IMG/VR virus record: IMGVR_UViG_2713896899_000006 | Location: 1-24,900 of that record | Length of the DNA stretch: 24,900 nt | From: a virus | Lineage: Duplodnaviria; Heunggongvirae; Uroviricota; Caudoviricetes | Strand: one strand, 5' to 3' | In this document: positions 1 through 24,900 of the stretch, one piece after another | How the letters are laid out: each line of letters starts with the position of its first letter | Position numbering within the stretch: position 1 is the first letter of the stretch | Notes under the pieces: model-generated | Seen by the model: only the letters and a program-made list of their open reading frames with translations | Database searches by the model: none | Told to the model about the DNA's origin: nothing | Program-made: the position numbers and the translations under genes

Positions 1-101
1 GCGTGTCTGCGCCGCACTGCGGGAGCTGAATAAACACCGGGATATTGTCCGACAGATTGTCGATTCCACCAGTCGCGTTGTGTTGGAAAAGTGAGGCGCT
101 T

Positions 102-518
102 ATGAGAAACGTTTTTACACCTGAATATCGGGAGCAACTGAAGGCGCGTATTGTGGAACTGGTGCGCAGAGACGGGAGGAAAACGCGTAAGCAACTGGAA
201 GATGAAACCGGAGCAACGAGACACCTGATAGAAGTTCTGGCGAAAGAGCTGGTGGGCAGTGGCATAGTATATGGTTCGGGGCACGGGATATTTCCTTCGG
301 AGCAGGCGCGCAAGGACTGGATAAAGGCCCGTAAAGAGATGTCGAAAGGTACAGCGAAAAAGAAGAGAGACCCCGAGCTGATTTATTCATTGCCGGATGG
401 TGAAATACGCTGTTACAACAGACGACAGAACATAATTTGTCGCGAGTGCCGTCAGAGCGAAGCTATGCAGCGTGTACTGGATTTCTATCAGGGAAATTTT
501 CAGGAGGTGGTACTGTGA
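102..518 (+). CDS. hypothetical early-region (nin-like) phage protein, 138 aa, with C-terminal Cys pair (CxxC-like)
   Basis: ATG at 102 preceded by GAGG about 5 nt upstream; in frame with ORF-track entry 45..518 (which begins at an alternative TTG); stop TGA overlaps the GTG of the next gene. No family recognised. Confidence 0.5.
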   Translation: MRNVFTPEYREQLKARIVELVRRDGRKTRKQLEDETGATRHLIEVLAKELVGSGIVYGSGHGIFPSEQARKDWIKARKEMSKGTAKKKRDPELIYSLPDGEIRCYNRRQNIICRECRQSEAMQRVLDFYQGNFQEVVL

Positions 519-778
519 ACGCATCAAAATGTCAGGTTAATGGCAACAAGATAGAACCGTGCGCGGCTTTGGCAAAATCTCTCGAATATGGAAATCCAAC
601 ATTCAAGAGTAAAGGCATATTTATCCCGGAACGTGTGAACATAAACACCGGCGAGTCAGGCATAGATATTGCTCAAATTCACTCTGGGCAATATATCGGT
701 CGTGGTGTTGCAATGTGTTTTTGCCCGTTCTGTGGTGAAAGTCTGAAAACGTGGGAGAACAGAAATGAAAGAAATTAG
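515..778 (+). CDS. hypothetical small phage protein, 87 aa, with CxxC motif near C-terminus
   Basis: GTG at 515 overlaps upstream stop (GTGA) and sits 7 nt after a strong AGGAGG; the ORF-track start at 437 is an alternative TTG with no RBS. Product contains CFCPFCGE. Confidence 0.4.
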   Translation: MNASKCQVNGNKIEPCAALAKSLEYGNPTFKSKGIFIPERVNINTGESGIDIAQIHSGQYIGRGVAMCFCPFCGESLKTWENRNERN

Positions 779-1076
779 AGAAATACCAGTAGTACGTGAT
801 GAATATGGCTGCTGGACGCATCCTGAATATGAAAAATTCTGTGATGGTAGAGAACATATTTCAACGGAAGAGTTTAACGCATGGATGGAGGAAAATAAAC
901 TTCAATACGTCCTCTGCTTCAGAGACGAAGGATGTGCTGACTTTGATGCTTGTGATGCTGATATTTCTGCATGGGAACCGGAACGACCAGAGGGCGATGG
1001 ATGGTTTATTGGTTCAATACATGACACCGAAGATGGCCCGGTTTGTGTCTGGTTGCGAAATAAAGCTGAAGCGTAA
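765..1076 (+). CDS. hypothetical phage protein, 103 aa, acidic and Cys-containing
   Basis: ATG at 765 with GGGAGA 6 nt upstream; overlaps previous gene by 14 nt; followed by a hairpin terminator region. Confidence 0.5.
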   Translation: MKEIREIPVVRDEYGCWTHPEYEKFCDGREHISTEEFNAWMEENKLQYVLCFRDEGCADFDACDADISAWEPERPEGDGWFIGSIHDTEDGPVCVWLRNKAEA

Positions 1077-1180
1077 AGGCGATAAATCACCTGACAACAA
1101 AACACTGAAAATTTAAATCAGAAGTGATTTTTATTAAATCCTTAACCGGAGGGGTTCCTGCACCCTCAAAACATCAGGAG

Positions 1181-1198
1181 GCCGCCCGAAAGGGCGGC
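1181..1198. terminator. GC-rich hairpin (gccgccc-gaaa-gggcggc) between convergent genes; probable bidirectional terminator
   Basis: Perfect 7-bp GC stem with GAAA loop lying between the + gene ending at 1076 and the minus gene ending at 1210; on the minus strand it is followed by a T-rich tract (ctcctgatgtttt). Confidence 0.5.
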
Positions 1199-1209
1199 TG
1201 TTCCGCTGT

Positions 1210-1764
1210 TCAATTATCTAAAATTGTGCTAAACCTTTTGATTACCATTAAGAACGTTATAACAGTGATAAAAAAGGATGTATAGGCTAAAAAGCTAACA
1301 ATATATGCAGGTGCGCGAAAATACCATTTCATTAAATCCACTGCATTGTCAGGCAGGAAATATATTATCACTGAAAATATAACCAATACTATTGAAGTTA
1401 ATATTGCATAAGCGACGTTGTGGCATAACTGCTCATATATGGTTTTGTTAGTGTTTAATGATATCAATTTGTCTCGGGATTTGTGTCCTTCAATTATGTC
1501 TGATATCTTAGTAATGGTTTTTTGTTTTTGTTCATAAATCATTATTACTGCACTCATTAATAGTGCTGTTGTAATAGCCCCGAAGTTAACGAAGACGGAA
1601 GCAATTGCCGGTTTCATTATTCCGTATGTCCAGCACAGAACGAAAGAAAGAGATAGCGGAACAATAAAATGTACGATAATGTCGCTCATCAACATTGTTC
1701 CACGCTGATCTGACATTGTTTTGTAGTGTTTTATTATTACACCCAGCACATTTATTTTATTCAT
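1210..1764 (-). CDS. integral membrane protein, 184 aa, about four predicted TM helices; downstream gene of the AT-rich antisense cassette (candidate effector)
   Basis: Four hydrophobic stretches read by eye (IIVHFIVPLSLSFVLCWTYGI; AIASVFVNFGAITTALLMSAVIMIY; VAYAILTSIVLVIFSVIIYFL; YIVSFLAYTSFFITVITFLMVI). Start ATG overlaps upstream stop as ATGA (1761-1764); AGGGG Shine-Dalgarno upstream on the minus strand. Visibly AT-rich codon usage unlike neighbours. Confidence 0.7.
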   Translation of the reverse strand: MNKINVLGVIIKHYKTMSDQRGTMLMSDIIVHFIVPLSLSFVLCWTYGIMKPAIASVFVNFGAITTALLMSAVIMIYEQKQKTITKISDIIEGHKSRDKLISLNTNKTIYEQLCHNVAYAILTSIVLVIFSVIIYFLPDNAVDLMKWYFRAPAYIVSFLAYTSFFITVITFLMVIKRFSTILDN

Positions 1765-2693
1765 ATGATCACCCCTTTGTTTCCGCTATGCAGTTCTAAC
1801 AATATATCATTAGAAAGGTTTTTTATCGTGTCATGAAGTGCTGTTAGATCAGGTATGCCTGTTAATGGGTCGATTTTTAGATCATTATCATCTAACTCTG
1901 CGGAAATTCCTTTTTTTAGTATGGTATCATAATTGAAAACGACAGTCCGACTGCCGAGCTGTAAGCTTACTTTTATTGCATCACATTTATCTTCAATAAT
2001 CTCAATGATGTTTCCTATATTCTTGTTTCTTAAATCCCTGAAACTTCCGAACATGCCATCGTTTGCTTTTATTATTAAGTCTGTCTTGATGTTTGTTTTG
2101 TTTTGACCAAAGGAATCAGCAATGTCTTTTGGTGCTTTATATCCTTGAGCCTTAATTTGTTTTAATTCGGAATTGAGAATATATTGAGGGATTTTCTTAT
2201 GATGTAATGGATTGATTCTTGCTTCGAGTTGAAATTTGTTTTTTAGATATTCAGTGATAGAATCAGAAAGGACACCTCGAGCAGAAATATTATCGCAAGA
2301 ATGGAATGCAATAATTCCTTCTTCAAGGGTGTCTGGTAGGTATATTAAAATATAACGTTCTTTGAGTGTTACATCATAAGCAGTTGTCCTGTAGTGGATT
2401 TTTTTGAGTTTTACATCCTTTATTTCACTACTTTCTCCATATTTCCCAACTTTTATATAACCATATATAATTTTCTTTGTGTTATCAAAGTGAAGTTTAG
2501 CGTGTTGTTCTAGAGATATTTTAGTTTTGGATACGCCAAACTCGATGGGGGTGTTTTTATATAGAGTAAAATAATCAACAAAAAGTTCATATGCCGTTTT
2601 TTTATTACTTAAACCCAATTCATTAAGCTTTTTGCTGGCTCGACTGCCTTTATGGGTCAATACGCGGAATGAATAGAAATTAACGCTGTGCAT
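1761..2693 (-). CDS. soluble protein of unknown function, about 310 aa; upstream gene of the AT-rich antisense cassette (candidate sensor/enzyme)
   Basis: Long minus-strand ORF (track 1761..2711). I place the start at the ATG at 2693 because AAGGA lies 6 nt upstream on the minus strand, whereas the ATG at 2711 has no RBS. Lysine/isoleucine-rich and AT-rich. No catalytic motif recognised. Confidence 0.65.
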   Translation of the reverse strand: MHSVNFYSFRVLTHKGSRASKKLNELGLSNKKTAYELFVDYFTLYKNTPIEFGVSKTKISLEQHAKLHFDNTKKIIYGYIKVGKYGESSEIKDVKLKKIHYRTTAYDVTLKERYILIYLPDTLEEGIIAFHSCDNISARGVLSDSITEYLKNKFQLEARINPLHHKKIPQYILNSELKQIKAQGYKAPKDIADSFGQNKTNIKTDLIIKANDGMFGSFRDLRNKNIGNIIEIIEDKCDAIKVSLQLGSRTVVFNYDTILKKGISAELDDNDLKIDPLTGIPDLTALHDTIKNLSNDILLELHSGNKGVII

Positions 2694-3119
2694 GAAAGTC
2701 CTTTTGAACATATAGGAATATACTAGAACATAAATAGATGCAATGTATAAAGGAAAAGCTACCGCAGGGCGAACTCACCCACCGATAGCTCTTAACTGGT
2801 TGTTTGTAAAAGATAATACATAAATAGGGGGCTGTGTAAAGAGGTAAGCATCGTCAGGGCAGGGGAGATGTGTTAGGCGATATTGGTAAAATTTACGTTG
2901 AGGATAAAAACGGTTTGCGTGAAAAGAAGAGTTAAGTAAAAATCGCTGCGGGTGCTTGAGGCTATCTGTCTCAGGCATGAACACCAAAAGGCAGATAGAG
3001 AAAAGCCCCAGCTAACATTACGCGTCTTGCAGGACGCTTAACATTAATCTGAGGCTCAATCCATGCTGAACACATGTAGGTTAGCCTCTTACGTGCCGAA
3101 AGGCAAGGAGAAGCAGGCT
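2694..3119. promoter_or_regulatory. divergent control region between the antisense cassette and hok; contains the structured hok leader (inverted repeats) and presumably promoters for both units
   Basis: About 425 bp without a convincing ORF; inverted repeats ctatctg...cagatag (about 2963-3000) and gaggct...agcctc (about 3050-3088) just upstream of hok, consistent with the folded leader of hok-family mRNAs. Promoters not individually resolved. Confidence 0.35.
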
Positions 3120-3275
3120 ATGAAGCAGCAAAAGGCGATGTTAGTCGCCCTGATCGTCATCTGTTTAACCGTCATTGTTACGGCACTGGTAACGAGGAAA
3201 GACCTCTGCGAGGTACGAATCCGAACCGGTCAGACGGAGGTCGCTGTCTTCACAGCTTACGAACCTGAGGAGTAA
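3120..3275 (+). CDS. hok: Hok/Gef-family type I toxin (small membrane-depolarising peptide), 51 aa
   Basis: Product MKQQKAMLVALIVICLTVIVTALVTRKDLCEVRIRTGQTEVAVFTAYEPEE matches, from memory, E. coli HokD/RelF and Gef almost residue for residue; AAGGAG RBS upstream; an in-frame upstream ATG at 3063 gives the 70-aa ORF in the track. Confidence 0.85.
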   Translation: MKQQKAMLVALIVICLTVIVTALVTRKDLCEVRIRTGQTEVAVFTAYEPEE

Positions 3276-3343
3276 GAGACCAGGCGAGGGAGAAATCCCT
3301 CGCCACCTCTGATGAGTCAGGCATCCTCAACGCACCCGCACCT

Positions 3344-3366
3344 AACCCGCTTCGGCGGGTTTTTTA
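3344..3366 (+). terminator. rho-independent terminator (aacccgc-ttcg-gcgggtt + T6) ending the hok transcript
   Basis: GC stem with UUCG-type tetraloop followed by tttttt, about 70 nt after the hok stop. Confidence 0.75.
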
Positions 3367-3527
3367 CTTTTACAGATCAAGTTTTAGCCGACTCCTCCAT
3401 TAAACCGACCTTCGTTTGTTGATAAGCGGGTATGCCTGACTAGAATCGATGCACTTAAGTAGCGCGCAGGGATAAGAGGGATGGACCCTGAGAAGGGAAG
3501 AGCTATTTATCTGGAAGGATTCTGAAG

Positions 3528-3701
3528 ATGAAAATCGAAGAATTGCGTGAAATTTTTAGTGAAAATGGCCTCTATGCTGTGCGCGTTGAGAATGGAGACG
3601 TTATCTACACAACGTTAATTCCTGATGATCATGTGATTTTATCTATCGAGGCGTTCATTGAATACCTGGAAAGGCTCGGTTTCAAGGTGGTTCGGGAATG
3701 A
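3528..3701 (+). CDS. small hypothetical protein, 57 aa (below the ORF-track length cutoff)
   Basis: ATG at 3528 with GGAAGGA about 8 nt upstream; product MKIEELREIFSENGLYAVRVENGDVIYTTLIPDDHVILSIEAFIEYLERLGFKVVRE has a protein-like composition; sits in an otherwise unexplained gap between hok and the DUF1367-like gene. Confidence 0.4.
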   Translation: MKIEELREIFSENGLYAVRVENGDVIYTTLIPDDHVILSIEAFIEYLERLGFKVVRE

Positions 3702-3760
3702 GTTATAATTCGTAAGCCAGCCTGAACAACTGGCAACCTACAGCGCCATTGGAGATAGCA

Positions 3761-4375
3761 ATGGCGCATATACAACTGGTCAAACAAACTTCTTCTGGTT
3801 TACTTCTTCCGGCGACGCCGGAGAGTTGCGATTTTCTGCATCAAATCAAAATAGGCGAGTGGATACACGCTGATTTTAAGCGCGTTCGTAACTACGCATT
3901 CCATAAGCGTTTTTTTAAACTTCTGCAACTCGGATTCGATTACTGGACTCCGAACGGTGGGGCGATCACACCTCGCGAACGAGAAATGGTGTTCGGCTTC
4001 GTTGATTACCTGTGTGAATCAGTAGGCAGGGAACATACGCCAGCTCTGAGTGATGCCGCGGAACAATATCTGAATACCGTTGCGACACGCAGAACCCAGG
4101 ATATGGCATTGCTCAAATCATTTGACGCTTTCCGCGAGTGGGTGACCATTCAGGCCGGCTTCTACACCGAGCATTTTTATCCAGATGGTAGCCGCGGGCG
4201 TCGGGCGAAGTCCATTGCTTTTGCGAATATGGACGAAACTGAATTTCAACAGGTTTATAAAGCCGTACTTAACGTCCTGTGGAACTGGATCCTGTTCCGT
4301 AAATTCTCCTCTCTGGAGGAAGTCGAAAATGTGGCGCGCAGCTGCTGGAGTTTGCGTAATGGTGGATTTACGTAA
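3761..4375 (+). CDS. DUF1367-like (YbcN-like) lambdoid nin-region protein, 204 aa
   Basis: ATG at 3761 with GGAGA 5 nt upstream (the track start at 3749 is an alternative TTG); sequence resembles the YbcN/DUF1367 proteins of E. coli lambdoid prophages from memory; 3' end overlaps the next gene. Confidence 0.6.
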   Translation: MAHIQLVKQTSSGLLLPATPESCDFLHQIKIGEWIHADFKRVRNYAFHKRFFKLLQLGFDYWTPNGGAITPREREMVFGFVDYLCESVGREHTPALSDAAEQYLNTVATRRTQDMALLKSFDAFREWVTIQAGFYTEHFYPDGSRGRRAKSIAFANMDETEFQQVYKAVLNVLWNWILFRKFSSLEEVENVARSCWSLRNGGFT

Positions 4376-4649
4376 AGCGGCAAAAGGTCAGATGTGTACA
4401 GTCAGAATTCCTGGCTACTGCAATCACAATCCCGAAACATCCGTGCTGGCGCATTACCGACTGGCGGGAACGTGCGGAACAGCGATAAAGCCACACGATA
4501 TGCAGGCAGCGATTGCCTGTAGCTCGTGCCACGATTTAATCGACGGGCGGGTAAAAACCAGTGATTACACCAAAGAAGAATTGCGCCTGATGCATGCAGA
4601 AGGTGTTTTTCGCACACAAGAAATCTGGAGAAAGGAAGGTTATTTATGA
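4359..4649 (+). CDS. DUF1364-like (YbcO-like) putative Cys-rich nuclease, 96 aa
   Basis: ATG at 4359 with GGAG upstream; Cys-rich product (CTVRIPGYCNHNPE...CSSCHDLIDGR) resembling YbcO-family proteins; the track ORF 4185..4649 starts at an upstream out-of-context codon; stop overlaps the Q start (ATGA). Confidence 0.65.
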   Translation: MVDLRKAAKGQMCTVRIPGYCNHNPETSVLAHYRLAGTCGTAIKPHDMQAAIACSSCHDLIDGRVKTSDYTKEELRLMHAEGVFRTQEIWRKEGYL

Positions 4650-5188
4650 TTTACCCAACAAATACAGGCAAAAGCGGGGAACACCTTCGTCTCACCACGC
4701 TGGAAAGTGTCTGGATTCAGGGAAAACTGCGTATGTGGGGGCGCTGGTCGTATATTGGCGGCGGCAGGTCAGGGAATATGTTCAACCAGTTGCTGGCGTC
4801 AAAAAAATTGACGAAAACAGCAATCAATGAAGCCCTGCGCAGGATGAAAAAAGCAGGAATAGAGAAGCCGGAGCTGGAAGCATTTTTACGTGAGATGATC
4901 AACGGGAAGCAAAAGAGCTGGCTGGCGCATTGTACTGATGCAGAGGCGTTATGTATTGATCGGGTTATAAGTGAGGTGCTGACAGAACATCCGGGATTGA
5001 TTAGCGTCCTTCGACAACGGTATGAGGGGCGGGGGATGAGTAAGCTGAAAATGGCACAACAGTTAAATGAGTATCGCCCTGGCTGGAGCTTGAAAACTTG
5101 CAGAAATCGCATTGACGCATGGTTGAGTGTTGCTGAGCACATTCTGTATATACCAATGAAATTAGCGTTATGCGGAGAAAGCCAATAA
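4646..5188 (+). CDS. Q: phage late-gene antitermination protein Q (Phage_antitermQ-like), 180 aa
   Basis: AAGGAAGG RBS; position immediately upstream of a promoter/terminator region and the lysis cassette; sequence resembles Q proteins of enterobacterial lambdoid prophages (recall, not search). Confidence 0.65.
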   Translation: MIYPTNTGKSGEHLRLTTLESVWIQGKLRMWGRWSYIGGGRSGNMFNQLLASKKLTKTAINEALRRMKKAGIEKPELEAFLREMINGKQKSWLAHCTDAEALCIDRVISEVLTEHPGLISVLRQRYEGRGMSKLKMAQQLNEYRPGWSLKTCRNRIDAWLSVAEHILYIPMKLALCGESQ

Positions 5189-5194
5189 AAAAGT

Positions 5195-5230
5195 TATTGC
5201 ATTTTTGCCAATAAACTGATTCAATTCAGC
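5195..5230 (+). promoter_or_regulatory. candidate late promoter PR' (and qut-like region) downstream of Q
   Basis: TTGCAT (5197-5202), 17-bp spacer, TTCAAT (5220-5225): an imperfect sigma70-like pair in the position where lambdoid PR' lies. Weak assignment. Confidence 0.3.
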
Positions 5231-5285
5231 TACGCTTCGCAAAGCTGTATCGCGAGGCGAACCAAGTGCAATTGAACTTTAATAG

Positions 5286-5312
5286 AACCCGCCACCGAGC
5301 GGGTTTTGTTGT
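5286..5312 (+). terminator. rho-independent terminator (tR'-like) about 60-80 nt downstream of the candidate PR'
   Basis: Hairpin aacccgc-caccga-gcgggtt followed by ttgttgtttc. Confidence 0.55.
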
Positions 5313-5538
5313 TTCTGACGGATAGAAAAATGAAATAGCTAAATAAAAAGAATTCATTGGATGCCATATTTTGGCAACGTGACGACAGCGTTAATCTGGT
5401 CGGGCTCCCATGGCGACGTAGTGAAGGAGAGGAAGCGTAAAGCATCACTGAGTTACGGTTGGCACCCGGTTTAACGCGTAAGTAGCCTGATAAAGAGATA
5501 GTGCACCGCGGCACTAACAGCGGCAACGATTAACTGAC

Positions 5539-5563
5539 CTCGGCATTTGCCGGGGTTTTTTTA
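5539..5563 (+). terminator. second rho-independent terminator in the Q-to-holin intergenic region
   Basis: Hairpin ctcggc-attt-gccggg (one G-U pair) followed by ttttttt. Confidence 0.55.
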
Positions 5564-5686
5564 TTTAAGGCCGCAGACAGGCCCATTTAGTGCAACGCCT
5601 TTCTCCGTTTCCGCTCCCGGAATATTCGGGGATTTTTTATTCCCTCAATTTGCACCCGCGATATGTGCGAGGTGAGAGATGATGAA

Positions 5687-6022
5687 ATGCCTCATAACCC
5701 AAATACCTGGCCGGACTGGCTGGAGTTGTTTCAGAGCTGGTGGCGTGGAGACACCCCGCTGGGCGCAGTGATTATGTCGATCGTTATGGCTGGTTTGCGC
5801 ATCGCCTATTTTGGCGGTGGTGGGGGCTGGAAACGAAAAACGCTTGAGATTTTGCTCTGTGGTGCCCTGACGTTGACCTTTGCATCCGCGCTTGAGTATG
5901 TCGGATGGCCTAAATCACTTTCTGTTGCCATTGGTGGTGGGGTGGGGCTGATTGGTGTTGATGCTATTCGTGGTGCGGCAATGAGGGTCATCGGTAACAA
6001 GTTTGGTGCTCATAAGGAGTAA
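5687..6022 (+). CDS. holin (three predicted TM segments), about 111 aa
   Basis: Immediately upstream of the endolysin; hydrophobic segments LGAVIMSIVMAGLRIAYFGG, LEILLCGALTLTFASALEYVGW, SLSVAIGGGVGLIGVDAI; GAGGTGAG upstream of the ATG at 5687 (alternative in-frame ATG at 5663 lacks an RBS). Confidence 0.6.
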   Translation: MPHNPNTWPDWLELFQSWWRGDTPLGAVIMSIVMAGLRIAYFGGGGGWKRKTLEILLCGALTLTFASALEYVGWPKSLSVAIGGGVGLIGVDAIRGAAMRVIGNKFGAHKE

Positions 6023-6025
6023 TTA

Positions 6026-6502
6026 ATGCAGACACTGAATTCCCAGCGTAAAGCTTTCCTTGATATGGTGGCATGGTCAGAAGGAACGGATAACGGACGG
6101 CAGAAAACCAGAAATCACGGTTATGATGTTATTGTCGGTGGCGAACTGTTCACTGATTACTCCGATCACCCCCGCAAACTTGTCACGCTAAATCCGAAAC
6201 TCAAATCAACAGCCGCCGGACGTTACCAGCTTCTTTCACGCTGGTGGGATGCCTACCGCAAGCAACTTGGCCTGAAAGATTTTTCGCCAGAAAGCCAGGA
6301 CGCTGTAGCGCTGCAGCAGATTAAAGAGCGTGGCGCATTACCGATGATTGACCGCGGCGATATTCGTCAGGCAATCGACCGTTGCAGCAATATCTGGGCT
6401 TCGTTGCCGGGCGCTGGTTACGGTCAGTATGAACATAGAATCGGTGACCTGATTGCCCGATTTAAAGAAGCTGGTGGGGTGGTAAATGAAGCTGAGATAT
6501 AA
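6026..6502 (+). CDS. R: endolysin, lambda R-type lytic transglycosylase, 158 aa
   Basis: Near-identical by recall to lambda R (NSQRKAFLDMVAWSEGTDNGRQKTRNHGYDVIVGGELFTDYSDHPRK...); AAGGAG RBS. Confidence 0.9.
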   Translation: MQTLNSQRKAFLDMVAWSEGTDNGRQKTRNHGYDVIVGGELFTDYSDHPRKLVTLNPKLKSTAAGRYQLLSRWWDAYRKQLGLKDFSPESQDAVALQQIKERGALPMIDRGDIRQAIDRCSNIWASLPGAGYGQYEHRIGDLIARFKEAGGVVNEAEI

Positions 6503-6878
6503 GCTGGTTATTGTTGCCTTCTTTGTTACCGTCATCGGTTCTTTTATCTGGTATGCCGGGCATTACTACAGCAAATATCAACACGAAAAGGAGCGCGCTG
6601 ATGAGGCTGTACGAAATGCTGAATCAGCAACAGCCATTACCCGTAACGTCCTGCAATCACTGCAAATCATCAACACAGTTATAGAGGCTAACCAGCATGC
6701 AAAACAGCAGATCGCACTGGAGTCACAGAGAATTCAGAAAGAGATCAAAGTGGCTGTTGCGGATGATGATTGCGCTGTTCGTATCGTTCCTTCTGGCGCA
6801 GTTAAGCGGTTGCACGAATACGCGAACGGTATACGTGTCGGTGCCGGTGGTTCCGTTACCAGCCAGTCTGACGGCTGA
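6486..6878 (+). CDS. Rz: i-spanin Rz (N-terminal TM anchor plus periplasmic coiled-coil), 130 aa
   Basis: Starts within the 3' end of R; N-terminal TM helix LVIVAFFVTVIGSFIWYAG; position and architecture typical of Rz. Confidence 0.8.
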   Translation: MKLRYKLVIVAFFVTVIGSFIWYAGHYYSKYQHEKERADEAVRNAESATAITRNVLQSLQIINTVIEANQHAKQQIALESQRIQKEIKVAVADDDCAVRIVPSGAVKRLHEYANGIRVGAGGSVTSQSDG

Positions 6879-7041
6879 AACACCCCAGCCAGATTTACCC
6901 GACCCGTTTACGTGGGGGGCAAGCCTTAACCTGAATGTTGCATTGTTGTCAGCGTTAGCACAGTGCAACAGGGATAAGGCTGATATCAGGACTTTTGAGA
7001 AAAACAGGGCAGCACAAACCAATGGCACGATTAAACGTTGA
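6763..7041 (+). CDS. Rz1: o-spanin Rz1 (lipoprotein), overlapping and extending beyond Rz in the +1 frame, about 92 aa precursor
   Basis: Internal ATG-ATG at 6763 in the alternative frame of Rz gives MMIALFVSFLLAQLSGC with lipobox L-S-G-C, followed by a proline-rich segment (PVVPLPASLTAETPQPDLPDP) typical of Rz1. Confidence 0.6.
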   Translation: MMIALFVSFLLAQLSGCTNTRTVYVSVPVVPLPASLTAETPQPDLPDPFTWGASLNLNVALLSALAQCNRDKADIRTFEKNRAAQTNGTIKR

Positions 7042-7326
7042 AGTTATCCCACCAGACAGCGAAACGATGAACGGGATTTTTTGCAGTGATTGAATGTAAA
7101 TATGTGCATCAGCCGATGACGCCAAAAGTTATCGATGAAATGCAACGCGAAGCAGCGCGTCTTGTACTGCGAGCGACAAATACAAAGGTTGCGTTCGTTC
7201 TGGACTGACATTACAGAAGCTCCTTTGATAAGGGGCTTCGATAATGTCAAAGCTCGTTATCTGCACCCGCCGCGCACCCAGCGCACTGGCCGATAGCGGG
7301 CTTTTTTATTAATAAAGCGAGGCTGT

Positions 7327-8106
7327 ATGAGCGAGAAATTGAAGATCGTCTATCGCCCGTTACAAGAACTGTCTCCGTATGCACACAATGCTAGGACACA
7401 CAGCCCTGAGCAGGTAACGCAACTGGTAGAAAGCATTAAGCAATTTGGCTGGACTAATCCGGTGCTGATTGATGAAAAGGGCGAAGTTATTGCGGGCCAC
7501 GGTCGCGTTATGGCGGCTGAAGTGCTCAAAATGGATTTCGTTCCGGTCATCGTTCTGTCTGGTCTGACGGATGATCAGAAAAAGGCGTACCGTCTGGCAG
7601 ATAATCGCCTGCCGATGAATGCTGGCTGGGATGAAGATCTGTTACGGATGGAGCTGTCGGACCTAATTAATGCTGATTTTGATGTCTCCCTGACAGGCTT
7701 CAGCCCGATAGAAATTGATGAACTGTTGACGGATATTTTGCCTGGTACAGGAAATGAGGAGGAGCCGTATACGACGAAAATTGATACGCCTGTTTATGAG
7801 CCGTCAGGCGATAAACCGGATATCTGTGAACTGTACGACGATACGAAAACTCAGGAGCTGATCAGCCGGATACGTTCGGCGTCCCTTAATCCTGATATTG
7901 AGAAATTCCTCCTGTGCGCGGCAGAACGTCACACGGTGTTTAATTTCAGCAGAATCGCGGACTATTACGCTCACGCCCCCGCTGAAATTCAGAGCCTTTT
8001 TGAGGAATCGGCTCTGGTGATCATTGATTATCAGCAGGCAATTGAAAATGGGTTTGTCAGGATGACGCAGCGCATGGTGGAGATCATGCATGGCGAGGAG
8101 GAGTAA
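7327..8106 (+). CDS. ParB-like nuclease (ParB N-terminal/Srx-like) domain protein, 259 aa
   Basis: N-terminal region (YRPLQELSPYAHNARTH...IAGHGR...YRLADN) resembles the ParB N-terminal nuclease-like domain common in phage genomes; no methyltransferase motifs seen; GAGG RBS. Confidence 0.6.
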   Translation: MSEKLKIVYRPLQELSPYAHNARTHSPEQVTQLVESIKQFGWTNPVLIDEKGEVIAGHGRVMAAEVLKMDFVPVIVLSGLTDDQKKAYRLADNRLPMNAGWDEDLLRMELSDLINADFDVSLTGFSPIEIDELLTDILPGTGNEEEPYTTKIDTPVYEPSGDKPDICELYDDTKTQELISRIRSASLNPDIEKFLLCAAERHTVFNFSRIADYYAHAPAEIQSLFEESALVIIDYQQAIENGFVRMTQRMVEIMHGEEE

Positions 8107-8107
8107 T

Positions 8108-9040
8108 ATGCGTGATGATTTTTGCGCCTTTATTCTGACTCACGGGCGACCGGACAAAGTTCTGACTTACCGGACGTTGCGTCGTGCTGGCTATACCGGG
8201 AAAATTTTTATCGTTGTTGATGATGAAGATAAAACCCGGCATCAGTACGTAGCAGAATTTGGTGAACAGGTGCTGGTGTTTTCCAAAGCCGATATCGCCA
8301 GTCGTTTTGACGAAGCCGACAACTTTGGCGATCGACGTTCAATCTTTTATGCCAGGAATGCCTGTTTGGGCCTGGCAAAAAAGGTTGGGTGTAAATACTA
8401 CATCCAGCTTGATGACGACTATCACGAGTTTCAGTTTCGGGTAGATCGCAACTATGACCAGGCTTATTTTCCGATAAGGAAACTGGACTCGATCCTTTCT
8501 GAAATGCTGGCGTATTACGAATCAATTCCTGCGCTTTCCATCGCTATGGCGCAGGGGGGGGATTTTCTTGGTGATAATGGTGGTCATGCTGCATGGGTGA
8601 AACGCAAAGCAATGAACAGCTTTATTTGTTCTGTTGACCGACCATTCTCATTTATGGGGCGTATTAACGAGGATGTGAATACATACACGAATCTCGGTCG
8701 TCGTGGTGAATTGTTTTTGACGATTGGCGCTGTCCAGTTAGGGCAGAAGCAAACGCAGAAAAACAGCGGCGGAATGACCGAACTGTATCTGGATTCCGGC
8801 ACCTACGTTAAAAGTTTTTACTCCGTCATGTATGCGCCGTCGTGCGTAAAAATCTCACTGATGGGCGCCAGCCATAAACGCATTCACCATCAGGTCACCT
8901 GGAACAACGCTGCAGTAAAAATCCTTCACGAAAAATACAGGAAGAAGACACCCTGCATATCAATGGGGGTGATAAATGATTCCGTATTCGAAAGTCGAGT
9001 CTCTGGCAGCGTGCCGGATGACTGCACAACAAATCGCTGA
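8108..9040 (+). CDS. hypothetical protein with GT-A glycosyltransferase-like signatures, 310 aa
   Basis: ATG at 8108 directly after GAGGAGGAG; N-terminus FILTHGRPDKVL resembles the start of GT2 enzymes (IPTYNRPELL pattern); acidic IVVDDED and a DDD (DxD-like) motif in YIQLDDDY. Fold assignment is inference only. Confidence 0.45.
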   Translation: MRDDFCAFILTHGRPDKVLTYRTLRRAGYTGKIFIVVDDEDKTRHQYVAEFGEQVLVFSKADIASRFDEADNFGDRRSIFYARNACLGLAKKVGCKYYIQLDDDYHEFQFRVDRNYDQAYFPIRKLDSILSEMLAYYESIPALSIAMAQGGDFLGDNGGHAAWVKRKAMNSFICSVDRPFSFMGRINEDVNTYTNLGRRGELFLTIGAVQLGQKQTQKNSGGMTELYLDSGTYVKSFYSVMYAPSCVKISLMGASHKRIHHQVTWNNAAVKILHEKYRKKTPCISMGVINDSVFESRVSGSVPDDCTTNR

Positions 9041-9227
9041 CGTTCTGGATGTTGATCTGAACAGACTGAAAGAAAATCGGGAAGCAATGACAAATTTTTA
9101 TGCGTCCATCCGTAAGGGCAGAGCGAAAGGTGAAGCCGAGCTACGGGCGGCATTGTTTAAGCTTGCCAGAAAAGGGGATGCCTTTGCTCTGCGTGCATTA
9201 CTCAGGGTGGATAAAAATCAGGACTAA
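8976..9227 (+). CDS. small helix-turn-helix protein, 83 aa (possible packaging accessory/DNA-binding protein)
   Basis: ATG at 8976 with GGGGGTGA upstream; overlaps the 3' end of the preceding gene by 65 nt; HTH-like segment MTAQQIADVLDVDLNRL; ends 4 nt before the small terminase. Confidence 0.4.
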   Translation: MIPYSKVESLAACRMTAQQIADVLDVDLNRLKENREAMTNFYASIRKGRAKGEAELRAALFKLARKGDAFALRALLRVDKNQD

Positions 9228-9230
9228 CTG

Positions 9231-10334
9231 ATGAGAAGACCGGACTGGGGGGCGTTGCAGCAGGAATATATTGCTGAATACACCCGCTCCGGTGTATCTC
9301 CGGTGGCGTGGTGTGAAGCAAAGGGACTGAATTACGCAACAGCCCGTCGTTACATCAAGAAACCTCCGAAAAATGCGCAGACAGAAGTGCGCAAAACTGC
9401 GCAAAAAAGTGCGCGAAAAAAAACTGCGCAGACTGCGCAGACTGCGCAAAAGCAAAACGGAAAATCTCAGAAAAAAAAGCCTGTATCCGATGCACTCCTG
9501 ATTGAGGGGGACACGGAAGAAATTTCGTTCTGCCCCGATGAATTCGGTATTTCTGACCAGCAGGCAAAATTCGCCATGTTGGTTGCTCAGGGGAAAAAGC
9601 CGACAGAGGCATACCGCCTGGCTGGTTACGAGGGGCAAGGTGCGACAGCAAACAGCAATGCCAGTCGTATGCTTAGAAATGCCAGGGTTTTTCGTGCCAT
9701 CAGCTACTTTCGCAATCATTACCAGAAACGCTATACCGCAGACCTGGATTTACTGGTGAGTCAGTTGATGGCCATCGTGCAGGCTGATCCCAATCAGCTT
9801 GCGCAATTTCGCCGTGTTAACTGTCGCTATTGCTGGGGGGAGAATCACCTCTATCAGTGGCGCGATATAGCAGAATTTGACAGGGCTGCCGCGCAGGCAT
9901 CCAAAGATGGTAAACCAGAACCTGAATATGGTGGCCTCGGTTTCGTTGATAGCGCCATACCAAATCCAGACTGTCCGAAATGCGGTGGAGAAGGTACAGG
10001 TCAGCTTTATATGGCTGATACCACTTTGCTTGATGGAAATGCGCGGCAATTGTATGCAGGAGCAAAGCTCGGAAAATTCGGCGTTGAGATCCTGCTGGAG
10101 AATAAAGCTGCCGCCCGGCGTGAATTATTGCGTTTGCTTTCCGCTGGCGGGGCATTATGTGCAGATAAGCGACTACAGGAACTGGAAATTGAACGGCGCA
10201 GAATGGAAAACCAGAAACTGCGCAAAGAGATCGAAACGGTGGAGGGTAATGAACATCCCCAGCCTGTGGCGATCAATATTAATGTAGTTGATGCCAGAGT
10301 GAGGAGTGATGAAGATGATCTCTCCGACGCTTAA
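9231..10334 (+). CDS. terminase small subunit (Terminase_2-like core) with N-terminal HTH, low-complexity K/Q/T/A linker and C-terminal CxxC...CxxC region, 367 aa
   Basis: Segment QQAKFAMLVAQGKKPTEAYRLAGYEGQGATANSNASRMLRNARVFRAI matches the Terminase_2 small-subunit pattern from memory; directly upstream of and overlapping the large terminase. Confidence 0.7.
   Translation: MRRPDWGALQQEYIAEYTRSGVSPVAWCEAKGLNYATARRYIKKPPKNAQTEVRKTAQKSARKKTAQTAQTAQKQNGKSQKKKPVSDALLIEGDTEEISFCPDEFGISDQQAKFAMLVAQGKKPTEAYRLAGYEGQGATANSNASRMLRNARVFRAISYFRNHYQKRYTADLDLLVSQLMAIVQADPNQLAQFRRVNCRYCWGENHLYQWRDIAEFDRAAAQASKDGKPEPEYGGLGFVDSAIPNPDCPKCGGEGTGQLYMADTTLLDGNARQLYAGAKLGKFGVEILLENKAAARRELLRLLSAGGALCADKRLQELEIERRRMENQKLRKEIETVEGNEHPQPVAININVVDARVRSDEDDLSDA
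9374..9448. repeat. cluster of six exact TGCGCA palindromic hexamers plus one TGCGCG variant within 75 bp, inside the terS coding sequence
   Basis: TGCGCA at 9374, 9388, 9398, 9425, 9434, 9443 and TGCGCG at 9410, spaced 9-15 bp; encodes the TAQTAQTAQ low-complexity linker. Confidence 0.8.
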
Positions 10335-12624
10335 TGTGCCTCAGGCGCGATTTCTTTCTATGCCTCATAAATTTAAAGCCTATGTTGCTGGTTTTGGTTG
10401 CCTGAGGGGAAGTACGCCTGTGGTTACAGAGAATGGGATTCTACCCATTCAGGAAATAACTCGACCAATGCGCGTTTTATCTTGGTCGGATGAGAATAAT
10501 CGATTTGAGCTTTCGCTAAGTGGTGGTGCGTACCCAAAAGGTGTGGCGAATCTATACCGAGTAGTGACGCAGCGAGGAGAATTTGTAGCAAGCGGACATC
10601 ACCGCGTTTTTTGCGCTGACGGTAGCTATCGATCTGTGGATAGTCTGGACGAATCGGTGAAGGTATTTGCATCTTCGCAAAACCTTCTTCTGACCAGTTT
10701 GGCCGCCGTCCCGAAATCGTTGCACGCAGGTGATCCACGTTTGAATCAAAAACTCGCAGATTACTTGGGTTGTTATGCAGATGAAGCCCGTCGATATGGT
10801 CAACAACTTCTGATGGCAGCAGATAACGCCCCAGCTTCTTTTCAGCGATCAAACGATGTTCAAACATCATGCCTGTTCTGCGCATATATGGATGGTCAGC
10901 AGGCGCTGGAGCAACGGCATATCCATCCAGATCAACAATTCGACCACCACGAAAGCTGGGGTTCAACTCACCCTTTCTGGCGCCACGGGAGAGCCGGTTG
11001 GTGTTGTGAATTCGGAGAATATTTTGAACGTGCTTTTCTGTGCAACCAACTTCCGCCGCGATCTCTGCCGACGTACGGTGACCATCAGCAAGAGCGAGGA
11101 TTCTGTCCTTCGCACTTTCTCGAGGGGCAGGCTTCTGGCGTTGTTTCAGCGTTAACCCATAACGAGATATGCAACGATAAACATGACTACGGTCACAACC
11201 TGCCAGAGAAGCAACTTCTGAAACGGTACGTTCTGGATGTGCTAAATCACAAATTAAATGGTCAAGAGGCGTCAAAACCAAACGCCTTAATCGAAACCTG
11301 CAACATATTGAGTGTAACACTGTTGCAGGAGGCCGAGCCATATTATGACCTCCAGGTATTGGATAATAACTGCTACGTAACTGCTGATGGGACGATTCAT
11401 CACAATAGCGGTAAAACATGGGTTGGGTGTGGTGGCATATGTAAGGGGATTTGGGAGCATCCGGGTATCAATCAGGGATATTTTGCGCCTACATATCCAC
11501 AAATTCGCGATATTTTTTATCCTACAGTTGAAGAAGTTGCTGCCGACTGGGGGCTAAATGTAAAAATTAACGAGGGAAATAAAGAAGTTCATTTTTATTA
11601 CGGACGTCAGTATCGGGGAACCACTATCTGCAGATCGATGGAGAAGCCACAAACGATCGTCGGTTTCAAAATTGGTAATGCGCTGGTGGATGAACTGGAC
11701 ATTTTGCCGAAGGAAAAAGCCAGAACAGCGTGGCGCAAGATAATTGCGCGTATGCGTTATAAGGTTGATGGACTTCGTAACGGTATTGACGTTACAACCA
11801 CGCCGGAAGGATTCAAATTTGTCTACGAACAGTTTGTTAAAGCCGTACGTGAAAAAACAGAGCTGGCCTCACTGTATGGCCTGGTACAGGCATCTACTTT
11901 CGATAATGAAAAGAATTTGCCAGCAGATTACATTCCCTCGCTCCTTGAGTCATATCCTCCAGAGCTGATTAAAGCCTATCTTCGGGGACAGTTTACTAAC
12001 CTGACAAGTGGTACTGTTTACCATCAGTTTGACCGAAAACTGAATAATTGCGAAGAAGAGGAACAGCCAGGTGAGCCGATATATATCGGGATGGATTTTA
12101 ACGTCGGAAAAATGGCTGGAGTCGTTCATGTGTTACGTTTTGGGCTTCCATGCGCAGTAACTGAAATCATTAACGCTTACGATACACCAGATATGATCCG
12201 TATTATTAAAGAGCGCTTCTGGTTATATGACGGGAATGATTATCGGAAAGTAAGGGAAATTTATATTTATCCTGATGCATCCGGGGATTCCAGAAAATCA
12301 AATAACGCAAGTGCGACGGATATTGCTCAGCTTAAACAGGCTGGTTTTAACGTTGTTGTAAACAGTTCGAACCCGCCAGTAAAAGATCGCGTTAACTCAA
12401 TGAATGCAATGTTCTGCAATGCCAATGGTGAGCGTCGCTATAAAGTTAATGTGAAGCGTTGTCCGGTATATGCCGAATCTCTGGAGCAACAGGTCTGGGA
12501 TGATAAGGGTGAGCCTGATAAAAAATCTGGTAACGATCACCCGAATGATGCCGGAGGTTATTTTATTGTTAAGCAATTCCCTATTGTCAAACCGACCGGA
12601 AGAGTTACATCACTTCGGATTTAA
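10306..12624 (+). CDS. terminase large subunit precursor (772 aa) containing a 336-aa intein inserted in the Walker A P-loop
   Basis: Exteins join as ...AYVAGFG|SGKTWVGCGG... (Walker A GFGSGKT) with Walker B-like ALVDELD downstream; the rest of the protein has the layout expected of a terminase ATPase/nuclease. Confidence 0.85.
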   Translation: MMKMISPTLNVPQARFLSMPHKFKAYVAGFGCLRGSTPVVTENGILPIQEITRPMRVLSWSDENNRFELSLSGGAYPKGVANLYRVVTQRGEFVASGHHRVFCADGSYRSVDSLDESVKVFASSQNLLLTSLAAVPKSLHAGDPRLNQKLADYLGCYADEARRYGQQLLMAADNAPASFQRSNDVQTSCLFCAYMDGQQALEQRHIHPDQQFDHHESWGSTHPFWRHGRAGWCCEFGEYFERAFLCNQLPPRSLPTYGDHQQERGFCPSHFLEGQASGVVSALTHNEICNDKHDYGHNLPEKQLLKRYVLDVLNHKLNGQEASKPNALIETCNILSVTLLQEAEPYYDLQVLDNNCYVTADGTIHHNSGKTWVGCGGICKGIWEHPGINQGYFAPTYPQIRDIFYPTVEEVAADWGLNVKINEGNKEVHFYYGRQYRGTTICRSMEKPQTIVGFKIGNALVDELDILPKEKARTAWRKIIARMRYKVDGLRNGIDVTTTPEGFKFVYEQFVKAVREKTELASLYGLVQASTFDNEKNLPADYIPSLLESYPPELIKAYLRGQFTNLTSGTVYHQFDRKLNNCEEEEQPGEPIYIGMDFNVGKMAGVVHVLRFGLPCAVTEIINAYDTPDMIRIIKERFWLYDGNDYRKVREIYIYPDASGDSRKSNNASATDIAQLKQAGFNVVVNSSNPPVKDRVNSMNAMFCNANGERRYKVNVKRCPVYAESLEQQVWDDKGEPDKKSGNDHPNDAGGYFIVKQFPIVKPTGRVTSLRI
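10399..11406 (+). other. intein (protein-splicing element) within terL, 336 aa
   Basis: Starts with Cys in block-A-like CLRGSTPVVTENG; block-B-like TxxH (ASGHHRVF) about 65 residues in; ends with block F/G-like YYDLQVLDNNCYVTADGTIHHN followed by +1 Ser; insertion exactly splits the P-loop. Confidence 0.8.
10424..11341 (-). CDS. HNH (HNH_3-like) homing endonuclease with two HTH-like motifs, 305 aa, encoded antisense within the terL intein
   Basis: Minus-strand ORF (track 10424..11419) with HRLIAEKKLGRYLLPSEVVDHIDGLHLHNNPSNLRVFDSNVDHL, a strong match to the HNH_3 signature; I verified the reverse-complement translation of 10730-10810 by hand. GGAGG lies 7 nt upstream of the ATG at 11341 on the minus strand. 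Confidence 0.7.
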   Translation of the reverse strand: MARPPATVLHSICCRFRLRRLVLTPLDHLICDLAHPERTVSEVASLAGCDRSHVYRCISRYGLTLKQRQKPAPRESAKDRILALADGHRTSAEIAAEVGCTEKHVQNILRIHNTNRLSRGARKGELNPSFRGGRIVDLDGYAVAPAPADHPYMRRTGMMFEHRLIAEKKLGRYLLPSEVVDHIDGLHLHNNPSNLRVFDSNVDHLRATISGRRPNWSEEGFAKMQIPSPIRPDYPQIDSYRQRKKRGDVRLLQILLAASLLGIDSPHLLGTHHHLAKAQIDYSHPTKIKRALVELFPEWVESHSL

Positions 12625-12626
12625 TT

Positions 12627-14033
12627 ATGGCTGATATATCAACACCCAACCTCGACTATAACGATATGCTGGAGGCGTGGGATATTAACGACGCACTGAT
12701 GGGTGGCACGCTTGAAATGCGCAGGCAGGGGAAAAATTATCTCCCTAAATGGCCTAATGAAGATGAAGACACATATAAAAAACGCTTGTCTGTGGCTACG
12801 CTACTTCCTGTGTATGAAGAAAGTATTAAGCAAAATATTGGGCGCATATTTGCAGAGCCGACAGTGCTGAGTGAAGAGACGCCGGAAAAAATCAGGGAAT
12901 ATGCAGAAAATATCGACATGGAGGGGAGTCGACTGGATGTGTGGGCGCAGCAATTTTTCTGTCTAGCGCTTCAGTATGGCGTGGCGCATGCGCTGGTGGA
13001 TTATCCTCGAACAGATATGAAAGGGATTCGGACAAAAGCTGATGAAAATGCGGTTGGTAGTCGCCCATACGTTACGATGCTGAATCCCCGTCAGGTTATT
13101 GGGTGGAAATCGAAAGTTGAAAAAGGAAAAGTTGTTCTCACAGATTTGCGTATAAAAGAAGTCATCATTATCGATGGTGATGATTTCGGGCAGAAGAAGG
13201 TGGAGCAGATCCGCCATATCATGCCCCGTCGCGTTGAAATTTATCGACGCAGCGAAGGTACTAATGGTGAATCTGTCTGGACGCTTCACGAGTCATGGGA
13301 AACCAGCCGTGATGATATTCCCTTGGTAACGCTTTACACGAAGAAAATCGGGTTTATGCGCGGTACACCGCCATTGCTTAATCTTGGCTTGTTGAATATC
13401 AAGCACTGGCAAAGCCAGAGCGAGCAGGACAATATTCTGCATGTTGCTCGGGTTCCATTGCTGGTGGCTTACGGACTGGACAGGAACGAAGAACTGACGG
13501 TAGGAGCATCGACCGCGACGATTTTTGATGACAGGGCAAAAAATGGCCTTGAATATGTTGAGCATAGCGGTGCCGCGATAGAGTCTGGCGAAACATCTCT
13601 GGAGAAACTGGAAAATCAGATGCGTCATGCCGGCGCTAAACTTCTTCGGGCTGAAAATACATCCACTAAATCTGTGGATCAGACCAATGAAGAACGGATG
13701 CAGGAAAACTCGCCACTCTATACGATGGCAAATGCTCTCGAAGATGCTCTCGATAATATCCTCCAGATAATGGCAGAATGGATAGGTGAAAGCAGTGGCG
13801 GTAATGTGGATGTACGCACTCAACTGGATGTATCTGCCCAGATGTTTGACTCATCCTCCGCGCTGGCTGTTCAGTCATTGCGTCAGGGCGGTGATATACG
13901 TCAGATTGATGCGGTTCGGGTGTTGCAGGCGTTGAAATTTATCGATCAGGACTCCCGCCCAGAGGAAGTGATCGATGAATTAAAAAATCAGGGCGTAACG
14001 CTGATGGGAATCAATGATGCAAACAGTGAATGA
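12627..14033 (+). CDS. portal protein, 468 aa
   Basis: Position immediately after terL, size and acidic composition typical of portals; family not pinned down. Confidence 0.7.
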   Translation: MADISTPNLDYNDMLEAWDINDALMGGTLEMRRQGKNYLPKWPNEDEDTYKKRLSVATLLPVYEESIKQNIGRIFAEPTVLSEETPEKIREYAENIDMEGSRLDVWAQQFFCLALQYGVAHALVDYPRTDMKGIRTKADENAVGSRPYVTMLNPRQVIGWKSKVEKGKVVLTDLRIKEVIIIDGDDFGQKKVEQIRHIMPRRVEIYRRSEGTNGESVWTLHESWETSRDDIPLVTLYTKKIGFMRGTPPLLNLGLLNIKHWQSQSEQDNILHVARVPLLVAYGLDRNEELTVGASTATIFDDRAKNGLEYVEHSGAAIESGETSLEKLENQMRHAGAKLLRAENTSTKSVDQTNEERMQENSPLYTMANALEDALDNILQIMAEWIGESSGGNVDVRTQLDVSAQMFDSSSALAVQSLRQGGDIRQIDAVRVLQALKFIDQDSRPEEVIDELKNQGVTLMGINDANSE

Positions 14034-15129
14034 ACGGCTGCGTGATGAATCGATTGCCCATGCTATCTGGATATCTCGCTATAGCACAGGTGTAGCGGCC
14101 AGAATGGTGAAAACGCTGAACGACAGCGACGCAGAGCTTACAGCTCGTTTGCTGGTGGCTCTGGATAATCTTGGGCCGGGGAGTTTCACCGTTACGCGTC
14201 TGGAATCACTTCTGGTGAGTGTGAGGGAAGTTAACCGCACTGCTATTAACAGTATGTTTGCTCGTCTCTCAGGAGAGTTAAACGAGCTGGCGATATATGA
14301 GGCTAGCTATCAGTTAAGTCTGTTTGACTCTTTGCTTCCTGATTTTGTGGCGGATATTCATCCTCTGATTGGTATCTCACCTGACACCCTTTATGCCGCT
14401 GCAATGGCGCGTCCATTTCAGGGAAGACTACTCAACGAATGGGCCTCAGACCTTGAAGCAGATCGGCTCAGGCGTATTACAAATACGGTACGTCAGGGTT
14501 TTTTGCTGGGGGATACCAATGAGCAGATCGCAAGAAAAATTCGTGGGCATGTCAGCAAGGGATTTCAGGATGGTGCATTGCAGATGAGTCGAGTTAATGC
14601 GGCCAGTATTGCAAAAACAGCAGTTGGGCATCTTGCTGCTACTGCCCGTGAGAGTTTCGCCATGGCAAACAATGATTTGATAAAGGGCAAACAATGGTTA
14701 TCCACACTTGATAATCGTACTACACCACAGTGTCGAATCAGGGATCGCCTCAAATATACGCTGGATAATAAACCTATTGGTCACAAAGTACCTTATTTAC
14801 AGGGGCCGGGAAAAATTCATTTCTGCTGCCGTTCAACAGAAACGTTTATTCTGAAATCTGCGAAGGAACTGGGGATTGATGTTCGGGATGTTTCTCCTGC
14901 CGAGAGGGCAAGTATGGATGGGGTTGTAGCCGGAGATACGACTTACAAGGAATGGTTTTTGCGCCAGCCTTATGCCAGGCAAAAACAAATAGTGGGAGAA
15001 ACACGGGCAAAACTGATTCGTGATGGAGGTATGTCACCAGATGAATTTTACACCGATAAAGGTGAATGGTTGACGCTGGGACAACTCCGTGAGCGTGATG
15101 CTCAGGCATTCAGAAAAGCCGGGATTTAA
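14014..15129 (+). CDS. head morphogenesis protein (Mu gpF / SPP1 gp7-like minor head protein), 371 aa
   Basis: Follows portal with a 20-nt overlap; size and position match the Mu-F-like family of pac-type head modules; assignment by synteny and recall. Confidence 0.6.
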   Translation: MMQTVNERLRDESIAHAIWISRYSTGVAARMVKTLNDSDAELTARLLVALDNLGPGSFTVTRLESLLVSVREVNRTAINSMFARLSGELNELAIYEASYQLSLFDSLLPDFVADIHPLIGISPDTLYAAAMARPFQGRLLNEWASDLEADRLRRITNTVRQGFLLGDTNEQIARKIRGHVSKGFQDGALQMSRVNAASIAKTAVGHLAATARESFAMANNDLIKGKQWLSTLDNRTTPQCRIRDRLKYTLDNKPIGHKVPYLQGPGKIHFCCRSTETFILKSAKELGIDVRDVSPAERASMDGVVAGDTTYKEWFLRQPYARQKQIVGETRAKLIRDGGMSPDEFYTDKGEWLTLGQLRERDAQAFRKAGI

Positions 15130-15149
15130 ATTAATTATTTATTACAACA

Positions 15150-15175
15150 GGCTACCTTCGGGTGGCCTTTTTTAT
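15150..15175 (+). terminator. terminator-like hairpin (ggctacc-ttcg-ggtggcc + T6) inside the head operon
   Basis: 7-bp stem including one G-U pair, UUCG loop, followed by tttttt; lies between the head-morphogenesis and scaffold genes. Confidence 0.5.
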
Positions 15176-15233
15176 TGCTGCAATCTGGATAGTGAGCAGT
15201 GTAACAGTCGGAAGACTTAAATCAGGTATTAAT

Positions 15234-15998
15234 ATGAAACTGAAAACAGTAGAGATTAACGGAAAAAAATACGCAGAAATCGACACTGCTGGTCTGCCAG
15301 TTTATGTGCATGATGATGGTAAAGAAATCGGCTTCGATGCACCGCTGGCAGCCAGAAAAATTACAGAACTTAATGGCGAGGCGAAAAATCATCGTCTGGC
15401 TAAAGAGGCCGCAGAGGAAAAACTTGCCAGGTTCGCTGCCATCGATGACCCGAAAAAGGCGGTTGAGGCGCTGGAAATGCTGTCCAAAATTGACCAGAAA
15501 AAACTGATTGATGCGGGACAGGTTGACCAGGTTAAAGCAGAAATTACGAAAAATTTTCAGCAGCAATTAGACGAAGAAAAGCAACGCTCTCAGATGCTGG
15601 AGAAGCAGCTTTACGATTCCATGATTGGCGGTAGTTTTGTCGGTTCAAAATATATTGCCGATAAAATTGCGATCCCGGCAGATTTATTACAGGCCCGCTT
15701 CGGACAGTCATTCAAAGTGGAAGAAGGGAAGATCGTTGCTTATGACGCTTCTGGCAACAAAATTTACTCCCGCACGAAGCCAGGCGAACTGGCGCAGTTT
15801 GATGAGGCGCTGGAGTTCCTCGTCGAAAATTACCCTCAGAAAGACTACATCCTGAAAGCCAGCGGCAACAATGGTGGCGGCTCCCGTCAGACACAGCATG
15901 ATATTGGTCAGAAAACGATGAAGCGATCAGCTTTTGATGCACTGGATGTTGCAGGTAAGCAAAACGCACTGAAAGACGGTATCACTATCGTTGACTAA
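15234..15998 (+). CDS. capsid scaffolding protein, about 254 aa
   Basis: Charged, helix-prone, Ala/Lys/Glu-rich protein directly upstream of the major capsid gene; start at ATG 15234 chosen because the track start at 15162 overlaps the terminator hairpin. Confidence 0.55.
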   Translation: MKLKTVEINGKKYAEIDTAGLPVYVHDDGKEIGFDAPLAARKITELNGEAKNHRLAKEAAEEKLARFAAIDDPKKAVEALEMLSKIDQKKLIDAGQVDQVKAEITKNFQQQLDEEKQRSQMLEKQLYDSMIGGSFVGSKYIADKIAIPADLLQARFGQSFKVEEGKIVAYDASGNKIYSRTKPGELAQFDEALEFLVENYPQKDYILKASGNNGGGSRQTQHDIGQKTMKRSAFDALDVAGKQNALKDGITIVD

Positions 15999-16097
15999 CA
16001 TATTTTGCCAGTCCCTGGATGGGGACTGGCGTCAGGGCTGGATAGCTCACTACTCAATTCATTTACAATTACGCAAAATTTTAAGGAATATTTAATC

Positions 16098-17237
16098 ATG
16101 GCTGGAAATACCCTGACCGGGTTGATCCCGACTATTTACACCGCCCTGGATGTTGTATCCCGTGAGCAGGTAGGTTTTATTCCTGCGGTAGCAAAAAACG
16201 CAAAAGCTGACGCTGCAGCAAAAGATCAGACGGTAACCGCGCCAGTTGCGCCTGATGCGAAAACTGAAGATATTGTACCGGGTCCGTCAGCTCCGAATAC
16301 TGGAGATCAAAATATTGGCACTGTTGATGTAAAAATTACTAAATCTAAAATGGCGCCAGTTAAATGGAATGGTGAAGAACAACTGGCGCTTGGTCCTTCC
16401 GGGACTTACAACACCATTCTGGCGGATCAGTTCAAGCAAGCTTTTCGAGCACTTGCAAACGAGGTTGAGGCTGATCTTGGTGCACTGTATTTCGGTGCTT
16501 CCCGCGCCGTGGGTACTGCAGGGACAACGCCGTTTGGTGTTAAAGATGATCTTTCTGATGCTGCTCTGGCTCGTCAGGTTCTGGAGGATAACGGCGCACC
16601 GACAACCGATCTGCAGATGGTGCTTGGCTCCACTGCCATTGCTTATTTGCGCGGAAAACAGTCTGTACTGTTTAAAGTGAATGAATCCGGCACTGAGCAG
16701 CTACTGCGCGAGGGCGTGTTGGGACGTCTGGAAGGATTCAATATTCACAGTTCGGCAGGTGTAAAACGAGTACCAAAAGCCACTGCAACTGGTTATCTTG
16801 TGAATGGTGAGAAGAAAGAAGGTGATGTTCTTATTTCCATTGATACTGGTTCGGGGAATATTTCGGCAGGGCAGATTGTTACTTTCGATGGCGATCCTAA
16901 TCAGTATGTTGTGGCTGCTGCAACCAGTAATCTGATTACCCTTGCTGCACCAGGTCTACGTCAGGATCTGGCTGATGATACTGCAATCACGGTTGTCGGC
17001 TCATTTACTGCAAATATGGCGTTCGATCGCAACGCATTTCTGTTGGCATCCCGTACTCCGGCAATGCCGGAGGGCGGCGATAGCGCTGATGATGTAATGA
17101 ATGTTACGGACCCAATCTCGGGAATTACATTTCAGATTGCGCTGTATCGTCAGTATCGTCAGGTACGTTATGAAGTTGGGCTGGCATGGGGCGTTTCGTC
17201 AGTGAAACCTGCGCATAGCTGTCTGATTATTGGATAA
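16098..17237 (+). CDS. major capsid protein, about 379 aa
   Basis: ATG at 16098 with AAGGAA upstream; position after scaffold and before a strong terminator; size typical of a major capsid protein. Confidence 0.7.
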   Translation: MAGNTLTGLIPTIYTALDVVSREQVGFIPAVAKNAKADAAAKDQTVTAPVAPDAKTEDIVPGPSAPNTGDQNIGTVDVKITKSKMAPVKWNGEEQLALGPSGTYNTILADQFKQAFRALANEVEADLGALYFGASRAVGTAGTTPFGVKDDLSDAALARQVLEDNGAPTTDLQMVLGSTAIAYLRGKQSVLFKVNESGTEQLLREGVLGRLEGFNIHSSAGVKRVPKATATGYLVNGEKKEGDVLISIDTGSGNISAGQIVTFDGDPNQYVVAAATSNLITLAAPGLRQDLADDTAITVVGSFTANMAFDRNAFLLASRTPAMPEGGDSADDVMNVTDPISGITFQIALYRQYRQVRYEVGLAWGVSSVKPAHSCLIIG

Positions 17238-17241
17238 AATC

Positions 17242-17267
17242 AAAAAGGGGCTTCGGCCCCTTTTTTA
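17242..17267 (+). terminator. strong rho-independent terminator (aaaaaggggc-ttcg-gcccctttttt) after the capsid gene
   Basis: Perfect GC stem, UUCG loop, T6 tail, A-tract upstream (could act bidirectionally). Confidence 0.8.
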
Positions 17268-17278
17268 ATGGAGGGTAT

Positions 17279-17503
17279 ATGGCTGGATTGACTAAAGCTC
17301 AAAGAGCACAGCGTGATGCCGCGCAAAAAAATGCAGTGTCGGAGCGGAAGGCGGCGCAAACCAGGGAACCACAAAAAACACCGATTAAGTTGGTAGTTAT
17401 GATGACCGAGAATCAGATATTCCCCGGCGCCCCAACAATCGCTAATGTTCATCCTGATGAAGTTGACAACTGGAAGGCGCTGGGCTGGAAAACACAGGAG
17501 TAG
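17279..17503 (+). CDS. small hypothetical head-region protein, 74 aa
   Basis: GGAGGG RBS before the ATG at 17279; Ala/Gln/Lys-rich N-terminus. Confidence 0.45.
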   Translation: MAGLTKAQRAQRDAAQKNAVSERKAAQTREPQKTPIKLVVMMTENQIFPGAPTIANVHPDEVDNWKALGWKTQE

Positions 17504-17506
17504 CGC

Positions 17507-17899
17507 ATGATCACTTACGTTACCTGTGATGATGTTGATAATACGCTTGGGAAAAACTGGGCGAATGAGGATGTTAAAAATAAAGCGGTTTTAATGGCCA
17601 ATGCCTGGTTGAATAACTTTAGTCTGAAGGTTGATCCATCCAGTATTCCTGACGAGGTAAAGCTCGCTGGAGCATATGCAGCCAGAGTCGCTTCTGTAGG
17701 TAAGTTATTTCAGCAGAAAAATGATTCTGGTGTTGTTATAAATAAAACTGTGTCGGCTGATGGGGTTAGTGTATCGAAATCATTTGTTGAATTATCAGCA
17801 AACAGCACTGCATTGCTTGAGCCTGATTTACAGCTTGCGCTGGCGCTGCTGAAACCGTACGGACTGAGTCACTCACAAGTCAGGGTTGTGAGGGGGTGA
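17507..17899 (+). CDS. head-tail connector (gp6-like), 130 aa
   Basis: Position and size; N-terminus MITYVTCDDVDNTLG resembles gp6-like head-tail connector proteins. Confidence 0.5.
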   Translation: MITYVTCDDVDNTLGKNWANEDVKNKAVLMANAWLNNFSLKVDPSSIPDEVKLAGAYAARVASVGKLFQQKNDSGVVINKTVSADGVSVSKSFVELSANSTALLEPDLQLALALLKPYGLSHSQVRVVRG

Positions 17900-18285
17900 T
17901 GATGGGGATTCGTGATGAGATTCAGGATGAGGTTACCGCTGCTTTTGATGGTGATTTAGCTGATGCGGTGAATAATTTTTCTGGTTCTTACGTTACGCAC
18001 CAGGATTGGGATCCTGTGGCGGAGACAGGCCGCGAACTTACAACAACATATACCGGACGAGGTGTGTTGGCACGCTATAAGCTTGGCAGAGTTGATGGAA
18101 TTAATATTTTGCACGGTGACCTTAAGTTAACTGCTCTGGCCTGTGAGGTTGCGGATAAACCTGCTATCGGACATATTATTGAGACTTATGACCCTGTATC
18201 AAGGCAGTTACAACGATATGAGATAATTACAGTACGTGTAGATCCTTCCGCATCGGTTTATTCTATCCAGTTAAGGAGAAAGTAA
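17896..18285 (+). CDS. head-tail joining (head closure/adaptor) protein, 129 aa
   Basis: ATGA overlap with the upstream gene; synteny. Confidence 0.45.
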   Translation: MMMGIRDEIQDEVTAAFDGDLADAVNNFSGSYVTHQDWDPVAETGRELTTTYTGRGVLARYKLGRVDGINILHGDLKLTALACEVADKPAIGHIIETYDPVSRQLQRYEIITVRVDPSASVYSIQLRRK

Positions 18286-18666
18286 ATGGCAAAGGCATGG
18301 GATCTGGAACCGTCAATATTTGTTGGGATGATTGAGGAAGATGTAGGACTGAAAATTCGCTACATCGCTATTCAGATTCTTACAGCTATTGATATTGCCG
18401 CTCCGGTTGATACCGGGCGTTTCAGAAATAATAATCTGGTATCGTTACAGCACCCAGATTTTAGTATATCTGATAATGTGGATCCGAATGGCACGATTGC
18501 ACTTCAACGTGGAATCGGGGTTATTTCAAAAGCGGCGAATTACGGAATCATCTACATCCAGAATAACCTGCCTTATGCCGAATCTATTGAGGATGGACAT
18601 TCTCAACAAGCGCCAACAGGTGTATATGCTAATGCTTTTAATGGTGTTTCGCAGATTTATAAATGA
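18286..18666 (+). CDS. tail-component protein (HK97 gp10-like), 126 aa
   Basis: Contains a VDTGRFR motif resembling the HK97 gp10 family; synteny. Confidence 0.5.
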   Translation: MAKAWDLEPSIFVGMIEEDVGLKIRYIAIQILTAIDIAAPVDTGRFRNNNLVSLQHPDFSISDNVDPNGTIALQRGIGVISKAANYGIIYIQNNLPYAESIEDGHSQQAPTGVYANAFNGVSQIYK

Positions 18667-19055
18667 CTTTTACTGAAATCAGAAATGCTGTTATTTCCAG
18701 AATGACGGCACAGACGGTTATTGATGGAAAAGATGTATTATATCCAAACGGGCCAACATTCGATCCGTCAGGTAAGTTAATCTGGGCGCGGTTAAGTGAT
18801 ATCCCCGGTCTGGCTGGGACTAATGAAATTGGTGCGGGGCCGCTTGTTTATCGCACGGGGATAATTATTATTCAGTTATTTGTTCCCGCAGGCACTGGCT
18901 CAAAACTTATTACTGAGACGGCGGATAAATTGCGGGAATTGTTTGAATTTCAGGATGATGATCGTCTCAGCTACCAGGCTGTTTCCTCAATAGCCGTTGG
19001 TGAAAAGAATGGCTGGTTCCAGCTTAATCTTCAAATTCCATATCGAGCGCTCTAG
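18663..19055 (+). CDS. tail completion/terminator-like protein, 130 aa
   Basis: ATGA overlap with the upstream gene; position immediately before the major tail protein. Confidence 0.45.
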   Translation: MTFTEIRNAVISRMTAQTVIDGKDVLYPNGPTFDPSGKLIWARLSDIPGLAGTNEIGAGPLVYRTGIIIIQLFVPAGTGSKLITETADKLRELFEFQDDDRLSYQAVSSIAVGEKNGWFQLNLQIPYRAL

Positions 19056-19081
19056 CGCAATTAATGACATAGGAGGCTCCT

Positions 19082-20044
19082 GTGAGTTCAGGTGCAAAGG
19101 TTATCTCGGCATTTATCCGGGAGACAATTGCAGGCACCACGCCAGCTAGTGGTGACTGGAGTTTATTAAAGCGCACAAGCTGGGGAGTAAAACCAACCCA
19201 GAATAAAGGCGAAAATAATGAGATCGGTGGTTCTCGTATGGCTCAGGGGGCGACGCCTGGCACTGTGGATGTCGGCGGTGATGTTGGTACCAAATTTCGC
19301 TGGGGCCAACATGATGATTTCCTTGCATCCTGTTTTGGCGCGGAATGGTCAGGAGATTCTCTGACTATGGGGAATGAGCGAATAACATTTTCTCTGGCAA
19401 CATATGCGTCAGATGTGGGAATTGCCTCTATCGTCAGGGGGGCACAGGTTGGATCGTGGAAAATGCAGATTCCTAACGACGGTGATATTACTGCGACAGT
19501 CACTTTTGCCGGGCTGGACTGGGAATCAAAGGCCGATGATACAAATTTTATCAAAGGCGAGCCTGTAGATAGTGCAGGAAAGTTACGTTATTCGTTTAAG
19601 GAAGTTTCAGCAGTAAGTCTGAATGGTGTTGCCGGAGGTAACGGTTTTTGTATCGACAGCTTTGATATCCAGTTCGATAACAAACTTCAGACCCAGCGTT
19701 GTGTCGGGACTGGTTCTCCTTATGCAGGAGCAAATATTCCGACTACTTTTACACCGTCCGGTACGGTGACGCTTTCATGGTCTAAAGCCGCGTGGGAAAT
19801 CTGGAGTAAAACATTAACTGGAGAAACAGTTCCGTTCAGCTTCACGCTTTCGAATGGAGAGGGGGCATATACTTTCAGTTTCCCGAAGGTTCAGATATCA
19901 GGTGAATGGCCTGACGGCGGTAATACCGATATTATCCAGGTCCAGTTGAGTATTACCGCTGCTGACGAAGCGCCAACTATCACCAGAAAAAAAGCTTCCC
20001 CGGCTGCAGTGATTGCAAAAGCCAGTGCTGAGTCGATTAGTTGA
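19082..20044 (+). CDS. major tail (tube) protein, 320 aa
   Basis: GTG start with AGGAGG upstream; Gly/Thr/Ser-rich composition; located upstream of the G/GT chaperone pair and tape measure. Confidence 0.6.
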   Translation: MSSGAKVISAFIRETIAGTTPASGDWSLLKRTSWGVKPTQNKGENNEIGGSRMAQGATPGTVDVGGDVGTKFRWGQHDDFLASCFGAEWSGDSLTMGNERITFSLATYASDVGIASIVRGAQVGSWKMQIPNDGDITATVTFAGLDWESKADDTNFIKGEPVDSAGKLRYSFKEVSAVSLNGVAGGNGFCIDSFDIQFDNKLQTQRCVGTGSPYAGANIPTTFTPSGTVTLSWSKAAWEIWSKTLTGETVPFSFTLSNGEGAYTFSFPKVQISGEWPDGGNTDIIQVQLSITAADEAPTITRKKASPAAVIAKASAESIS

Positions 20045-20104
20045 TTTTCCGTTATTCCCCCTGTGGTATTGCGCTACAGGGTGGTGTTTTGAATGAGGTT
20101 ATAG

Positions 20105-20656
20105 ATGTTTATTCTTGAACAGAAAACTATCATCGGTGGAGAACGCTGGTTTACGCCAATGAAGGACTTAGAACCTATTGCTGGGTTACAACTGTTGGTG
20201 GCAAGCAGTGATAATGATCAGTATCGCTCCCGTAATGCATTAATCCGTCGCCACATTGAGAAAATGGATGCCAGTTTGCATGTCGGAACGAAGGCGTTTG
20301 ATATTGCAAAGGTCGTCGAGGTGGACTCTGTTGATGATTTACTCATTGATAACGCCGCTCGTTATCTGCTGAAAGACTGGAAAGGGGTTGGAGAGCTGGT
20401 AGATGGTGTTGAGGTCGCGCTGGAATATACACCAGAAAGAGGTGCTGCGCTGCTCAAGCAGAATCCAGAGTTGTACTGGCAAATCCTTACAGAAGCCGCC
20501 AGAATCGCCCAGGGAAAAGAGCAGCAAAAGCAGGATACGATAAAAAAGCCATTGCCGCCCAGCGGTGGATATCGGAGTTCGGGGGAGAAAAGGGTGAAAA
20601 GGCAAGGTGGAAACGAGAAAAGCTCAGGTTGCCGCCGCTCCCGGAGCCAGAAATAG
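20105..20656 (+). CDS. G: tail assembly chaperone G, 183 aa
   Basis: Position directly before the tape measure gene; an overlapping -1 frame ORF continues past its stop. Confidence 0.7.
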   Translation: MFILEQKTIIGGERWFTPMKDLEPIAGLQLLVASSDNDQYRSRNALIRRHIEKMDASLHVGTKAFDIAKVVEVDSVDDLLIDNAARYLLKDWKGVGELVDGVEVALEYTPERGAALLKQNPELYWQILTEAARIAQGKEQQKQDTIKKPLPPSGGYRSSGEKRVKRQGGNEKSSGCRRSRSQK

Positions 20657-20862
20657 ACCCGGTTATTAGGGAATTGTTGTACGCCTATTCGGTGATATCC
20701 CGTGCCCGGCGTTATGCTGGAATGGCTGGGGTGCCTTTGCCTTTATCTCTGTCAGAGATAAATGAATATTTAGCCACTCATCCGGTATTGATTGAGCGCG
20801 ATGAATTTGAAGCAGTGATCTTTGCACTGGATGACCAGTATTTTCAGGAGCAGTGTGTGTAG
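20105..20862 (+). CDS. GT: tail assembly chaperone GT fusion, produced by -1 programmed frameshift at 20542-20548
   Basis: The -1 frame is open from well upstream of the slippery site to 20862 (track ORF 20629..20862); A_AAA_AAG is in the correct register with the G zero frame. Confidence 0.6.
20542..20548 (+). promoter_or_regulatory. -1 programmed ribosomal frameshift slippery heptamer A_AAA_AAG
   Basis: Zero-frame codons AAA (20543-45) and AAG (20546-48) preceded by A; the same heptamer as the E. coli dnaX frameshift site; conserved G/GT position. Confidence 0.6.
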
Positions 20863-20982
20863 TTGTTAATTACGTACACTCTGTTACAGAGATGTGATAG
20901 TGTCTTTAATTAAATCGATGATGCTCCTGGAGAAAAGCATTGCGTGGCCTCGTAATCGCTATATCTACTATTATGTCGCCTG

Positions 20983-21008
20983 AAACCCACTTCGGTGGGT
21001 TTTTTTGT
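20983..21008 (+). terminator. terminator-like hairpin (aaacccac-ttcg-gtgggttt + T8) in the 164-nt gap between GT and the tape measure gene
   Basis: GC stem, UUCG loop, tttttttt tail; unusual placement inside a tail operon. Confidence 0.55.
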
Positions 21009-21026
21009 TGTCAGGAGTTTTAATAA

Positions 21027-24000
21027 ATGGCAGAGCAGACCTCACGTCTTGCAATAATTATTGATAGCTCTGGAGCGAAAAATAATGCTGATAATCTGAC
21101 CTCATCATTAGTCAAAATGACTCAGGCCGGGGAAACTGCTGCAAATAGCGCAGGGAAAGTGACTAAGGCAACAGAAGACGAGAAGAACGCGCTCGCAAAA
21201 TTAAAAGCAGCTATTGATCCAGTTGGTGCCGCAATTGATACTGTCGGTCGACGCTATTCTGAATTAAAGAAATATTTCGATAAAGGGCTTATTGATAAAG
21301 AAGAATATGAATTTCTTGCCCGTAAACTTAATGAAACCACAGAGGAATTGAGCGGGGTTGCGCAAGCGCAGAGAGAGGCCGAGAAGGCCGGAAAACTTGC
21401 TGCCGCCCAGCAGGAAGCGCAGGCTCAGGCCTTTCAAAGAATGCTGGACAAGATCGACCCTCTGGCTGCGGCGCTAAGAAATCTTGATCAACAGCAGGAT
21501 GAACTTAATGCTGCACTTTTTTCCGGGAAAATAAATGGCTCTCAGTTTGATAATTACAGCCGAAAAATACAGGAAACGCGGCGAGAGCTAACAGGAGAGG
21601 CTCAGGCAGAACGAGAAGCAGCAAAAGCGCATGATGAACAAGTTGCTGCTTTGCAACGTCTGATTGCTCAACTCGATCCTGTTGGAACAGCTTTTAACCG
21701 CCTGACAGAGCAGCAAAAGCAACTCAGCGAAGCAAAAGCCAAGGGGATGCTTTCTCCTGAAATGTATGAGGAGCTTTCAGGAAAACTCCATGCTATGCGG
21801 AGTGAGCTTGAGGTTACTCAATCGCAACTCAGCAAAACCGGAATGTCAGCAAAACAAACGGCTTTTGCTATGCGCATGTTGCCTGCACAAATGACGGATA
21901 TTGTTGTTGGGTTGTCCACTGGTCAGTCGCCATTTATGGTGTTAATGCAGCAGGGCGGCCAGCTAAAAGATATGTTCGGTGGGATTGGCCCGGCGATCAA
22001 AGGTGTTGGTTCTTATGTGCTGGGATTAATTAATCCTTTTACCCTGGCCGCAGCAGCCGTTGGCGCCTTGGGGCTAGCTTACTATAAAGGTTCTCAGGAG
22101 CAGGACGAATTTAATAAATCTCTTATTCTTACCGGAAATCAGTTGGGGACAACCAGCGGGCAATTAGCCGATATAGCTCAACGTGCCGGGGATGCTGCTG
22201 ATTCGACAACTGGCGCTGCGGCGGCAGTATTAAACCAGCTTGTGCGTTCGGGAAAGGTCGCGAGCAGTTCGCTGGAGCAGGTGACGACAGCGATAGTAAA
22301 AACGAGCGAATTAACTGGAATATCGACCGATCAACTGGTTAATAATTTCAATGAAATTGCAAAGGATCCTGTCAGTGCCATATCAAAACTTAATGATCAG
22401 TACCATTTTCTGACACTGGCGACTTATAACCAGATTAAGGCGCTACAGGATGAAGGGAACCAGCAGGAGGCCGCCCGCATTGCGACAGAAGCATACTCAT
22501 CCTCAATGATCCAGCGCACCAACCAGATTAAAGAAAATCTTGGTTATCTTGAGACTGCATGGAAAGCTGTCGCAGACTCCGCAAAATGGGCATGGGATTC
22601 CATGCTGGATATTGGCCGTGAGGCCTCCCTTGATCAAAAAATCTCAGATGTTCTCCGTCAAATTGATGAAATAGAAAAAAATACCCGACCCGGAGTTTTC
22701 GGGTTAGGTGGCATTGGAGATGGCGGAGCTCAAAATAAAAGGCTGGCACGATTAAAGCAGCAATTGGGCGTACTTCAAGCAGAAAAAATTGCTCAGGACG
22801 TACTAAATTCATCAATAAACGATTACAACAAGCGACAACAGGAAGGAATTGAACTCAGACAGAGAGCAGATGCCTTTTCAAAACAATATCAGACCCGGGA
22901 GCAGCAGAGAGCTAGTGAACTTGCAAAACTGGAAAAACTAAAGAGTCAGTATTCAAAGGAAGAATATAATAATCTTATCGCTCAAATAAATGAGCGTTAT
23001 AAAGATCCAAAGCAACCAAAGGCGAAAGGTTATTCGGATGATGCTGCCCAACGAATGATTGATCATCTGAATCAACAGAATGCGTTACTAAGTTCACAAA
23101 CTGAATTAACCGTTAAATTAAGTTCCTCTGAACAGGAACTGGTTAAGTGGCGTCAGCAGATTGCCGACCTGGAGTCACGACCGTCATCGAAATTAACCAA
23201 GGATCAGAAATCGCTTCTCTTACACCGGGAAGAAATAACCGCGTTGATGGAGAAAAATGTTGCGATTGAAAAAAATAACAGGCTAATCAAGGAATTCGCC
23301 GAAATAGCTGCATGGCGTGATTCATTGCAGGCTTCGATTGATAATCGTCAACAGGGGTATGATATTCAGATTGCTGGTTATGGGGTTGGCGATAAAAATC
23401 AGCAACGCCAGCAGGAATTACTGCGGATTGAACGTGAATATAACAATCAGCGTCTGCAACTTGAACGTGACTATGCAGATAAATCCCGTGGGATGTCAAA
23501 TCATGTTTTTCAGGAGAAAATGCAGGCTCTGAATGATGCTCTGGAACGAGAAAAAGAAATTGTCAGACAGAAAAACGAGCAGCTCGATATTCAGGCAGGA
23601 GACTGGGTTAGTGGTGCCTCCCAGGGATTCAATAACTGGTTGGATAACACTAAGGATATCAGCGGGCAGATAAAATCAACCACGACTCAGATGTTTGATG
23701 GGATGACAGATGCGCTTGGTGATTTTGTCACGACAGGCAAGGCAAATTTTCGTTCTTTCGCTACCTCCGTGATTTCAGATCTTAGCAGAATAGCATTAAA
23801 GGCCTCAATTACCGGGATTTTCGACAGCATTAGCAACAGTTCTTCTGGGGGGATTTTAGGAACTATCGGAAGTGCTGTTAGTAAATTTATTCCTAATGCA
23901 AAGGGCGGTGTTTATGAGTCTCCATCATTGAGTACATATTCAAACGGTATTTATGATTCCCCGCAATTTTTTGCTTTTGCAAAAGGTGCTGGTGTTTTTG

Positions 24001-24260
24001 GTGAGGCTGGACCGGAAGCTATTATGCCATTAACACGAACTTCCGATGGTTCTCTTGGTGTCAGGGCGATTAATAATAAAGGCGGTAATGGAGGCGGAGA
24101 CATTAATTACTCTCCTGTATATCAAATTACTATCAAAAATGACGGACAGAATGGAGAGATTGGCCCTCAGGCAATTAGAACACTTATGGGAATGGTTGAT
24201 CAGCGAGTGCAGGGCACTTTGTTAAATATGCGACGTGATGGAGGAATGTTAAGTGGCTGA
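21027..24260 (+). CDS. H: tail tape measure protein, lambda H-like, 1077 aa
   Basis: AGGAG RBS; internal segment [40 protein letters not shown] and C-terminus [17 protein letters not shown]...RRDGGMLSG resemble lambda gpH from memory; long coiled-coil-rich middle. Confidence 0.85.
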
Positions 24261-24288
24261 AGAATTCCACTGGTTACCAGAGGATGGA

Positions 24289-24585
24289 ATGAAAACAGAA
24301 AATAAACCATCGATAAAAACTGTAAGATTTGGCGATGGTTATGAGCAACGAAGTCCAAATGGACTTAATCATTCTCTACGTGTTTTTACCTGTGATTTCA
24401 AGGTTGAGGCGAATGAACGTGATTCATTCGAAAATTTTTTAGCACGGCATGGAGGCTATAAATCTTTTTTTTGGCGTCCACCTGGTGTTAACAGAAAAAT
24501 CAGAGTGGTGTGTCGAACGTGGTCAGCTACAGAACATATCACCTATACCGATTTTTCGTGTCAGTTTGATGAAGTGGTGATCTGA
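24289..24585 (+). CDS. M: minor tail protein M (lambda gpM-like), 98 aa
   Basis: MKTENKPSIKTVRFGDGYEQRSPNGLN... resembles lambda gpM (MKTFRW...VRKVRFGDGYSQRAPAGLN); GAGGA upstream; stop overlaps the next start (TGATG). Confidence 0.8.
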   Translation: MKTENKPSIKTVRFGDGYEQRSPNGLNHSLRVFTCDFKVEANERDSFENFLARHGGYKSFFWRPPGVNRKIRVVCRTWSATEHITYTDFSCQFDEVVI

Positions 24586-24900
24586 TGCAGGATATCCGGC
24601 AGGAAACACTGAATGAGTGTACAAAAGCGGAGCAATCCGCGCTGATCGTGCTCTGGGAAGTCGATCTGACAGAGGTCGGCGGAGAGCGTTATTTTTTCTG
24701 TAATGAGCAGAACGAAAAAGGCGAACCAGTCACCTGGCAGGGGCGGCAGTATCAGGCGTACCCCATTCAGGGGAGCGGATTTGAGATGAACGGTAAAGGA
24801 GCCAGCGCCAGGCCAACTCTGAAAGTCTCTAATCTGCACGGCATGGTCACCGGGATGGTGGAAGATTTGCAGAGTCTGGTCGGAGGAACGGTGGTCAGGC
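24585..24900 (+). CDS. L: minor tail protein L (lambda gpL-like), 5' portion only; runs off the window end
   Basis: MQDIRQETLNECTKAEQSALIVLWEVDLTEVGGERYFFCNEQNEKGEPVTWQGRQYQAYPIQGSGFEMNGKG... is near-identical by recall to lambda gpL; absent from the ORF track because no stop lies within the window. Confidence 0.85.
   Translation, partial: MQDIRQETLNECTKAEQSALIVLWEVDLTEVGGERYFFCNEQNEKGEPVTWQGRQYQAYPIQGSGFEMNGKGASARPTLKVSNLHGMVTGMVEDLQSLVGGTVVR

Follow-up and report, generated by a model that had tools for sequence, protein, structure and literature searches.

The described system that probably stands closest to the locus analysed here is Sucellos, which corresponds to the sclA/sclB cassette VCA0367-0368 in the chromosomal integron of Vibrio cholerae N16961 (bioRxiv 10.1101/2024.07.02.601686). 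Both sclA and sclB are required for abortive infection, in the course of which the infected cells lyse. The cassette has its own promoter, SclB is a predicted transmembrane (TM) pore and the pair has a RexAB-like predicted structure without a match in Pfam. The criteria of the authors for a Sucellos homologue were co-localisation and a blastp match at E<1e-5 with >50% coverage; outside integrons, such homologues are mostly found in prophages, "often in Salmonella" (all bioRxiv 10.1101/2024.07.02.601686). Another pair, RexABpp, is encoded by PP_5643/PP_5644 of the Pseudomonas putida prophage P1; both genes are needed, the membrane protein is the effector and PP_5643 reaches RexA by HHpred with 98% (PMC12894663). 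In lambda, the prophage-encoded rexA gene for a soluble protein is followed directly by rexB for a small four-TM membrane protein, and the proposed logic is that the sensor activates a membrane channel, which leads to abortive infection.

The locus is located in a window of 24,900 nucleotides, by which we mean the whole stretch of DNA that was analysed, and it shares this arrangement and possibly this logic with lambda RexAB. We consider it rather probable that the locus encodes a two-component system for abortive infection, of the RexAB type and most probably of the Sucellos family, which is carried as an autonomously expressed moron of a Rac-like prophage. The computed basis for this reading comprises the gene anatomy, the composition, the predicted folds, the family size, the pairing of the two genes and their carriage by mobile elements and integrons.

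The ORF listing of the window contains two minus-strand ORFs, here called A and B, in this order. Gene A (1761..2693, minus strand) encodes a soluble, basic protein of 310 aa (35.2 kDa, pI 9.1) and gene B (1210..1764, minus strand) a predicted inner-membrane protein of 184 aa. The longest ORF for A extends over 1761..2711 and would give 316 aa. However, the true start is at 2693 (MHSV..., 310 aa) and not at 2711, because the Shine-Dalgarno sequence AAGGA (2699..2703, minus strand) is spaced for the ATG at 2693, being located 5 nt upstream of it, because PGAP annotates 310 aa in three genomes, because every relative of A begins with MH and because an extra T in E24377A and EC11 throws the upstream ATG out of frame. 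Gene B is preceded by the Shine-Dalgarno sequence AAAGGGG (1772..1778, minus strand), which lies within the 3' end of A and 7 nt upstream of the B start codon. The genes share the stop/start overlap ATGA (1761..1764, minus strand), with the TGA of A at 1763-1761 and the ATG of B at 1764-1762; A and B are therefore translationally coupled. The anatomy described in an earlier note on this DNA, namely a soluble protein of about 310 aa together with a 4-TM protein, the ATGA overlap of coupled genes and a Shine-Dalgarno sequence for each gene, can thus be read directly in the sequence or, for the four helices of B, in its model and hydropathy profile. The statement that the pair is the only multi-gene unit on the minus strand also holds, because the other substantial minus-strand ORF (10424-11419, HNH) is a lone gene. 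Upstream of A, a consensus scan detected a potential sigma-70 promoter (2813..2840, minus strand) consisting of a -35 hexamer TTTACA, a 16-nt spacer and a -10 hexamer TATTAT. It agrees with the consensus at 10/12 positions, and in the EC11 variant (75% overall identity) both hexamers are kept while the spacer varies. Since the scan count was not above chance, it is regarded as a candidate only.

Both genes and their promoter region reside on a piece of cassette-specific, AT-rich DNA of ~1.7 kb (1198..2901, minus strand) between conserved prophage backbone sequences. The GC content of 1198-2901 is 0.342 as compared to 0.470 in the remaining window and falls below the minimum of 0.414 among the other 1704-bp windows (sd 0.018), which bears out the suspicion that the cassette is AT-rich relative to its flanks; the GC3 values are 0.29 for A and 0.35 for B. 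Comparison with related records, as had been suggested, delimited the insert: the left backbone (1133-1197) recurs in ~2250 cassette-free genome records of E. coli, and the right flank is shared from 2902 onwards by ~5300 records. Directly after B lies the GC-rich hairpin GCCGCCC-TTTC-GGGCGGC (1181..1198; 7-bp stem, tetraloop, MFE -21.9 kcal/mol, z -1.8). The hairpin that the earlier note had placed behind the cassette is thus present, but as judged from the sequence comparison it is phage backbone and not a part of the insert, because 1133-1197 occurs in the ~2250 cassette-free records. It is possibly a terminator that is weak or works in both directions; as an intrinsic terminator it would be weak only, because the T-run is set apart from the stem.

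The host element is a Rac-like E. coli prophage, in which hok/sok borders the insert on one side, the opposite side being occupied by DUF977 and small nin-like ORFs. In sister prophages, the same slot contains unrelated cargo and is hence variable. The proposed moron-like position between nin-like genes and hok is thereby confirmed, and with both the compositional anomaly and the variable slot being real, separate acquisition of the cassette is supported. Only 36/5426 complete E. coli genomes carry the cassette; many ETEC strains, for example E24377A, are among the carriers. Moreover, the cassette runs against the direction of the early-right operon, and a conserved upstream region of its own belongs to it. 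Together with the AT-richness, these sequence features predict autonomous expression, which was counted in favour of the preferred reading.

Protein A is predicted to adopt a RexA/RdgC-like fold. A structure search of the model against the PDB returned RexA as the top match among solved structures. Among viral models, Foldseek retrieved uncharacterised family members first and then RdgC-like "recombination-associated" proteins; RexA was not in this match list. In the order of its secondary-structure elements, A agrees with the published layout of RexA: a beta-sheet domain at the N-terminus is followed by an NPL hinge, then by a beta/alpha domain in the middle (modelled with low confidence, pLDDT 46-70) and finally by a helix at the C-terminus. 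Indeed, the model shows the RdgC-related RexA fold with a split globular beta-sheet domain and an inserted dimerisation domain. At the profile level, the A family aligned with a 30-sequence RexA-family profile with an E-value of 0.0045 over 138 columns at an hhalign probability of 7.8%. At low stringency, the profiles are collinear over 254 columns. The motif pairs AE..YF/DE.LGFPSF, GIKT/GPTT, NPL/EPLM and IK.k/IKPK appear in order, and the score of 27.8 exceeds that of 40/40 block-shuffled nulls (mean 17.9, sd 3.4, max 24.4). Using hhalign, nothing was found when the A family was compared with the single lambda RexA sequence or when a narrow profile, A1, was compared with the RexA family. The A family has near-invariant motifs, namely an N-terminal MH...Y..R, GxxxxGxYG, NPL and DIAD. 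To our knowledge, no counterpart of these motifs has been described for RexA. HEPN, nucleotidyltransferase or Walker-type activities were also considered for A and rejected, as no domain match supports them.

For protein B, the model (pLDDT 86) and the hydropathy profile place four TM helices at about residues 26-47, 53-77, 117-137 and 151-175. An amphipathic segment precedes the first helix at the N-terminus, and a basic loop of ~40 aa connects TM2 and TM3. Since the N-terminal, central-loop and C-terminal segments are basic, an N-in/C-in topology is predicted. The conserved motifs of B are MxKIN, VNFGAIxTALL, YDQ and MIxKR. A role as a holin or in lysis was rejected, as the prophage has a separate lysis cassette and B is always paired with A.

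The comparison with lambda Rex thus yields a likeness in architecture that the sequence-based models do not detect. Scans of A and B with Pfam, NCBIfam and PADLOC gave no match, PHROGs assigned both only to families of "unknown function" and a PDB sequence search with a 136-sequence A profile returned noise only. The RexA models of Pfam and PADLOC (PF15969) miss A and 136 of its relatives, and the RexB models (Pfam PF15968, PADLOC) do not match B; as positive controls, lambda RexA and RexB were recovered at 9e-110 and 8.6e-61, respectively. The B family did not align with RexB either (hhalign probability 0.5%), and a Foldseek search of B against viral models (BFVD) gave no significant match, with RexB not being among the matches listed and an uncharacterised phage protein being the single relative. 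Unlike the members of the lambda Rex families, A and B therefore show no HMM-level homology to RexA and RexB, respectively. Both proteins are also larger than their lambda counterparts (310 aa vs 279 aa for RexA and 184 aa vs 144 aa for RexB), and B has the additional cytoplasmic loop of ~40 aa. There is a 4-nt overlap between the genes A and B but a gap between lambda rexA and rexB, and lambda rexAB adjoins the repressor gene, whereas the cassette is not next to the cI-type repressor gene racR: in the near-identical MEI003 prophage, racR is ~4.5 kb away and the cassette lies between the replication/nin genes and hok. Nevertheless, the likeness to RexA/RexB that had been perceived from the sequence is upheld by RexA as the top solved-structure match of A, by the four-helix B protein and by the strict pairing. 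By contrast, the accompanying analogies to Kiwa, CBASS and Pycsar found no support because PADLOC gave no match (v2.0.0; A and B matched 0 families, and the 136 relatives of A gave no consistent result).

The missing HMM-level link to RexA, RexB or any PADLOC model, the low hhalign probability to the RexA family and the isolation of B, which has no relative in BFVD except for the one phage protein, could also mean that A and B form an independent two-gene defence family. This family would be anti-phage but neither homologous to RexAB nor part of Sucellos, its likeness to RexA would reflect convergence on a common alpha/beta fold, and it would sense and kill in a different manner. It would then represent an undescribed, very widespread abortive-infection family with its own sensing chemistry, which would have spread through prophages (lambdoid, P2-like and filamentous Pf), small plasmids and the integrons of Vibrio. 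The absence of V. cholerae from the genome-scan matches would also fit. We regard this possibility as unlikely: RexA is the top PDB match, RdgC-like proteins recur with two methods and the weak alignment of A with RexA is collinear and beats all of the nulls. Furthermore, the pair shares five independent descriptive features with Sucellos, a coincidence that was counted against an independent family. These features are the two-gene integron cassette, the own promoter, the Rex-like fold that escapes Pfam, the occurrence in Vibrio integrons and the occurrence in Salmonella prophages.

The preferred assignment to the RexAB-type, Sucellos-like systems is strengthened by the correspondence in detail. 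Like Sucellos, A-B is a two-gene unit for a soluble and a TM protein with a RexAB-like prediction that the Pfam Rex models miss. The A-B family also occurs in Vibrio chromosomal integrons, where one cassette between attC sites holds both genes together with a promoter of their own. In V. cincinnatiensis and Vibrio sp. WZ-1, the pair is flanked by VCR-type attC repeats and a conserved TATAAT is located 5' of A, and the 90% cluster of this integron version also includes V. vulnificus, V. parahaemolyticus, V. metoecus and V. navarrensis. As for Sucellos, relatives are also present in prophages, and the 90% clusters closest to the window copy (P0001 with 361 sequences for A and P0034 with 398 sequences for B) bear Salmonella enterica source names. 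In contrast to V. cholerae Sucellos, the window copy is not part of an integron; it is carried by a Rac-like prophage of E. coli, where it is bordered by the replication/nin region and by hok/sok, and its identity to the retrieved Vibrio integron version is ~21% for A and ~27% for B. A 20-mer from the vicinity of VCA0367, which an AphA ChIP paper gives, had no match in the viral contigs or the retrieved loci. A-B probably belongs to the Sucellos family, the comparison with V. cholerae SclA/SclB being by description only. Although A-B is genuine, it does not represent a new type of system, because it is probably a part of this recently described family. RexABpp resembles A-B in that a protein of ~37 kDa is combined with a 4-TM protein of >=181 aa (i.e. 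at least this size) and both are prophage morons (PMC12894663). Unlike PP_5643, the A family has no HHpred-level link to RexA, given the hhalign probability cited above. The terminal peptides of PP_5643/5644, which were deduced from primers only, match no member of the A or B family that was seen, PP_5644 lacks the MxKIN start and exact-DNA scans with the primer-deduced gene start of PP_5643/5644 (native GTG) gave no match in genome, metagenome and viral collections. RexABpp probably represents a distinct lineage within this fold class.

A profile search revealed that the A family comprises at least 581 relatives (clusters at 50% identity), nearly all of them ~300-320 aa in length. In view of this family and of the feature-by-feature agreement with the published Sucellos system, the description of the pair as uncharacterised and without a known family has to be given up. 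The remainder of that claim, i.e. that the pair is an acquired defence or abortive-infection module, is favoured by the fold, the pairing and the context of mobile and defence genes. Beyond the Enterobacterales, A is directly followed by a B homologue in 32/32 related loci examined, and the pairing was also observed in Enterobacter prophages and on a Yersinia plasmid. It holds for 6/6 IMG/VR loci and for 25/25 species-representative genomes found via the B motifs. The 4-nt overlap is present in 13/23 measured genome loci (the remainder ranging from -12 to +17 nt) and in viral loci too. The carriers include prophages of the lambdoid and P2-like types, a filamentous phage (Pf), plasmids and, in Vibrio, integron cassettes with flanking attC sites, and the hosts include Gamma- and Betaproteobacteria and beyond; names of the clusters of 20 distant representatives were uninformative, and a plasmid tblastn search returned no Vibrio. 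Integrases, relaxases, P2 tail genes, Pycsar-type TIR, Abi_2, methylase and restriction endonuclease genes are neighbours at related loci, and on the Yersinia plasmid the pair adjoins ThsB-TIR and SLATT genes.

In the Pf-like filamentous phage PfAC16, the A-B pair, which has the 4-nt overlap, adjoins a repressor and an excisionase, and the adjacency to a repressor known from lambda thus recurs. This location, the RexA/RdgC-like fold and the basic nature of A (pI 9.1) would suit a role in prophage housekeeping or regulation, in which A is a DNA-binding modulator of recombination or of the lysogeny-lysis switch and B a membrane anchor or modulator. RdgC resembles A in size (~300 aa). It is a chromosomal housekeeping gene product without a membrane-protein partner, whereas the membrane protein B always accompanies A. 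Moreover, the RdgC model of Pfam (PF04381) matches neither A nor its relatives, and the similarity is at the fold level only. RexA is reported to bias the lambda switch independently of RexB (PMC11077077), which again would be in line with regulation. However, integron cassettes, small Acinetobacter and Serratia plasmids and the Yersinia plasmid carry the pair as well and offer no phage switch to be regulated, and the sporadic presence in E. coli, in a slot that contains unrelated cargo in sister prophages, also speaks against this role. We consider such a function very improbable.

Plasmids and integron arrays are places where stabilising cassettes are common, and the cassette adjoins hok/sok. 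An addiction or toxin-antitoxin-like module, with B being a membrane toxin that is kept in check by A as in gp30/gp31 of mycobacteriophage Butters, or a membrane-level superinfection exclusion system, in which B blocks DNA entry, would fit these locations. Two-component toxin systems typically show the tight translational coupling that is seen here, and Butters gp30/gp31 illustrates that roles can be reversed among Rex-like pairs. However, the large soluble gene comes first and the membrane gene second, with sizes that fit sensor-effector pairs of the Rex type, no toxin-antitoxin or Sie family was matched in Pfam, NCBIfam or PADLOC and the published relatives are infection-triggered abortive systems that need both genes. 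Little credence can therefore be given to addiction or exclusion.

For the favoured two-component abortive-infection system, we infer DNA binding, oligomerisation, activation of B by A, membrane damage and the anti-phage phenotype from lambda RexAB, RexABpp and Sucellos. A is proposed to be a cytoplasmic sensor/activator analogous to SclA and RexA. With its basic character and its two-domain RexA/RdgC-like fold, it is probably a DNA-binding dimer, and it would sense a feature of the infecting phage, for example one of its proteins or an intermediate of replication or recombination. B, which is translationally coupled to A, is proposed to be the pore or ion-channel effector, analogous to SclB and RexB, and probably forms an oligomeric pore or channel in the inner membrane. 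Upon infection, activated A would trigger B, and the membrane would become depolarised or permeabilised. Growth of the infected cell would then cease or the cell would die, leaving the cycle of the superinfecting phage incomplete.

A probable abortive-infection system is thus added to the E. coli Rac-like prophages. The pair has been missed by PADLOC (2023), Pfam and NCBIfam and is annotated everywhere as "hypothetical protein". The few characterised examples greatly understate how widespread and mobile RexAB-like or Sucellos-type pairs are, and in Rac/Qin-type prophages the site upstream of hok/sok accommodates variable cargo. How RexA activates a membrane effector has been a question of lambda Rex biology for about 70 years. 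The cassette provides an E. coli-native and genetically tractable member for studying the activation of a membrane effector by a sensor with a RexA fold.

The AT-rich minus-strand unit at positions 1198-2901 is a 1.7-kb insert made up of genes A and B with the region upstream of them, and it resides in a lambdoid, Rac-like prophage of E. coli. The corresponding region of E. coli MEI003 is 99.8% identical to the window across the 1.8 kb queried, and its gene order is racR, ydaS/T/U/V, DUF1627, DUF977 with small ORFs, two opposite-strand 'hypothetical proteins', hok and the late genes. The compositional difference from the flanks that the earlier note had described was borne out by computation, as the GC content of 1198-2901 is 0.342 and that of the remaining window 0.470 (405 other equally long windows: minimum 0.414, sd 0.018). 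The boundaries were set by comparing other E. coli genomes. The left flank, ending at 1197, is common to about 2250 E. coli genome records and 13 phage records, all without the cassette, and the right flank, starting at 2902, is common to about 5300 records and represents the hok/sok locus. The assignment as an insert follows from these flanks being common to cassette-free records and from the slot being filled in sister prophages by unrelated cargo (QueH, HNH, DUF551 and small ORFs). The GC hairpin reported to follow the cassette does exist (1181-1198), but it is part of the backbone because it lies within the shared left flank. The hok/sok type I toxin-antitoxin locus abutting the cassette (2950-3275) is complete, with sok at 2950-3125 (Rfam RF01794, 117 bits) and a 70-aa hok ORF with a Hok/Gef domain at 3063-3275.

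The whole cassette is present in only 36 of 5426 complete genomes, and a variant of 75% identity occupies the same site in three further genomes. Many of the 36 genomes belong to enterotoxigenic E. coli, including E24377A, TW11681 and O169:H41 strains; therefore, the prophage variant may be lineage-associated. Elsewhere in the window, a 331-aa minus-strand ORF with HTH and HNH_3 domains (10424-11419) lies wholly antisense within codons 1-367 of a 772-aa ORF on the plus strand (10306-12624), whose Terminase_6N/6C domains start only at residue 368. In MEI003, PGAP calls the HNH gene and flags the large terminase as 'missing N-terminus'. The arrangement is suggestive of a homing HNH gene inserted at the 5' end of terL.

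Both minus-strand ORFs of the cassette were found as previously described, including the ATGA overlap of the A stop and B start at 1761-1764 and a Shine-Dalgarno sequence for each gene. Gene B (1764..1210) encodes 184 aa. The ORF of gene A that had been proposed to start at 2711 exists and ends at 1761, but its start belongs at 2693, giving a 310-aa protein with the N-terminus MHSV. This is because the AAGGA is positioned for the ATG at 2693, PGAP annotates 310 aa in three genomes, all A relatives begin with MH and a 1-nt insertion in E24377A and EC11 shifts the upstream ATG out of frame. In the divergent EC11 variant, conservation is higher in the upstream 200 bp than in the coding DNA, at about 90% across the 5' untranslated and promoter region (2694-2901) as against about 75% coding identity (compared with loci L002 and L011). 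This suggests either that the regulatory region is constrained or that a recombination boundary lies within the cassette. The upstream 200 bp contain a candidate promoter-like pair, TTTACA-16-TATTAT, of which EC11 retains both hexamers (-35 and -10) with a different spacer length.

No Pfam, NCBIfam or PADLOC model matched A or B, and PHROGs contains both proteins under 'unknown function'. Protein A is basic (pI 9.1), and its AlphaFold model (mean pLDDT 76) has a confident N-terminal domain and C-terminal helix and a weak middle domain. Foldseek against viral models returned uncharacterised phage proteins (277-322 aa) first and RdgC-like proteins next, and RexA is a two-domain relative of RdgC. 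RexA, RdgC and consistent Pfam or PADLOC domains were absent from all 136 A relatives tested. The Rex analogy of the earlier note was well aimed. The A-family profile aligned with a 30-sequence RexA-family profile over 138 columns (E 0.0045, probability 7.8%), at low stringency collinearity extends over 254 columns, and the conserved motifs of both families occur in the same order, including a strand-hinge NPL versus EPLM. The A-RexA score exceeded 40/40 block-shuffled controls. These comparisons are suggestive of a remote homology, being weak sequence evidence and not proof. Protein B was modelled with four long helices (pLDDT 86), and hydropathy and loop charges predict an N-in/C-in topology in which TM2 and TM3 are joined by a basic cytoplasmic loop of about 40 aa. 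Viral models contained no detectable relative of B, and B showed no similarity to RexB.

A word-seeded search recovered relatives from Enterobacterales only; an exhaustive profile search with a cut-off of E<=1e-3 brought the number of A relatives to 581, and of the 150 that were listed, nearly all have about 300-320 aa. The A-B pair is inseparable, with a B homologue immediately downstream of A in every locus examined. Pairing was observed in 6/6 IMG/VR loci and in 25/25 species-representative genomes recovered via B motifs, which include Vibrio, Pseudomonas, Halomonas, Alcanivorax, Acinetobacter, Paludibacterium, Alcaligenaceae and a Phycisphaerae MAG. Of 23 loci measured, 13 share the 4-nt overlap, and in the rest the two genes lie within a few bases. 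Enterobacter prophages (L007-L010) carry the pair (38% identity for A, 42% for B) in the equivalent slot after DUF1627 in the opposite orientation. There it runs in the direction of the early-right operon, and a QueH gene facing the other way follows it; the cassette therefore has no fixed orientation with respect to the phage backbone. In the filamentous P. aeruginosa phage PfAC16 (Pf-like; OR863247.1, L047:412-1883), A and B are ORF1 and ORF2 (311 and 179 aa, 4-nt overlap) directly next to the repressor and excisionase genes, a layout reminiscent of lambda cI-rexA-rexB. For small Acinetobacter and Serratia plasmids the analysis covered A alone, and A-family homologues are present on them as well. 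On a Yersinia enterocolitica ParA/ParG plasmid contig (L003:1257-2571 and 5084-6537), a divergent A-B pair lies beside ThsB-like TIR and SLATT-domain genes, with a ParDE toxin-antitoxin pair also within a few kb, and the region looks like a small defence island. Mobile-element and defence functions predominate around A-B.

The signature of A-B is exactly that of systems described in two recent papers. One is Sucellos (sclA/sclB), which forms a two-gene cassette in the chromosomal integron of V. cholerae, has its own promoter and requires both genes; SclB is a predicted transmembrane pore, infected cells die, and homologues are known from other Vibrio integrons and are found 'preferentially in prophages ... 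often in Salmonella' (bioRxiv 10.1101/2024.07.02.601686). The A-B family matches every descriptive feature of Sucellos. For instance, the pair of V. cincinnatiensis and Vibrio sp. WZ-1 is a single cassette with VCR-type attC repeats on either side and a conserved TATAAT upstream, and the same 90% cluster also has members in V. vulnificus, V. parahaemolyticus, V. metoecus and V. navarrensis. Moreover, the clusters closest to A and B of the window are named Salmonella enterica. There is thus a good probability that A-B is identical with Sucellos, with the Sucellos genes VCA0367-0368 compared by description only.

The anatomy and composition of the unit, the predicted folds, the size of the family, the obligatory pairing and the mobile and defence context are direct results of this analysis. 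On balance, A and B probably function as a RexAB-type abortive-infection pair of sensor and membrane effector. A would be a cytoplasmic sensor with a RexA fold, probably dimeric and DNA-binding, and B an oligomeric membrane pore or channel. Infection would activate A, which would open B, and the membrane would be depolarised or permeabilised, so that the infected cell would arrest or die and the infection would abort. Each of these steps is extrapolated from lambda RexAB, the RexAB-like pair RexABpp of a P. putida prophage and Sucellos. A less likely reading is that A-B forms an independent new defence family; a regulatory or recombination role for A and an addiction or superinfection-exclusion module are less likely still. 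The finding is real, and the module most likely belongs to an already described kind, RexAB-like and probably Sucellos. Its value is not that of a new type of system but that of a widely mobile example which is native to E. coli and has gone unannotated.

What the first reader, a model, noticed from the sequence alone, without database searches (positions are those of the whole stretch)
2694..3366. hok-family type I toxin locus divergent from the antisense cassette, with structured leader and terminator
The 51-aa product is a textbook Hok/Gef peptide. The upstream leader contains paired inverted repeats where the hok mRNA fold and the Sok antisense target are expected, and a UUCG-loop terminator follows. 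Placing a post-segregational/abortive toxin next to the candidate defence cassette makes this segment a small island of host-killing functions. The sok antisense RNA and any mok reading frame cannot be placed confidently by eye; an in-frame upstream ATG at 3063 gives a 70-codon ORF of unclear relevance.
Basis: partly seen in the sequence, partly recalled or inferred. Interest (0 to 1): 0.45.

Follow-up and report, generated by a model that had tools for sequence, protein, structure and literature searches.

The report
Intact prophage hok/mok/sok toxin-antitoxin locus
This is a complete copy of the well-known hok/sok killer-peptide and antisense-RNA module that most E. coli prophages carry, so the finding is correct but ordinary; its one notable feature is that it borders a slot where related prophages keep anti-phage defence genes.

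Summary
Window 2896/2930-3365 is an intact hok/mok/sok type I toxin-antitoxin module of the prophage hokW-sokW / hokD type.

- **Toxin:** Hok (51 aa, 3120-3275) matches Pfam HOK_GEF at E=7e-24.
- **Leader:** it matches Rfam RF01794 at 117 bits.
- **Sok:** the antisense RNA maps to 3071->3001 on the minus strand. Its promoter hexamers are identical to those of sokW, which has been tested experimentally.
- **Fold:** the mRNA 5' end (tac, 2950-2961) pairs with the 3' fbi element (3325-3337). This fold is supported by compensatory changes in 36 homologues.
- **Terminator:** a UUCG-loop terminator (3344-3365) closes the module.

The DNA is about 93% identical to hokW-sokW. The exact Hok and Mok proteins are already in NCBI, and 4934 of 5426 complete E. 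coli genomes carry a match. The locus is therefore already known.

Only 2694-2895 lies outside the module; it is the neighbouring gene's 5' region.

One side result: the stretch upstream of this module is hypervariable among lambdoid prophages and often holds known defence systems (Kiwa, Septu, OLD, PD-T7-1 and others). The unannotated two-gene minus-strand cassette at 1210-2711 occupies that slot.

The parts
2915..2920 (+). hok promoter -35 (TTGCGT; TTTGCG one base to the left is an alternative reading)
   Evidence: Inferred. A TTGnCG-type hexamer sits about 17 nt upstream of the -10 in loci whose further upstream sequence is unrelated. It is below the threshold of the consensus scan.
2938..2943 (+). 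hok promoter -10 (AAAAAT within TAAAAAT; the relatives have TAGAAT)
   Evidence: In nearly all relatives, TAGAAT, TAAAAT or TAAGAT lies 6 nt before the GGG that starts the RNA. The window has one extra A in this run. This is an inferred promoter, not a mapped one.
2950..3365 (+). full-length hok mRNA (about 416 nt), from the inferred start to the terminator T-run
   Evidence: The Rfam model starts at 2950 and the terminator is at 3344-3365. The MFE is -165 kcal/mol, z=-6.3 against shuffles. The fold is supported across 36 homologues: 85.5% of cells are paired against 38-47% when partners are slid, and 32 pairs change on both sides against 10-19.
2950..2961 (+). tac element (GGGUGCUUGAGG) at the mRNA 5' end; it pairs with fbi in the full-length RNA and with 3003-3009 in the shortened RNA
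   Evidence: Pairing is seen in the MFE folds. The duplex recurs at the same place, 41-56 nt after the stop codon, in relatives. Compensatory U-A to C-G changes occur in 8 sequences at alignment pair 4/406.
2950..3009 (+). alternative 5' hairpin, formed once fbi is removed
   Evidence: It forms in the fold of 2950-3318, equals helix 1 of the Rfam model, and corresponds to inverted repeat I1.
3001..3071 (-). Sok antisense RNA (71 nt): 5' single-stranded tail 3071..3058, long hairpin 3057..3003, U-tract to 3001
   Evidence: The sokW annotation of 933W was mapped through the alignment; 67 of 71 nt are identical. The minus-strand fold is -31.6 kcal/mol, z=-4.7. SokW RNA and its antitoxin activity were shown in PMC8621323.
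3078..3083 (-). sok promoter -10 (TAACCT on the minus strand)
   Evidence: Identical to 933W. The paper's promoter-less sokW construct carries substitutions around the -10 element. My reading of its mutagenesis primers YO-421/422 places them on this hexamer.
3101..3106 (-). sok promoter -35 (TTGCCT on the minus strand), 17-nt spacer; overlaps the hok Shine-Dalgarno region
   Evidence: Read from the sequence. It is invariant or nearly invariant in the 36-sequence alignment.
3051..3088 (+). Sok-target hairpin of the hok leader; it holds the mok SD (GAGG, 3051-3054), the mok AUG (3063) and the loop CUGAACA (3066-3072), which begins with a YUNR motif (CUGA)
   Evidence: Helix 3 of the Rfam alignment. 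Its complementarity to the Sok 5' tail is direct, because Sok is encoded on the opposite strand. The role of the YUNR U-turn comes from established knowledge of R1 hok/sok.
3063..3275 (+). mok, 70 codons, an in-frame N-terminal extension of hok
   Evidence: ORF list. Same layout as mokW in 933W. The frame is open in most of the 61 genome loci. The exact protein is in NCBI on 185 contigs.
3105..3110 (+). hok Shine-Dalgarno sequence (AAGGAG), 9 nt before the hok AUG
   Evidence: Read from the sequence. Conserved in the alignment.
3120..3275 (+). hok, 51-aa membrane toxin (MKQQKAMLVALIVICLTVIVTALVTRKDLCEVRIRTGQTEVAVFTAYEPEE)
   Evidence: Pfam HOK_GEF E=7.2e-24. PHROG 251 E=7e-33. 47% identity to R1-type Hok. 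The exact sequence is named HokD in NCBI and was seen on 998 contigs, where the tool's counter is capped at 1000.
3283..3304 (+). conserved 3'-UTR hairpin
   Evidence: Inverted repeat I5. Helix 16 is 96.6% paired with 3 compensatory pairs. The window's A3287/U3300 is itself a double change from the usual G-C.
3325..3337 (+). fbi element (CCUCAACGCACCC), complementary to tac with one bulged C
3344..3365 (+). intrinsic terminator: 7-bp stem, UUCG loop, six U
   Evidence: Terminator scan. It is shared by most Escherichia and Shigella prophage copies but not by 933W, where similarity ends at about 3347. It is the right-hand boundary of similarity in 41 of 80 viral loci.

Best explanation
The locus is a complete hok/mok/sok type I toxin-antitoxin module carried as a self-contained cassette, with its own promoter and terminator, in the early-right (nin) region of a lambdoid prophage.

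**Proposed mechanism** (the molecular steps are inferred by homology; only the sequence features are shown here):
1. A weak constitutive promoter (-35 at 2915-2920, -10 at 2938-2943) makes a stable mRNA of about 416 nt (2950-3365).
2. In this full-length form the 5' tac element (2950-2961) is paired with the 3' fbi element (3325-3337). The RNA can then be neither translated nor bound by Sok.
3. Slow 3' trimming removes the terminator and fbi. The 5' end refolds into the local hairpin 2950-3009, and the mok ribosome-binding site and Sok-target hairpin (3051-3088) are exposed.
4. While the cell keeps transcribing, the strong convergent sok promoter (-35 at 3106..3101, -10 at 3083..3078) makes the unstable 71-nt Sok RNA (3071->3001). 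Its single-stranded 5' tail pairs with the target loop and the mok start codon. This blocks mok translation, and hence the coupled hok translation, and marks the duplex for RNase III.
5. When Sok supply stops, Sok decays first. Candidate triggers are loss of the element, a general transcription shut-off by an infecting phage, or prophage induction.
6. mok and hok are then translated, and the 51-aa Hok peptide inserts into the inner membrane and collapses it.

In a prophage, the most likely biological outcome is the one shown for the 93%-identical hokW-sokW: earlier membrane damage and higher phage release after SOS induction. Prophage addiction and exclusion of superinfecting phages are other possible roles of the same switch.
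For: **Shown here**
- Toxin family membership.
- Full-length match of the leader to the Rfam family. The same family matches the R1-type, 933W, Photorhabdus and Erwinia loci on the hok-sense strand.
- About 93% DNA identity to 933W hokW/mokW/sokW over about 2890-3347, with both sok promoter hexamers, both ribosome-binding sites and both start codons unchanged.
- End pairing in the full-length fold (z=-6.3), and refolding of the 5' end when 48 nt are removed from the 3' end.
- tac-fbi complementarity kept at a fixed distance after the stop codon in Escherichia, Kluyvera, Photorhabdus, Pantoea and Erwinia, with compensatory changes.
- For the whole structure, 85.5% of cells are paired against 38-47% in slid controls, and 32 pairs change on both sides against 10-19.
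- The Sok strand folds as a tail plus a terminator hairpin (z=-4.7).
- The hok promoter hexamers are conserved at fixed spacing in front of unrelated upstream sequences.
- The window does not deviate at any conserved position except for synonymous or compensatory changes.

**From the literature** (PMC8621323)
- HokW is toxic.
- sokW counteracts it from its own promoter, partly through RNase III and Hfq.
- sokW RNA disappears and HokW appears in the inner membrane after mitomycin C, in a RecA-dependent way.
- Deleting the locus halves phage release.
Against: - Nothing about expression, RNA ends, processing or toxicity was measured for this copy.
- The hok -10 differs from the TAGAAT of its relatives by an extra A (TAAAAAT). 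The effect on promoter strength is unknown.
- Both promoters fall below the threshold of the consensus scan.
- The Rfam 'sok' model is built in the hok-sense orientation and is 157 nt long. The hit therefore locates the leader, not the antisense gene itself.
- The MFE of the shortened RNA did not reproduce the Rfam target hairpin exactly.
- hokW in 933W lies in a different part of the phage genome and lacks this terminator, so its biological role may not transfer.
Confidence: 0.93

Rival explanations
1. The locus is a decayed, silent hok relic, like the chromosomal hok copies of E. coli K-12. The peptide frame survives, but regulation or expression is broken, so the locus does nothing.
For: - K-12-type hokD copies in the same search lack the whole leader; their similarity starts only at window 3106.
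- Several relatives are frameshifted or truncated: L013, L039, L049, L057, L062-L064.
- The window's hok -10 carries a 1-nt insertion relative to the TAGAAT of its relatives.
Against: - All elements are present and in register: promoters, tac, fbi, mok, both ribosome-binding sites, the Sok hairpin and the terminator.
- The window's differences from conserved columns are one synonymous change, one conservative I9V change and one compensatory pair.
Confidence: 0.05
2. The 3' end of the locus (3284-3365) is an independent Hfq-binding small RNA of the IsrK type rather than only the hok 3' UTR.
For: There is a sub-threshold Rfam match to isrK over the full 77-nt model: 31.2 bits, E=1.4e-4 in the 1.3-kb search.
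Against: - The score is well below the family's gathering score of 50.
- The shared letters are a GC hairpin, a spacer and a terminator, which is a generic architecture.
- IsrK has its own promoter and lies downstream of the Q-like antQ gene in Gifsy-1, and that paper never mentions hok (PMC4825925).
- The same stretch is explained by the conserved 3'-UTR hairpin, fbi and the terminator.
Confidence: 0.02

Closest known systems
hokW-mokW-sokW of Stx2 phages 933W / Sakai prophage 5 (shown experimentally to be a type I TA system; PMC8621323)
   Same: - About 93% DNA identity from about 2890 to 3347.
- Identical mok length (70 codons) and hok length (51 codons).
- Identical sok -10 and -35, identical ribosome-binding sites, and identical tac and fbi.
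- Sok is 67/71 identical.
   Different: - The Hok C-terminus differs (FTAYEPEE here, FVDYESEK in HokW), and residue 9 is V rather than I.
- This copy has a UUCG terminator directly after fbi, which 933W lacks.
- This copy sits in the nin region, next to a Ren-like gene and DUF1367/YbcO genes. In 933W the locus lies near one end of the phage record, beside the very large L0134 gene.
- The hok -10 is TAAAAAT instead of TAGAAT.
HokD (RelF) of the E. coli K-12 Qin prophage and the NCBI 'HokD' protein family
   Same: The toxin is 50/51 identical to WP_000813254-type HokD. The exact window sequence is itself named HokD in NCBI.
   Different: K-12-type hokD loci lack the leader, mok and sok; their similarity begins only at window 3106, inside the hok ribosome-binding site. 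This copy has the complete regulatory set.
hok/sok (parB) of plasmid R1, the founding member
   Same: - Same gene order and the same Pfam and Rfam families.
- Same logic of 5'-3' end pairing, antisense control through an upstream overlapping frame, and similar mRNA size. The window's is about 416 nt; R1's 398 nt is from my own knowledge.
   Different: - Only 47% protein identity.
- DNA similarity to plasmid hok loci outside the hokD type is limited to short stretches of the leader.
- The Sok hairpin here is longer, through a 16-nt insertion relative to the Rfam consensus.
- The host replicon is a prophage, not a plasmid.
hokC/mokC/sokC (gef) type chromosomal loci
   Same: Same architecture, with an in-frame mok and a tac-fbi pairing at the same distance from the stop codon.
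   Different: About 75% DNA identity. A shorter Sok hairpin, a different mok N-terminus (MLNTCRVPLTDRKVKEK...) and a different terminator.

Membership tests
Hok/Gef toxin family (Pfam PF01848) | A peptide of about 50 aa with an N-terminal transmembrane helix and the conserved TRKxLCE core, scoring above the Pfam gathering threshold | tested here: met
   83.6 bits against a cut-off of 22, E=7.2e-24, covering model positions 1-42 of 42. PHROG 251 at E=7e-33. NCBIfam Hok models match only below their strict cut-offs, 49 against 73 bits.
hok/sok type I TA locus | A structured hok leader homologous to the family's leader (Rfam RF01794) | tested here: met
   117.4 bits against a gathering score of 59, over the full model 1-157. 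The same model hits the R1-type locus at 87 bits in the same orientation relative to hok.
hok/sok type I TA locus | An overlapping upstream reading frame (mok) through which hok translation is controlled | tested here: met
   The ORF 3063-3275 is present with an SD (GAGG) 8 nt upstream, and its frame is conserved in relatives. The translational coupling itself was not tested.
hok/sok type I TA locus | A cis-encoded antisense RNA gene (sok) with its own promoter and terminator, overlapping the mok start | tested here: met
   At sequence level only. The promoter hexamers are identical to those of sokW, whose function was tested, and there is a terminator hairpin plus U-tract on the minus strand. 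The transcript was not observed for this copy.
hok/sok type I TA locus | Long-range 5'-3' end pairing (tac-fbi) that locks the full-length mRNA, with an alternative 5' hairpin after 3' trimming | tested here: met
   MFE folds. A conserved position and compensatory changes in 36 homologues.
hok/sok type I TA locus | Hok toxicity, neutralisation by Sok, and differential RNA stability | not testable with these tools
   Shown for the 93%-identical hokW-sokW (PMC8621323) but not for this copy.
IsrK sRNA (Rfam RF01394) | A score at or above the family's gathering threshold | tested here: not met
   31.2 bits against 50.

The most novel reading that the evidence does not exclude
The hok/mok/sok module is more than a passenger. 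It may be the fixed right-hand flank of a defence-gene hotspot in lambdoid prophages, with a Ren-like gene on the left and swappable cargo in between. The module could supply the conserved homology for cassette exchange and perhaps stabilise or back up the cargo. On that reading, the two unannotated minus-strand genes at 1210-2711 (phrog_15250 and phrog_15676) are a new anti-phage system. The hotspot pattern itself is well supported here. That the window's cassette is a defence system, that hok cooperates with it, and that the hotspot is undescribed are all unproven.
Probability: 0.25. Interest if true: 0.55.

Novelty: already known. Interest (0 to 1): 0.12.

Why it matters
For the hok locus itself, the value is annotation. 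The analysis turns an 'ORF of unclear relevance' and an unplaced antisense RNA into a fully mapped, intact module of a system whose biology is established. It also shows that this copy is the complete form of what E. coli K-12 carries only as the truncated hokD.

The practical gain is a landmark. Because the module is so conserved and so sharply bounded, it marks one edge of a variable slot that in related prophages holds Kiwa, Septu-like, OLD, dCTP deaminase, PD-T7-1, PD-Lambda-2 and several candidate systems. That gives a concrete reason to test the neighbouring unknown two-gene cassette for anti-phage activity.

Tried and rejected
1. **IsrK-like sRNA at 3284-3365.** The score is below threshold, the architecture is generic, and IsrK has a different genomic context. 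Rejected.

2. **A perfect 10-nt inverted repeat, 2896-2905 / 3323-3332.** An upstream decoy for fbi in read-through transcripts was considered. About 0.25 such pairs are expected by chance in 727 nt (my estimate), and the upstream arm is not conserved in relatives, for example CGCTGGAGAT in 933W. Rejected as chance. Repeats I3, I6 and I7 are likewise short, A/T-rich or unconserved.

3. **The Rfam 'sok' hit as evidence for the strand of the antisense RNA.** The model is in hok-sense orientation in every locus, including the R1 type. It was therefore used only to place the leader.

4. **Known-family searches for the neighbouring cassette.** Pfam, PADLOC, NCBIfam and PDB sequences gave nothing. 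Only PHROGs of unknown function matched.

5. **Literature search for a described hok-flanked defence hotspot in lambdoid phages.** Nothing was found in the held library. The search was by keyword and is not exhaustive.

6. **Source organism.** The best E. coli matches to the locus are only 95-96% identical and a Shigella flexneri locus is 96%. The source was not pinned down.

7. **Not attempted.** Structure prediction and deep homology searches were not spent on the cassette, because it is outside this finding.

Full report
**What is there.** The region holds one short ORF of 51 codons (3120-3275, + strand) and an in-frame 70-codon ORF from an ATG at 3063.
- The 51-aa product matches Pfam HOK_GEF at E=7.2e-24, 83.6 bits against a cut-off of 22. 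It also matches PHROG 251, 'MokW-like host killing', at E=7e-33.
- An Rfam scan of the whole 24.9-kb window returns a single hit above threshold. It is RF01794 ('sok') at 2950-3125 on the + strand: 117.4 bits against 59, over the full model.
- A consensus scan finds one terminator, AACCCGC-TTCG-GCGGGTT plus six T at 3344-3365.

**Which known locus it is.**
- Megablast against phage genomes finds 79 records. One is phage 933W, where the matching stretch is annotated mokW, hokW and 'SokW antisense RNA'.
- The pairwise alignment is about 93% identical from about 2890 to about 3347.
- Transferring the 933W annotation makes the 70-codon ORF mok. It has the same length and the same stop codon as hok, so it is an in-frame N-terminal extension. 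Sok maps to 3071->3001 on the minus strand, 67 of 71 nt identical.
- The sok -10 (TAACCT, 3083..3078) and -35 (TTGCCT, 3106..3101, 17-nt spacer) are unchanged.
- In the hokW-sokW study, substitutions around the -10 element of the sokW promoter exposed HokW toxicity. By my reading of the mutagenesis primers, those substitutions fall on this hexamer. sokW supplied in trans partly restored growth (PMC8621323).
- The exact 51-aa and 70-aa proteins are already in public databases. They are named HokD and Hok-family toxin, on 998 contigs (the tool's counter is capped at 1000) and 185 contigs.
- 4934 of 5426 complete E. coli genomes have a match to 2915-3366, with a median of two copies each.

**RNA anatomy.**
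- Full-length fold: the inferred mRNA (2950-3366) folds to -165 kcal/mol, z=-6.3. Its first 12 nt (tac, GGGUGCUUGAGG) pair with 3325-3337 (fbi, CCUCAACGCACCC, one bulged C).
- Shortened fold: removing the last 48 nt makes the 5' end refold into a local hairpin, 2950-3009. This is helix 1 of the Rfam model.
- Conservation of tac-fbi: in loci from Escherichia, Shigella, Kluyvera, Photorhabdus, Pantoea, Erwinia and others, the sequence best complementary to the 5' end lies at a fixed place 41-56 nt after the hok stop. It changes together with tac, for example GGGCGC with GCGCCC in Photorhabdus and GAAG with CUUC in Citrobacter.
- Test on 36 sequences: in the window's structure, 85.5% of cells are paired, against 38-47% when partners are slid by 1-3 columns. 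Thirty-two pairs change on both sides, against 10-19 in the slid controls.
- Sok strand: it folds as a 14-nt single-stranded 5' tail, a long hairpin (3057..3003) and a U-tract (z=-4.7).
- Sok target: the tail is complementary to 3058-3071. That stretch includes the mok AUG and most of the loop CUGAACA (3066-3072), whose first four bases fit the YUNR U-turn motif known from R1 hok/sok (established knowledge).
- Caveat: the Rfam model is 157 nt and hits the hok-sense strand in every locus, including an R1-type plasmid. It places the leader, not the antisense gene.

**Promoter and boundaries.**
- Promoter: upstream of the GGG start, relatives fall into several unrelated sequence families. Nearly all keep a TTGnCG-type hexamer, about 17 nt, TAGAAT (or TAAAAT, or TAAGAT), then 6 nt before GGG. 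This supports a hok promoter at 2915-2920 and 2938-2943. The window has TAAAAAT, one A longer; the consequence is unknown.
- Left boundary: similarity to 80 IMG/VR loci starts at 2896-2907 (23 loci) or at 2929-2963 (57 loci).
- Right boundary: similarity ends at 3357-3369, just after the terminator stem (43 loci), or at 3595-3602 (35 loci).
- The module is therefore a discrete promoter-to-terminator cassette. Positions 2694-2895 of the finding belong to the neighbour.
- Terminator: it is shared by most Escherichia and Shigella prophage copies. In 933W it is replaced, and hokC-type and Photorhabdus loci have different 3' ends.

**Integrity.**
- The window differs from columns conserved in at least 85% of relatives at only three places. 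One is a synonymous third-position change. The other two, A3287 and U3300, together form a compensatory A-U pair in the 3'-UTR hairpin.
- Compared with its closest relatives it has I9V in Hok and changes near the tip of the Sok hairpin.
- K-12-type hokD loci retain only the part from 3106 onward. Several other relatives are frameshifted.
- This copy is therefore the complete form, not a relic.

**How it most likely works.** By homology, this is the R1 and hokW mechanism.
- A stable, end-paired and translationally silent hok mRNA is slowly activated by 3' trimming.
- An unstable Sok RNA, made from a stronger promoter, pairs with the mok start region. It blocks the coupled translation of hok and triggers RNase III cleavage.
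- When Sok synthesis stops, Hok is made and damages the inner membrane.
- For hokW-sokW the documented trigger is RecA-dependent prophage induction. Sok RNA disappears, HokW appears about an hour before the endolysin, and deleting the locus halves phage release.
- In this window hok lies on the same strand as the Ren-like, DUF1367, YbcO, DUF1133, lysis and structural genes. Induced early-right transcription would therefore run into the sok promoter head-on. This is my inference for how induction could silence Sok; it is untested.
- Prophage addiction and exclusion of phages that shut off host transcription are other possible uses of the same switch.

**Context.**
- Surroundings: the window is part of a lambdoid prophage. 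The gene order is a Ren-like gene (45-518), two small ORFs, a two-gene minus-strand cassette (1210-1764 and 1761-2711, the latter annotated from 2693 in databases), hok, a small PHROG-340 ORF, DUF1367, YbcO and DUF1133, then lysis and morphogenesis genes.
- The cassette has no known family: it matches nothing in Pfam, PADLOC, NCBIfam or PDB sequences.
- The cassette is rare: only 21 of 5426 E. coli genomes cover 80% or more of window 1500-4700.
- The cassette is not tied to this hok allele: in E. coli JNU it is 98.5% identical, but the adjacent hok locus is only 85.5% identical.
- Upstream is variable, downstream is not: among 13 prophage-type genome loci the downstream flank is one family in 10, while the upstream flank falls into 9 families. 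Among 71 viral loci the proximal 1.2 kb upstream falls into 33 families.
- A Ren-like gene is the recurrent left flank, 0.85-2.6 kb away, in at least 14 of those contexts.
- The cargo is often defence: of 20 large cargo ORFs from different contexts, 11 match PADLOC families strongly. These are PDC-M68B, PDC-S06 (twice), PDC-S39, NsnA/PD-T4-2, Old, dCTP deaminase, PDC-S15, PD-Lambda-2_C, PtuA and KwaB. Three genome loci carry PD-T7-1, a RelA/SpoT-type PDC-S33 and KwaB.
- Limits of this evidence: the PDC families are candidate systems, not validated ones, and no matched control interval was scored.
- Taken together, the hok module borders a defence hotspot, and the window's unknown cassette occupies it. 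I found no paper in the held library that describes this hotspot.

**Verdict.** The finding is correct and now fully annotated, but it is a ubiquitous, already characterised element. Interest in the finding itself is low. The adjacent cassette is the part of this segment that deserves an experiment.

Noticed in passing
window 1210-2711 (minus strand): A two-gene cassette of 184 aa (phrog_15250) and 310/316 aa (phrog_15676). It has no match in Pfam, PADLOC, NCBIfam or PDB sequences. It is present in some Salmonella and in a few E. coli (21 of 5426 complete genomes). It lies in the slot where related prophages carry known defence systems, which makes it a candidate new anti-phage system by location.
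   Followed up: partly
window 519-2895, compared with L003, L005, L009 and L066-L145: The interval between a Ren-like gene and the hok module is hypervariable in lambdoid prophages, with 33 upstream contexts in 71 viral loci. It frequently holds defence genes: Kiwa KwaB, Septu PtuA, Old, dCTP deaminase, PD-T7-1, PD-Lambda-2_C, NsnA and several PDC candidates. I did not find it described in the papers searched.
   Followed up: partly
window 2937-2943: The inferred hok -10 is TAAAAAT. Nearly all related loci have TAGAAT, TAAAAT or TAAGAT at the same place. This is a one-base A-run expansion whose effect on promoter strength is unknown.
   Followed up: no
L030 1413-2763 (Photorhabdus temperata): Three hok leaders occur in tandem about 630 nt apart (Rfam hits at 1413, 2042 and 2660). 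Many Photorhabdus contigs carry hok loci, so the module is amplified in that genus.
   Followed up: no
L002 (E. coli JNU) 2701-4842: The same upstream cassette (98.5% identical) is joined to a different hok allele: 85.5% identical, a shorter Sok hairpin and a hokC-like mok N-terminus. This implies a recombination junction at or inside the hok promoter and leader.
   Followed up: partly
window 3528-3701: A small 57-aa ORF (phrog_340, unknown function) follows a promoter-like site at 3419-3446. The stretch up to about 3596 travels with the hok module in about half of the related viral loci.
   Followed up: no
L001 107-195 and L056 1884-1973: Above-threshold Rfam hits to sRNA-Xcc1 (RF02221) lie near hok loci in phage 933W and in Erwinia tracheiphila. 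There is none in the window.
   Followed up: no
phage hit H1 (PP818812.1): The best phage match to the locus (94.7% identical) is a record labelled Actinobacillus phage vB_Apl-pPE4. That is an unexpected host label for a sequence otherwise typical of Escherichia prophages.
   Followed up: no

Follow-up and report, generated by a model that had tools for sequence, protein, structure and literature searches.

Two adjacent late genes of a Rac-like prophage, here termed ORF-A and ORF-B, form one module on comparative evidence, a near-obligate pair recurring across phyla in which a protein with a ParB/Srx-fold N-terminal domain precedes a glycosyltransferase of the TAGT (TET-associated glycosyltransferase) family. 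On the evidence of domain distribution and of correlated distances set out below, the constant partner of the glycosyltransferase is the C-terminal domain of ORF-A, previously unnamed, and not its ParB domain. Our working interpretation, to which we give a little less than an even chance, is that the pair constitutes a late-expressed, ParB-assisted DNA glycosylation module.

The genes lie back to back on the plus strand of the window (the whole stretch of 24,900 nucleotides analysed, i.e. positions 1 to 24,900 of IMG/VR record IMGVR_UViG_2713896899_000006). Their coordinates were confirmed and, as in the original prediction, they occupy 7327-9040 between the lysis cassette and the terminase, with Rz/Rz1 upstream and terS/terL downstream:

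6486-7041: Rz/Rz1, upstream of ORF-A
7327-8106, plus strand: ORF-A, 259 aa, with GAGG 7 nt 5' of its ATG
8093-8101, plus strand: ribosome-binding site of ORF-B, GAGGAGGAG, 6 nt before ATG 8108
8108-9040, plus strand: ORF-B, 310 aa, TAGT-family GT-A glycosyltransferase
8976-9227: TerS-like ORF of 83 aa on the downstream side, overlapped by the 3' end of ORF-B
9231-10334: TerS, downstream of ORF-B
10306-12624: TerL, downstream of ORF-B

The mechanical start of ORF-B is ATG 8090; the real start was placed at ATG 8108 because all homologues begin MRDDF..., and the final ~22 aa of the protein, which overlap the next ORF, are an Escherichia-specific extension. Read from the sequence, the stop codon of ORF-A (TAA, 8104-8106) is followed 1 nt beyond by the ORF-B ATG, and the strong ribosome-binding site previously noted before the second gene, GAGGAGGAG, is indeed present, embedded in the final codons of ORF-A, a position from which translational coupling of the two genes is predicted. 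A search of 5200-9400, from the Q gene to terS, for promoter-like sites of the sigma-70 type yielded none, consistent with Q-dependent late transcription. Comparison with E. ruysiae orthologues gave dN/dS values of 0.11 for ORF-A and 0.06 for ORF-B, low enough to indicate purifying selection and therefore real genes rather than chance ORFs; among more distant orthologues synonymous sites are saturated and pN is only 0.12-0.25. ORF-A is acidic (pI 4.52; 4.2-5.4 across the family) and ORF-B is basic (pI 8.7; ~8.5-9.4 for TAGT proteins across the family).

The earlier description of the second gene as GT-A-like is borne out both by a Pfam TAGT match (PF20691, E 2.8e-35; score 122.5 bits, cut-off 27.5), which aligns ORF-B residues 8-222 with positions 4-205 of the 205-position profile, and by an AF2 model in which the N-terminal half adopts the GT-A fold with confidence (pLDDT mostly 85-95 within residues 1-150), the C-terminal half being of low confidence. 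Pfam returned no match for ORF-B other than TAGT; PF20691 is carried by all listed homologues, NCBI names the orthologues of ORF-B 'GREB1-related protein', and phrog_842 matches at E 1.9e-99. The best structural matches are viral TAGT-domain proteins (Foldseek E 3.8e-20, TM 0.63-0.70), whilst those in the PDB are GT-A enzymes, e.g. SpsA and glycogenin, with sugar nucleotidyltransferases, enzymes of the same Rossmann-like fold, also among the top matches. The HGRP, VVDDED and DDD signatures singled out in the original prediction are real and invariant across the family; the motifs of ORF-B are:

8147-8149, plus strand: R14 of HGRP
D38-D41, plus strand: VVDDED
8411-8419, plus strand: DDD, D102-D104
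8666-8674, plus strand: NED, N187-E188-D189

Across 16 sequences, down to 59% identity, no variation is seen at R14, D102-D103-D104 or N187-E188 and hardly any at D189, and the R...DDD...ED active-site pattern of phage GT-A DNA glycosyltransferases is intact in ORF-B, the residue following ED being Val and not Tyr/Phe. The K-12 gene ydaY was considered as a possible TAGT remnant and ruled out, as YdaY maps to a tail-region gene.

ORF-A is a YnaK-type ParB/Srx-fold protein, matched over its full length by phrog_620 (E 4.8e-87), and its orthologues bear the RefSeq name 'ynaK: ParB/Srx family N-terminal domain-containing protein'. It comprises:

7327-7731, plus strand: N-terminal ParB/Srx (CTPase-fold) domain, aa 1-135
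7768-7818, plus strand: linear motif Y148-[ST]149-x-K151-x3-P155-x-Y157-x-P...P164, in a linker predicted to be disordered
7819-8106, plus strand: C-terminal 'TAGT-partner' domain, aa ~143-252 including the linker motif, ~110 aa

The Pfam ParB_N model (PF02195) scores 25.1 bits on ORF-A, slightly below its gathering score of 26.3, and is recorded in precomputed annotation on nearly all homologues. The AF2 model resembles Noc/ParB CTPase-fold structures (Foldseek E 6e-6), with Srx, SerK and SbnI as weaker matches, and a family profile run against the PDB reaches E 1e-4 with ParB/Spo0J/Noc chains. In the HMM alignment to PDB ParB/Spo0J sequences, G57-H-G-R60 (nt 7495-7506) falls on the box II motif GERR, with G57 kept in 118 and R60 in 99 of the 121 representatives, i.e. 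the P-motif Arg is missing in ~18%; a His occupies the position of the CTP-hydrolysis Glu of partition ParBs (E93 in M. xanthus ParB, PMC13229309). That this domain is of the ParB N-terminal type and has no methyltransferase attached, as had been proposed, agrees with our searches: outside the family it is most closely related to the N-terminal part of phage adenine DNA methyltransferases (phrog_498 aligns through profile positions 31-171 of 633 with residues 3-141, at 4e-50, and PADLOC MTase_II PDLC03229 through positions 13-151 of 436 with residues 10-144, at 1e-37; tblastn gave identities of up to 55.7% with phage DNA methyltransferase N-termini), and neither a methyltransferase domain nor an HTH was detected in ORF-A by Pfam searches. 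Nothing supports the 'nuclease' label that had accompanied the proposal. Two further candidates were rejected. A canonical partition ParB does not fit: ORF-A scores 34.5 bits with TIGR00180, short of the cut-off of 58.45 and over residues 11-94 only, it has no HTH, and a scan of the window genes revealed no ParA. Nor does a known defence-system component, since in PADLOC the N-domain of ORF-A matches MTase_II and nothing else, while ORF-B matches no entry. A literature search found no paper on ynaK function.

That the two genes form one module is shown by their pairing: the ParB gene lies directly upstream in 106 of 108 TAGT-anchored loci, and a TAGT gene lies downstream in each of 80 loci anchored on the C-terminal domain. 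At 40-59% identity the pair is present in phages of Bacteroidota, Chlorobiota, Bacillota, Veillonella, Lentisphaerota, Saccharibacteria and Actinomycetota, and also, within the same range, in the haloarchaeal virus HHTV-2; it was found in 1149 of 5426 complete E. coli genomes, and a Rac-type prophage of E. coli W carries it. Its place, almost without exception, is immediately ahead of terS/terL and does not depend on the type of terminase, at least four Pfam families of which are represented among the downstream neighbours; in the strictly virulent cos phage c5 of L. delbrueckii the pair forms ORF1-ORF2, directly behind cos. The literature search found no paper on the ParB-TAGT pair.

These data bear on the possibility that the genes are merely unrelated neighbours, i.e. 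a partition or regulatory ParB beside a cell-envelope glycosyltransferase (O-antigen, capsule, superinfection exclusion), or decaying remnants of a lost TET-GT cluster. Prophage glycosyltransferases often modify surface glycans, some records read 'chromosome (plasmid) partitioning protein' or 'transcriptional regulator', and the Rac prophage of E. coli K-12 presumably keeps ynaK without a glycosyltransferase, in agreement with our prophage comparison. However, the failure of TIGR00180, the lack of an HTH in ORF-A and of a ParA in the window, the absence of any Pfam match for ORF-B beyond TAGT, reciprocal synteny near 100%, the existence of a fusion protein and strong purifying selection all speak against such a chance arrangement, and in the strictly virulent c5 neither partition nor lysogenic conversion makes sense. 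Profile searches likewise did not split the pair into unrelated, well-characterised families, the one protein being a TAGT and the other failing the partition model. We consider this explanation exceedingly improbable and, for the most part, already refuted.

The C-terminal domain of ORF-A belongs to a family of 1198 clusters at 50% identity and is almost always found at the C-terminus of proteins of 250-300 aa. It can nevertheless occur in other arrangements: in Vibrio phage pv27 a stand-alone C-domain protein (53% identity) precedes the TAGT, the pair in Vibrio jumbo phages being surrounded by replication genes, and in the fusion protein P0365, present on three contigs, the order is TAGT'::ParB_N::C-domain. 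Distances between C-domains follow those between TAGT domains (Spearman rho 0.32, reached by 0 of 500 permutations), whereas N-domain distances do so weakly (rho 0.11, reached by 54 of 500). R201, H202, Y214, E226, D234 and G242 are invariant in the domain, which is predicted to be all-alpha, its AF2 model being of low confidence; this prediction argues against a double-stranded beta-helix dioxygenase. A family profile searched against Pfam and PDB sequences gave no significant match at E values up to 10, yielding noise and a sub-threshold match to PF23887 only. In the linker motif, Y148 and Y157 are kept in 121/121 representatives and T/S149 and P155 each in 120/121; AF2 pLDDT is below 50 for residues 137-159. 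The original prediction had passed over the C-terminal domain as the conserved partner of the glycosyltransferase.

For the ParB-assisted DNA glycosylation module we postulate the following pathway. ORF-B would act as the catalyst, a basic GT-A enzyme using a nucleotide-sugar via its R...DDD...ED site; the acidic YnaK-type protein would bind it through the conserved C-terminal domain, and the ParB/Srx N-domain, putatively nucleotide-binding, would load or activate the enzyme on replicated phage DNA, prior to packaging by the terminase encoded directly downstream. Sugar-marked DNA would then be protected from host nucleases at the next infection, DNA modification having this protective role in the cases of Mu Mom and T-even glucosylation. 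In its favour the analysis shows that both proteins belong to the families named and that the catalytic motifs are intact, together with the reciprocal pairing, the natural fusion, the correlated C-domain and TAGT distances, the opposite charges, purifying selection, the sugar-donor genes that other phages insert into the cassette, and the lack of a promoter-like site between the Q gene and terS. We infer the physical complex, the DNA acceptor, the timing of expression and the anti-restriction role. The pathway draws on characterised members and relatives of the TAGT family, which glycosylate 5hmC or glucosyl-5hmC of phage DNA (PMC13216743, PMC13390438, bioRxiv 10.1101/2023.12.21.572611), and on HTH-less ParB-like proteins that activate phage 5mYOX enzymes on dsDNA (PMC13229309); Iyer et al. 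2013 (NAR 41:7635), as represented in PMC8256090 and PMC13229309, introduced the TAGT family and suggested that modification enzymes are guided by ParB. The strongly acidic character of the partner, its lack of a recognisable DNA-binding domain and the absence of the P-motif Arg from ~18% of the family count against this pathway, as do the glycosylation of protein by GREB1, a member of the same Pfam family, and the low confidence of the AF2 models for the TAGT C-half and the partner's C-domain. At the level of sequence, the original suggestion of a DNA-modification/anti-restriction or packaging-accessory module is supported.

Comparison with known systems places the pair close to, but apart from, several of them. 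T2/T6 beta-glucosyl-HMC-alpha-glucosyltransferase and T-even-type TAGTs share with ORF-B the PF20691 family, the GT-A fold, a DxD motif and a phage origin, and PHROG passes the T-even glucosyltransferase name on to ORF-B; the T-even enzyme transfers a second glucose onto alpha-glucosyl-5hmC supplied by a dCMP-hydroxymethylase plus alpha-GT pathway (PMC13216743). The relationship is however distant, the homologue in the T4-like Aeromonas phage 65 being 22.9% identical (E 6e-6) and no T2/T6 match to ORF-B passing 1e-5, and ORF-B differs in that it belongs to a temperate siphovirus with no 5hmC pathway found and has an obligate ParB-type partner. Glycosyltransferases of metavirome C5-MT/5mYOX (TET) clusters (Burke 2021, PMC8256090; Pyle 2023/2024, 10.1101/2023.12.21.572611) show the same R...DDD...ED pattern, and these clusters, which act post-replication, may hold sequential glycosyltransferases, epimerases, ParB-like genes and terminases (PMC8256090, 10.1101/2023.12.21.572611). 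Their glycosyltransferases act on 5hmC produced by the adjacent methyltransferase and TET enzyme, whereas no 5mYOX, C5-MT or ThyS was found here; the ~65% of glycosyltransferase contigs without such neighbours were set aside in that work as less obviously DNA-related (10.1101/2023.12.21.572611).

The 5mYOX176/ParB176 system (O'Toole 2026, PMC13229309) resembles the pair in its HTH-less ParB-fold protein, in which a domain that binds nucleotide, as that of ORF-A may, is followed by an unstructured linker and then a C-terminal domain, and whose gene adjoins that of a DNA-modifying enzyme, often near the terminase. ParB176 is required for activity on dsDNA, cognate pairs are specific, and the ParB-dependent 5mYOX subclass is connected with kinases, amidotransferases and amino-acid:DNA transferases, not with glycosyltransferases (PMC13229309). 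There the enzyme is an Fe/2OG dioxygenase, whereas the constant neighbour of ORF-A is a TAGT and no TET_JBP was found. In ParB-DNA methyltransferase fusions the N-domain is closer to that of ORF-A than are the N-domains of distant YnaK-TAGT pairs; in ORF-A the TAGT-partner domain takes the place of the methyltransferase, the modifying enzyme being a separate polypeptide.

Mom is late-expressed and modifies the DNA of the temperate phage Mu post-replicatively from a canonical base, the product being N6-carbamoylmethyl-adenine; an acyltransferase-fold enzyme, it would be an analogue of the pair in function. Kinetoplastid JGT depends on JBP thymine hydroxylases, for which no counterpart was found with the ORF-A/ORF-B pair. 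This base-J glucosyltransferase, a distant GT-A relative of phage DNA glycosyltransferases, glucosylates 5hmU in DNA (10.1101/2023.12.21.572611).

Every characterised enzyme of the TAGT family transfers to a pre-existing hydroxyl, and since canonical bases have none, DNA glycosylation by the pair would require either a novel chemistry or some acceptor-making activity that is hidden. No TET_JBP or thymidylate-synthase-like match was obtained in the window, and no hydroxymethyl-pyrimidine source is annotated in the complete Rac-type prophage, in the complete 31.8-kb genome of phage c5 or in phage phi jlb1. Neither TET/JBP nor a hydroxymethylase was seen on two metagenomic phage contigs at distances of up to 10 kb from the pair, among the best 25 of 41 Pfam families for 74 upstream neighbours, or among 50 downstream neighbour genes of diverse loci, and no hydroxymethylase is annotated in one 50-kb quarter of the Vibrio phage pv27 genome; the literature search found no report of a modified base in pair-carrying phages. 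One solution would be that the C-domain and TAGT together are a self-sufficient DNA-glycosylating machine requiring neither TET/JBP nor hydroxymethylase, in which the C-domain makes or exposes the acceptor or the sugar goes directly onto a canonical base, a proposal that we judge distinctly unlikely.

The same missing hydroxymethyl-pyrimidine source, in every genome and flank inspected, favours a protein acceptor. ORF-B would then act as a protein O-glycosyltransferase in the manner of GREB1, a 1949-aa cytoplasmic animal protein that carries the TAGT domain without a ParB partner or viral context and O-GlcNAcylates Thr/Ser of the oestrogen receptor ER-alpha (PMC7968844). Its likeliest target would be the partner's own Y148-[ST]149-x-K...Y157 motif, or else some protein of the virion, the packaging machinery or the host that the partner presents. 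This motif is the only invariably co-encoded hydroxyl-bearing element and lies in a segment with pLDDT <50; GT-A protein/peptide glycosyltransferases are usually co-encoded with their substrate; the structural neighbours include glycogenin and, from glycocin synthesis, SunS/ThuS, though these are generic GT-A matches; and one pair-carrying phage has four GT2 genes directly after its capsid gene. On the other hand, the N-domain of the partner is of the type that phages fuse to DNA methyltransferases, the pair in Vibrio jumbo phages sits among replication genes, and YnaK-like proteins are not known as virion components. Conservation at 40% or more between bacterial and haloarchaeal viruses demands a universal target, and as terminase and capsid families vary among the carriers, only the partner itself qualifies as such a protein. 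Elsewhere the cassette may include a second TAGT, methyltransferase fusions, a radical SAM enzyme, a cytidylyltransferase together with a histidine phosphatase, or a sugar nucleotidyltransferase together with an epimerase; such variation points to a glycan under diversifying selection, and the diversity of sugar-donor genes is hard to square with an intracellular regulatory glycoprotein, and DNA-hypermodification clusters are built likewise, with sequential glycosyltransferases or one paired with an epimerase (10.1101/2023.12.21.572611). Overall we regard a protein target as unlikely, whilst giving it appreciable weight.

The difficulty over a DNA acceptor could also suggest that another nucleic acid or a small molecule (e.g. 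a tRNA base, a nucleotide second messenger in defence or the nucleotide pool) is glycosylated, with the ParB/Srx protein as an NTP-binding or kinase-like subunit. The ParB/Srx fold does include the ATP-using Srx and SerK and binds various NTPs (PMC12704722), and sugar nucleotidyltransferases are among the top PDB matches of the TAGT model; yet the ParB N-domain is dispensable in Vibrio phages, the P-motif Arg is not universal, the strong Pfam TAGT match spans the DxD glycosyltransferase core, and no member of the TAGT family is known to act on small molecules. Terminase adjacency and kinship with methyltransferase N-domains point instead to DNA, leaving this alternative only a slim chance.

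Two settings are known for DNA glycosylation in phages: in the T-even phages the nucleotides are hydroxymethylated ahead of replication, while TET-type clusters oxidise 5mC or T once the DNA has been replicated. A 2026 study noted 'solitary' TAGTs of undefined function in 288 of 753 glycosyltransferase-bearing phage genomes (PMC13216743), and the pairing data presented here show that one large, very conserved block of them is not solitary, always having a specific partner domain, usually on a ParB-fold protein, encoded directly upstream of, or close to, packaging genes. The choice between a DNA and a protein target is open to direct experiment in E. coli, for which the two genes would suffice. 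A protein target would mean a widespread viral protein-glycosylation system built on a DNA glycosyltransferase scaffold. A DNA target would imply an unrecognised modification, with new acceptor chemistry, in many temperate phages (those of E. coli, Salmonella, Klebsiella, lactobacilli, Bacteroides and haloarchaea); it would bear on how phages escape restriction and CRISPR, on type IV restriction, on phage therapy and on the calling of modified bases in sequencing data; and were self-sufficient DNA glycosylation to prove true, that new chemistry would reside in phages infecting many bacterial phyla and haloarchaea as well as in prophages of about one fifth of complete E. coli genomes.

ORF-A, the ParB-type gene, and ORF-B, the glycosyltransferase gene, lie in the late region of a lambdoid, Rac-like prophage, arranged as follows.

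Features surrounding the pair (window positions; strand where assigned)
4646-5188: Q antiterminator
5663-7041: holin, lysozyme and Rz/Rz1
7327-8106, + strand: ORF-A, 259 aa
8108-9040, + strand: ORF-B, start ATG 8108
8976-9227, + strand: TerS-like ORF, 83 aa
9231-10334: TerS
10306-12624, + strand: TerL
Beyond the terminase genes: portal, Mu-F-like head protein, P22-type coat and tail genes

All homologues of ORF-B begin MRDDF, and its true start is accordingly placed at ATG 8108, 1 nt past the ORF-A stop and directly 3' of GAGGAGGAG (8093-8101). Since no sigma-70-type promoter-like site was found between the Q gene and terS, the pair is most simply carried on the late transcript. Purifying selection acts strongly on both genes (dN/dS against Escherichia ruysiae orthologues 0.11 for ORF-A and 0.06 for ORF-B).

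Several other features of the window were recorded. The 83-aa ORF overlaps the final 65 nt of ORF-B, an overlap corresponding to a 22-aa C-terminal extension of the Escherichia-type enzyme (310 aa vs ~288 aa); this ORF matches the middle of phrog_309 (E 8e-22), a family of small terminase subunits, and is kept between glycosyltransferase and TerS in loci from Escherichia, Pantoea, Superficieibacter and Serratia, so TerS may be two proteins here. Just 5' of ORF-A, 58 bp (7250-7307, ending in GCGGGCTTTTTTATT) are 96.6% identical to Actinobacillus pleuropneumoniae phage vB_Apl-pPE4, which has no match to the query outside this stretch; Rac-type E. coli prophages have trkG inserted at this junction, with Rz on one side and the ParB gene on the other. 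The Walker A motif of TerL is interrupted by an exact, intein-like insertion of 336 aa (10399-11406, + strand; …AGFG/CLRGSTPVV…GTIHHN/SGKTWVG…, slashes marking the borders), defined against a 436-aa orthologue with 98% identity outside the insertion; the sense frame is open throughout, and an antisense ORF almost wholly within it (10424-11419, - strand) encodes a 331-aa HTH+HNH_3 endonuclease. Among 5426 complete E. coli genomes the insertion DNA occurs in only one, that of strain MEI003 (99.7%), in which RefSeq annotates an antisense HNH endonuclease; an antisense-encoded homing endonuclease of an intein would be unusual. Finally, two overlapping genes in the nin-like region (1210-2711, - strand; 184 aa and 316 aa), between the replication genes and the DUF1367/YbcO/Q genes, gave no match in Pfam or PADLOC; judged by where they lie and how they are oriented, they may be a moron or a defence cassette.

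ORF-B matches the TET-Associated Glycosyltransferase family (TAGT, Pfam PF20691) at 122.5 bits (cut-off 27.5) and phrog_842 at 1.9e-99. Homologues keep R14, D102-D104 and N187-E188-D189 with little or no variation, in agreement with the R...DDD...ED signature reported for DNA glycosyltransferases of the GT-A type in phages (bioRxiv 10.1101/2023.12.21.572611). AF2 models of both proteins were built from shallow alignments (14-16 sequences) and are unreliable for the TAGT C-terminal half and the partner C-domain; the N-terminal half of ORF-B is a confident GT-A fold, and the model matches viral TAGT-domain proteins best (E 3.8e-20), followed by generic GT-A enzymes. ORF-B, labelled 'GREB1-related protein' in RefSeq, has the marks of a TAGT except the TET/JBP association that gives the family its name.

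Residues 1-135 of ORF-A (RefSeq ynaK/ParB-Srx) form a ParB/Srx (CTPase-fold) domain in which G57-H-G-R60 aligns to the ParB GERR box. A canonical partition ParB was considered and rejected, the protein falling below the model cut-off and having no HTH. Outside the family, this N-domain is most closely related to the N-terminal domains of adenine DNA methyltransferases from phages (phrog_498 4e-50; PADLOC MTase_II 1e-37; tblastn identity up to 55.7%). ORF-A is neither a partition ParB nor a ParB-methyltransferase and, judged by genomic context, not a ParB associated with TET/JBP-type dioxygenases (5mYOX). Residues ~143-252 form a separate C-domain without a match in Pfam or the PDB, whose family comprises 1198 clusters at 50% identity, almost all proteins of 250-300 aa with the domain C-terminal.

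A ParB-type gene lies directly upstream in 106 of 108 loci retrieved with the TAGT from genomes and viral contigs, the two exceptions having an extra TAGT in between or a truncated TAGT. Conversely, all 80 viral contigs retrieved via the C-domain carry a TAGT downstream on the same strand, abutting or one inserted gene apart. The hosts or labels span Enterobacterales, Thiotrichales, Hyphomonadaceae, Bacteroides, Dysgonomonas, Prosthecochloris, Ignavibacteria, Lentisphaera, Saccharibacteria, Veillonella, Cellulosilyticum and Virgibacillus; the pair also occurs in cultured phages (L. delbrueckii c5, phiLdb and LL-Ku; L. gasseri phi jlb1; Nocardia NTR1) and in haloarchaeal virus HHTV-2 (TAGT 42.7% and partner 42% identical to the window proteins). 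The pair is frequent in E. coli: of 5426 complete genomes, 1149 match its 2-kb region at 90-95% identity, 866 of them over at least 80% of its length, and 10 phage records contain it. One Shigella flexneri prophage (L001, 5102-6008) has an intact TAGT beside a ParB-type gene broken into ORFs of 129 aa and 168 aa, probably a pseudogene in a decaying prophage. That the pair is two unrelated ordinary genes or decayed remnants is hardly credible, being largely refuted by the failed partition-ParB model, the reciprocal synteny and the purifying selection.

One partner conservation profile is biased towards the C-domain, its sequences having been collected with that domain; unbiased support comes from distant TAGT-anchored loci, where recognition is much stronger for the C-domain than for the N-domain (in L005, for example, E 5e-32 vs 2e-4), and from distances across 77 loci. 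C-domain and TAGT distances correlate modestly, shared ancestry accounting for part (Spearman 0.32, reached by 0 of 500 permutations), and N-domain and TAGT distances weakly (0.11; 54 of 500), the N-domain being more divergent (mean distance 0.66 vs 0.49 and 0.48 for the other two). Vibrio jumbo phages encode a 139-aa C-domain-only protein (53% identity) before the TAGT, and a 534-aa fusion protein, present in three independent contigs, joins a second TAGT to both the ParB N-domain and the C-domain, with a canonical TAGT, TerL and portal 3' of its gene. Partners are acidic (pI 4.2-5.4) and TAGTs basic (~8.5-9.4) across the family. Taken with the reciprocal synteny, these features are most simply read as a physical complex formed through the C-domain.

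Small and large terminase genes follow the pair on its 3' side and represent at least four Pfam families unrelated to one another (Terminase_6N 9, Terminase_3 6, GpA_ATPase 3, TerL_ATPase 1). Phage c5, a cos phage, has the pair as ORF1-ORF2, immediately 3' of cos, and in Vibrio phage pv27 it lies among SSB, exonuclease, primase and helicase genes. Several phages have sugar-donor or glycan-tailoring genes inserted in or beside the cassette.

Inserted or fused genes at homologous loci
L170: radical SAM enzyme
L159: histidine phosphatase and cytidylyltransferase
L128: probable SAM methyltransferase (motif only)
L013: NAD-dependent epimerase/dehydratase and sugar nucleotidyltransferase
L022: TAGT::methyltransferase fusion and second TAGT
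L018: methyltransferase::ParB fusion

Known DNA-hypermodification clusters have the same layout, with sequential glycosyltransferases or a glycosyltransferase plus epimerase (10.1101/2023.12.21.572611), a likeness which suggests that glycan identity is under diversifying selection.

All characterised TAGT relatives transfer sugar to a hydroxyl: that of 5hmC or glucosyl-5hmC in the phage relatives (PMC13216743, PMC13390438, PMC8256090), of 5hmU in the distant relative JGT (10.1101/2023.12.21.572611) and of Ser/Thr in GREB1 (PMC7968844). Yet Pfam and annotation revealed no TET/JBP enzyme, C5-methyltransferase-plus-dioxygenase or thymidylate-synthase-type hydroxymethylase in the window, a search that divergent 5mYOXs may escape, as PF12851 can miss them (PMC13229309). 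Hydroxymethyl-pyrimidine enzymes were likewise not annotated in a complete Rac-type prophage, c5 (50 ORFs) or phi jlb1, nor found within 10 kb of the pair in two metagenomic phages or in the best 25 of 41 Pfam families among 74 upstream neighbours. With no source of a hydroxymethyl acceptor found in these sequences, there is room for new acceptor chemistry, though it is unlikely.

The original prediction had raised a DNA-modification or packaging accessory role, and our leading, still tentative reading, at somewhat below an even chance, is of a DNA glycosylation module with late expression. Catalysis would fall to the TAGT, held by the YnaK-type protein through its C-domain, while the ParB/Srx N-domain would load or activate the enzyme on double-stranded phage DNA before packaging, so that incoming DNA would be protected at the next infection. 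Mu Mom is an analogue for such protection. ParB176, which like ORF-A has no HTH, is required for activity of the thymine dioxygenase 5mYOX176 on dsDNA (PMC13229309) and is a precedent for this loading role; ParB-methyltransferase fusions, which share the N-domain, are a second.

The main rival, protein O-glycosylation, is rather doubtful. Its most concrete target would be the partner's own linker motif, with Y148 and Y157 in 121/121 representatives and Ser/Thr at position 149 in 120/121, within a stretch left disordered by AF2. Arguing against this rival are the methyltransferase-type N-domain, the surrounding replication genes in Vibrio phages and the sugar diversification of the cassettes. 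One metagenomic phage with the ParB-TAGT-TerS-TerL arrangement has four consecutive GT2-family genes shortly 3' of its major capsid gene (L116 17837-20316; L117 8659-11138), an array resembling virion-glycosylation cassettes that could bear on this rival. Another nucleic-acid or small-molecule acceptor is a slim prospect.

In the literature searched we found no experiment on a ParB-TAGT pair, no account of this TAGT clade being paired near-obligately with one particular, unnamed C-terminal domain, and no remark on the independence of this clade from hydroxymethyl-pyrimidine pathways. Aravind and co-workers proposed in 2013, as relayed in PMC8256090 and PMC13229309, that ParB proteins direct modification enzymes. 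The pair is not surprising in kind; it sharpens the question of what 'solitary' TAGTs (PMC13216743) do into one that can be put to two genes in E. coli.

Follow-up and report, generated by a model that had tools for sequence, protein, structure and literature searches.

The pac site of phage P1 was defined experimentally and consists of seven TGATCA/G hexamers within pacA. The pacase (PacA with PacB) is proposed to bind these hexamers, and their synonymous recoding lowered the phage yield about ninefold (PMC10028697). They are located in the codons for amino acids 65-77 and 108-118 of PacA and occupy two reading frames. The Cronobacter phage JK004 keeps TGATCA boxes although the encoded peptides differ, and GATC boxes are present in relatives among the Stx2a phages and in D6. 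In SPP1, the small terminase subunit (TerS) makes multiple contacts to repeated short boxes. The boxes of SPP1 have another sequence than those described here and lie on both sides of the cut site. Its pac (pacL-pacC-pacR) in this Bacillus phage overlaps the start of terS (PMC9611059). In headful lambdoid phages of the P22/Sf6 type, pac lies inside the small terminase gene, which couples the inheritance of specificity to that of the site (PMC9611059, PMC11260489). P22 pac is a single asymmetric sequence of 22 bp.

The window, that is the whole stretch of 24,900 nucleotides that was analysed, carries an array of seven short palindromes within terS (Table 1). It shares the location with P22 pac; it differs from it as an array of short palindromes and by a TerS of another family than P22 gp3. 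Its TerS body and G1P of SPP1/SF6 are both members of the Pfam family Terminase_2, and SPP1 lacks the additional PacA-like N-terminal domain. The array is probably the recognition part of a prophage pac site, bound by the PacA-like helix-turn-helix (HTH) of TerS, as judged from sequence comparisons. An earlier description of the array was not found in the literature searched, which was mostly outside subscription journals, and a prior description is possible.

Table 1. Features of the terminase region (positions of the window)
Feature	Position	Strand	Basis or description
terS, small terminase subunit, 367 aa	9231..10334	+	Pfam Terminase_2 (aa 125-324); PHROG 51, E 6e-73
PacA-like N-terminal helix-turn-helix, aa 1-44	9231..9362	+	AlphaFold2, hhalign against P1 PacA, PHROG 1711
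Basic linker, aa 45-95, predicted disordered, holds the array	9363..9515	+	pLDDT about 50, without secondary structure
Array of seven palindromic boxes	9374..9448	.	Statistics, slots in 83 close relatives, frames, codons and consensus
Perfect 9-bp tandem, ACTGCGCAG x 2.9	9423..9448	+	Tandem Repeats Finder, close relatives
Terminase_2 body with CxxC...CxxC zinc-ribbon insertion	9603..10202	+	Pfam; sequence reading
terL, large terminase	10306..12624	+	Terminase_6N/6C, T4-like type
Intein of 336 aa interrupting terL	10399-11406		

Copies of TGCGCA start at positions 9374, 9388, 9398, 9425, 9434 and 9443, and a TGCGCG starts at 9410. The start-to-start spacings are 14, 10, 12, 15, 9 and 9 bp. The original prediction had described six TGCGCA and one TGCGCG in 75 bp with 9-15 bp spacing, placed them in the small terminase gene and considered the clustering far from chance; all of this was reproduced. 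The Poisson expectation per 75-bp window is 0.031, which corresponds to P(>=6) of about 1e-12; correction for all windows and all hexamers raises this to about 2e-6. When the sequence was shuffled 300 times with dinucleotides preserved, the densest cluster per 75 bp, whichever the hexamer, had three to five copies and six were never reached. A count across the remainder of the 24.9-kb window found 11 scattered single copies of TGCGCA. The array is the sole cluster with at least four copies, and a second cluster is absent.

The array is translated as TerS amino acids 48-73, NAQTEVRKTAQKSARKKTAQTAQTAQ. In six boxes the frame is xxT-GCG-CAx, and the box at 9388 lies in a different one, gTG-CGC-Aaa (VRK). 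Across the family, the consensus is AA(C/G)TGCGCA(A/G)AA, with A-runs separating the boxes. Tandem Repeats Finder limited the strict tandem to the 3' end of the array; the remaining four boxes are irregularly spaced. Close relatives are one 9-bp unit shorter, which identifies the seventh box as a product of recent slippage or unequal exchange.

The assignment of the gene as terS is based on the open reading frame, its PHROG 51 match and a Terminase_2 (PF03592) score of 31.4 bits above a cut-off of 26.1; the relative L198 scored 101.8 bits. The cysteine codons of the zinc ribbon are located at 9822, 9831, 9972 and 9981. A search with the N-terminal profile in a collection of 5.8 billion proteins recovered only fragments of 44-84 amino acids and no full-length diversity; these fragments served as the alignment for structure prediction. 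AlphaFold2 predicted helices at residues 6-20, 24-31 and 35-41 with a pLDDT of 77-88, and the predicted recognition helix is Y35-A-T-A-R39-R-Y41. In Foldseek, the model of the N-domain had no significant match; the best-ranked entries were almost all HTH DNA-binding domains, with the IS21 transposase IstA first, at E-values of at least 0.85. Searches of solved structures with the TerS and TerL sequences yielded no match, TerS reaching no better than E 0.23. The linker tolerates in-frame indels of 9, 12 and 27 bp in relatives (L007, L008 and L070).

The N-domain is homologous to P1 PacA. An hhalign comparison with an eight-sequence profile aligned residues 5-44 to PacA residues 2-41, collinear from the N-terminus, with a probability of 89% and an E-value of 2e-6. 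TerS of the window also matches the PacA family PHROG 1711 (E 6e-5), and PHROG 370 is matched by TerS and PacA alike. The homology spans about 40 residues, and pairwise BLASTP of PacA and TerS reached only E 0.006.

P1 and the window have in common seven palindromic hexamers of a TGNNCA/G type (TGATCA/G and TGCGCA/G) with an irregular spacing of 7-15 bp. In both, these hexamers are clustered in the 5' third of the small-subunit gene, use more than one frame and follow just 3' of the codons for the homologous HTH (...LN-x-x-TARRY...). The P1 boxes contain GATC and are controlled by Dam, whereas the boxes of the window lack GATC; Dam methylation therefore cannot gate cleavage. In P1, the hexamers form two domains, HEX4 and HEX3, which are separated by about 90 bp and enclose an IHF site and the cut sites, whereas the window has one 75-bp cluster and, unlike P1, no match to the IHF consensus WATCAANNNNTTR near terS. 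Beyond the HTH, TerS consists of a zinc-ribbon-bearing Terminase_2 body instead of a PacA body. TerL does not resemble PacB: a BLASTP comparison of PacB with TerL of the relatives gave a non-significant E of 0.8, and only the broad PHROG 2 is common to both. The best reading of these comparisons is a P1-like TerS-recognition array in a new variant that would operate without GATC/Dam control, bipartite layout or IHF site.

The gene context fits a headful phage. TerL matches Terminase_6N (1e-30) and Terminase_6C (5e-10) and is of the T4-like and not of the lambda-type cos terminase. The portal protein matches DUF4055 and PHROG 145, and a Mu-F-like head protein (Phage_Mu_F) is present. The depositors of the relative PhiR12_3 annotated its TerL as 'T4-like headful'. 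Genes for ParB_N and TAGT glycosyltransferase proteins are located just upstream of terS, and an 83-aa TerS-like ORF is also upstream.

The hexamers are constrained at the DNA level. In 83 close relatives, four to six exact copies are kept in six homologous slots. Two slots are degenerate in the commonest allele: one reads TGTGCA, and the other became TGCACA by a synonymous change. A wide scan with a four-sequence N-terminal alignment yielded 76 loci from about 70 species and related phage records, with 65 distinct intact arrays. Copy number in relatives from these about 70 species varies between three and eight, with a mode of five in the intact arrays. Together with the degenerate slots, this indicates that individual boxes are dispensable. 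The first box begins at a median of 8 nt past the codons of the recognition helix. Of the 275 hexamers of the intact arrays, 206 lie in one reading frame, 54 in another and 15 in the third; two or more frames are in use in 57 of the 65 arrays. Where A-Q dipeptides are encoded, 200 of 225 alanine codons are GCG (89%), compared to a background of 27%. The preceding codon ends with T in 208 of 225 (92% vs. 24%) and encodes at least 11 different residues. TGCGCA is about 31 times as dense in array windows as in their flanks. At least four copies of one hexamer occurred in 71 of 77 array windows, and at least five in 59 of 77 compared to 5 of 964 control windows. Within the array, the synonymous diversity (0.01-0.017) is below the non-synonymous diversity (0.05-0.09) and is lowest at 9363-9410. 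Among close relatives, low synonymous diversity spans the whole 5' module beyond the array, which could reflect a young, recently spread module. The use of three frames and the fixation of synonymous positions that keep the hexamer identify the DNA as the selected feature, as had been suggested from the window sequence.

Box sequence covaries with the recognition helix. A-R-R-[YH] helices are accompanied by TGCGCA at 57 of 62 loci and A-K-R-[YH] helices by TGCGAA/TTCGCA at all 12 loci, without cross cases between the two box types. Stx2a-converting (933W-like) phages and the Escherichia phage PhiR12_3 have the same N-domain family, with an array directly after it. PhiR12_3 has 5 + 2 TGCGCA boxes. 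Like PhiR12_3, the Klebsiella phages RothC and RothD, Yersinia phage vB_YenM_30.14 and Providencia phage PSTCR3 are virion-derived relatives with arrays, and vB_EcoS-666R9 and Salmonella phage SPF_0923 are close relatives of the prophage. The Stx2a phages combine the helix A-R-T-R-I-K with four GATC-containing boxes (YGATCA, extended YGATCATRA), a motif nearer to that of P1. Experimental characterisation of the terS arrays of Stx2a phages or PhiR12_3 was not found in the literature searched. A helix A-K-N-H-I-T (type C, L144) is followed by three TCGCGA boxes, and a different HTH (type B, L004) by GTTTCCAC boxes in both orientations. Type C boxes were sampled from one IMG/VR locus and type B boxes from three, two of which encode unrelated HTH proteins; with so few loci recovered, type B and C arrays each rest on one or two sequences.

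HTH and array are also transferred together. They were swapped jointly on near-identical TerS bodies in the pairs L244/L248 (90% identical), L284/L223 (79%) and L200/L201. When viral contigs were scanned without bias for TGCGCA in three close copies, 66 of 108 new loci had the HTH directly upstream. A TGCGCA array also follows an unrelated HTH in terS of a GC-rich phage (L291), and a few further viral contigs have such arrays between genes, hence the code from motif to HTH is not one-to-one. The proposal of a pac or TerS-recognition array gained support from the covariation of boxes and helix and from the PacA homology, and it is from these that a pac function is suggested.

The HTH of TerS could bind the boxes for regulation instead of packaging, for example by repressing or pausing the late operon that encodes it, at transcription or translation. 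The constraint and the covariation indicate the behaviour of binding sites only and not packaging; the sites lie within the gene of the regulator itself, and single copies can be lost. We nevertheless regard this role as unlikely. Among the homologues, only P1 PacA with its hexamers has been characterised, and there the hexamers are a packaging site. The domain occurs almost exclusively at residue 1 of small terminase subunits, and no sigma-70-like promoter was found near the array. A different protein as the reader of the boxes is quite improbable. TGCGCA is a palindrome of the type recognised by restriction-modification enzymes, so that a GCGC restriction-modification or base-modification enzyme, a host protein, or the ParB-like and 83-aa TerS-like proteins come into consideration. 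The ParB_N and TAGT glycosyltransferase genes are close by, and L291 and the intergenic clusters have no PacA-like HTH. Against this, the HTH is the only constant neighbour of the arrays, the box sequence tracks the HTH on TerS bodies that are otherwise 79-90% identical, and the scanned ORFs of the window included no methyltransferase. ParB/TAGT and the 83-aa ORF were rejected as partners of the array because other array-bearing loci, such as L198, L199 and L144, lack these genes.

An element at the RNA level or in antisense has very little probability. The palindromic boxes would form a row of hairpins in the mRNA, and hairpins followed by T-runs on the minus strand resemble intrinsic terminators. 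The region 9355-9465 folds with -35.9 kcal/mol (z = -4.2), and none of 200 shuffles folded as well. Three terminator-like sites on the minus strand fall into the array; the 1-kb region that was scanned holds five, where 1.2 are expected. A repeated palindrome, however, folds strongly by itself, and the A-runs are lysine codons. The TGCGAA-type and GTTTCCAC-type arrays form no structures of hairpin plus T-run, Rfam has no family matching the array region, and the covariation with a protein helix is left unexplained. Least probable of all is a low-complexity coding repeat made by slippage, a TAQ/SAQ linker with no function of the DNA. The original prediction had named this alternative, and it stands for the extra 9-bp unit only: the array ends in three perfect tandem units of 9 bp, and the window is one unit longer than its relatives. 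In-frame copy-number variants exist as well, and true tandem coding repeats with TGCGCA were found in unrelated viral genes (e.g. L297, L308 and L365). For the rest of the array it fails. A coding tandem has a constant period, one frame and free synonymous sites; here, four of seven boxes are irregularly spaced, the hexamer is kept in three frames with different peptides, and third positions are fixed. A peptide repeat also cannot explain the TGCGAA and GTTTCCAC arrays in both orientations.

For the preferred reading as a packaging site, the following mechanism can be proposed. The HTH encoded immediately upstream in terS would bind the short boxes. Several HTH domains of a TerS oligomer, held on flexible basic linkers, may fill the closely spaced boxes on concatemeric DNA. 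The TerS bound to the boxes would then recruit TerL, and packaging would start with a first cut made nearby. By analogy to P1, headful packaging would probably run the way terS is transcribed, to the side of terL and the head genes. A disordered linker accepts almost any sequence, thus the DNA beneath it can carry a signal. Binding domain and site are also passed on as one recombination-proof module.

In a wider reading, to which we lean with some reserve, P1 pac is one Dam-gated member of a widespread, portable and 'self-addressed' cassette with a readable recognition code: R39 for TGCGCA, K39 for TGCGAA/TTCGCA, and others for GATC-containing boxes or TCGCGA. The cassette may comprise the PacA-like HTH and its own boxes, written into the DNA of the disordered linker. 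It may be shuffled as a unit among different TerS bodies in phages of Enterobacterales, Vibrio and Aeromonas, with 377 clusters at 50% identity. If the reading is true, pac specificity would be predictable from sequence and could be reprogrammed by a swap of about 250 bp. An exchange R39K, alone or with neighbouring helix residues, might shift the preference to TGCGAATTCGCA.

How TerS chooses viral DNA has been a problem for a long time. In most pac phages, either the site is unknown, as in ES18, or specific binding of TerS to pac is not reproducible in vitro (PMC9611059, PMC11260489). The comparison of genomes yields a candidate site, the domain that probably reads it and natural variants in specificity, in one of which a single residue difference in the helix is paired with a single base change. 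A site of seven boxes should be rare by chance in host DNA, and such arrays may offer compact packaging signals for the design of phagemids or transducing particles. The terS type was found in 895 of 5,426 complete Escherichia coli genomes. Related modules are present in Stx2a-converting phages. With the pac sites of all these phages known, it would be easier to predict which neighbouring chromosomal genes are moved by lateral and generalised transduction.

The positions of the six TGCGCA boxes and the single TGCGCG box were confirmed in the window. Their start-to-start distances are 14, 10, 12, 15, 9 and 9 bp, within the 9-15 bp of the original prediction. The other 24.8 kb contain 11 TGCGCA copies, all single and scattered. 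At that rate, 0.03 copies are expected per 75-bp window, and at least six copies have a probability of about 1e-12, or about 2e-6 after correction for all windows and all hexamers. The top cluster of any hexamer in 300 dinucleotide-preserving shuffles had 3-5 copies and never reached six, and the array is the only place in the real window where four or more copies of a hexamer cluster. The clustering is beyond chance, as had been claimed. Only 9423-9448 is a strict tandem, with 2.9 perfect copies of the 9-bp unit ACTGCGCAG (Tandem Repeats Finder); the spacing among the first four boxes is irregular.

Features of the window around the hexamer array
Feature	Position	Strand	Annotation
ParB_N-domain protein	7327..8106		N-terminus resembles ParB-methyltransferase fusions; without methylase domain
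TET-associated glycosyltransferase (TAGT)	8090..9040		PF20691; PHROG 842 'beta-glucosyl-HMC-alpha-glucosyltransferase'
83-aa ORF	8976-9227		directly before terS; PHROG 309 positions 145-215 of 319, E 8e-22
terS ORF, 367 aa	9231..10334	+	Pfam Terminase_2, PHROG 51
A5-A8 runs	9363-9480		interspersed with array
TGCGCA boxes	starts 9374, 9388, 9398, 9425, 9434, 9443		window read
TGCGCG box	start 9410		window read
Second patch of low synonymous diversity	9699-9735		about 250 bp downstream of array (RNQYQKRYTADLDLLV)
Zinc-ribbon-like insertion in TerS	9822-9983		CxxC...(44 aa)...CxxC; C198, C201, C248, C251
terL	10306..12624	+	interrupted in Walker A motif
Intein in terL Walker A motif	10399-11406	+	in-frame insertion
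HTH+HNH endonuclease ORF, 331 aa	10424..11419	-	PHROG 10730, E 6e-49

The assignment of the surrounding gene to the small terminase holds: the product has a Terminase_2 match above threshold (aa 125-324) and matches PHROG 51 'terminase small subunit' with E 6e-73. Downstream are a T4-type large terminase (Terminase_6N/6C), a DUF4055 portal and a Mu-F-like head protein; upstream are antiterminator Q, holin and lysis genes. This terS type is present in 895 of 5,426 complete E. coli genomes (80-95% identity), and in Rac-like lambdoid prophages and in induced phages, close relatives have trkG as a neighbour. In an AlphaFold2 model from an alignment of 53 sequences, helices span residues 6-20, 24-31 and 35-41, with pLDDT 77-88 for residues 1-43. 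The boxes encode aa 48-73 (NAQTEVRKTAQKSARKKTAQTAQTAQ). Because residues 45-95 have no secondary structure and a pLDDT of about 50, the array DNA is predicted to code for a disordered, basic linker between the N-terminal helix-turn-helix (HTH) and the Terminase_2 body, in agreement with the proposed linker. The zinc-ribbon-like insertion of the body is foreign to canonical Terminase_2 small terminases and common to most body types of this TerS family.

The neighbouring genes have their own peculiarities. The ParB_N and TAGT pair upstream of terS suggests hypermodified DNA bases; the window ORFs that were scanned include neither a TET nor a C5-methyltransferase. The 83-aa ORF matches the middle of PHROG 309, another small-terminase family. 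It is kept in Rac-like relatives, is missing from other array-bearing phages and may be a relic of a terS gene or an additional small packaging protein. The terL insertion comprises 336 aa (AGFG/CLRGS...TIHHN/SGKTW) with intein-like blocks, and the antisense ORF with strong HTH and HNH matches covers its interior almost exactly. Since both strands are open for about 1 kb, the insertion seems to be a mini-intein with a homing endonuclease encoded antisense. It occurs in one of the 5,426 E. coli genomes, and a near-identical E. coli locus in RefSeq is annotated with an HNH gene and a terL pseudogene. 'Hidden' HNH genes have been described on the same strand, in an alternate frame (PMC11855218); an antisense counterpart was not found in the literature searched.

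A coding repeat made by slippage had been named as the alternative to a selected DNA repeat. The arrays of 83 close relatives align in six homologous slots, of which 4-6 hold an exact copy; the window has one 9-bp unit more. Two slots are degenerate (TGTGCA and TGCACA) in the commonest allele, and in-frame deletions of 12 and 27 bp occur. The number of copies thus changes through slippage or unequal exchange, and some boxes are dispensable. Slippage accounts for the seventh copy only; as the sole origin of the array it is contradicted by boxes in three frames and fixed synonymous positions. This was seen in 65 distinct intact arrays from a diverse sample: 76 loci of about 70 species (Enterobacterales, Vibrio, Aeromonas), obtained by pattern scans, plus further phage records. 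Their 275 TGCGCA boxes are distributed over the reading frames as 206, 54 and 15, and 57 of the 65 arrays use at least two frames. Alanine of the linker A-Q dipeptides is encoded by GCG in 200/225 cases (background 27%). The codon before it has T as its last base in 208/225 (background 24%), yet encodes at least 11 different residues. Synonymous diversity in type-A genes has its minimum of 0.01-0.017 at 9363-9410, below the non-synonymous diversity there. TGCGCA density in array windows is about 31 times that of the flanks, and at least five copies of one hexamer occur in 59/77 array windows vs 5/964 control windows. The family consensus is AA(C/G)TGCGCA(A/G)AA, and the median distance from the recognition-helix codons to the start of the first box is 8 nt. 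These patterns show that the DNA motif, not the peptide, is the selected feature.

Many database 'proteins' matching the TerS N-terminus are 44-84-aa truncations that read the array DNA frame-shifted (e.g., ...NLRRKKCALRKK...; proteins P0001-P0120). Frameshifts at A-runs are frequent, with examples in the relatives L071, L221, L237, L263 and L265, and result from prophage decay, sequencing error or possibly slippage. The second low-diversity patch (0.03-0.07 vs 0.1-0.3 in the surroundings; 64 type-A terS genes) could reflect another DNA-level constraint, e.g., a cut region, or a recombination artefact.

The boxes change with the HTH. Two TerS genes with the body of the window TerS and a different N-terminal domain have different repeats at the array position: L004 has GTTTCCAC twice, then an inverted GTGGAAA(C), the two orientations encoding different peptides, and L144 has three copies of AAAAATCGCGAA. 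Of 62 loci with an A-R-R-[YH] recognition helix, 57 carry TGCGCA. The five exceptions are the Stx2a type and four copies that are truncated, pseudogenised or array-less (L232, L255, L258, L264). All 12 loci with an A-K-R-[YH] helix carry TGCGAA/TTCGCA, mostly as the 12-mer palindrome TGCGAATTCGCA; there are zero cross cases between the two types, and three more phages obey the rule. Stx2a-converting phages combine an A-R-T-R-I-K helix with four YGATCATRA boxes. Across the homologous N-domains, the box sequence is predicted by the recognition helix; the R/K split may be one evolutionary event. HTH and array are exchanged jointly: L244 (K-type) and L248 (R-type) have bodies with 90% identity, L284 and L223 with 79%, and L200 (TGCGCA) falls into one body cluster with L201 (GATC boxes).

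An unbiased IMG/VR scan for three closely spaced TGCGCA yielded 108 new loci. The N-domain HTH lies directly upstream in 66 of them (hmmsearch E <= 1e-22). Two further loci are terS, L356 being cut by the locus edge and L291 having another HTH class. What remains is a few intergenic arrays and, in unrelated genes, strict tandem repeats within coding sequence. Since some arrays lack the N-domain HTH, the relation of motif to HTH, as judged from these sequences, is strong and non-exclusive.

Arrays of 5-7 TGCGCA copies beyond the HTH family are located in L291 (2121-2200), L364 (1892-1960), L389 (9752-9815), L376 (1571-1620) and L313 (10434-10540). In L291, from a GC-rich phage, the array follows a different HTH in terS, just upstream of a large-terminase-like ORF; the others are in intergenic DNA of several unrelated viral contigs. 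In L201 (Stx2a-converting phage Stx2_356; 1640-1685 and 1730-1775), four GATC-containing boxes (CGATCATGA / TGATCATAA) come after a homologous N-terminal HTH and could be Dam-sensitive like P1 pac. Two TGCGCA boxes about 50 bp further downstream are common to the PhiR12_3-type body. An O::terS deletion-fusion allele without the N-terminal HTH (L003, Escherichia phage Rac-SA53, 2912-3100; L156; L169) has a decayed array of two exact TGCGCA plus TTCGCA, TGCGCT and TGCCCA, consistent with lost constraint after loss of the reader domain.

The N-domain of the window TerS (...GLNYATARRYIKK) resembles the N-terminus of P1 PacA (...NLNPNTARRYLRA). BLASTP alone gave E 0.006. A profile of eight family members aligned residues 5-44 with PacA 2-41 (probability 89%, E 2e-6), and TerS residues 6-82 matched the PacA PHROG (1711) with E 6e-5. 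Both N-termini match PHROG 370, and both proteins weakly match transposase-type HTHs. Foldseek with the N-domain model gave no significant match; the top ranks were almost all HTH DNA-binding domains, IS21 transposase first. P1 pac comprises 161 bp inside pacA with seven TGATCA/G hexamers (HEX4, HEX3) that flank an IHF site and the cut sites (PMC10028697; see also PMC11260489). The hexamers were proposed to be bound by PacA and PacB, with cleavage controlled by Dam methylation, and their synonymous recoding lowered the yield about 9-fold (PMC10028697). In the P1 record, they surround the annotated cleavage sites, at PacA aa 65-77 and 108-118, and use two reading frames. Both TGATCA groups are also present in Cronobacter phage JK004, where they encode different peptides. 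As in the window TerS family, the boxes are there preserved as DNA. In phage D6, GATC-containing boxes lie further downstream. In contrast to P1, the window boxes contain no GATC and so are without Dam gating. Instead of two domains flanking a cleavage region, they form one contiguous cluster; no IHF consensus was found near the array, TerL is not PacB-like, and TerS is of the Terminase_2 type. By analogy, the site probably works like a P1 hexamer domain, but it is a distinct variant that lacks several defining features of P1 pac.

The array is probably the TerS-recognition part of a pac site. An oligomeric TerS would place several HTH domains on the boxes of concatemeric DNA, each domain tethered by a flexible basic linker. 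Box-bound TerS would recruit TerL for a cut nearby, after which headful packaging would set in, probably in the terL direction as in P1. Boxes within linker-coding DNA would keep reader and site together through the mosaic recombination typical of lambdoid phages. A regulatory array bound by the same HTH, without a function as packaging signal, is improbable. Boxes as targets of another binding factor are unlikely because the HTH is the sole constant neighbour of the arrays. A function of RNA structure could be read from the mRNA fold of the array (z = -4.2) and from terminator-like hairpins on the minus strand; however, such folding is a by-product of a repeated palindrome between Lys-codon A-runs and fails to generalise to other array types.

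A literature search, with most subscription journals outside it, found no description of TGCGCA arrays, of PacA-like N-domains in lambdoid TerS or of pac sites of Rac-like or Stx phages. Among 1.84 billion representative proteins, the N-domain family forms 377 clusters at 50% identity, with the domain essentially always at residue 1. More broadly, HTH and array may constitute a portable pac cassette with a readable specificity code. If so, TerS-DNA recognition would become directly testable.

Follow-up and report, generated by a model that had tools for sequence, protein, structure and literature searches.

The large terminase subunit gene (terL) of the phage analysed here very probably hosts a mobile intein, inserted in its P-loop codons, whose homing endonuclease is a separate gene of the I-HmuI type (HTH-HTH-HNH), nested antisense within the intein. 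The data support the idea that both reading frames, open over about 1 kb, are kept so by selection. The window, i.e. the whole stretch of DNA analysed, is 24,900 nt long, and comes from a member of the Caudoviricetes (IMG/VR record IMGVR_UViG_2713896899_000006). Relevant features, in window coordinates, are the following.

10306..12624, plus strand: TerL precursor ORF, 772 aa (ORF list; Pfam Terminase_6N, 1e-30; Terminase_6C, 4.7e-10)
10306-10398, plus strand: terL N-extein
11407-12624, plus strand: terL C-extein
10399..11406, plus strand: intein, 336 codons, Cys1...His-His-Asn336, +1 Ser (exact insert relative to intein-less alleles)
10399..10674, plus strand: N-terminal HINT splicing domain, intein aa 1-92, blocks A and B (50-sequence alignment, AF2, Foldseek)
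10675..11289, plus strand: central spacer of the intein, about 200 aa in the terL frame (alignment, AF2, codon positions, shuffles)
11290..11406, plus strand: C-terminal HINT splicing part, intein aa 298-336, blocks F and G, YYDLQV...NNCYVTADGTIHHN (alignment, AF2)
10424..11341, minus strand: HNH endonuclease ORF, 305 aa, ATG at 11341, stop at 10424-10426 (ORF list, Pfam, PHROG)
10424..11275, minus strand: conserved core of the HNH protein from TTG 11275, 283 aa, beginning TPLDHLICDL... (start position conserved in the family)
11349..11353, minus strand: GGAGG, 7 nt upstream of ATG 11341, kept only in the closest relatives (at least 82% identity)
11285..11288, minus strand: AAGG(CG), Shine-Dalgarno-like site upstream of TTG 11275 (AAGGAG in close relatives)
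11009..11269, minus strand: two helix-turn-helix modules, aa ~25-61 and 78-111 in the 305-aa numbering (Pfam, AF2 helices)
10715..10924, minus strand: HNH catalytic core, aa ~140-209 (invariant residues)
10427..10666, minus strand: C-terminal helical domain of the HNH protein, aa 226-305 (pLDDT 89-95), antisense to the intein N-terminal splicing domain
10462..10674, both strands: dual-constraint zone, intein nt 63-276, both frames under purifying selection (codon positions, four-fold sites)

The terL host ORF is a single continuous frame of 772 codons, and is continuous in relatives as well. The intein is located in Walker A, between AGFG and SGKT (AGFG^C...HHN^SGKT, where ^ marks a junction). 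An intein-less terL with 93% identity is found in 10 phage records, to which the gene aligns in two pieces spanning 1311 nt, the 2319 nt of the ORF minus 1008. The intein-less TerL protein of Salmonella phage SPF_0923 reads ...AGFG^SGKT..., and relative to that allele the insert is exactly 1008 nt, in frame. The preliminary description of this DNA had reported a 336-codon intein with recognisable splicing blocks on the plus strand, and the exactness of the insert, the intein blocks and the HINT fold bear this out.

The N-terminal splicing domain carries residues C1, T10, G13, G60 and H68 invariant in the alignment; C1 and H68, along with H335 and N336, do not vary among 50 intein sequences, and position +1 is occupied by Ser, Thr or Cys in every locus. 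Judging from its translation, the window intein carries the class-1 catalytic residues that were checked, namely Cys1, the block-B His, the His-Asn pair and the +1 Ser. Intein residues 1-92 and 298-336 are predicted to form a mini-intein HINT fold. In the AF2 model, built on 7 sequences (a search with the plus-frame protein gave only 6 database proteins), the N-terminal domain is beta-rich (pLDDT 83-93), and resembles DnaX, DnaB and DnaE inteins in Foldseek; the C-terminal part reaches pLDDT 85-94. All of the 26 Foldseek matches of the intein model at E <=1e-3 are inteins, Hedgehog or BIL domains, and the best are mini-inteins (top 7cfv, 1mi8 and 4o1r). Between the two splicing parts, the central spacer shows no column conservation in the 50-sequence alignment. 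Residues 93-145 are modelled at pLDDT 54-73, and residues 146-296 (~150 aa) fall below 50 and are predicted to be disordered; the suspicion that the plus-frame centre is not a folded endonuclease was well founded. Its stop-free status is the sole thing maintained there in the terL frame.

Comparison of the plus-strand intein with intein profiles gave a mixed outcome. The family profile matches solved inteins (7cfv, 1.9e-4; 1mi8, 1.4e-3), but the window intein itself remains under the curated cut-offs, scoring 16.5-18.3 bits vs 35.8 for Pfam Intein_splicing, and 12.8 vs 24.5 for TIGR01445. Intein_splicing is matched at E <=0.01 by 41 of the 50 family members, with a best value of 3e-9. The window intein is a divergent member of the inteins, and the cut-off a detection convention rather than a biological criterion. 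The top PDB match of the profile, the designed repeat protein 7rdr, was discarded as spurious, since it consists of many weak repeats laid on the unconserved centre.

The HNH ORF (10424-11341) lies wholly within the intein (10399-11406), on the complementary strand. The frame stays open up to an ATG at 11419, and the resulting 331-aa form (10424..11419) is the one called by PGAP. The protein scores above the Pfam gathering cut-offs for HNH_3 (27.7 bits vs 24.8), HTH_29, HTH_28 and HTH_23, and matches PHROG 10730, annotated 'HNH endonuclease', at 5e-49. A 305-codon HNH_3 ORF, two HTH-like segments and a GGAGG 7 nt before the ATG had all been noticed earlier, and all are found: ATG 11341 gives 305 aa, a profile search of the kind proposed at that time is positive for HNH_3 and for HTH domains, and the GGAGG, at 11349-11353 of the minus strand, sits within the D-L-Q codons of intein block F. 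The start of the 305-aa form probably differs from the one conserved in the family. Relatives begin with M-T/S at the alignment column of TTG 11275, and family members repeatedly show a start codon 128-131 nt inside the intein 3' end with GGAG(G) ahead of it. In one relative (L024) a stop is found upstream, so that the HNH start must be at the conserved position. At this position the window has TTG instead of ATG, and a weakened AAGGCG site; residues 1-18 of the 305-aa form have pLDDT <50, and are predicted to be disordered.

The minus-strand protein, which is under purifying selection, is predicted with confidence to fold as an HTH-HTH-HNH protein. G140, Y141, H162, R163, D181, H182, D184, H189, N190, N194 and N201 of the core are invariant in 96 sequences, and the model contains a beta-beta-alpha-metal fold, corresponding to an I-HmuI-like HNH. 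I-HmuI is encoded by the sense strand of a group I intron, and carries DNA-binding modules after the HNH domain. In the present protein the order differs: the two HTH modules come first, then the HNH core, and last a helical domain specific to the family. The HTH modules have a weak, non-significant resemblance in Foldseek to the bipartite DNA-binding domains of Tc1/mariner elements, and a sequence-profile search of the HNH family against PDB yielded HTH and designed-repeat matches only. Purifying selection on the HNH frame implies that the protein is in use, but does not show that homing is its job.

The arrangement recurs in a large set of relatives. The comparison covered 99 loci, the window being one of them, and HNH identities as low as 39%. 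The frame antisense to the HNH gene is uninterrupted and in the same phase over the full length of the HNH match in 97, and where the contig permits it continues for 1,200-1,700 nt beyond, as expected of a terL C-extein; the remaining two comprise one contig end and one free-standing homologue. The junctions in the 97 loci conform to G-x-x-G^C...HHN^[S/T/C]GK[S/T], with three loci ending in HHN^S[S/T]K, and the insert site is constant across many unrelated TerL lineages. The flanking exteins gave a consensus showing only Walker A codon constraints, from which no candidate recognition site emerged. The HNH stop is located 13-49 nt inside the intein 5' end in the main family, and 145-241 nt inside it in a divergent subgroup, which has a shorter HNH protein. 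Interruption of the minus ORF in relatives keeping the intein had been named as an outcome that would speak against the antisense gene; among 79 unique inteins, only a few lack an intact ORF. The family counts 311 IMG/VR stretches and 462 related protein clusters, and resides mostly in phages and prophages of Proteobacteria. Plaque-forming Pectobacterium phages (Ymer genus) and Pseudoalteromonas phage PHS3 have the same arrangement in their only terL, and the interrupted gene must therefore give an active terminase.

Distribution and divergence are those of a mobile element. Among 5426 E. coli genomes, the insert is found in one, and an intein-less terL in 777. HNH identity and splicing-domain identity co-vary (r 0.91). 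Some pairs of loci are 17-24% identical in the exteins yet 50-58% identical in the element, others 91-95% identical in the exteins and only 64-69% in the element. A sporadic distribution, combined with such incongruent identities, is what homing-type co-transfer predicts. According to the scheme proposed, the TerL precursor would be translated and then splice, restoring AGFG-SGKT. The HNH protein would be made from an antisense transcript, probably at a time other than that of late terL transcription. When a second phage or prophage with an intein-less terL shares the cell, the protein would nick or cut that gene close to its P-loop codons, and repair off the intein-bearing copy would transfer intein and endonuclease together.

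It is unlikely that the HNH protein is used otherwise than for homing, as a terminase accessory nuclease, an HTH regulator, or through an antisense transcript regulating terL. Such roles are suggested by the two HTH modules, by the accessory nucleases of HK97-like phages, which adjoin cos and terS, and by the consideration that an antisense RNA over terL would inevitably interact with late transcription. The association of HNH genes with adjoining terminase genes is described as known in PMC3592412. Yet close relatives whose terL has no intein (10 phage records and 777 E. coli genomes) do not have the HNH gene at all, and several of these records were deposited as phages. HNH gene and splicing domains move and diverge as a unit across unrelated TerL lineages, and fold and domain layout fit I-HmuI and HNH_3, unlike those of short packaging HNH proteins. 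A terminase-associated packaging HNH of the HK97 gp74 type was specifically considered and rejected, the gene being missing from the close intein-less relatives.

Alignment of homologous terL genes, a check already proposed, separates three regimes of substitution (values are mean pairwise differences). On the codon patterns, the terL frame is constrained in the exteins, where its third positions differ by 0.47-0.49, and at the intein 3' end (nt 945-1008), where its third positions are again the most variable (0.354 vs 0.035). The HNH frame is constrained across the centre, and the intein frame there is a disordered spacer: second positions of the terL codons become the most variable (0.15-0.49). 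Both frames are constrained over ~70-80 codons, where the intein N-terminal splicing domain is opposed to the HNH C-terminal domain. In intein nt 63-252 differences are 0.03-0.11 at all three codon positions, and an independent subgroup of 290 aa repeats the pattern over nt 60-180. In nt 63-276 the terL frame scores 0.055 at its four-fold sites, vs 0.51-0.57 in the exteins, and the HNH frame 0.06-0.07 at its own, vs 0.36 in the centre. Earlier claims that both frames are constrained, and that the endonuclease is supplied by the opposite strand, hold in the light of these patterns, of the deficit of stops in shuffled genes reported below, and of the nature of the minus frame, a conserved HNH under purifying selection. 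The dual constraint over the N-terminal splicing domain had been overlooked.

An active intein might also carry a minus ORF which is a decaying, unexpressed relic, its apparent conservation being imposed by the intein frame. No sigma-70-type promoter was predicted on the minus strand near the HNH gene in 10200-11800, and the 3 weak sites in 11250-14200 are below the count in shuffled sequences. The window lacks an ATG at the conserved start, and degraded copies exist, as L097, in which the intein is 224 aa long and the HNH gene partly deleted. Such decay is nonetheless very unlikely, because the central 600 nt are unconserved in the intein frame, yet HNH second positions there are nearly invariant (0.007-0.14) and HNH third positions are free to vary (0.15-0.49). 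Catalytic residues do not change in 96 sequences, the ORF is preserved in nearly all of the unique inteins, and start and GGAG site are found family-wide.

The openness of the terL frame was evaluated against a null in which HNH protein and codon set are kept and synonymous codons are shuffled. Shuffles of the window HNH gene have 8.55 expected stops in the terL frame, and none of 5000 is stop-free; the observed number of stops is zero. Across loci, 4.6-11.6 stops are expected, 0 to 0.18% of the shuffles are stop-free, and no stop is observed. The chance figure formerly given, (61/64)^330, is arithmetically right but refers to the wrong null, and is better replaced by the synonymous shuffle. 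These results bear on the view that terL was killed by the insertion of a free-standing HNH homing-endonuclease gene, the open plus frame being incidental. This is how the PGAP/RefSeq annotation presents the copy of E. coli MEI003, as an HNH endonuclease followed by a terL pseudogene without N-terminus, and both the low scores of the window intein against curated HMMs and the 6 database proteins matching the plus frame agree with it. Inactivation of terL is nonetheless highly improbable, given the 5-12 stops expected from shuffles, a plus frame open in 97 of 99 loci at HNH identities down to 39%, intein termini under terL-frame selection and with a HINT fold, canonical junction residues in all 97 open-frame loci, and propagated lytic phages carrying the insert in their sole terL. 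That the insert is a group I or II intron removed as RNA is barely conceivable: introns are frequent in phage genes and some group I introns carry antisense endonuclease genes, but a scan of 9800-12000 against Rfam gave no match at E up to 1, the host frame is open through the entire insert, which introns do not need, and the insert ends bear intein blocks and a HINT fold.

How the doubly constrained segment arose is a matter for tentative suggestion. The HNH C-terminal helical domain (~80 aa; conserved columns G247, R250, L255, S265, G270 and I280) is confined to the C-terminus of this HNH family (34 representatives in 1.84 billion proteins), and has no similarity to the C-terminus of the free-standing homologue. 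A family-restricted domain, unlike that of the free-standing homologue, and the shorter HNH protein of the divergent subgroup hint that the domain might have arisen by overprinting, antisense of the intein N-terminal splicing domain, though the odds are somewhat against it.

The antisense arrangement had been regarded as undescribed, which is incorrect, as LAGLIDADG (1998) and VSR-like (2025 preprint) cases are published. Antisense LAGLIDADG endonucleases in inteins go back to Gorbalenya 1998 and Gogarten 2002, as referred to in bioRxiv 10.1101/2025.01.02.630785, where the inteins of Synechocystis DnaX and of a Chloroflexus SpoVR-like protein are given as examples. A cyanobacterial dnaX intein has been re-analysed as carrying an out-of-frame endonuclease (bioRxiv 10.64898/2026.09.14.751524). 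As in the terL intein, the LAGLIDADG gene is inside the intein and outside the host frame, which is open, and where the two frames of dnaX-type inteins overlap, constraint falls on the endonuclease frame and is relaxed in the host frame. In contrast, the endonuclease is LAGLIDADG and not HNH, the hosts are bacterial chromosomes and not phage terL, and a dual-constraint overlap with the splicing domain is not reported. Gosselin et al. (bioRxiv 10.1101/2025.01.02.630785) described actinophage inteins, several of them in terL, whose endonuclease is encoded antisense and is of the LAGLIDADG or the VSR-like type. Their inteins too are from phages, many of them interrupting terL, and enclose an endonuclease gene of free-standing type on the opposite strand. 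The authors propose the same origin, a free-standing endonuclease gene having invaded an intein, and likewise argue that terL must go on splicing. However, their HNH cases are in frame, antisense HNH is absent from their list, and they describe second ORFs as typically avoiding the splicing domain; in the present family ~70-80 codons of overlap with the N-terminal HINT domain are under dual constraint. In fractured genes (Dassa et al. 2009, PMC2677866), of which one is a terminase case, a free-standing-type endonuclease gene, GIY-YIG or VSR-like, is similarly found between splicing halves, but the host gene is in two ORFs and trans-splices, while terL here is continuous and the endonuclease antisense. 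In the methylase insertion of phage ShiLan (PMC11855218) an HNH is also hidden in an alternative frame, the host frame being left open; this HNH, however, shares the strand of its host gene, and as the insert has no detectable splicing domain it is thought to be retained in the protein as a loop.

A literature search, which reached few subscription journals, found no report of the antisense HNH type in an intein. What appears to be new is the HNH type of the antisense endonuclease, together with how abundant it is and how it overlaps the splicing domain. HNH becomes the third family in the short list of antisense-encoded intein endonucleases, and is not rare. Annotation is affected by a systematic error, as gene callers retain the HNH ORF at the cost of terL, which is shortened or labelled a pseudogene; phages and prophages may consequently be scored as lacking an intact terminase. 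That an intein tolerates a disordered insert of ~200 residues may interest protein engineers. The arrangement bears on the model of intein origin in which splicing comes first and the endonuclease invades later. As a natural, uncomplicated example of long antisense dual coding in which three selection regimes can be measured, it is also informative on the origin and persistence of overlapping genes. If overprinting took place, ~70 codons would encode two folded, functional domains on opposite strands, co-evolving. The element would then be a selfish gene constrained in three ways, by the HNH sequence, the open terL frame and the HINT sequence, abundant in Proteobacteria-type phages and hidden by gene callers.

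The terL gene of the window is interrupted by an intein, within which an HTH-HTH-HNH endonuclease is encoded on the opposite strand. The features are the following.

10306-12624, plus strand: terL precursor ORF, 772 aa; residues 368-756 match Pfam Terminase_6N and Terminase_6C
10399-11406, plus strand: intein, 336 codons, first residue Cys, last residues His-His-Asn, followed by Ser; it splits the Walker A motif
10424-11419, minus strand: HNH ORF, full open extent, 331 aa
10424-11341, minus strand: HNH ORF from the inner ATG at 11341, 305 aa, the form reported in the preliminary description

The same terL lacking the insert is found, at 93% identity, in ten phage records as two matched pieces spanning 1311 nt; since the query of 2319 nt minus 1008 gives 1311, the insert measures 1008 nt. 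Salmonella phage SPF_0923, an example of intein-less P-loop sequence (...GCTGGTTTTGGCTCGGGCAAAACATGG...), reads ...KAYIAGFG / SGKTWVGCGGIC... at the junction, and the window protein reads ...KAYVAGFG / CLRGSTP...TIHHN / SGKTWVGCGGIC...; the insert therefore corresponds to 10399-11406. An intein of 336 codons had been reported from the sequence, and comparison with intein-less alleles confirms this length. Codons adjacent to the insertion differ synonymously between the window (10396-10398 and 11407-11412) and the intein-less locus L099 (about 1590-1605): Gly-1 is GGT vs GGC, Ser+1 AGC vs TCG, Gly+2 GGT vs GGC. Of 74 distinct flanks in the family, 46 have AGC or AGT as the Ser+1 codon. The terL ORF starts with GTG-ATG-AAG-ATG (10306-10317, MMKM), overlapping the end of an upstream terS-like ORF (9231-10334); in an intein-less phage record the start is annotated at the equivalent of window ATG 10315 (MISPTL...).

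Fifty aligned intein translations are strongly conserved in approximately the first 90 and the last 35 residues, C1, T10, G13, G60, H68, V320, Y326, G331, H334, H335 and N336 being invariant, and cannot be aligned in between. The alignment profile matches solved inteins (Spl DnaX, 7cfv, 1.9e-4; Ssp DnaB, 1mi8, 1.4e-3), and 41 of the 50 members match Pfam Intein_splicing at E <=0.01; the window's own intein falls below curated intein cut-offs. An AlphaFold model built on 7 sequences (just 6 plus-frame relatives are in the protein database) has pLDDT values of 83-94 for residues 1-92 and 298-336, and below 50 for residues 146-296. All 26 Foldseek matches of the model with E <=1e-3 are inteins, Hedgehog or BIL domains. 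The unalignable, poorly modelled centre bears out the notion that the plus frame does not encode a folded endonuclease there. A moderately conserved patch in this centre (window 10774-10812, intein aa about 126-138, YADEARRYGQQLL) is probably a by-product, the invariant catalytic motif of HNH being encoded opposite it; its top PDB match, the designed repeat protein 7rdr, was dismissed as spurious.

The minus-strand protein exceeds the Pfam gathering cut-offs for HNH_3, HTH_29, HTH_28 and HTH_23, and matches phrog_10730, 'HNH endonuclease', in PHROGs (5e-49). Together with the ORF list, these matches show that the 305-aa ORF, with GGAGG 7 nt upstream of ATG 11341, had been described correctly. 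Family-wide, a recurrent start codon lies 128-131 nt inside the intein 3' end, preceded at 6-9 nt by GGAG or GGAGG, and M-T/S-x-L opens the HNH proteins of most relatives at this column. At the corresponding position the window has TTG (11275; protein of 283 aa) with AAGGCG upstream, and its closest relatives AAGGAG. In the close relative L024 a stop codon separates the upstream ATG from the conserved position, at which translation must therefore start. The model shows disorder in the 22 residues by which the 305-aa form is longer, and constraint on them is weak in either frame; the GGAGG upstream of ATG 11341 coincides with the codons for D-L-Q in block F of the intein, which may account for its presence. 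A start at either 11275, the conserved one, or 11341 is possible in the window. A promoter was searched for the HNH gene, and none was found.

Both frames are kept by selection, as had been supposed; stop avoidance, codon-position variability and four-fold sites all support this. Synonymous codons were permuted within the HNH gene of 11 diverse loci, keeping protein and codon set (5000 shuffles): 4.6-11.6 stops were expected in the terL frame, 0-0.18% of the shuffles were stop-free, and no stop was observed in any of the 11 loci. The frames are phased so that terL positions 1, 2 and 3 correspond to HNH positions 1, 3 and 2, respectively.

Codon-position variability (mean pairwise difference) in a gap-free set of 14 distinct 336-codon inteins, 73-100% identical; terL position 2 = HNH position 3, terL position 3 = HNH position 2
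N-extein: position 1, 0.19; position 2, 0.18; position 3, 0.49
Intein nt 63-252: position 1, 0.03-0.10; position 2, 0.06-0.08; position 3, 0.05-0.11
Intein nt 252-882: position 2, 0.15-0.49; position 3, 0.007-0.14
Intein nt 945-1008: position 1, 0.06; position 2, 0.04; position 3, 0.35
C-extein: position 1, 0.13; position 2, 0.07; position 3, 0.47

Three regimes are evident. Ordinary terL-frame selection acts on the exteins and on the 3'-most 63 nt of the intein; the centre carries the signature of HNH-frame selection, and terL-frame amino acids change freely; in nt 63-252 all three codon positions are held down. At four-fold sites, the mean pairwise difference in the terL frame is 0.51-0.57 in the exteins and 0.055 in intein nt 63-276, and in the HNH frame 0.36 in the centre and 0.06-0.07 in the overlap zone: where a silent site of one frame also matters to the other, it hardly varies. 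The same regimes recur in environmental viral contigs whose 290-codon inteins form an independent subgroup.

The arrangement is widespread. A distant DNA search identified it in eight Pectobacterium/Dickeya phage records of the Ymer group and in Pseudoalteromonas phage PHS3; in Ymer and PHS3, which were inspected, a long plus-strand ORF runs through a minus-strand HNH ORF of 232-236 aa, the two frames being phased as in the window. In the protein collection, 462 clusters are related to the HNH protein, and scans with an alignment of these yielded 15 loci in genomes and 80 of 311 viral stretches. In 97 of the 99 loci examined, window included, the terL frame antisense to HNH is open in the same phase over the whole HNH match, and continues, on contigs that are long enough, for another 1,200-1,700 nt, as expected of a terL C-extein. 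Junctions in these 97 loci read G-x-x-G, then C...HHN, then (S/T/C)-G-K-(S/T), or S-(S/T)-K in three, and the flanking TerL belong to many unrelated lineages (VAGFG..SGKTWVGC, MGPVG..SGKSVTCS, GGRG..SGKSW, others). One of the two exceptions is cut by the contig end, the other, L018, carries a free-standing gene. A complete arrangement resides on a contig labelled as a Thermoplasmata archaeon MAG (L010, PUPH01000035.1), and MAGs assigned to Phycisphaerae, Zetaproteobacteria, Desulfobulbaceae and Paracoccaceae contribute further loci; the host range may be truly wide, or viral contigs may have been binned with these genomes.

The terL C-extein is present at 90-95% identity in 777 of 5426 complete E. 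coli genomes, the insert in MEI003 only (L001 4045-6332; NZ_CP071263.1 151257-153544). In MEI003, RefSeq/PGAP annotates the HNH ORF (331 aa), labels terL a pseudogene 'missing N-terminus', and leaves intein and N-extein unannotated. Among 5.8 billion protein clusters the plus frame of the intein matches 6, vs 462 for the HNH frame, and PHROGs has the HNH family and no entry for the intein. Evidently, gene callers retained the HNH ORF and dropped the precursor.

The arrangement had been proposed as undescribed, which does not hold for inteins with an endonuclease outside the host frame, a known, rare kind to which it belongs. Antisense LAGLIDADG genes have been described, according to citing papers, in inteins of Synechocystis DnaX and of a Chloroflexus protein (Gorbalenya 1998; Gogarten 2002), and frame-specific selection has been analyzed in the dnaX intein (bioRxiv 10.64898/2026.09.14.751524). 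Related cases are fractured genes, in which the two halves of a split intein flank a free-standing endonuclease (PMC2677866), and the hidden same-strand HNH of ShiLan, lacking splicing domains (PMC11855218). A survey of actinophage inteins reports antisense LAGLIDADG and VSR-like endonucleases, several of them in terL, and lists HNH in frame only, second ORFs being typically outside the splicing domain (Gosselin et al., bioRxiv 10.1101/2025.01.02.630785). Insertion here precedes the Ser of G-x-x-G-S-G-K-T, whereas the classic P-loop site of mycobacteriophage TerL1-a lies between Lys and Thr. An HNH endonuclease antisense inside an intein, the size and host range of such a family, and the long overlap of HNH with the splicing domain under dual constraint seem not to have been described.

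How the overlap arose is a matter of speculation. The L018 gene (3267-4202), from a Calditrichia MAG, encodes a 311-aa HTH-HTH-HNH protein of 32% identity without antisense ORF, and may be similar to the ancestral gene that first entered an intein. Its C-terminus is unrelated to that of the family, the C-terminal domain comparison revealing no similarity. Among 1.84 billion proteins this domain has 34 representatives, and its place is always the C-terminus of a protein no longer than 303 aa; an 837-aa protein with a weak multi-stretch match was taken as spurious. In the divergent subgroup L013-L017 the antisense gene encodes a shorter HNH protein (187-251 aa), ends 145-241 nt inside the intein, and overlaps the N-terminal splicing domain much less (e.g. 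L016, 4-2244 minus, 1329-1928 plus). The stop-free host frame of L014 measures 1418 codons. The data are compatible with a free-standing HNH gene having invaded a mini-intein in antisense, and later extended its frame over the HINT N-domain.

HNH and splicing-domain identities tightly co-vary (r 0.91). In many pairs the element parts are 50-58% identical despite C-exteins of 17-24% identity; in some, elements are 64-69% identical despite exteins of 91-95%. L097 (3376-4047, minus strand of the locus), of the same terL lineage, has a 224-aa intein and a partly deleted HNH gene, 170 stop-free codons without ATG, as though the element were being reduced to a mini-intein. Splicing, HNH expression, cleavage and repair we infer as follows. 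The precursor would be translated across the region antisense to HNH, and the HINT halves would associate around the disordered linker, splice, and restore AGFG-SGKT. The HNH protein, produced from an antisense transcript, would use its HTH and C-terminal modules to recognise intein-less terL at the unsplit P-loop region, which it would nick or cut. I-HmuI is a nicking enzyme. Recombinational repair would then copy intein and HNH gene together. Ymer-genus phages, in which terL required manual annotation, are propagated lytic phages, which argues that the interrupted terL gives active terminase. Architecture, folds and selection on the two frames are shown, and the structure and evolution of the arrangement are well supported, its function being a proposal; co-variation, incongruent identities, sporadic distribution in E. 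coli (insert in 1, absent in 777) and the L097 remnant together fit a homing element which invades, spreads and decays.

Follow-up and report, generated by a model that had tools for sequence, protein, structure and literature searches.

A probable two-strand mobile element in a phage terminase gene: a class 1 intein in the TerL P-loop with an HNH endonuclease gene nested on its opposite strand

Inteins that interrupt the P-loop of the large terminase (TerL) are known from mycobacteriophages, where they have been described as TerL1-a and TerL1-b (Kelley et al. 2016, PMC5050341). Splicing was demonstrated for representative TerL inteins of mycobacteriophages, among them the P-loop intein TerL1-b though not TerL1-a, and cleavage of intein-free terL for TerL1-b and TerL1-c (PMC5050341). 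The element described here lies in a 24,900-nucleotide stretch of a Caudoviricetes virus (IMG/VR record IMGVR_UViG_2713896899_000006, positions 1 to 24,900), to which we refer as the window. It resembles the mycobacteriophage TerL inteins in being of class 1, in splitting the Walker A loop of TerL and in its sporadic distribution. However, the mycobacteriophage inteins interrupt actinophage terminase_1 proteins at the Lys|Thr junction or immediately beside it, whereas the site here is three residues earlier (G|SGKT) and is found mostly in Terminase_6-type TerL proteins of proteobacterial phages. Furthermore, their endonuclease domain is in frame with the intein, whereas the endonuclease here is encoded on the other strand.

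An antisense LAGLIDADG gene is present in the Synechocystis DnaX intein (Gorbalenya 1998; Gogarten 2002), and actinophage inteins with antisense LAGLIDADG or VSR-like genes have been reported in a preprint where HNH figures solely among the in-frame domains (Gosselin, Arsenault & Gogarten, bioRxiv 10.1101/2025.01.02.630785). As in these antisense-endonuclease inteins, some of which are also in terL and show evidence of ongoing transfer, the ORF in the window is nested on the opposite strand and the sense frame is open. The known antisense types are LAGLIDADG or VSR-like, whereas the protein here has an HTH-HTH-HNH (HNH_3) arrangement. In addition, the secondary ORF of the antisense inteins described so far lies outside the splicing domain, whereas here the last ~80 codons of the HNH gene overlap the N-terminal lobe of the Hint domain, and both are conserved.

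Individual features are shared with other systems. The HNH homing nickase I-HmuI of Bacillus phage SPO1 (PDB 1u3e) is encoded on the sense strand of a group I intron and has neither the two successive N-terminal HTH domains nor the helical C-terminal domain of the protein described here. The ‘hidden HNH’ of ShiLan (Arsenault et al. 2025, PMC11855218) is, similarly, an HNH protein read in another frame of a phage-gene insertion that is itself in frame, in this case in mycobacteriophage DNA methylases, and its HNH core is detectably similar to that of the window (tblastn E 6e-7). In ShiLan, however, the HNH protein is encoded on the strand of the host gene itself, in a shifted frame, and no splicing domain can be detected in the insertion (PMC11855218). 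Fractured genes (Dassa et al. 2009, PMC2677866) also have a free-standing endonuclease gene between the N- and C-terminal parts of an intein, but there the host gene and the intein are split into two ORFs and splice in trans, whereas the sense frame here is continuous. The literature searched, the coverage of which excludes most subscription journals, yielded no report of an intein with an antisense HNH gene, and an antisense HNH gene overlapping the splicing domain appears to be unreported.

The terL precursor ORF occupies positions 10306-12624 of the plus strand, and its product matches Pfam Terminase_6N (E 1e-30) and Terminase_6C. The frame opens with GTG 10306; the likely start is ATG 10315, the annotated start in intein-free alleles, from which a precursor of 769 residues and 86.8 kDa is computed. 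The N-extein (10306-10398) ends in ...AYVAGFG, the first half of Walker A, which is contiguous with SGKT in empty alleles, and the C-extein (11407-12624), containing the remaining ATPase and the nuclease domain, starts at the Ser+1 of SGKT. The class 1 intein between them (10399-11406, plus strand, 1008 bp, 336 codons, 37.8 kDa) reads without a stop as CLRGSTPVVTENG...DGTIHHN and is followed by SGKTWVGCGG. After its excision in silico, the junction reads ...AYVAGFGSGKTWVGC... and TerL is a protein of 433 residues and 49.0 kDa. The initial annotation had proposed that an intein splits the TerL Walker A motif (GFG|SGKT), that removal of 336 residues regains a canonical P-loop GFGSGKT, and that a precursor of ~86 kDa would give a spliced product of ~49 kDa; the translation and the computed masses agree with this.

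The same annotation would be contradicted if the segment were a contiguous, conserved part of homologous terminases, and it called for a comparison with intein-free terL alleles. Base for base, the same 1008 bp are absent from all ten phage records with this terL, in which GFG and SGKT are contiguous. Exactly these 1008 bp are also absent from 785 of the 786 E. coli genomes with this terL, the only occupied allele being that of E. coli MEI003, which is 99.7-99.8% identical to the insert. The segment is thus an insertion with known, precise empty sites. Intein-free alleles include those of the E. coli H10407 prophage and Salmonella phage SPF_0923. The prophage in the window may be defective.

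The ends of the insert have the properties of a splicing domain. The N-terminal Hint lobe (10399-10674, plus strand, codons 1-92) contains block A with C1 and block B with H68, and the C-terminal lobe (11290-11406, plus strand, codons 298-336) contains block F with D317 and block G with H335-N336. All five residues are invariant across 44 diverged representatives; the earlier reading had pointed to a Cys start, a His-Asn end followed by Ser and a block B in ASGHHRVF. The second His of ASGHHRVF is H68, and the Thr of the block B TxxH motif is not conserved, its place being taken by Ser, Asn or Ala. The sequence of the N-terminal lobe is conserved throughout these representatives. The +1 residue is always Ser or Thr, usually Ser, with Thr in phage Ymer and at one further locus (L094). 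The +1 Ser codon is AGY in 30 of 44 occupied sites versus TCG in the empty E. coli allele, a comparison that takes its empty alleles from this terminase family alone.

In the AF2 model of the sense intein, residues 1-92 and 298-336 form a predicted Hint fold with pLDDT of 83-94 (83-93 in the beta-rich N-terminal lobe and 85-94 in the C-terminal one). The 19 best Foldseek matches of this model in the PDB are all intein structures, with the Spl DnaX, Ssp DnaB and Npu DnaB/DnaE inteins at the top (E about 1e-5), and the 26 matches at E <= 0.001 consist of inteins and the related Hedgehog and BIL Hint domains. The intein sequence profile, moreover, matches the Spl DnaX mini-intein (E 7e-4). The search with intein-specific HMMs that the initial annotation had suggested did not give the expected support, as Pfam Intein_splicing (PF14890) scores 16.5-18.3 bits, below its gathering cut-off of 35.8, and the sense intein matches nothing in PHROGs or NCBIfam. 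The insert represents a divergent family, assigned to the inteins by its predicted fold and its catalytic residues.

The two lobes are joined by a sense-strand linker (10675-11289, codons 93-297), which is an open read-through of an antisense HNH gene. Its sense protein is unconserved, with amino-acid identity of about 0.2 and free variation at sense codon position 2, and it is mostly predicted to be disordered (pLDDT below 50 for residues 146-296), although the AF2 model of the sense intein was built on only 7 sequences and is of low confidence in the middle. The initial annotation took the 336 residues as one protein, whereas the middle ~200 residues are read-through of the minus-strand gene and the N-terminal splicing lobe shares its bases with the 3' end of that gene. 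No endonuclease is encoded in the sense frame of the insert. The earlier reading of the insert is incomplete rather than wrong, as it overlooked this endonuclease gene.

The HNH homing-endonuclease gene is on the minus strand at 10424-11341, wholly inside the intein, with its stop codon at 10424-10426, and codes for a protein of 305 residues (34.6 kDa, pI 9.8). Its ATG (11341) is preceded by a Shine-Dalgarno sequence GGAGG (11349-11353, minus strand, 7 nt upstream), which is the reverse complement of the block F codons Asp-Leu-Gln. In 40 of the 44 representatives, an SD-like motif likewise precedes an ATG. Two alternative starts exist: in the alignment, the ATG of most relatives falls on TTG 11275, and RefSeq calls a 331-residue protein from ATG 11419, within the C-extein. 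A scan of both strands of 10200-11700 revealed no sigma-70-like promoter for the HNH gene, which runs against the late operon.

The product matches Pfam HTH_29, HTH_28 and HNH_3 above their thresholds and corresponds to phrog_10730 in PHROGs, with no match in NCBIfam; its AF2 model has a mean pLDDT of 78.7. On the minus strand, two helix-turn-helix domains (11159-11269, residues 25-61, from Pfam with pLDDT 90-96, and 11009-11110, residues 78-111, from Pfam and AF2) precede the nuclease core (10715-10942, residues 134-209, DHIDGLHLHN...N...DH). The core has the beta-beta-alpha-metal HNH motif with the catalytic His, Asn and His, which are invariant in the relatives, and the closest solved structure is I-HmuI. 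The protein ends with a helical C-terminal domain, or CTD (10433-10627, residues 239-303), which lies opposite the Hint N-lobe and has invariant residues G247, R250, L255, S265 and L268; its pLDDT of 76-93 could be inflated by conservation imposed from the Hint lobe on the other strand. The CTD is absent from shorter relatives, which are also antisense inside P-loop inteins and end 66-70 codons earlier. The protein has 387 homologs, down to 44% identity, in a database of 5.8 billion protein clusters, versus 6 relatives of the sense intein. About 360 related clusters are at E <= 1e-30.

The coding of both strands can be followed through related loci from Yersinia, Pseudomonas, Acinetobacter, Enterobacter and IMG/VR contigs. 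The sense strand opposite the HNH gene is fully open in 83 of 83 loci, the register of sense and antisense codons is identical at all of them, and the HNH stop falls within intein codons 2-17 in all 65 unique loci. When synonymous HNH codons are permuted, ~8 sense stops are expected and at most 0.25% of the permutations leave the sense frame open; none of the 44 representatives, which share ancestry and are not fully independent trials, has a single stop. In the converse test on the N-terminal lobe, ~2 antisense stops are expected and, again, all 44 representatives are free of them. Where a mini-intein devoid of the HNH gene occupies the same site, 8 antisense stops are present, and its N-lobe antisense frame is not open. 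In our view, it is the need for both products that keeps the two frames open for about 920 bp.

Two separate analyses of the codon-position pattern divide the element into the same three zones. At the C-terminal splicing blocks, the constraint is on the sense strand only and the third position is free. The middle zone is constrained only on the antisense strand, with 163 of its 286 polymorphic sites at the HNH wobble position and amino-acid identity of 0.4-0.84 for the HNH protein versus 0.2 for the sense protein. In the zone of the N-terminal splicing lobe, both proteins are constrained. This zone comprises the dual-coding stretch (10427-10674, both strands), in which the Hint N-lobe on the plus strand and the HNH C-terminus on the minus strand leave no codon position free. 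Here, the same bases would be under selection both for the last quarter of the HNH gene and for the Hint N-lobe. We lean towards the interpretation that these ~250 bp encode two selected folded domains and that the CTD originated by overprinting, when the antisense ORF extended over the splicing lobe. If true, what is visible at this locus is only a small part of a large class of unannotated antisense-HNH inteins in terminases and helicases, which gene callers systematically give as ‘HNH endonuclease plus truncated gene’.

The distribution of the element is that of a mobile one. The intein of the window is 92% identical to that of an Enterobacter locus, whereas the C-exteins of the same pair are only 72% identical, and the window extein is 93% identical to empty alleles. 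This difference between intein and extein identity indicates homing. The same insertion site is occupied in several terminase families, and shorter HNH relatives are also found in helicase-like P-loop proteins, with the HNH gene inside the intein at every locus examined. The element, which is apparently self-splicing, is spread patchily and has a history at odds with that of its host gene. It is present in just one of 5,426 complete E. coli genomes, and a scan of genome contigs with the single HNH protein gave one locus, in Enterobacter pasteurii; an alignment-based scan of viral contigs was far more productive.

The HNH protein is also matched in nine cultured phage isolates, namely Pectobacterium phage Ymer, Pseudoalteromonas phage PHS3 and seven others, of which five belong to the Ymer genus. 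Ymer and PHS3 have the same architecture with both frames open. The Ymer-genus phages reach titres of 1e9-1e10 PFU/ml, and the paper describing them makes no mention of an intein (PMC11445585). As plaque-forming phages carry this insert in their only terL, we infer that TerL is released by autocatalytic splicing. Such carriers, the empty alleles, the invariant catalytic residues and the modelled Hint fold together uphold the proposal of a class 1 intein in the TerL P-loop.

Taken as a whole, the locus is probably a two-strand mobile element, composed of a TerL class 1 intein on the plus strand and a nested HNH homing-endonuclease gene on the minus strand. The plus strand of terL would be translated through the 336-codon intein between the Gly and Ser of Walker A, the Hint lobes (codons 1-92 and 298-336), joined by a ~200-residue unstructured linker, would fold together, and the intein would excise itself to give a 49-kDa TerL with an intact P-loop. 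The protein made from the minus strand would be an HNH endonuclease resembling I-HmuI, with a pair of HTH domains and the helical CTD. When a phage or prophage with an intein-free terL is present in the same cell, the enzyme would nick or cut that allele close to its P-loop codons. The candidate target is GGN|TCG GGC AAA ACA (GGC|TCGGGCAAAACA) of the empty allele. In the recombinational repair that follows, the broken allele would acquire both the intein and the gene of the endonuclease.

The current RefSeq/PGAP reading is that terL is a pseudogene broken by a reverse-oriented, free-standing HNH gene, with a sense frame that is open by accident. PGAP annotates an ‘HNH endonuclease’ and an ‘incomplete, missing N-terminus’ terL in MEI003, RefSeq treats this identical terL as a pseudogene, and PHS3 is annotated likewise as a truncated terL plus an HNH gene. 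We find this highly unlikely, as an accidental frame would contain about 8 stops per locus but is open at 83 of 83 loci, the insert keeps the frame exactly, its splicing residues are invariant and its ends are predicted to form a Hint fold, and phages with no other terL form plaques. Some group I introns have antisense endonuclease genes, and the insert could accordingly be removed as RNA, as a group I or II intron. The probability of this is practically negligible, since 336 open in-frame codons, Cys1, His-Asn and a Hint fold are needless in an intron. The reading was rejected, with no Rfam family matching either strand of 10000-11800 at E <= 1.

The remaining alternatives accept the intein and concern the minus-strand ORF. 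It could be a decaying or never-translated remnant in a non-mobile element with a long linker, which would fit the rarity in E. coli and the negative promoter scan. However, this is unlikely, as the middle-zone substitutions are concentrated at the HNH wobble position, the HNH protein is much more similar there than the sense protein and its catalytic residues are invariant. In addition, 40 of the 44 representatives preserve an SD-like motif before a start codon. The conflicting histories of intein and extein imply recent transfer, and the mini-intein illustrates how the antisense frame fills with stops after HNH loss. It is very unlikely, too, that the HNH protein is a packaging accessory of the HK97 gp74 type, comparable to the HNH proteins adjoining the terminase genes of cos phages, rather than a homing enzyme. 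This reading would fit the frequent location of HNH genes beside terminase genes (PMC3592412) and the position of the present gene inside terL. However, the prophages of 785 of the 786 E. coli genomes and all ten phages with the same terminase manage without it; it moves with the intein across unrelated terminase families, with shorter relatives in helicase-like P-loop proteins, and its closest solved structure is a homing nickase.

The two-strand element thus exposes an annotation blind spot, in which pipelines routinely misread an antisense-HNH intein as a broken gene. Phage surveys that rely on terL and calls of prophage ‘intactness’ will misjudge such loci. The compact Hint pair, which tolerates a ~200-residue unstructured linker, and the P-loop-targeting HNH enzyme may be of use as tools. 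The element is a clean and widespread natural example of selection for one protein on each strand, and it comes with a built-in internal control, namely the same Hint lobe without the overlap in the mini-intein and the short-HNH relatives, so that overprinting and dual-coding constraint are directly testable. It supports the idea that composite inteins arise when free-standing endonuclease genes invade a splicing element, and adds HNH to the endonuclease types able to do so from the antisense strand.

The terL ORF, read from the sequence at 10306-12624 (plus strand), carries in its Walker A P-loop (GFG/SGKT, the slash marking the insertion point) 336 codons without a stop (10399-11406, plus strand), which begin with CLRGSTPVVTENG, end with DGTIHHN and are followed by SGKTWVGCGG. 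Excision of the insert in silico yields ...AYVAGFGSGKTWVGC..., a protein of 433 residues and 49.0 kDa. The computed masses of the precursor from ATG 10315 and of the insert are 86.8 and 37.8 kDa, respectively, so the sequence bears out both the in-frame 336-residue insert of the initial annotation and its sizes of about 86 kDa for the precursor and 49 kDa for the spliced product. The flanks of the insert match the Pfam families Terminase_6N (E 1e-30) and Terminase_6C.

The segment 10399-11406 is a genuine insertion, as the proposed comparison with intein-free terL alleles confirms: the same 1008 bp are missing from phage and E. coli alleles. In a megablast search of phage genomes, 10 records align to both flanks and span exactly 1311 bp, or 2319 minus 1008, and in a three-way alignment Salmonella phage SPF_0923 reads GGT TTT GGC TCG GGC AAA ACA uninterrupted. 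The insert is absent from 785 of the 786 complete E. coli genomes that carry this terL. The only one to contain it is MEI003 (99.7-99.8% identity), which places the element in 1 of 5,426 complete E. coli genomes. In MEI003, terL also contains 87 bp duplicated in tandem and in frame (29 aa) within its nuclease-domain part (about 14100-14190 of that locus, corresponding to about 12350 in the window), a feature unrelated to the intein that neither the window nor the empty alleles share.

The description of the insert as an intein thus stands, but it overlooked a gene on the other strand of the same DNA. A minus-strand ORF of 331 codons (10424-11419), nearly coextensive with the insert, matches HTH_29, HTH_28, HTH_23 and HNH_3 in Pfam, each above its gathering score. 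In RefSeq, the identical MEI003 locus is annotated with an ‘HNH endonuclease’ (WP_077828224.1) and a terL pseudogene ‘missing N-terminus’. The likely start is ATG 11341, with GGAGG 7 nt upstream, giving a basic protein of 305 aa and 34.6 kDa. The 331-aa RefSeq protein is the longest minus-strand ORF; its ATG at 11419 lies within the C-extein and has no Shine-Dalgarno sequence. Because relatives start at or after the ATG 11341 position, this annotation is probably 26 residues too long (11342-11419). The GGAGG (11349-11353, minus strand) falls in intein block F (codons 316-319, plus strand), where it is the reverse complement of the conserved Asp-Leu-Gln codons (GAC CTC CAG); in relatives with Asp-Met-Gln, the HNH gene starts further in, with a Shine-Dalgarno and ATG of its own. 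A scan of 10200-11700 on either strand found no sigma-70-like promoter for the HNH gene. No Rfam family matched the intein region (10000-11800, either strand, E ≤ 1), which excludes a known intron.

A homology search at E ≤ 1e-3 gives 387 homologs for the HNH protein, mostly 275-305 aa in length; in their alignment the HNH residues are invariant and the C-terminal segment is strongly conserved. The sense intein, in contrast, has only 6 relatives in 5.8 billion protein clusters, and it matches no PHROG and no NCBIfam family. Gene callers almost always pick the HNH ORF, truncating terL.

Structure prediction gave confident domains on both strands. The sense intein was modelled with AF2 from an alignment of only 7 sequences: residues 1-92 and 298-336 are beta-rich and confident (pLDDT 83-94), and residues 146-296 have pLDDT below 50. 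The best 19 Foldseek matches of this model in the PDB are intein structures, including the Spl DnaX mini-intein (7cfv), Ssp DnaB (1mi8) and Npu DnaB and DnaE, at E of about 1e-5; among the 26 matches at E ≤ 0.001, those beyond inteins are the related Hedgehog and BIL Hint domains. A profile of 44 intein sequences also matches 7cfv in both lobes (E 7e-4). The HNH protein model (mean pLDDT 78.7) comprises four confident modules: two HTH domains (aa 25-61 and 78-111), the HNH core (aa 134-209) and a helical C-terminal domain (aa 239-303).

An IMG/VR scan with the alignment as query returned 79 loci, or 83 when pooled with the earlier ones. At all 83 the strand facing the HNH match is open over the full match, and 81 show a clean G/C[LVIM]...HHN/SGK[ST] intein interrupting the Walker A loop. 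In Yersinia enterocolitica, Pseudomonas aeruginosa and Acinetobacter vivianii, the HNH gene is likewise antisense within an uninterrupted terL frame of 771-772 aa. The intein is spread over several terminase families (VAGFG/SGKTW, MGPVG/SGKS, VGGFG/SGKTF and others), whose exteins match Terminase_6N/6C, weakly Terminase_3, or nothing in Pfam, and its length separates a larger class of about 336 aa, with two HTH domains, from a smaller one of about 290 aa, with a single HTH domain. All 65 unique loci share one codon register, antisense positions 1/2/3 lying opposite sense positions 1/3/2, and an HNH stop within intein codons 2-17; the HNH gene begins about 20-45 codons upstream of the intein's end in sense numbering. 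Two loci hold a further intein. An environmental terL (L047:1052-2866, minus strand) has, besides the P-loop intein with its antisense HNH, a mini-intein downstream (C-extein residues 431-562; PT-HINT, Intein_splicing, Hint_2). A 1688-aa helicase-like ORF (Helicase_C; whole locus L096, minus strand) is open through a P-loop intein (G/SGKS) with a short-type antisense HNH gene and a second one ending HN/C, in whose region a LAGLIDADG_2 gene is called on the same strand.

Could the open sense frame be a product of chance or of how the loci were chosen? When synonymous codons were permuted within each HNH gene, a mean of 8.1 sense stops was expected and at most 0.25% of permutations stayed open, whereas all 44 diverged representatives have none. 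This is not a selection artefact, since an open frame was not a criterion in collecting the loci. The converse test in the N-lobe, permuting sense synonymous codons, predicted about 2 antisense stops (median 4.5% of permutations open), and again 44 of 44 have none. Maintenance of the antisense frame has a natural control in a mini-intein of 135 aa (P0126; L090 1498-1902), which belongs to the family and occupies its site but has no HNH gene: in the family register, its antisense frame has 8 stops.

Pairwise identities among the 44 representatives (<85% identical to each other) divide the intein into three zones. In blocks F and G (codons 319-336), sense identity is 0.73-0.86, HNH identity about 0.3, and sense position 3 is free (0.38-0.43). 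In the middle (codons 99-293), sense identity is 0.16-0.3 (0.56 at codons 123-134), HNH identity 0.33-0.84, and sense position 2, the HNH wobble position, is free (0.31-0.45). In the N-lobe (codons 15-74), sense (0.49-0.65) and HNH (0.44-0.70) are both retained and the three positions are about equally conserved (0.58-0.82). The codon-position pattern recurs among 17 sequences of the 336-aa clade that align without indels: polymorphic-site density is 0.24 in the N-lobe, evenly distributed over sense positions (20/22/16), 0.46 in the middle (163 of 286 at position 2) and 0.48 in the C-lobe (33 of 56 at position 3). A conserved patch, YAxxARxYGQQLL (10774-10809, plus strand; residues 126-137), amid the otherwise unconserved sense linker faces the most conserved stretch of the HNH catalytic core and looks like a by-product of that constraint; AF2 models the patch as a helix of medium confidence. 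The AF2 confidence of the HNH C-terminal domain may derive in part from constraint on the other strand.

Searched with an HNH profile, 1.84 billion representative proteins gave 361 clusters at E ≤ 1e-30, of which only the top 45 or so reach the C-terminal domain, the rest ending near profile position 210-220. The four shorter homologs whose context was examined are all antisense within P-loop inteins, one in a Terminase_3 TerL (GPAG/TGKS) and the others in helicase-like proteins. In the two with the intein N-terminus on the contig, the HNH stop comes 66-70 codons after the start of the intein, and blocks A and B escape the overlap. It therefore looks, from the four contexts sampled, as if the antisense ORF was extended 3' over the Hint N-lobe in the window clade, creating the C-terminal domain.

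The histories of intein and host gene disagree. The window and an Enterobacter locus (L008) have 92.3% identity in intein DNA but only 71.7% in the C-extein, whereas between the window and the empty SPF_0923 allele the C-extein identity is 92.9%; at another locus (L013), the extein is closer (77%) than that of L008 and the intein more distant (85%). Such discord in the sequences is as would be expected for homing. The HNH protein is matched over most of its length in nine cultured isolates: Pectobacterium phages Ymer, Abuela, Sabo, Taid, Pappous, Koroua and Amona, Dickeya phage Setonix and Pseudoalteromonas phage PHS3. The full architecture was confirmed in Ymer and PHS3. Phages of the Ymer genus reach 1e9-1e10 PFU/ml, in a paper silent on both intein and HNH gene (PMC11445585). 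An unspliced TerL would keep 288-336 extra residues in its P-loop and is very unlikely to function, so phage viability strongly implies splicing.

In mycobacteriophages, TerL P-loop inteins are established, with splicing and cleavage demonstrated (PMC5050341), but their endonucleases are in-frame, unlike the antisense HNH gene of the window. The HNH core (10715-10942, minus strand) matches Mycobacterium phage ShiLan 44701-44913 in tblastn (E about 6e-7), where a DNA methylase insertion of the ShiLan type holds a ‘hidden’, out-of-frame HNH (Arsenault et al. 2025, PMC11855218); the match indicates that both elements use related HNH_3 nucleases. Inteins with an endonuclease ORF on the antisense strand have been described, though rarely: the enzyme is LAGLIDADG in the DnaX intein of Synechocystis, and of LAGLIDADG or VSR-like type in actinophages (bioRxiv 10.1101/2025.01.02.630785), as opposed to HNH here. 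In the full texts searched, which take in only a minority of subscription journals, no description turned up of an intein with an HNH gene on its antisense strand. The locus therefore varies a known theme: the principle of an intein with an antisense endonuclease is already established, and the antisense HNH gene appears to be a new variation of it and not a new category.
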